NCBI RefSeq assembly: GCF_038025025.1 | Contig: NW_027117347.1 | Coordinates: forward strand, 1,843,292 to 1,863,291 | DNA length: 20,000 bases | DNA from: Phyllosticta citribraziliensis | Taxonomy: Eukaryota | Direction: 5' to 3' | Shown here: positions 1-20,000 of the stretch, piece after piece | Position numbering within the stretch: position 1 is the stretch's first letter | Layout: every line of letters starts with the position of its first letter | Program-made: the position numbers and the translations under genes | Notes under the pieces: model-generated | Database searches by the model: none | What the model was told of the DNA's origin: nothing | Seen by the model: only the letters and a program-made list of their open reading frames with translations

Positions 1-2157
1 ATCCTTAGCTCTTGAGGTTCCTGGTGGACCGTCGCCGCCTTGCTGTTGGGCTTGCTGGTTATCGAATCCGCCGTCGCGAGGGCCGAATCGGCCGCGGTGA
101 CCAAACTTGGGTTCATCGCCGTCCTTCAGATTTCCTCGCGGCTGCGCCTTTTTGACCTCAATCGGCTTGCCGTGGATCTGAAGCGGTTGCTTGAGACAAG
201 CGGTGACAGCTGCCTCGCCGTCGAATGTGACAAACCCAAACCCTCGAGGGCGGCCCGTATCCTTGTCGATCATAAGAGTGGCGTCGATGATGTTGCCAAA
301 TTGAGAGAAGAATTCTTTAAACTCGGCCTCGTTCGTCTCCTGGCTGACACCGCCGACGAAGATTTTGGCAGTCTTTTCCTGCTCCTCCCGAGGAATCGCT
401 CTTTTGGGGTCAATCTGCTCCAATTAGTGGGGACTCGGCTTGAAAGGGGACGGATACTGACAATTTTACCATCCAAGTAGTGCTCCTTGACCATCACAAT
501 GTTTACCGTCTTCGGATCTTTAAATGTAAGGAAACCAAAGCCACGGGAGCGGCCGGTAGCTCCATCCCGCATCACAGTGCATTCAGCAACTTCTCCGAAC
601 TGAGAGAAGTACTCCCTGAGACTCTCTGCACACAATTAGCAATTAAAAAGGAAATATGGCTTGTCCAATCACTTACGATCTGTTGTTTCCCAGTTTAAAC
701 CACCAATGAACATTTTTCTGTACCGTTGTTAGCATGCGCCGTCGGCAGTCCATTACGCGGCTTTTCTCGAAAAGTCTCAAAGAACAGGGCAGCGTGAGTC
801 GGTGTCTCAATTCTCCAGAAGTCGCGGCATTTCCGGGTTGGCGTCATCAAGTCTTCCAAATCGACGGGCGTCCTTGAGATAAAACGGAGGGCAGAATAGC
901 TCAGTGTTGGCGGGTAGAGGGGCCGCTGGCGCGTTGCTGTTTCGTTGGATCCCAACGTGTCGAAGGGTGGATATGGCATCAAACGCCGCCGCTGGTGAAG
1001 CTTCCAGATTCGCAGTCGGGCTGACAGTGTCGCAGCCACGTCCAATCGTCGCATGAGCACACTGATGGTCGGCGGGAAGCGTCTTTGTTTTGCTACGAAC
1101 CGAAGGCCGTGGGTTCTGCCAGCTTCGCTAACGAAGAGTAGACCCAGACCATCTACCTGCTCGAAGCTATCCTCGCTGGTTGCTACGGATATTGTCTGGA
1201 CAAGTTCTGCTCCCTAACGGTGGCAGATTCTGAGTTTCTTCTGTGGCTGACGAATCATAGGTGGCGTTCGAAGTAGTTGTAAAACCAGTCTCCGGTAATC
1301 ATTCCGCCTCATTGATTCTCTTCGCTTGCTCGTTTCCCGTCTTCAACATCAAGGCGTAACTGAGCGACGTTTGCTTCCACAGGCCAGACAATCGTCGCCC
1401 CACAAGGACGCTAACTTTGGACCACGCAGCCACAAGCTCCAGTTCGTTTCGCCGTCAGTTCAACCTCAGACTCTTGCGTTCTTGAACCACCAAATAGCTC
1501 ATCAGGCGGAGTTTCCCGTGACGTTGCTGCGCCGGGAAAAGTAATTCAAACATCGCTGGTTTCAGGCCTCAACCATAACCTTGTAGCGCCGGAAATTCGC
1601 CTCCCACCGGAATTGCCAACGTTGTCGCTTCCAAAATCCTTGATGGGGGGCAGCGCCTGGAATCGCCGCAGTAGAGACACCGACTCACCTTTTTGCCGTG
1701 CTAGACGAGTGGGAACTGGGGCTATGGAAAAGAATAGACCAAAGAAAAGCAACCGAGCTACTCACCCATCCTCTTTGATACCGATCGGTTTGGAGTATTC
1801 ATGTCCATTGCTCTCACCGTTACCATGTTGCATTGCTCCACTGTCGTCATTTTCCATCTGCAGGTCATCCGCATCTCCAGCGCCTTGAAAGTTATCAGGA
1901 CCGTTGTGATCTGCGCCTTGCTGGTCTTGGAGCACAGCGGGAGCTGAGACCTGCGCAGCCGTGGCGGCTTCCGGTGCGGGCTCTGGCTGGGCGGCGGGGG
2001 CAGAGAGTTGGGCGGGTTTGGCTTGGGCGTCATCATTATCGTAGCTGAGAAACAGGTCAGAAAACTCGCTCGATGCTCGGCCCCACACGGAATCTTGAAA
2101 AGAGCGAGCTCACAGGTCTGCGAAGAGATCCTCGTCGAGTTCCTCAGTATCAGCCAT
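1..2157 (-). CDS. HRP1: Hrp1/Nab4-Musashi/hnRNP D-like tandem-RRM RNA-binding protein; 3' end runs off the window
   Basis: Hand-spliced exons 2157-2114, 2044-1766, 717-677, 625-462 and 414-<1 keep one frame: MADTEELDEDLFADLYD...[33 protein letters not shown]...RSRGFGFLTF...IDPKRAIPREEQEKTAKIFVGGVSQE...RPRGFGFVTF. This gives two RRMs with RNP2/RNP1 motifs. All introns are GT...AG with branch sites. Orthology to HRP1 rather than another Musashi-like gene is by recognition only. Confidence 0.88.
718..1765 (-). other. Unusually long (1,048 nt) spliceosomal intron 2 of the RRM gene
   Basis: Donor GTGAGT at 1765 and GCTAAC...CAG acceptor at 720-718. Splicing joins GG|A AAA ATG TTC in frame with RRM1. 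The other introns in the window are 47-269 nt. Confidence 0.85.
1442..1530 (-). ncRNA. Hammerhead-ribozyme-like motif (type III topology, imperfect) inside the long intron
   Basis: The sense strand reads CGUC-ACGGG AAAC UCCGC-CUGAUGA-GCU...GGC-GAAACG. All core nucleotides are present, but stem I begins with an A.C mismatch and stems II and III are short or interrupted. Confidence 0.25.
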
Positions 2158-2674
2158 AATGAAATGAGGGCGATTCGAGGGAGATGCGGCTGGGACTCGA
2201 GACTAGGCGAGCAAGCCGAGCGCGCGCGGGCCGGGCTGCAAAGCTGGAGGATGTAACCGGCGGGTTCCGAAGGGTCCAGGGACGCGGGGAGAGGATGTCG
2301 CAAGAGCGGTGACAGCTCTATGCAAGCACGGTGAGCCTGAGGTGCGGTCACGGACTGGGTCGTAGGGTTGGCCGCAAACGAGGTCGCGAGGTGGAGTAGG
2401 TTGGAATGGCGAGGTGTGGTGAGGTGAGAGGAGGCGGCCGGGTCGTCGGGATTTCCTTGGCGTCATGGTCACGTGCTGGTGTCGGGCCGCGGCGGGCACG
2501 GACGGGGCCGTAGAGGGATGCATCGGATGCATGCCGGCCGGGGGGTCGGCGTCCGGGTCCGAGTGCCCCGCCCGGACTTGGCCTGGCCTGCCCTGCGTCC
2601 AGCCTCTGGGGACCGAGACCTGGACTGACGGACGTGACGTGTTTGGCTCGTCCTGCATCGCCGACAAGACAACA

Positions 2675-4756
2675 ATGGCCGGGAAGAAGCAGCAGCAGGT
2701 AATCTTCCCTCATGCTCCGCGTCCTCCTCCTTCTAGGCCTGGGCTGCTCTGAGCTGACTTGCTTCACACAAGGAAATGGTCCAGGTTGGTTCGTAGCCTC
2801 AAGCTCTCCCCGCGCCCTCAACGGGGACCCGTCCTGCTAACGCCATCTCCCTTGGCAATATAGACCGCACAAGGTATGAGCCTCGGGGCGTTTGTCGTCA
2901 TGTTTGCTTACGCCCCTGTCCAGCTCTGCATCCCCTTTCTGGCGCAACAACTCGGGCGCCTCCAAAAGCCATGAATCCAAGAAAGTCGTCGGCGCATCCT
3001 ACTCTCACACGGATATCCTGAGATTCGATTCCCTGTAAACCCTTTTCTCCCCCCATTCTCTCTCTACGACGCTCATGTTCCCCTCAAGATCCGTCTCGAC
3101 TTCCTCCCGCCCGCGCACCGCGAATTCCAACGAAAGTCCCCCCGCAAGCCGTAGCGGGACCACCGTGAACTCGCCCGGCCGCAAGCCCTTTCCTCCTACG
3201 TACCTATCAAACGACCCTGATGCAGAAGAGGATGAAGATGAGGAGGATCAGGACATTACGTTTGATGATGACGAGGACGAGTTTGGGTTGCCCAGCATAG
3301 CCAGCATGCGGCGAAAGGGCAAACGGAAACCCCTCAGCAAAGGCAAGGATCCCGGAGGAACACACTCGCTCCACGGCTCTATGGACGGCGGATTGGGTAC
3401 GGCACAGCCGTGGCGTTTGGACAGTGGTGACATAGCGGAGGAGCGTAACGGGAGCACGGTTCCGCTCTATCCCACAGCCAAACCGTCCGTCGGCAAGATC
3501 CTACGGCCGCAGTACAAAGACATTCTGCGCGACCCTGCCAATGCGCTCCACCTCATTGCACATCCGACGCTCCCTGTCAACTCGCCGCAAAAGGAGGTCG
3601 AAGCCCATTCGGCACGAATATCTCGAATCAACAAGTTTAAGCGAATCCTGCAGTCGAGCAACATTGCCATCCCAGAACTCAGGTCAACAGCATGGTCTGG
3701 CATTCCGGTAGAAGTCCGCGCGATGACCTGGCAGCTCTTGCTTGGGTACCTGCCCGCCAACTCTGAACGTCGCGTCGCGACCTTGGAGAGGAAGCGCAGG
3801 GAATATCTGGATGGCGTCCGTCAAGCTTTTGATAGGAGCGCCGCGGGCCAAGAAATGGGGATACCACCCTCTGCATCGACAAGTCGAAGCCGTGGACAGG
3901 GGCTTGATGAAAGCATATGGCATCAGATCAGCATCGACGTCCCCAGGACGAACCCGCACTTGGAGCTGTACAGCTACGAGGCAACGCAGAGATCGTTGGA
4001 GCGCATATTGTACGTTTGGGCGATTAGGCACCCTGCTAGTGGCTACGTGCAAGGGATCAACGACCTGGTGACGCCGTTCTGGCAAGTCTTTCTCGGAGCC
4101 TACATCACCGACCCTGATGTAGAGTGCGGCATGGACCCTGGCCAACTACCCAAAGCTGTCCTCGATGCTGTTGAAGCGGACAGCTTTTGGTGCTTAACCA
4201 AGTTGTTGGATGGCATTCAAGACAACTACATTCATGCGCAACCTGGGATCCAGCGCCAGGTGGCAAGCTTACGGGACTTGACGACGAGGATCGACAAGAC
4301 TTTGGCAGATCATCTAGAGAGAGAGGGTGTAGAATTCATCCAGTTCAGTTTCCGATGGATGAATTGTCTTTTGATGCGCGAGGTCAGCGTCAAGAACACC
4401 ATCAGGATGTGGGACACTTATCTGGTAAGTCAACTTCCAAGACCTTCGATGTCTCACACTAACTGTGATTGCAGTCGGAAGAACGCGGCTTTTCCGACTT
4501 TCATCTCTACGTTTGCGCTGCCTTTCTAGTCAAGTGGAGCGACCAGCTGGTCAAGATGGATTTTCAGGAGATTATGATGTTTCTTCAATCGCTTCCCACG
4601 CGCAACTGGACCGAAAAAGACATAGAATTGCTGCTCAGCGAGGCCTTCATTTGGCAAAGTCTGTTCCGGGGAAGCAGCGCGCACCTCAAGGGGCAAGGTT
4701 CACAGACGAAAGGGGGGAATGAAGGCAGCAGGGTAGGCATGGGCCCAGAAAGATGA
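2675..4756 (+). CDS. GYP1: TBC-domain Rab GTPase-activating protein (Gyp1/TBC1D22 family)
   Basis: TBC motifs WSGIP..VRAMTWQLLLGYLP, QISIDVPRT (R finger), YVQGINDL (Q finger), EADSFWCL and FSFRWMNCLLMRE. Exons 2675-2698, 2773-2788, 2864-2873, 2924-3034, 3089-4424 and 4475-4756 splice in frame. The four 5' exons are less certain than the core. Confidence 0.92.
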
Positions 4757-4905
4757 GATATTTGTTTTGGAGGGCAGGCAGGCATGTGTTCACTTACAGG
4801 CGTTGATTTGGCGGCAAATCATGAGCGCACGGCGTCATTCCGCTGACCTTTTAGTACCAGTAATTGTAAATATATTGCCGATGAAGGGATGAGAGATGCC
4901 CTTGT

Positions 4906-6314
4906 CTACGGCTTGATCTCTAAGCTGGCCAGATCCACCTCCGTTCCCGCCAGAGCTGCCAGGTCGACCAAGCCGTCGCGTGGCGGCACAAACTGCCTCA
5001 GCCCCACGCCGCCCTCGTCGAAGATGCGCGCCGCCTCCGTGTCCATGCTGTATGCCTGGCTGTAGACGACTTCGGAGATGCCGACCTGGGTAATCTTGAT
5101 ACTACACGTCAAGCACGGACAGGTGTCGCAATACAGGATGGTGCCGTCCTTGATGCGCTCGCGGCCGGCCTCGAGCAGCGCGTTCTCTTCGGCATGAAGA
5201 CACAGACAAGTAGCAAGGCTGGAGCCGCCGGCCGCGGCGGCGTTGCAGCGCGGACAGCCACCGTCGGCGCAGTTGCGCATGCCGCGCGGCGTGCCGTTGT
5301 AGCCGGTGCTGAGGACGCGGTTGTTGCTGACGAGCACGCAGCCAACGCGGCGCTTCATGCAGTTGGAGCGCTGGGCCGCCAGCGACGCCAGCGTCATGAA
5401 GTAGGCGTCCCACGACGGTCGGAGCCGCGAGGGATTGGGTAGGTCGAGGGAGCGGAGAGAGGCGTGCAGAGAGGAAAGGGAGGGCGTGGCGTTCAGGAGG
5501 CGCAGCTGGGCGCGGTGGAGCAGTGCGGAGAGGTGCGTTGGTGCGGCGAAGAGGTGGGCGTCGTTGCGGACGACGAAGTCGGTCAGAGTAGGGGGAGGGA
5601 GTTGAGCGGATATGCAGCTACATTTGAATGTTCAGTGTTTGAAGCCTTCAGGGGAAACGACTGCGGCCTACCGTGCCTTGAACCTCTCCCACCGCACGCT
5701 GACAGGGGCGTCGACGCTGACGAGCAGGAAAAACGGCCGCCGGAGCAACGCGTCTACGATGCTTTCGTCCCAGATGTCTGTCGTTACCCAGCGCTCTCTC
5801 CAGCGCTTGGTGACAAACTCGAGCAAGCTGTGGACGTTGGGGAACAGAGGCTCGTTTGCTTCTTCGTCGGTCGGCGTCTCACGTGGTGTTGAGTCTGGGA
5901 CGTGTTCGTTCGTGGCAGACTTTTCTACTGGAGGGGTGGGAGAGGTCCTTTCGAGTCGAATCCGCTTGAAGCCATGTTCTGAGACTAGATAGTCCGATAT
6001 CGAAGACTTCCCGGCGCAGATTCCTGGGATGTGTCAGTTCGAGATCTCGGATGCTTCGAGCGTTGATTGAGCAGCAAACGCGTCAATCACGCTGATTTCC
6101 GGCAAGATTTGGGTAGTGGATACTGAAAGGAATCAAACAGTGTGGGAATATGGGGAGGAAACGCGCTTCTGGGCCGGATATAAAATGGACTGACGCTGGT
6201 GATTGACGGCGTTGGAATTTGAGATGATCAAGTTGTATAGAGATTCGAGAGACGAAAAAGAGAGTACAATCCGAGACGAGAGACAAACATACCTCCACAG
6301 ACGCCTATGAGCAT
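4906..6314 (-). CDS. DCD1: dCMP deaminase with N-terminal P-loop nucleotide-kinase-like domain
   Basis: Exons 6314-6293, 6023-5672 and 5617-4906. Begins MLIGVCG|GICAGKSS. The C-terminal domain has RPSWDAYFM, RSNCMKRRVG, GYNGTPRG and the zinc motifs HAEENAL and PCLTC. Confidence 0.95.
6077..6213. repeat. Imperfect nested inverted repeat (hairpin) in dCMP deaminase intron 1
   Basis: CGTCAATCAC (6081-6090) is the reverse complement of GTGATTGACG (6199-6208), extendable by AACG/CGTT across one bulge. An inner pair TCCGGC (6098-6103) / GCCGGA (6173-6178) is nested within it. Confidence 0.6.
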
Positions 6315-6657
6315 TTTGTTCGAAAGTCAGGGGCTGTTATTGAAATGTGGTTTGGCAGCAAGTTGGAGTTGCGGTTGGACACCTCAGGCGACAGGCCGGC
6401 TAAACACCGGCGAGCCGTGAGCACGGATGATCCTTACATCATCTGGCCGCTGGCAGAGGGACAGCTGATGGCTAGCTCTCCTCTCCTCTACATCCTCTTG
6501 ACGCGCTGCCGCTGATCTGCTGAGACAGGCAAAGCCGACTGACAGTACCACATGCGCGCCCTCTGACCTCACCTTTTACGACGACCTCATCCGTTGCGCC
6601 GTTTGCGCGCTCTCCTCACCGAATCTCACAACCAACCCCGCTCCAAATCCACGCGCA

Positions 6658-9050
6658 ATGGCGAGACCAGTCCAGTATGCGCCTTGGTCTTCGGACATCG
6701 AGCTCGCTTTCTACGCCTCGCTGGCATCGATCAAAGTGAATCATGACAAGCTCGACGACAGTTCCCGCAAGGTCTTGGGTCTTTATGAGATCAGGCCTCA
6801 GGATCCGCCAGAGCGCTCTTGCCGCATGCAGATCCTCGGCTCTGCCCTCACCACCGACGTGTGAGTCCCCATCATGAAGCTTTCTACCCTGGTGAAATCC
6901 ATGCTGATGCGGTCGCAAACCAATACAGTGCTCCAAATGGCTACTTTCGCGCCGAAGGCATCATCCGCAACGTGAACACAAACGAGCAGTTCAAAGCTCT
7001 CGACCGCTCCGCCATCCTTGAGCGAGCTGGCCAAACGGTGCGCACGCCTTGGTCGCATACCTTGAAAAGACACTGACAATGCGCAGATTTGGGAGGCGAT
7101 CAGTGACGGTACCATCTTCTCTTGTCCTTCGCTCCTTGCCTCATTCACGGTCATCTCGTTTGCGGACATCAAGAAGTACAAGTTCACGTACCACTTTGCC
7201 TTCCCCGCAATCCACTCCGACGGTCCGTGGAAACACATCACCGAGCCGTCAAAGCTCACTTCCCCGGAGACCACTGAGCTCGTTGAGGCGGTTCAGACAT
7301 GGAAGTACCGGATGGACCGAGAGTTGGACTCGCGCCAGCACGGATTCTTCCTCGCGAAGAAAGTGAAGCGCTCGAGCGAACTTGCGCACCGCGATGGACA
7401 CGAGGACGAGCACGACGTCAAGTCTCCTGGAGCCCATCAGGTCATCGGCTACACATGGGAGATCGGAACTCTCGCCCAGTATGAGCAGGGCTTCTTCAAC
7501 AGCACGGACTTGAAGGACCGCTACGTCTGTTTCGCTGACCCTTCAACTTTTGAGGAGAATCCTGGCTGGATGCTGCGCAATCTCCTCGTGCTCGTCAAGC
7601 AGAGGTGGAAGCTTGAAAACGTCCAGATTCTCTGTTACAGAGATACCCACGCCGGTCGCGACATGCCTAGAAGTCTCATTTTTAACATTCAGGCTCCTCG
7701 GCCTACCACCAGCATCGAACTCGACACTTCGCTGGACCCCACCCCTCATCCTCGCCCACCATCTCCAAAAACGCCAAAGATGCCCAAGGTTACCGGCTGG
7801 GAGCGCAACGACACCAAGAAGCTCCAGAGCCGCATGGTCGACCTGGCTGCTTACATGGATCCCACGCGCCTGGCTGACCAAGCTGTGGATCTGAACCTGA
7901 AGCTGATCAAGTGGCGCATCGCCCCGTCAATCGATCTCGATGTCGTCAAGAACACCAAATGCCTTCTGCTCGGCGCCGGTACCCTTGGCTCTTACGTGTC
8001 GCGGAACCTGCTTGGATGGGGCGTGCGCAAGGTGACTTTCGTCGACAATGCCAAAGTCAGCTTTTCGAATCCCGTCCGCCAGCCTCTATTCGACTTCAAG
8101 GACTGCTTGGAAGGCGGAGCTCCAAAGGCAGAACGTGCCGCAGAGGCGCTTAGGGAAATCTACCCCGGCGTCGACTCCGAAGGACATGTCATGTCTGTTC
8201 CCATGGCTGGCCACCCAGTGGTTGACGAGGCCAAGACGCTGGCCGACTTCGACAAGCTGAAGAAGTTGATCGACGAGCACGACGCCATCTTCCTTCTGAT
8301 GGACACGCGAGAGTCACGATGGCTGCCGACAGTCATGGGCAAGGCAGCAGGCAAGATTGTCATGAACGCTGCCCTGGGCTTCGACACTTTTGTGGTCATG
8401 AGACAGGGCCTGAAGGCCGGCGGACCAGAAGAGGCGGAGATGGGATGTTACTTCTGCAACGATGTCGTTGCACCCGCTGATGTGAGTCATTCTCACCGTT
8501 CCCTGAGAGCTATTACTAACGTGCGAGACAGTCACTCAAGGACGCCACACTGGACCAACAGTGTACAGTCACTCGTCCGGGAATCGCGGCAATTGCCTCG
8601 GCACTTCTTGTCGAGCTCTTGGTCTCCGTCGTCCAACATCCTCTCCGCGCACATGCCCCAGCGCCATCGAGCTCGTCAGAAAATCCTACCGACGCAGATT
8701 CCCGTGCCTTTGCGGCGCCTTCAAGTCCCGGCTCCTCCCCTTCGCGCCCATTCAAGCATCCCCTTGGCCTTGTTCCCCACCAAATTCGCGGATTTCTCTC
8801 AAACTTCTCCAACCTTTGCATCAGGGGCCAACCGTACGACTGCTGCAGCGCTTGCAGCGACCGCATTGTCGATCGCTACAAGGCCGAGGGCTGGGATTTT
8901 GTCAAGCGTGCTCTTAACCAGAAGGGCTGGGTTGAGGAAGTGAGCGGTCTCGCAGAGGTGCAGCGCCGCGCAGAGGAGCTCGAAAGGGACGGCATGGTCG
9001 AGTGGAGCGACAGCGAAGACGACGGAGAGGGCGAGGGCGAGCTGATTTGA
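6658..9050 (+). CDS. ATG7: Autophagy E1-like ubiquitin-like modifier-activating enzyme Atg7
   Basis: Exons 6658-6860, 6929-7037, 7087-8481 and 8532-9050. Motifs include [77 protein letters not shown], the catalytic [12 protein letters not shown] and [12 protein letters not shown]. Confidence 0.97.
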
Positions 9051-9904
9051 TGAGACCGAGGACGACATTCACGACTGCTGGTACGGATATGATGGCACAT
9101 GGCGAATGAGATACGAACGACGAACGATGAAAGCGAAGTGGATCCTCTCAGCCAAGCGTCTCTACGTTGCTTCCTTAACACTGGAACTTGCTCTCGCGAT
9201 TTGAGGCCCTTGAGCATCATGGCTGGTTGGATCTCGTTTTTCTTTTCCCCCTTTTCTGTATCATAAAGGACTGGCGCTGCATGGCGTTTGATGATGGGAT
9301 CTTCTCCACGGCCTTGCTTCTTTGTGGCTTCATGGCGTGATGGGGAACGGCCTCGCGGTCTGGTAGGTAGGGTCTGGCTTTCGCAGCTTTGAGGTTTCGA
9401 GTTTAGATTCCCTTTTCCGGTGATGAGGGAGGCGTTGGTGGGTAAGATAGGGCTCGATAGCTAGCAGTATCACGTAATGGCTTGAACGATCGCAAGTGAA
9501 AATCAAGAGACTGATCCGAAGCACTCTGTCGGCTTGTCTCACATGAGTTGTGACATGCCTGTCTGCGTCCTTTTCTTGTGGTACGAGTCCATTGTCCCAG
9601 CGTCGCCGTTATCAAGCCAATATGCTCTCCCTTTCCTCAATGGTCTCATTTACAGTGCACCACAAATCCACTTGGTGACAAACATCCAAGGCTTGACTCA
9701 CTGCTTTTGCTGCCCTGCCCTGCCCTATCCGATTCCAAGAACGCCCCGGCCAGGAGATGTGTATCCGCTCAACCATTACGCGAACAAAAAGAGAAGGGAA
9801 GAAAGGAAAAGAAGCTCAAATTGTGCAGGGCCCACCCCAATAATCCGACACGCTCGCGCAATGCAAAGAAAGAGTTGGCAAAAACCAAGCTATCATCAAT
9901 GCAG

Positions 9905-11484
9905 TCACGACTCATCGACCTTGGCCTTCTTCGCCTCGTCCCCAGCCGCATCCTTCATCTCAGCATCGTCATTCTTCCTCTTCGAACCAGCCGACGCCGA
10001 AGCGTCCGCCGGCTTCGCAGCACTGTCGCCGCCGTTCGGTGCGGGGGCAGGCTTCTTGCGCTTGATAAGGCTGGAGATGTCGCTGGCGCCCTTGAGCTTG
10101 CCCTCGAGCTCCTTCCGTTCCTGCTCCGAGGGCTGGCCGAGCAGCTCGCTCAGCACGCCGGCGATGGGGTTGCTCGCGTCAGGGGCACCGGCCGGGTTGC
10201 TCGGGGCGCTGAGCGAGATGGCGGGGGCACGGAGTTCGGCGAGCTGGTTGTGGCGTGTTAGTTTGATTTGTTCTCATCTGGTGCGAGGTACGGTAGGAGA
10301 GGGAAGCGGGTAGGTGCTTACGCGGTCCTCCATGTCCTTGACCATCTCCTTGACGTCGAGGACGCGTTGGCGCAGGTCAGCGGCCTCTTCGGGTGCGGCA
10401 TTGGGTAGCTCGGCTTCGGTCTTGGTGATGCGCAAGTTGCACGAGGCGATGGCCTTTTCCATTTCGGCAGCGGCGTCGGCGCGCATGTCTTCGTCGACTT
10501 TGGCATCCTTCGGGTTCACCTTGCCGCCTGTGTATGCGTCAGCTTTGCGCCCCGAAAGCGTGGATGAAAACACTTACCATTAGCTTCGGCTTGCGCTTGA
10601 GCCTTGCGGACCTCGGTCATGGAGCCAAATTCGAGGGCTAGCGAGAGGAAGTAGTGGCCTTCGGCAATGACGCTCGATTCCTCGGGGTAGAGCTTCTGCT
10701 TGATCTCCAGCGCGGCGCGGAAGTCGTTGACGGCTTCAACAAAGTTCTCGTTCTCCAGGCCAATCTCGGCCTGCAAGTGGCGCGTCTCTGCGAGCTTCTC
10801 CAGCACCTTGCGCTCCTCGGGGTCCAACTCTTTTGCCGGCGCCTTTCCCTTGCCCTTGTCGCCGGTGGTGTCTCGTGCACTGGACTGTAACGCCTCGAGC
10901 TGTTTCTCCAGCAAGCAACGCGCGACATCGAGAATCTCGTAGGCGTTGGAGAAGTCGTCCTCTTCCTCGAGCGCGTCGGCCTCGGCTTCTTCGTCTTCCT
11001 CGTCGGATTCAGTGTCCCAGTTCTCGTCGCCGGTGATTTGGAAAAACGGCTTGTTCTCGACCGTCTGGTCGTTGGTGTCTGCCTTGCCGTCCTTCTCCTC
11101 TACCACGGCCTCTACTACCTCTTCTGCCAGCTTCTGCTCCCCGCTCGGCAGCGCTTCTTCAGCCTTGGTGTTTCCGTCGCCATTCTTCTGCTGTTTCTTG
11201 GGCTTCTTCGCTGGCTTTTCCTCGCTGGCGACTCTGCCGCCGAGGACGTCACTCTTAGCGACTGCGACCTTGTATAGGCAGCGGCCGTAGCGGAAGTATA
11301 GCTCGGCGTTCTCGGGCGCCATTTCGCCATTCAGTTCAACTTGGACTTCGGTCGCTTTGGAGTAAATGTCGGCAGCCTCATCGTAGTTCTTGAGGCGGTA
11401 CTGCAGCTCCGCAGCGGCGAGGAGAGCAGAAAGCTTGTCCTGCGAGTGATCGGACTCGTCGCGGATGGTTTCGAGGGATGCCAT
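9905..11484 (-). CDS. NASP/Hif1/Sim3-family histone chaperone (SHNi-TPR)
   Basis: Exons 11484-10578, 10527-10322 and 10243-9905. TPR1 (YDEAADIYSKATE...ENAELYFRYGRCLY), an acidic interruption ending EEEDDFSNAYEILDVAR, the SHNi-TPR AEIGLENENFVEAVNDFRAAL, and C-terminal DISSLIKRKK plus a basic NLS-like tail. Confidence 0.9.
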
Positions 11485-11629
11485 TGTGTCGCAAGTGTAC
11501 GCGGATGAGAGTGAGCAGTGTTTGGTGACCAGAAAGCCGACGTGTGGTGTGGGTTGTTGTGTTGCGAGGCGGCGGTGGTGGTGGTGGTGAGGAGCTGTCC
11601 AGCTGAAGGGAAAGTTGAGCCGAAACGAA

Positions 11630-11660
11630 ACGCGCCCGCGCGCTTGCAATCGCGACGCGT
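11630..11660. promoter_or_regulatory. MCB-like (ACGCG/ACGCGT) G1/S elements in the NASP-DPB2 divergent promoter
   Basis: ACGCG at 11630-11634, ACGCGT at 11655-11660 and further CGCG units lie in a 254-bp head-to-head intergenic region between two chromatin/replication genes. The local sequence is GC-rich, so chance occurrence is possible. Confidence 0.5.
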
Positions 11661-11738
11661 CTTCCCGGTCCGCCTTGATCAACGACACCACTCCACTTCT
11701 CCACCACCACGGAAGCGCAGCGCCTCTGATCCAGGAAA

Positions 11739-14218
11739 ATGGCTTTTCTGAATCGTAGAACTGGCGACGCCAAGCTCAAAACTGCTCCCGACCTCATACC
11801 GTCATCCTCACCAGCGTTTGCGACTCCGCCAGTCAACCCTGCCCGTCCTCTACGAACGGCGCCTATTCCTGCGCCGCCTTCTTTGAAGCCCACCGTCCTC
11901 CCAATCGTCCTTCCACCGGCTTCTCTGAGACCACTGGCATTCAGGACATTCACGAAAAAGCATAATCTCACCATTTCGTCATCTGCGCTCGCAGCACTCG
12001 CTACATTTGTCGGACGACATTGCGGCTCGGGATGGAGGGAAGAGGGACTCGCGGAAAAGGTTTTGGAAGAGGTCGCACGAGCATGGAAAAAAGCCAGCGG
12101 TAGCGTCATCGTTCAAGGAGATGATCCGCTGCTGAAGACCATTCTCAAGACGCTGGAAGGATGTATGGTCGGCGGGCGAGTTGTGCAAGGGAAAACTCCA
12201 ACGCTTTCGCGAGACAGCAGCTTCAAATTTGGTGCCAATGGCCTTGACCCCGGGGCAGTGCCGACACTGGAAAAGCAGGACAGCTTTGGAATAAGTGGCC
12301 TGAGTGTGGGCGAGGAGGACGGAGAGGACGAGAGCAGAGATCCACGCGATTGGATCAAAGTTGTTGGAGCCTACGAGCACCCCAAGATGGTGTACAATGT
12401 CATGAAGAAGCACTTTGATAGGTACGGCGCCCAATTCACTGACAGCATTGAACTCAAGCTAAATATTCCAGATCGACCGCGAAACCCACCCTCTTCCCGC
12501 AGCCCTCTACCAAGACAGAGCTTTTCCGCCAACGATATCACATCATCCATCAGCGCCTATTGCGTAACGAGTCCTTTGCGACTCCCTCATTTGCCGGCAA
12601 CAGGACATCGTCACTCCATCGTACCGATACGGGCTCGGCTTCCTCAACAAACAAAATCACTCCCATCTCCAACCTGCTCGGCCGTCACGGTACCAATCAC
12701 CTCCTCCTGGGATTGCTTGCAGTCTCGCCCACCGGAACCTTGGCTCTCTCAGATCTCACAGGCACCATTGCCTTGGACATCACGCACGCGCGTCCAATCC
12801 CCGACGATGGAGCATGGTATTCGCCTGGAATGATTGTGCTTGTTGATGGCACATATGAGGAGGACTACAGCAATATTCACGCTGGATCAGCCAACGCGCT
12901 TGGTGCGACCGGTGGTGTTGGAGGAACGATTGGAGGGAAGTTCATTGGGTTTTCAATCGGCCATCCACCACCCGAGAAGCGCTCCCTCACACTTGGAACT
13001 CCCGACAGCAACGTCCCAGACGCCTCCACAAGTGCTGCCGTAGGGCCCGCATTTGGCTGGACGGACTTTCTAGGCATGGGCTCTGAACGTGCGACGGGCG
13101 CGAAAATGCGAAGAATCCAAGCACGTCTGCTGGGATCCGAGGCCCCCACAGCAAGTCATACCAAAATCGTCATTGCTGCGGATGTAAACCTCGACAACCC
13201 CCAAACCTTTACCGCTCTTCGCACATTACTCTCTACATACGAGGCTACGCCCATTACCGATTACCCGCTCGCCATGGTCTTCATTGGCAACTTTGTTTCG
13301 ACCGCAGCCATGGCGGGCGTTCCAGGTCACGGCAGCATAGAGTACAAGGAGCACTTCAACGCTTTGGCCTCTGTATTTTCAGACTATCCTCAACTGATTG
13401 CTCGGACCACCCTTGTGTTCGTCCCTGGTGACAATGACGCCTGGCCCAGCTCATTCTCGTCTGGGGCGGCTTGCCCTCTGCCAAGAAAGAACGTTCCCGA
13501 CATTTTCACCAGCCGCATCAAGCGTGTGGTACAAGAAGCGAACAGAGAGATCGGCGGCTCGGAAAAGCGAAAAGAGGGCGAAGTCATCTGGACAAGCAAT
13601 CCAAGTCGACTGACTTGGTTCGGTGTGCAAGGAGAAATGGTCCTGTTCCGCGACGACGTGACAAGCCGGTTACGACGCAGCGCCATCCGCTTCAAGAAGC
13701 CTGAAGAAGAAGAGGACGGTGAGGACGAGGATATGGACCTGGAGGAAGAAGCGCAGCGGCGCCGCAATAGCCGTGAAGCCACAGTTGCTTCCGTGCTGCC
13801 CGAAGACGACGCTGCACCAGCCGACTCAATGGAAGTGGACCAGCCGCCAGAGAACGAGTCGCCATCGCTCACCCACCGTCCAAAGTCTCAGCATCAGCCG
13901 ATTCCCGGGTCGTCTCTTGATTCCGACACCCTCCTTGCTCGCGCGTTAACTCGCACAATCATCTCACAGTCACATCTTTCGCCCTTTCCGCTGCATGTGC
14001 GGCCCGTCCATTGGGACTTTGCGCATACCCTGGGTATCTACCCTCTGCCAACTGCCCTCGTGTTGGCGGACAATGACGCCCCGAGCTTTGCCCTGAAGTA
14101 CATGGGTTGCGCGGTGATGAATCCGGGGAGTATTGCTGACGGGAGGAAAGGTGAGCGATGTCGCTGGGTCGAGTACTGTGTGCGGGAGGGCAAGGGCACT
14201 GTCAGGGTTGTTGATTAA
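11739..14218 (+). CDS. DPB2: DNA polymerase epsilon subunit B
   Basis: Exons 11739-12421 and 12472-14218. Motifs LRPLAFRTFTKKHNL, LFRQRYHIIHQRLLRNESF, ITPISNLLGR, LSDLTGTIALD, FVPGDNDAW, TSNPSRL and QSHLSPFP..RPVHWDF..L.IYPLPTALVLAD. Confidence 0.96.
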
Positions 14219-14390
14219 GTCAAGCATTTGGGGGGGTTTTCACCATCGAGGGGATTTCATGACATTGCAGTTCATATGTCCACTGGTTGACTTCGGCATC
14301 TTGGGCGACGCTTGCAATATTTCCTGGACACATCGGCGCTGCGACGCGCAGCCTGGAGACATGTTGTCACCCAAGAATGAGGAAAGCCGT

Positions 14391-15323
14391 TCAGTCCTCA
14401 TCAGCAACCATGTAGACCTGATCGCCGACTTCCACGCCGTTCTCAAGCAATTCAGCTATTCCCTCCTCATCGTCGTCGTCATCATCCTCGTCCTCTCCGT
14501 CTCCATCTTCTGCGCCCTCACAATTTCCATCGAGTTCCTCTGCTAGATCTGCGCTGATGACTTCTTCGTCGTTATTGCCAAGCTTCTCGCCAAAAACAGA
14601 CCAGGTTATCTTGTCGTCCAGTTTTGCTTGGTCCACATGTTTCCTTTGCAAGCTTCGTCAGATTATATGGCATGCGCGATCCAACTGGTGACTTACCGGA
14701 AGCCCAAGCTCCTCCAGACGATCTACTTGAAGCCGATTGCAAAGATGTGCTCGCCTTCGAGACCAAAAATCTTTTTCAGCTCCTCCGATCTCGAATGTCC
14801 GACGCCGACTCCAGAGTCGAGTTGTTCTCCTATGCGCAACTGTCAGCACAGAAATATTTCTGTGGTGGATGCAATGGATGGCGACGAAATTGATGGGTCC
14901 GAAGTTCTGAACTCACCCAAGCCGATACATCGATGCCGTCAGTCTCAATCATCAGTGTGATTCAAATCGGCGGAAAATTCTTTGCTTTGTCCCTCAGGGA
15001 TGGTCGGATTCTTTGCGGTTTGCAGCTCGACGATCAAATGGCGGTTCCGACCCCACTTGATGTTCAACCACTCCTGCGCCTCTTCATCTCTGACGAATTT
15101 CTAAAGAGTGGCTGGGCTGCCGGAACTAGCATTGGTCGACTCCCATGCATTTGAGCTCCGAGTCGTTCTTGTTCTTGAAGGTGTTCGATTTATCGAGCAG
15201 GCTCGCCAAAGACGGACAAGGATAGTGCGAACTGGCTGCCAACACTAAAGCCTCGAATTCCAGTCTCACGATGCGCACAAGAATGTTTGTGGGAAGCAAT
15301 TTCTCACCGTTTCGGCAGGGCAT
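14391..15323 (-). pseudogene. Degenerate fungal gasdermin-like gene (RCD-1/HET-Q1-like) with acidic C-terminal tail
   Basis: Two recognisable introns: 14916-14830 (GTGAGT..GCTGAC..TAG) and 14696-14644 (GTAAGT..TCTGAC..AAG). Conceptual translation across lesions: ...FKNKNDSELKCMGVDQC*FRQPSH/KFVRDEEAQEWLNIKWGRNRHLIVELQTAKNPTIPEGQSKEFSADLN/..GIDVSA/GEQLDSGVGVGHSRSEELKKIFGLEGEHIFAIGFK*IVWRSLGFRKHVDQAKLDDKITWSVFGEKLGNNDEE...acidic tail. In-frame TAG stops at 15128-15126 and 14725-14723, plus frameshifts near 15100 and 14920-14960. Motif order matches fungal gasdermins as I recall them. The 5' boundary is uncertain. Confidence 0.65.
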
Positions 15324-16119
15324 CTCAGTTCCAGTGCCGACACCCGCAAAATTCGCTTAAACGGAGCAGCTTCCCGCCCCCTCAGGACTTTCGAAGCCGT
15401 AAGGAGACCCGGCGTGCTGAAAGTTTACCGCTCGGCCCAGACATCCGAAGTTGACTCGGCTGCAGGTCGTGGCGGAATGTCTATTTCAGGACGCAGTCAA
15501 CGCGCGCATATCCAAAGAATGAGCGTGATCGACGAGTTCCGGATACATGCATAGCCGCTCTGTCAAGAGTGGGGGATCGAGCCGCTTTGTTGACTGGGGG
15601 CCATCTAATACCTACAGCTATGCAATCCCAAATCCACTTGCTACAGGGCAATAGCACTTTGTGGTCGAAATCTCATCCCCGAAGTACGAAAACCAAGAAG
15701 TAAGGCGTTATCAACTCAATCAATGGTTGAATCATCACCATAGACAGCTACAAAGAAAGGACAATGAACGGGTCTCTCCTGATCGAGCGGTGCCCTCCAC
15801 GCTTCGTGCGCGATTGTAACCTTTGCATGAGCATTCCGTGCAATTGGGAACCAATTATGTCGCTAGCAAAGCAATTCTCGCGAGCTTTAAGCGCCACGGT
15901 TCCAAATGGAGGTAAAAGAAAAAGCGAGAGAGCAATATCCTTGACGGTGGGGCTACAGGGGCGCCTGAAGTTCAGCGCTAACAGTTCTACATTTATTTTC
16001 GCAATCGCGCAAACAATCGGAATGCTCAAGAAAGCGTCATTTTCGATTCTTCGATCCGAGAAGCTCGAATTACCGGAGCACCAAAACGTACACATCAATT
16101 CGAAAGTTCTAGACCAGAG

Positions 16120-19100
16120 ATGCGGTTTCCAGGAGCCCTCAAGCGCGCCCGCGGCTCTGTACGTTCGCACCTTGGTACCATTGACAAAACCACGGAGCGG
16201 GTACTCTCCTTTGCGGAGGAGCTAGCATTCCAGGCCACCGAGCAGACTGATCAGTACGAAGAGACCGGTGATGTCGAGAAACTCCGCCGAGCGATCAATT
16301 TCCTGCAGCAAGCCCTGAACACTATAAGCGAAGACCAAAGGAAACCAATTTTTGAGCGCGACGATTATTTGGGCGAGTTCGTGCACGGAATTTCGCAAGA
16401 CCAATGTCTTGCTATCCGGACCTTGTTCTTTGCAACCGGTGATGCGGCATACCTTCATCATTGCATCAATCAAACCAAGATGCTTGTCGCAGCTTCACCG
16501 AAACCTCCCCGGTCTCTCTTCTTCGAGCTTTGCTTTCTGAGCCGCACCCTTTCTTATCGCTACTTTGCACTTGGAGAAGAAAATGAGAGCGATCGAAGAG
16601 ATGCTCTCGATGCTCTTCGACGCGCCTCATCAGTCCTGCAAAAGGAGCGCAAAAAACTGGATCTCTCAGGTGCGGAGTTGACCACCTTCCAAGAAGAAAA
16701 AGAACTGCTCGACAAGCCGATCGAAATTGCAAAAGGCATATATCTCTACAACCGCGCAGCCAATTTCAAACGCCGGTTCTTCCACTCTGGAGATCTCAAG
16801 GCCTTGCGGTCCGCCCGCTCGTATTTCGCCAGAGCTTTGCAGCTTTTCCCTCCGGCTCATCCAAATTACACAAAATGTGCCGTCAGTGTCGCTGACTGCG
16901 AAGTAAATTATGTCCATGGGACCAACGACATCGCCGGATTGCAACCAGCGCTGAAAGTAATCGATTCCCTTGACGTCACCGGTTCAAGTACCGATGAGTT
17001 TATGGATGCTACGCACACGAAAAGCCTGCTTTACAGAACCAAGTACGATTTCTCATCTGATCCCAAGGACCTTGAGTACTCCATAGCAGCGGCCAAGGCT
17101 GCCGTTGCGATCAGCGCAAAGAGCCGAAACCTACGCATGTTTGCGTTGGAAAACCTTAGCAGCCAGCTTTGTCGTCGTGCTGAAGCCCAGCGATCTTCTG
17201 AAGACATCGATGCCGCGATCGTAGCCGCGAGAAATGCACTTGACGTGTGTTCCGAGGAACGAGTTCAGCGGGCGGAGGCATATGCTAACCTCGGCGCTCG
17301 ACTTGAAATGAAGTACACTCTTTTCGGCGGATCAGAGAACCTAGTGGCTGCTATTGGGCATTCTCGCTTTGCTGTTACCACGTTGCCGGAAAACCACCGA
17401 AAAAGAGCATTGCATTTGCACAACTTGTCGAATGGACTGAGACTTGTCTTTGAGGATTCCGGAAAGGCGGAAGTGCTGGATGAGAGCATTCGAGTGGAGC
17501 GCAATGCGTTGAAAATCGCAGCGAGAGATGATCCCGAAAAGTACATCATGCTGTATGGGTTGAGCCTTTCGCTGGAGCATCGCTTCAGGAAGACCCAAAA
17601 TTCGCAAGACATGAACGAAGCCATGTCAGCAGCAGAAGAAGCGCTAGCCGGGATGCCAAAAGGTAGGCAAATACGGGAACTTTTCCTAGCGGACGACGCC
17701 CATTCAAGGTGGATCGAGCAGGGTGCGGTGTTTTTTTTAGGAGTCACGTTGTATGATGTCTGTTCAATTGAGACTGTGCTGATGAATGTACTAGGAAGCA
17801 CCAGATATCCCATGTGTCTTCACAACCTGGCAAATGTTCTGCACGACAGATTCATGCGGTCGAAGGCGATCTGCGACATTGACCGAGCAGTGAAAGCCGC
17901 TTCCGATGCGATTTCAAGCGGTAGTTCCGATGAGACCGGTGAACTCGTTTACTCAATGACGCTTTCCGCGTGTCTGTTCTCAAGGCATGATATCAGTAGA
18001 GACGTTGCTGACATTGACCAAGCCATCAGTGTTGCGCGCGGTGTCATTCGTAAGTCCGCTTCATTTCCACTAGTAAGGTACTCAAGGATTTGATGGGATT
18101 GATCCAATACTGAAATTAGTTTTACTTCAGAGAAATGTTCTCGATCGCATCCGAAGCGACCCCACTGGTTGAGCGAGCTTGTATTACTGCTTGACCGTAG
18201 GTTCGAGTGTTCGGGCTCGAAAGAAAAACACGAGTATCTTGACCAAGCATTGCAATTTCGAAAGGAAAGCGTGGCCACACTTTCAGAGCATCATCCAGAC
18301 ATGGCCTGGTTTTTATGCTCTCTCGGAAGCCTTCAAGTGAAAAAGAATGAGTTGCTCATAGACGGTGCGAACCAGCGAAAGCCAGGTTTCTTATTGGGTG
18401 CAATCGCGTCATTCCGCCGGGGTTTCAATCAAGCGAACGCCAGTCCCTCAAGCAAAATCTGCAACGGAATGCTGGCCGGCTCCTGCTACATGGCCTTGGG
18501 GAACTGGGAGCCTGCGAGCGAGATCTTATCAGGAAGCGTTCAGCTTTTGCAGCAAGTCAGTCCACTTTCCTTGGACGACAATGATCGTCAGCACCAGCTT
18601 CGGGGTCTTACGGGCCTGTCCACGGAAGCCTGCGTATCTTATCTCATGTTGGGCAAAGTTGAAGCTGCCGCCGAGATTTTGGAGGCTGGCCGAGGAATCA
18701 TCGCCAACATCTCGACAAGACAACACGAAGATCATAAAGCTTTGAAGAGCGCGAGTTTGAGCCTTCACACTCAGTACACCGAGCTTTGTCAGTCATTGTC
18801 GCTGGGCTCGTCCGCCGAGAGAGACGAGGGCCTAGATCTGGTGGCGAAGCGAAACCAGGATCAAGCGAGCCTCGAAAGAATCGAAGAGCGCATTCGTCGG
18901 CTACCGGGTCTGGAGCATTTCAACAAAAGACTTTCGGCTTCGCAGATTCGTCGACTTGCTGAAAGAGGCCCTTTGGTATCCTATTGCACCACAGAGTCTC
19001 GAGCTTTTGCGCTCATCGTCACAACGAAATCAATTAGCTCCTTGCCGTTGCCCGATCTTCTTTGGGACGATGTCGAGAGAAACACACCTCTGGTTACCGG

Positions 19101-19896
19101 AGACAACAGATTGAGTCTTCGGCCGCCGTCGAAACGGTCCGGAGCAAACAAGAAAATGCGAGAATTGCTTGCTTGGCTATGGGACACGGCGGTGAAGCCA
19201 GTGCTCGACCATCTAGGACTAATTCGAAGTGAGGGGGAACGGCTTCACCCTCGATTGTGGTGGGTGACGAGTGGGCCTCTGGGCGTCATGCCTTTGCACG
19301 CAGCCGGTAAAGGCAGCAAGTTCCCACAGGAGAACACGTACGCCCATGTTGTCTCGTCGTACACTGCCACTTTTTCCGCCCTGGCATTCGCTCGACAATG
19401 TCAATCGAAGGTTTCCCGGGCTCAGCCGAAAGTGGCTCTGGTAACCATGCCGAAAACAGCCGCGAGGAGAGACTTGAACACTGCAGCGGAGGTACAAGCC
19501 GTGCGCGATGCTTTTTCAACTTCGGGCACTGGACTGGTTGAGATGTGTCAACCTGCGGCGGCAGACGTCTTGCACCAAGTCCGCGGCGGCAGCATCGACG
19601 TTTTTCACTTCTCCTGCCATTCCGAACCTGATCTCAACGACCCTTCAAAAACATCTTTGCTCTTTGGCTGCGATGCGACCGCCACATCTCCAGATCGACT
19701 TCCGATCCAGGAACTGAGAAAATTCAACGGTGCGACCGACCTGTCGTCCCGCGCGCCGCAACTCGCGTATCTTTCAGCGTGCTGCACGGCGCAGCAGTAC
19801 GATTTGAAACTCCTCGACGAAAACGTCCATTTGGCAGCAGTTTTCCAGGTGATGGGATTTCCGTCCGTGATCGGAACGCTTTGGGAAGCAGATTAG
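16120..19896 (+). CDS. TPR-like repeat + CHAT (caspase HetF-associated) cysteine protease, C-terminally truncated by the telomere
   Basis: Exons about 16120-17662, 17795-18049 and 18131-19896. About 45-aa helical repeats (e.g. LENLSSQLCRR...EDIDAAIVAARNAL; LHNLANVLHDRF...DIDRAVKAASDAI), then EILEAGRGII, LAWLWDTAVKPVLDHLG, RLWWVTSGPLGVMPLHAAG, VVSSYT, the catalytic His in HFSCH (19618-19620), the catalytic Cys in AYLSAC (19780-19782) and GFPSVIGTLWEAD*. The start codon is provisional. Confidence 0.9.
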
Positions 19897-20000
19897 GGTT
19901 AGGGTTAGGGTTAGGGTTAGGGTTAGGGTTAGGGTTAGGGTTAGGGTTAGGGTTAGGGTTAGGGTTAGGGTTAGGGTTAGGGTTAGGGTTAGGGTTAGGG
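19893..20000 (+). repeat. Telomeric repeat (TTAGGG)18, chromosome end
   Basis: 108 nt of perfect TTAGGG from 19893 to the window end, with the G-rich strand running 5'->3' toward the end as expected for a right telomere. Confidence 0.98.

Follow-up and report, generated by a model that had tools for sequence, protein, structure and literature searches.

The window analysed here, a 20,000-nucleotide stretch of DNA from assembly G000 of the citrus-associated fungus Phyllosticta citribraziliensis, carries a gasdermin pseudogene that is a mosaic of an old exon 1 and young exons 2 and 3, and next to it a protease gene whose sequence supports purifying selection that persisted well beyond the gasdermin's death. 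Judged by sequence, the two genes constitute a fungal gasdermin/TPR-CHAT (het-Q1/het-Q2-like) cluster; they are divergent and 738 bases apart, inside the 10 kb that delimits such a cluster (Table 1). Gasdermin-CHAT pairs and a CHAT het gene are already known; the pseudogene mosaic is new. Our literature search covered titles and abstract openings and returned no description of this Phyllosticta locus.

Table 1. Features of the gasdermin/TPR-CHAT locus, in positions of the window.
Feature	Positions	Strand	Remarks
DNA polymerase epsilon subunit B, 3' exon	12452..14218	+	Pfam PF04042, E 1.4e-36; converges on the gasdermin pseudogene
Gasdermin-like pseudogene, whole	14391-15381	-	
Gasdermin exon 3	14391..14643	-	78/82 identical (95%) to P0121; acidic C-terminal tail and stop codon
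Gasdermin intron 2	14644..14696	-	GT-AG, splicing retained; joint in X1 and X3
Gasdermin exon 2	14697..14829	-	41/45 identical (91%) to P0121; one TAG at 14725-14723
Gasdermin intron 1	14830..14916	-	GT-AG, splicing retained; step from old to young sequence inside
Gasdermin exon 1	14917..15381	-	82/157 identical (52%) to P0121; extensively eroded, with its start codon lost, one TAG and six frameshift points
Cryptic intron in pseudogene transcripts	15252..15307	-	X1 joint; removes ancestral coding sequence matching P0121 residues 37 onward
Shared divergent intergenic region, gasdermin/protease	15382..16119		
GT-AG splice inside the intergenic region	15399-15450	+	splice joint in reads
Protease exon 1	16120..17662	+	ATG at 16120; TPR-like helical repeats, weak TPR_1 match
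Protease intron 1	17663..17794	+	132 nt, GT-AG; joint in X1 and X3
Protease exon 2	17795..18049	+	
Protease intron 2	18050..18130	+	81 nt, GT-AG; joint in X1 and X3
Protease exon 3	18131..19893	+	CHAT from about 19162 (E 1.3e-23 to Pfam PF12770, of whose 289 profile positions 2-232 are covered); ends after W-E-A-D
Telomere, (TTAGGG)18	19893..20000	+	joined straight onto coding sequence; end of contig C10

The decayed gene appears from its sequence to be a pseudogene belonging to the fungal gasdermin (HET-Q1 homologue) family that has lost its open reading frame for the pore domain. We called lesions by frameshift-aware alignment to P0121, the closest intact relative (201/300 columns identical), which occupies the corresponding position in the sister species P. 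citrichinensis: its accession, on a contig of equal length, adjoins that of P0129, to which the DNA polymerase epsilon subunit B exon of the window is 97% identical. The start codon at 15381 is lost, frameshift points lie near 15345, 15298, 15113, 15099, 14962 and 14925, the second of these accompanied by a deletion of about ten codons, and a TAG in exon 1, at 15128-15126, joins the one in exon 2. This is a density of 8 disabling lesions per 851 coding bases, a span that also holds two in-frame deletions; in exon 3 the conserved K-R-G-N motif has a different residue in place of its Arg. The earlier note on this DNA, which had described at least two nonsense codons and several indels, was therefore right about the erosion. 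Membership of the family is indicated by P0122, P0124 and P0417, which are 68-74% identical to P0121 and catalogued as het-Q1 homologues (Dataset S1, PMC8851545). A gasdermin fold is putative: the structure model of P0121 is of low confidence (pLDDT 37), its top Foldseek rows being RCD-1 and GSDMD with E of 0.24 or more; an Atlas search gave bacterial gasdermin clusters (score 0.93), P0121 has no Pfam match, and a profile search over the sequences of solved structures gave no gasdermin match. RIP was considered as the cause of the decay and rejected (exon 1 GC 0.52, TpA/ApT 0.26).

The lesions are not assembly errors, because runs X1, X2 and X3 reproduce them wherever they cover them. X1, possibly from the same strain, shows no other letters over the pseudogene; X2, from another study, matches 14419-14872 and 15123-15702 without a difference at a depth under 5; and X3, also from another study, matches 14696-14828 (0 differences) and 14942-15269 (1 difference). 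X1 also enters the telomere repeats. An artefact of sequencing or assembly, a threat that the earlier note had named for the lesions, has nothing in its favour and is of negligible probability both for these and for the telomere junction. No listed run is recorded as RNA, and it is only by their splice joints that X1 and X3 are treated as such. The X1 joint inside exon 1 was tried as a true intron and rejected: in relatives this stretch is coding and is read through, which makes it a cryptic splice.

How old is the pseudogene? Its two parts give different answers. Changes derived on the window's branch number 60 of 150 in exon 1 versus 4 of 126 in exons 2 and 3 (p 1e-14), the step falling at intron 1, whereas P0121 shows 5 and 4 derived changes. 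On the branch of P0121, then, exon 1 has no clear excess over exons 2 and 3, which counts against the history proposed below. In a quick tree the branch of the pseudogene measures 0.32 and that of its intact sister P0121 0.035. The mosaic suggests that a protease-only haplotype coexisted and recombined with intact-gasdermin haplotypes; introgression would yield an identical mosaic.

The neighbouring gene is, as far as sequence can tell, a member of the TPR-CHAT (het-Q2-like) family, with a CHAT domain bearing a His-Cys dyad behind TPR-like repeats. The PF12770 match is above the cut-off and the TPR matches are weak; P0002 and P0003 are annotated as TPR-CHAT (Dataset S2, PMC8851545), and the model of the relative P0277 matches SAVED-CHAT and Csx29 with Z of 16-17. 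Aligned by tblastn, P0001 matches the window in a single piece (residues 1-1188 of 1259). The frame runs for 1,187 codons over three exons (3,561 bases) with no stop or frameshift before the telomere, and the dyad motifs are conserved (catalytic His at 19618-19620, catalytic Cys at 19780-19782). The description of this protease as lesion-free with both residues in place holds for these codons, but the telomere cut counts as a disabling lesion of its own and qualifies that status in this strain.

The view that the protease stayed under selection after its neighbour died is upheld by several comparisons. At the gasdermin rate about 33 (33-54) disabling lesions would be expected in its 3,561 bases, and none is seen. 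Of the columns that do not vary among three matched intact relatives, the protease has changes in 57 of 483 and exon 1 of the gasdermin in 45 of 103 (p 2e-12); P0121, as the intact control, differs at 10 of 115, and within the CHAT domain 11 of 154 are changed, mostly conservatively. The tree branch of the window protease (0.30) compares with 0.33 for the protease P0001, which has an intact gasdermin. Similarly, the minor haplotype of X5 differs from the window by 3.6% over the protease region versus 6.3% over the pseudogene. Could both genes nevertheless be dying without selection, the protease simply not yet struck? This is quite improbable: the cut that the protease has suffered in this strain speaks for it, as does the gene model of a second assembly (P0272), which begins at an internal Met and does not demonstrate a whole 5' end there, but the missing lesions, the conserved CHAT columns and the lower divergence from the X5 minor haplotype argue against such staggered decay.

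The cut removes the last 71 residues of the protease, including Pfam CHAT positions 233-289, and the telomere repeat supplies the stop codon at 19894-19896. In the P0277 model the lost residues form three helices and the final strand, within the range aligned to solved CHAT domains; the catalytic domain in G000 is incomplete, and the cut has almost certainly abolished its activity. The cut is specific to this strain, being absent from the second assembly and from the runs of two other studies: X3 goes on in frame past it, and P0272 is 875/876 identical to the window protease and adds the 71-residue tail, which completes the CHAT domain. The contig of P0272 extends 22,090 bases farther, from which we infer that about 22 kb of chromosome end was lost with the cut. 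A weak search with the P0001 tail found no missing tail elsewhere in G000, and with P0272 as query no contig but C10, there as far as residue 877, and C11 gave a match. The arrangement resembles de novo telomere addition (chromosome healing), with repeats directly on unique coding DNA, one base shared between the two and no distal part located in G000 by these queries. De novo telomere addition is a generic process, of interest here only for having landed inside the protease gene.

Every sample seen of this species (G000, X1, X2, X3 and the second assembly) carries a dead gasdermin, a state of affairs that the earlier note had reckoned as contrary to its reading, although the sample is tiny; the second assembly has no gasdermin annotated between the flank gene and the protease. 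In X5 the minor version shares two of the window's frameshifts and the major version lacks them; protease-like DNA is also present in the major versions. Six P. capitalensis assemblies, as annotated, divide between two CHAT types, with type A in 2 and type B in 4, in each case at a distance of 11-17 accession numbers from the corresponding flank gene; the types are 642/1254 identical (~51%), and the flank gene 98-99%. Type A has an intact gasdermin together with the protease. In type B the protease still has His and Cys, and the gasdermin next to it is degenerate: 44 of its 115 invariant columns are changed, its acidic tail is absent, and it is modelled as fused to the protease. The complementary haplotype that the earlier note wished to find, an intact gasdermin with a dead protease, was not seen in the samples examined, nor was a P. 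citrichinensis protease present among the 120 of 131 matches listed (1046-2985 residues). A CHAT tree left the window, type A and type B unresolved and lends no support to trans-species polymorphism. A metagenome scan gave 3 gasdermin loci, two on contigs under 2.1 kb, none matching P0001 or P0272 by tblastn. Of the proposal of alternative, het-Q-like haplotypes, one part fits, since the mosaic age of the pseudogene and the two deep P. capitalensis haplotypes agree with a long-lived polymorphism, but no such alternatives appear among the few P. citribraziliensis samples.

We propose a three-step history in which the protease was kept most likely for non-self recognition, and we give it an even chance. 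In an old first step, the gasdermin died in one haplotype and the linked protease stayed expressed and under the purifying selection seen here. This protease-only haplotype would then have coexisted for long with intact-gasdermin haplotypes, as the observed age step indicates, and one of these would later have supplied it with the last two exons of the gasdermin, probably by recombination near intron 1. Very recently, and in this strain only, a chromosome break would have been healed by telomere addition, leaving the observed cut. By analogy with P. anserina Q1-6/Q2L-6 and het-Q, the TPR array would sense a non-self signal and so free the caspase-like domain; the freed domain, again following P. 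anserina precedents, would strip a clade-matched gasdermin of its acidic C-terminal tail. Only upon fusion with a gasdermin-bearing strain would this haplotype meet such a gasdermin. On these analogies an allorecognition role of the locus is plausible. A bolder version, possible but doubtful, would make the locus an intermediate in the conversion of a cluster into a heterokaryon-incompatibility system: the protease-only haplotype would predate the P. citrichinensis split and be held by balancing selection, its full-length TPR-CHAT would kill on fusion with intact-gasdermin strains, and in P. capitalensis the haplotype whose gasdermin lacks its tail and is modelled as a fusion with the protease would be a parallel derived one.

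Why else might the protease have been kept? It could serve a gasdermin-independent job in its own cell, through another substrate or in signalling, with the mosaic a product of introgression or one-off recombination and not of balancing selection. That only dead-gasdermin haplotypes are seen within the species, that the CHAT gene hetB of A. fumigatus has an unknown target and that the type B protease retains His and Cys beside a degenerate gasdermin all make this a serious possibility, though one short of even. Against it, deep alternative haplotypes at the corresponding chromosome end of P. capitalensis are the pattern of a het locus, and the strain is viable without the protease C-terminus, so that any such job must be dispensable. 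Alternatively, the protease could act in trans, as the earlier note had suggested, on a gasdermin elsewhere in the genome. There is one other gasdermin-like gene in G000 (G000:C11:685,507) with an open 281-codon frame; the P0121 query matched only C10 and C11 and the C11 protein only C11, more distant gasdermins being beyond these queries. This copy, however, is 23% identical to P0121 (64/274) and adjoins its own intact 1,236-residue TPR-CHAT, and in P. anserina HET-Q2 failed to process two paralogous gasdermins (PMC8851545); action in trans is accordingly unlikely.

Non-self recognition by such a pair would have precedents. The earlier note had pointed to a CHAT in place of a subtilisin protease; such use is not new, for 19% of 1,884 fungal gasdermins adjoin CHAT genes (Clave et al. 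2022, PMC8851545), and A. fumigatus hetB, encoding a 1,327-residue CHAT protein and present in 22/46 assemblies, is a validated het gene (Auxier et al. 2024, PMC11138114). The P. anserina Q2L-6 CHAT domain cleaves Q1-6 and gives barrages, and het-Q has been proposed to have arisen from a two-gene cluster (PMC8851545). The locus is like the CHAT-subtype clusters of Clave et al. (PMC8851545) in that a gasdermin adjoins a TPR-CHAT gene, and its closest intact relatives are CHAT pairs in their Dataset S1: Corynespora PSN65156/PSN65155, Aaosphaeria KAF2009744/KAF2009745 and Pyrenochaeta OAL53804/OAL53803. Unlike in those clusters, the gasdermin here is an old mosaic pseudogene outlived by its protease, itself telomere-cut in this strain. 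With P. anserina het-Q (PMC8851545) the locus shares a haplotype that has the protease and lacks a working gasdermin. There, however, het-Q2 consists of nothing but an S8 subtilisin protease domain, which has been proposed to act constitutively, and unrelated idiomorphs serve as the alleles (PMC8851545), whereas here a full TPR-CHAT stands beside a dead gasdermin still in place and incompatibility is only putative; nor are these haplotypes idiomorphs of the het-Q type, for both genes lie side by side and the intact-gasdermin versions (P. capitalensis type A, X5) also carry a protease. The hetB gene (PMC11138114) is comparable by domain and size, its protein being close in size to the TPR-CHAT family here; the allele that alternates with it is an unrelated ORF of 149 residues, and it has no established gasdermin link.

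If the bolder version is true, allorecognition at this locus would be a natural case in which both the CHAT protease and its gasdermin target are identified; if tests of these ideas fail, what is left is a dead immune cluster of the ordinary kind, located where the chromosome end is unstable. The target of hetB was named as an open question by Auxier et al. (PMC11138114), and the origin of het-Q by cluster break-up was proposed by Clave et al. (PMC8851545); natural haplotypes of Phyllosticta could test both, as they include an intact pair (P. capitalensis type A), a protease-only form (P. citribraziliensis), an intact gasdermin (P. citrichinensis) and the degenerate type B, with the truncated G000 protease as a possible natural null. 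Finally, we note that the whole TPR array is kept here, whereas HET-Q2 is thought to be constitutive through loss of its regulatory part, a difference that speaks against the non-self reading.

How did a long-dead gasdermin gene come to lie beside a protease that has stayed open? In a frameshift-aware alignment to P0121, the 299-residue gasdermin of P. citrichinensis and its closest intact relative, the gasdermin-like gene has lost its start codon, is frameshifted at six points, interrupted by two TAG codons and shortened by two in-frame deletions, bearing out an earlier claim of at least two nonsense codons and several indels. We compared four public sequencing runs (X1, X2, X3 and X5) with window positions 13900-19910. 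X1 shows no differences, and X2 (a surface metagenome, depth <5) and X3 (a separate study) show zero to one difference to the pseudogene in the parts they cover. Because these three runs reproduce its sequence, both stops included, the lesions are real and common to several runs, and are not the sequencing errors that the earlier note had allowed for. Pseudogene transcripts are still spliced in X1 and X3. X1 also contains a cryptic minus-strand splice within the ancestral coding sequence and a plus-strand splice directly upstream of the lost start; therefore, both strands are transcribed here.

Coordinates of features in the window and at other loci of the P. citribraziliensis assembly (G000)
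Feature	Position	Strand	Remarks
RabGAP-TBC, dCMP deaminase, ATG7, SHNi-TPR protein, DNA polymerase epsilon subunit B			housekeeping genes preceding the finding
Gasdermin pseudogene, exons 1-3	15381-14917, 14829-14697, 14643-14391	minus	alignment to P0121
Cryptic splice	15252-15307	minus	X1
Splice upstream of lost start	15399-15450	plus	X1
TPR-CHAT protease	three exons from ATG 16120	plus	1,187 unbroken codons
Spliced protease contig	18131-19909		X1
Telomere	19893-20000		18 TTAGGG repeats
Internal telomere-repeat array	C6, near 1,757,830-1,757,863		within a 2.46-Mb contig, AT-rich DNA on its flanks
737-residue frame	L015:575-2788 (G000:C1 right end)		
Three successive open frames	G000:C11:679,000-686,400 (L003, L004, L007)		Peptidase_C14 caspase-domain gene (E 6e-13), 1,236-residue TPR-CHAT, 281-residue gasdermin-like gene

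The CHAT assignment of the window protease is firm. It aligns to residues 1-1188 of the 1259-residue P0001, a TPR-CHAT relative, and as the earlier note had stated, its frame is free of lesions up to the telomere cut and retains the His and Cys. These residues stand within conserved F-S-C-H and L-S-A-C motifs, and we take them to be a caspase-type dyad. The P0121 structure model (pLDDT 37) offers weak support for a gasdermin fold, its top Foldseek rows being RCD-1 and GSDMD with E of at least 0.24; its Atlas position is near bacterial gasdermin clusters (0.93). The supplement of Clave et al. 2022 (PMC8851545) lists relatives of P0121 from Corynespora, Aaosphaeria and Pyrenochaeta, with their neighbours, as CHAT pairs of the het-Q1/het-Q2-like kind; P0002 and P0003 are the CHAT neighbours of the Corynespora and Aaosphaeria gasdermins.

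The death of the gasdermin is old, and the protease remained expressed and constrained after it, as the earlier note had argued. At the lesion rate of the gasdermin, 3,561 bases should hold 33 (rate of the whole gene) to 54 (rate of exon 1) disabling lesions; up to the telomere cut, the protease holds none. Of the columns that three matched intact relatives hold invariant, the protease has altered 57 of 483 (CHAT domain: 11 of 154), gasdermin exon 1 has altered 45 of 103, and intact P0121 10 of 115. A quick tree gives the pseudogene an end branch of 0.32 versus 0.035 for P0121; the protease branch measures 0.30, and that of P0001, a protease with an intact gasdermin partner, 0.33. X1 and X3 each show the two protease introns spliced out. 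Run X5, which carries the label of a different organism, contains three or more versions of the locus (depths ~13, 55-78 and 109-130; strains or species). The minor version (depth ~13) has in common with the window the frameshifts near 15099 and 15113, which the major version (depth ~109) lacks. It differs from the window at 67 of 1,071 letters plus 33 gap letters in the pseudogene region and at 143 of 4,006 plus 17 gap letters in the protease region (Fisher p 2e-4 for substitutions), these being letter counts rather than dN/dS, with itemised tables that omit 390 substitutions and 19 indels.

The pseudogene is itself of two ages. Changes derived on the window's side, polarised with five outgroups, number 60 of 150 in exon 1 versus 4 of 126 in exons 2-3 (p 1e-14), and the step lies at intron 14830-14916. 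One caveat is that P0121, with 5 and 4 derived changes of its own in these parts, shows no clear excess of branch length in exon 1. RIP does not account for the step. Protein constraint on exons 2-3 is unlikely because the spliced sequence has no in-frame ATG after the exon 2 stop until the last residues. Most simply read, exon 1 is old, dead and linked to the protease, and the exons nearer the polymerase gene came later from an intact-gasdermin haplotype. States are shared at 11 sites between exon 1 and P0121 and at 6 between exon 1 and P. capitalensis type A; the split of exon 1 therefore postdates that of the P. capitalensis lineage and long predates the final exchange with the P. citrichinensis lineage, which implies that dead and intact haplotypes coexisted or that there was introgression. 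The arrangement resembles the narrow divergent block with homogenised flanks described for het genes by Auxier et al. (PMC11138114).

In P. citrichinensis, the intact gasdermin adjoins the polymerase subunit (consecutive accessions on a contig of the same length), and its protease was not found among the protein matches listed. One CHAT protein lies 11-17 accession numbers from this subunit in six of six P. capitalensis assemblies that list it, forming two deep haplotypes known from gene models rather than DNA read directly: type A (two assemblies: P0001, P0249), beside the intact 301-residue gasdermin P0416, and type B (four: P0004, P0252/P0253, P0254, P0255). The types are identical at 642 of 1,254 protease and 135 of 252 gasdermin residues, versus 98-99% for the polymerase subunits, and the CHAT tree leaves the order of window, type A and type B unresolved. 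In the type B gasdermin, 44 of 115 invariant columns are altered and the acidic tail is missing; in three of four assemblies its N-terminus is modelled as fused to the TPR-CHAT, which may reflect either a genuine single protein combining both parts or two genes merged in annotation. A K-R-G-N motif in gasdermin exon 3 precedes the acidic tail. Its Arg is conserved in six of six full-length intact relatives aligned but differs in the window and type B copies, both degenerate, and by this alignment the motif is perhaps a candidate cleavage position.

In G000, the telomere joins the protease directly after W-E-A-D and supplies its stop codon, and Pfam CHAT positions 233-289 are absent. In a structure model of the relative P0277 (pLDDT 77), the missing part comprises three helices and the last strand; because these fall in the range aligned to solved CHAT and separase domains, activity of the cut protease is, on this model, very unlikely. 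The junction is confirmed by X1, whose contig reads into the repeats; that contig is spliced, suggesting that protease transcripts read through into the telomere. The cut is recent and strain-specific. X3 stays in frame for ~350 bases past the junction, X2 departs from the window at 19893, and a second assembly carrying the same species label encodes P0272, which is identical at 875 of 876 residues and has a 71-residue tail that a genome search did not find elsewhere in G000. The P0272 gene model begins at an internal Met, so its 5' end may be incomplete. Its accession is next to that of the polymerase subunit, the annotation places no gasdermin between the two, and its contig exceeds that of the window by 22,090 bases. 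The simple reading is a healed terminal break, chromosome healing being the addition of a telomere to a broken end.

What does the retained protease act on? The earlier suggestion of a gasdermin elsewhere in the genome fares poorly. The sole other one found in G000, an open frame on contig C11, is identical to P0121 at merely 64 of 274 positions and lies directly behind its own TPR-CHAT and caspase-domain gene, a trio resembling an unbroken gasdermin cluster equipped with two proteases of the caspase family; moreover, HET-Q2 left paralogous gasdermins uncut in P. anserina (PMC8851545). This target is thus unlikely. We propose instead an old gasdermin death, a kept protease, recombination with intact-gasdermin haplotypes, a recent cut and a role in non-self recognition, a combined reading that we hold to be evenly poised. 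The protease would be activated through its TPR array and, on fusion with an intact-gasdermin strain, would cleave the gasdermin ahead of its acidic tail, perhaps at K-R-G-N, causing death.

Against an allorecognition role, the gasdermin is dead in every P. citribraziliensis sample examined, no haplotype with intact gasdermin and dead protease was seen among the runs and assemblies compared, and HET-Q2 lacks the regulatory repeats that the window protease keeps (PMC8851545). A gasdermin-independent protease role with introgression, the latter being one of the two histories that exon 1 permits, is a serious if less probable alternative. That a CHAT-gasdermin het system, strictly taken, is at work here seems to us rather unlikely. 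The use of a CHAT in place of a subtilisin protease, put forward earlier as new, is already in print: 353 of 1,884 fungal gasdermins adjoin CHAT genes, the Q2L-6 CHAT domain processes Q1-6 with resulting barrages, and het-Q is proposed to derive from a gasdermin-protease cluster (PMC8851545), while hetB of A. fumigatus, validated as a het gene, has one CHAT allele, target unknown (PMC11138114). New here are a long-kept protease beside a mosaic, datable gasdermin pseudogene and a set of natural haplotypes at a gasdermin-CHAT locus.

Finally, G000 comprises 31.4 Mb in 22 contigs, and the window is the right end of C10; its polymerase subunit is 97% identical to the P. citrichinensis protein and, like the protease, belongs to a 90% cluster containing proteins labelled P. 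citribraziliensis, in keeping with a citrus-associated Phyllosticta. GC is at most 0.32 in 7 of 11 telomere-flanking 2-kb stretches (one being the internal array on C6), three further contig starts without a telomere having been checked outside these 11. The C10 end has a GC of 0.53, and two other ends appear equally unmutated. The 737-residue frame at the right end of C1, by eye like a NACHT-ankyrin (NLR-type) protein, stops ~105 bases short of the telomere in unmutated DNA, and this is possibly another immune-gene end shortened recently.

Follow-up and report, generated by a model that had tools for sequence, protein, structure and literature searches.

The assembled lineage of Phyllosticta citribraziliensis, a citrus endophyte from Brazil (so described in the available portions of PMC9073689 and PMC6859488), very probably carries a chromosome arm that was truncated into a gene encoding a TPR-CHAT protein, with a new telomere added at the breakpoint. 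The window, by which we mean the whole 20,000-nt stretch of DNA that was analyzed, ends in telomere repeats that begin inside the coding sequence of this gene and supply its stop codon. Using contigs, and contigs only, from four public runs (X1, X2, X3, and X5), we made comparisons with positions 12000-19904. The RNA origin of X1 and X2 is read from their spliced contigs only, and among the runs listed none is on record as RNA. Two protein records of the same species are also used, P0255, which ends at the telomere, and P0241, from a second public assembly, which does not. The features of the gene and of the new end are listed below.

16120..19896, + strand: truncated TPR-CHAT coding region, 1187 aa, with a spliced translation equal to P0255
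16120-17662, 17795-18049, and 18131-19896, + strand: exons, the last including the stop codon; introns taken from the spliced X1 and X2 contigs
17663..17794, + strand: intron 1, 132 nt, GT..AG, open in frame; joint 17660 to 17793 ('cut +2') in X1 and X2 contigs
18050..18130, + strand: intron 2, 81 nt, GTAAGT..CAG, with an in-frame stop; joint 18049 to 18131 in X1 and X2
19162..19887, + strand: CHAT (caspase-like) domain, N-terminal four fifths only (PF12770, E 1.3e-23)
19618..19620, + strand: candidate catalytic His codon CAT, kept; invariant, H496 in alignment A1 and P0241 H785 in alignment A2
19780..19782, + strand: candidate catalytic Cys codon TGC, kept; invariant, C550 in A1 and C839 in A2
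19893..19893, + strand: breakpoint and putative one-base seed T, shared by Asp GAT (third base) and TTAGGG (first base), from the X2 contig against the window
19893..20000, + strand: telomere array (TTAGGG)18, perfect, to the window end (Tandem Repeats Finder and exact string match)
19894..19896, + strand: TAG stop codon built of telomere-repeat bases (junction and ORF list); Asp in the intact allele

Tandem Repeats Finder reports a single array (period 6, 18.0 copies, 100% matches, 0 indels, 19893-20000), which forms the last 108 bases of the window and is an exact string match to TTAGGG x18. When up to one mismatch is allowed, all 17 window matches to the 12-base double unit TTAGGGTTAGGG lie inside 19893-20000, against 0.03 expected by shuffling, and 17 matches were reached in 0 of 200 shuffles. 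Outside the array we found just two lone single hexamers, at 1212 and 8150. The G-rich strand runs 5′ to 3′ toward the sequence terminus, and the orientation is therefore that of a true chromosome end.

The junction at 19885-19899 reads GAA GCA GAT TAG GGT. On the + strand the sequence before the array is read as the codons GAA GCA GAT, and the next triplet, TAG, consists of repeat bases and closes the frame, so that a 575-aa ORF (18169..19896) ends at 19894-19896. Thus the junction read and the ORF frame confirm what a preliminary description had claimed, namely that the telomere is joined inside the CHAT coding sequence and that its first repeat gives an in-frame TAG; its further claim that the array lacks degenerate repeats agrees with the 100% matches and 0 indels. 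A hexamer one mismatch away from the telomere unit, TTTGGG, lies at 19880-19885, 8 nt upstream of the junction; over the 60 nt that precede the junction, G+T is 60%. We dropped TTTGGG as a candidate recruitment motif, since by a rough estimate one such 1-mismatch match per 60 nt is not clearly above chance.

The gene is spread over two ORFs, 16120-18093 and 18169-19896, which share a frame and are split by the in-frame stop in intron 18050-18130. Intron 17663-17794 is hidden in ORF lists because it is open in frame; plain lists gain 44 false residues from it, and it was exposed only by the spliced contigs. The spliced translation is letter for letter that of P0255, a 1187-aa 'CHAT domain-containing protein' of P. 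citribraziliensis located on a contig of 1,863,291 bp, with the C-terminus ...GFPSVIGTLWEAD (LWEAD). The N-terminal two thirds of the protein are TPR-like, and weak sequence matches were to 7zoq and 7y9x. The gene is single-copy.

Truncated and intact states of the gene

An artefact would give the same picture if a chimeric read or a mis-join had put telomere repeats on an intact CHAT gene, the chromosome itself continuing, and the gene does indeed continue in X2 and in P0241. Against this, record 1 of X1 (organism A) is a 7708-nt contig that covers 12000-19904 and 5 letters beyond with 0 differences, thus following the window over 7.7 kb and showing an identical junction. Since seven introns are missing from this contig (GT..AG on the + strand, CT..AC for minus-strand genes), it is RNA-derived. 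It includes the joint between CHAT sequence and telomere, with 12 confirmed repeat bases, or 17 when its 5 unaligned last letters are counted. Among the loose ends listed for X1 none falls at 19893, and the array is perfect and correctly oriented for a terminus. An assembly chimera is ruled out because the junction recurs in a second, differently made library, and we consider an artefact of this kind barely credible. The culture behind X1 may be the one that was assembled, in which case X1 is a second library and not an independent isolate.

The intact state was observed in other data sets. Record 7 of X2 (organism A, other study and year) is spliced and follows the window over 17793-19893 with 0 differences. 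It equals the window through 19893 and then reads GAC ATA GCA..., where the window has TAGGG from 19894; repeat and template overlap by one base, the T at 19893, and nothing foreign or subtelomeric is inserted between them. Past this T, the X2 contig has 350 nt more, starting GACATAGCAGCTGCTTTCATCGCTAAGGCA and encoding D I A A A F I A K A, which is exactly the continuation of P0241. In an unbroken chromosome, the unique non-telomeric sequence expected past 19893 is GACATAGCA....

P0241 is identical to the last residues of the window's product at 587 of 587 positions and has 71 further residues, DIAAAFIAKAFY...WANFIHFRL; it lies on a contig of 1,885,381 bp. Its model starts 240 residues later than that of P0255 and skips 17 residues, CLFSRHDISRDVADIDQ, that P0255 and the spliced contigs include. 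These are annotation differences over the same underlying sequence.

In the sister organism B, run X5 (~96% identical) yields a 4006-nt contig with 143 differences and 17 gaps. Past 19892 it reads ...GAC GTA GCA GCC GCG TTC ATC, i.e. the CHAT sequence goes on. This DNA copy of the gene matches window positions 15765-19759 and extends beyond the breakpoint. Despite it, protein searches returned nothing at 68-99% identity among the matches listed, and in the protein collection the X5 gene copy may have gone without annotation or be represented in broken form. In the surface metagenome X3, 16 of 30 contigs are ≥99% identical to the window, which indicates that the species or a very close relative is present in an environmental sample; X3 has depth in the last bin, and among the matches listed none reach the junction.

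Contigs running into normal CHAT sequence, which the preliminary description had proposed as the sign of a chimera, therefore do exist in X2 and X5, but in other data sets, while X1 still holds the junction. The missing 3′ part, which it suggested seeking in sister strains, was found in P0241, X2, and X5; tblastn of the missing 71 residues did not find them within the 20-kb window, and a scan of metagenome contigs for relatives with flanks gave 14 pattern matches, none of them confirmed. Altogether, the truncated and the intact states are both real in the public data of the species. The two are identical in sequence up to the breakpoint, and because they are indistinguishable there the truncation post-dates measurable divergence. 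This fits the earlier suggestion that the deletion is recent, a timing that we infer.

The end of the window within the array, together with the tendency of contigs to break at repeats, leaves room for an interstitial tract, in which the repeats are internal, produced by a fusion or by insertion of telomeric DNA, and the contig or window simply ends partway through. Such a tract is hard to reconcile with the intact allele, which has no repeat at the site, or with the length of the truncated contig, which falls 22,090 bp short of the other contig (1,863,291 against 1,885,381 bp) instead of exceeding it. In a related system, the available text of PMC8381367 calls more than 4 repeats 'extremely rare' internally and gives native telomeres ~20-30 repeats, to which 18 is close. 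We consider an interstitial tract highly improbable. For the favored reading, a truncated arm with a new terminal telomere, the 22,090-bp difference is only suggestive of a loss of ~22 kb, since the contigs may differ elsewhere too.

The missing part of the CHAT domain

The PF12770 match covers residues 332-573 of ORF 18169-19893 and profile positions 2-232 of 289, with a score of 84.4 bits against a cut-off of 24. We examined the domain in two alignments, A1 with 10 sequences (the window and nine homologues of 37-68% identity) and A2 with 34 sequences. The His at 19618-19620 and the Cys at 19780-19782, which we take to be the catalytic pair following the caspase/CHAT literature, both lie upstream of the breakpoint, and the TPR array is also kept. 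The domain is nevertheless incomplete, with the C-terminal helices and the last strand missing from the window copy.

Close homologues do not naturally end at LWEAD. Eight of the nine aligned homologues run on past this motif with ~60 conserved residues in the pattern D.AA..A.AFY.EL... ARA.H.A...R ... W..F.H.G, and the conspecific P0241 continues as well. The ninth, P0004 of Phyllosticta capitalensis (1465 aa), diverges at the GTLWEAD motif (A1 columns ~1490-1530), reading GTFGRPTTSQPPS..., and ends ~40 residues past the motif with residues unrelated to the family. From its sequence this divergence looks like a frameshift or a mis-called splice, which would make P0004 a second family member with a degenerate CHAT C-terminus.

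We used AlphaFold2 to model the intact P0241 from the 34-sequence alignment (mean pLDDT 86.5, pTM 0.85). In this model, the breakpoint falls just after the strand E867-871, and the lost residues 877-947 contain H877-897, H907-924, H936-939, and E942-946, the block having a pLDDT of 74-92. In the caspase-like fold, what is lost amounts to two helices plus the last strand. The preliminary description had stated that CHAT domains normally have further helices and a terminal W..F...G strand; these elements, the strand as W..F.H.G, are seen both in the alignments and in the fold of the intact protein, and they are absent here. Three independent lines of evidence, the homologue alignment, P0241, and the AlphaFold2 model of the intact protein, show that the gene is truly truncated.

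The best Foldseek matches of the intact P0241 model were Csx29/TPR-CHAT (8eey_B, E 6.5e-17) and separase (7nj1_A, E 4.7e-12). Csx29, of the type III-E CRISPR 'Craspase', and separase resemble the intact allele in combining a TPR array with a caspase-like CHAT domain; as top matches they span E-values of 6.5e-17 to 1e-12 at an identity of only 10-14%. Unlike Csx29, the fungal gene is stand-alone, without a CRISPR partner, and its window copy is without the C-terminal fifth of the domain. A caspase-fold domain deprived of the helices and the strand that close its sheet is expected to be inactive or destabilised. The 1187-aa product is probably an inactive or unstable protease, and the truncation would accordingly be a loss of function.

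Probable healing of the broken end, and its surroundings

The sequence next to the new telomere has none of the usual marks of a subtelomere. GC content is 0.508-0.626 across all twenty 1-kb windows, and no direct-repeat families were found in the window. A Pfam scan of 16 ORFs matched 5 to housekeeping families (RabGAP-TBC, ATG7, SHNi-TPR (histone-chaperone-like), DNA polymerase epsilon subunit B, and cytidine/dCMP deaminase) and 11 to none, with no helicase, transposase, or reverse transcriptase among the 16. The absence of a subtelomeric helicase, of transposon relics, and of an AT-rich buffer, all noted beforehand by eye, is borne out by these data, and the subtelomeric zone is absent at this chromosome end. 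Among these housekeeping genes is:

12452..14218, + strand: DNA polymerase epsilon subunit B gene, main exon (PF04042, E 1.4e-36)

This gene, whose ORF is 97% identical to a P. citrichinensis protein, ends 5.7 kb from the telomere. Its conspecific records share their two contigs with the CHAT records and bear neighbouring accession numbers. DNA polymerase epsilon subunit B is essential in yeast. ATG7 and other housekeeping genes are at most 13 kb from the telomere. Additionally, an acidic Asp/Glu-rich coding stretch at 14462-14502, in a minus-strand gene with introns 14643-14695, 14829-14915, and 15251-15306, draws many unrelated contigs; in each of the four runs depth peaks there and loose ends are numerous. 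One weak inverted-repeat pair was found, within acidic-coding sequence; one arm is this stretch and the other the acidic tail in the gene for DNA polymerase epsilon subunit B.

The data are consistent with the following course of events. In the lineage behind this assembly, the arm would have broken or eroded into the 3′ part of the TPR-CHAT gene, with the loss of the final 71 codons and their stop codon, of the 3′ UTR, and of all distal sequence. Telomerase would then have extended the broken or resected 3′ end from a minimal single-T seed, and the first repeat would by chance have set a TAG in frame. Despite the break, the gene is still expressed and spliced, with RNA reading into the repeats. 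Since the allele is shared through the T at 19893 and is followed by pure repeats without inserted bases, the junction has the signature of a telomerase seed, and telomerase is the most likely agent, judging by the structure of the junction only. In the available text of PMC7367193, 19 of 24 events had seeds of 1-4 nt and one new telomere arose from a single T. According to the accessible part of PMC8381367, the same cause accounts for differences among strains of a single species in the internal position at which a chromosome ends. A terminal deletion healed de novo, as first proposed from the window alone, is hence supported by the X1 junction, by the intact X2 and P0241, and by the single-T overlap, with the part of telomerase inferred.

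The end could also be real and have come from recombination, that is from break-induced replication or telomere capture and not from telomerase. Both are listed among the fungal repair routes for naked ends in the portion of PMC7367193 that was available. Capture, however, normally brings subtelomeric sequence. At this junction perfect repeats meet unique sequence with a 1-nt overlap, and neither foreign bases nor degenerate units are present. Strand invasion needs more homology than one base, a length that is typical of telomerase seeds. We therefore give recombination very little weight and favor healing by telomerase.

Telomere healing of broken ends is well known in fungi and other eukaryotes, and P. 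citribraziliensis is a new instance. Older cases of gene truncation by breakage and healing are known from Plasmodium falciparum. There, according to the available text of PMC5550746, telomerase-type healing likewise cuts coding genes, subtelomeric ones, at chromosome ends, in another kingdom and with another repeat. Zymoseptoria tritici is, like P. citribraziliensis, a Dothideomycete, and its breaks are healed by new telomeres in vegetative growth; in the accessible sections of the reports (10.1101/304915, PMC6510446) the focus differs, being on chromosome instability and accessory chromosomes. Closest in its details is the terminal truncation of Magnaporthe/Pyricularia oryzae, for which the available portions of PMC7367193 and PMC8381367 describe TTAGGG directly on non-telomeric sequence, seeds of 1-4 nt including a single T, and a chromosome-end position that varies among strains. 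In the same portions, the M. oryzae events cluster in rDNA, telomeric retrotransposon arrays, and unstable ends, whereas the P. citribraziliensis break lies in a single-copy coding gene with housekeeping neighbours and no transposon nearby. A further difference is that in P. citribraziliensis an expressed gene takes its stop codon from the repeat. Among the papers listed in a literature search, none dealt with the chromosome ends of P. citribraziliensis, leaving aside a P. ampelicida paper with 'telomeric repeat' three times.

Transcription into the repeats and significance

The RNA-derived X1 contig covers all of 12000-19904, from which we conclude that transcription and splicing still take place in the genes beside the new telomere, the cut TPR-CHAT gene among them. 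The mRNA of the latter has at least 12 bases of UUAGGG-type sequence after its telomere-derived UAG, the X1 contig ending ~17 nt into the repeats. In a formal sense this makes the transcript a chimera of a coding gene and a TERRA-like RNA. TERRA is telomeric-repeat RNA transcribed toward the chromosome end, with UUAGGG-type sequence on its 3′ side. It arises from subtelomeric promoters and is non-coding. The X1 contig may resemble TERRA in the direction of transcription, toward the end, and in its at least 12 UUAGGG-type bases after the coding sequence; it differs in that here a spliced mRNA runs into the tract. We tentatively suggest, as a possibility that falls short of being probable, that the healed end makes a coding gene drive an mRNA-TERRA chimera, in which the telomere gives the stop codon and a UUAGGG-repeat 3′ UTR and no silencing occurs. 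That silencing would be absent up to the first repeat is suggested by the RNA-derived contig, which spans 12000-19904 unbroken. If this is true and the RNAs are stable, the end could serve as a natural single-telomere reporter for the effects of transcription on telomere length and capping in a filamentous fungus.

For genome annotation, the finding serves as a warning. The in-frame TAG in the first repeat leads pipelines to call a 'complete' protein of 1187 aa, and in the public record this truncated product passes for an entire CHAT protein. Gene models that end in a telomere should be checked before comparative or domain analyses make use of them.

For the biology of the species, a chromosome end relocated by breakage and healing can be resolved here through two states in one Dothideomycete species. 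It involves what appears to be a single-base seed and no subtelomeric buffer, and it leaves a DNA polymerase subunit gene now only 5.7 kb from a telomere. For the TPR-CHAT family, truncation of this kind would represent one route of gene loss between closely related lineages.
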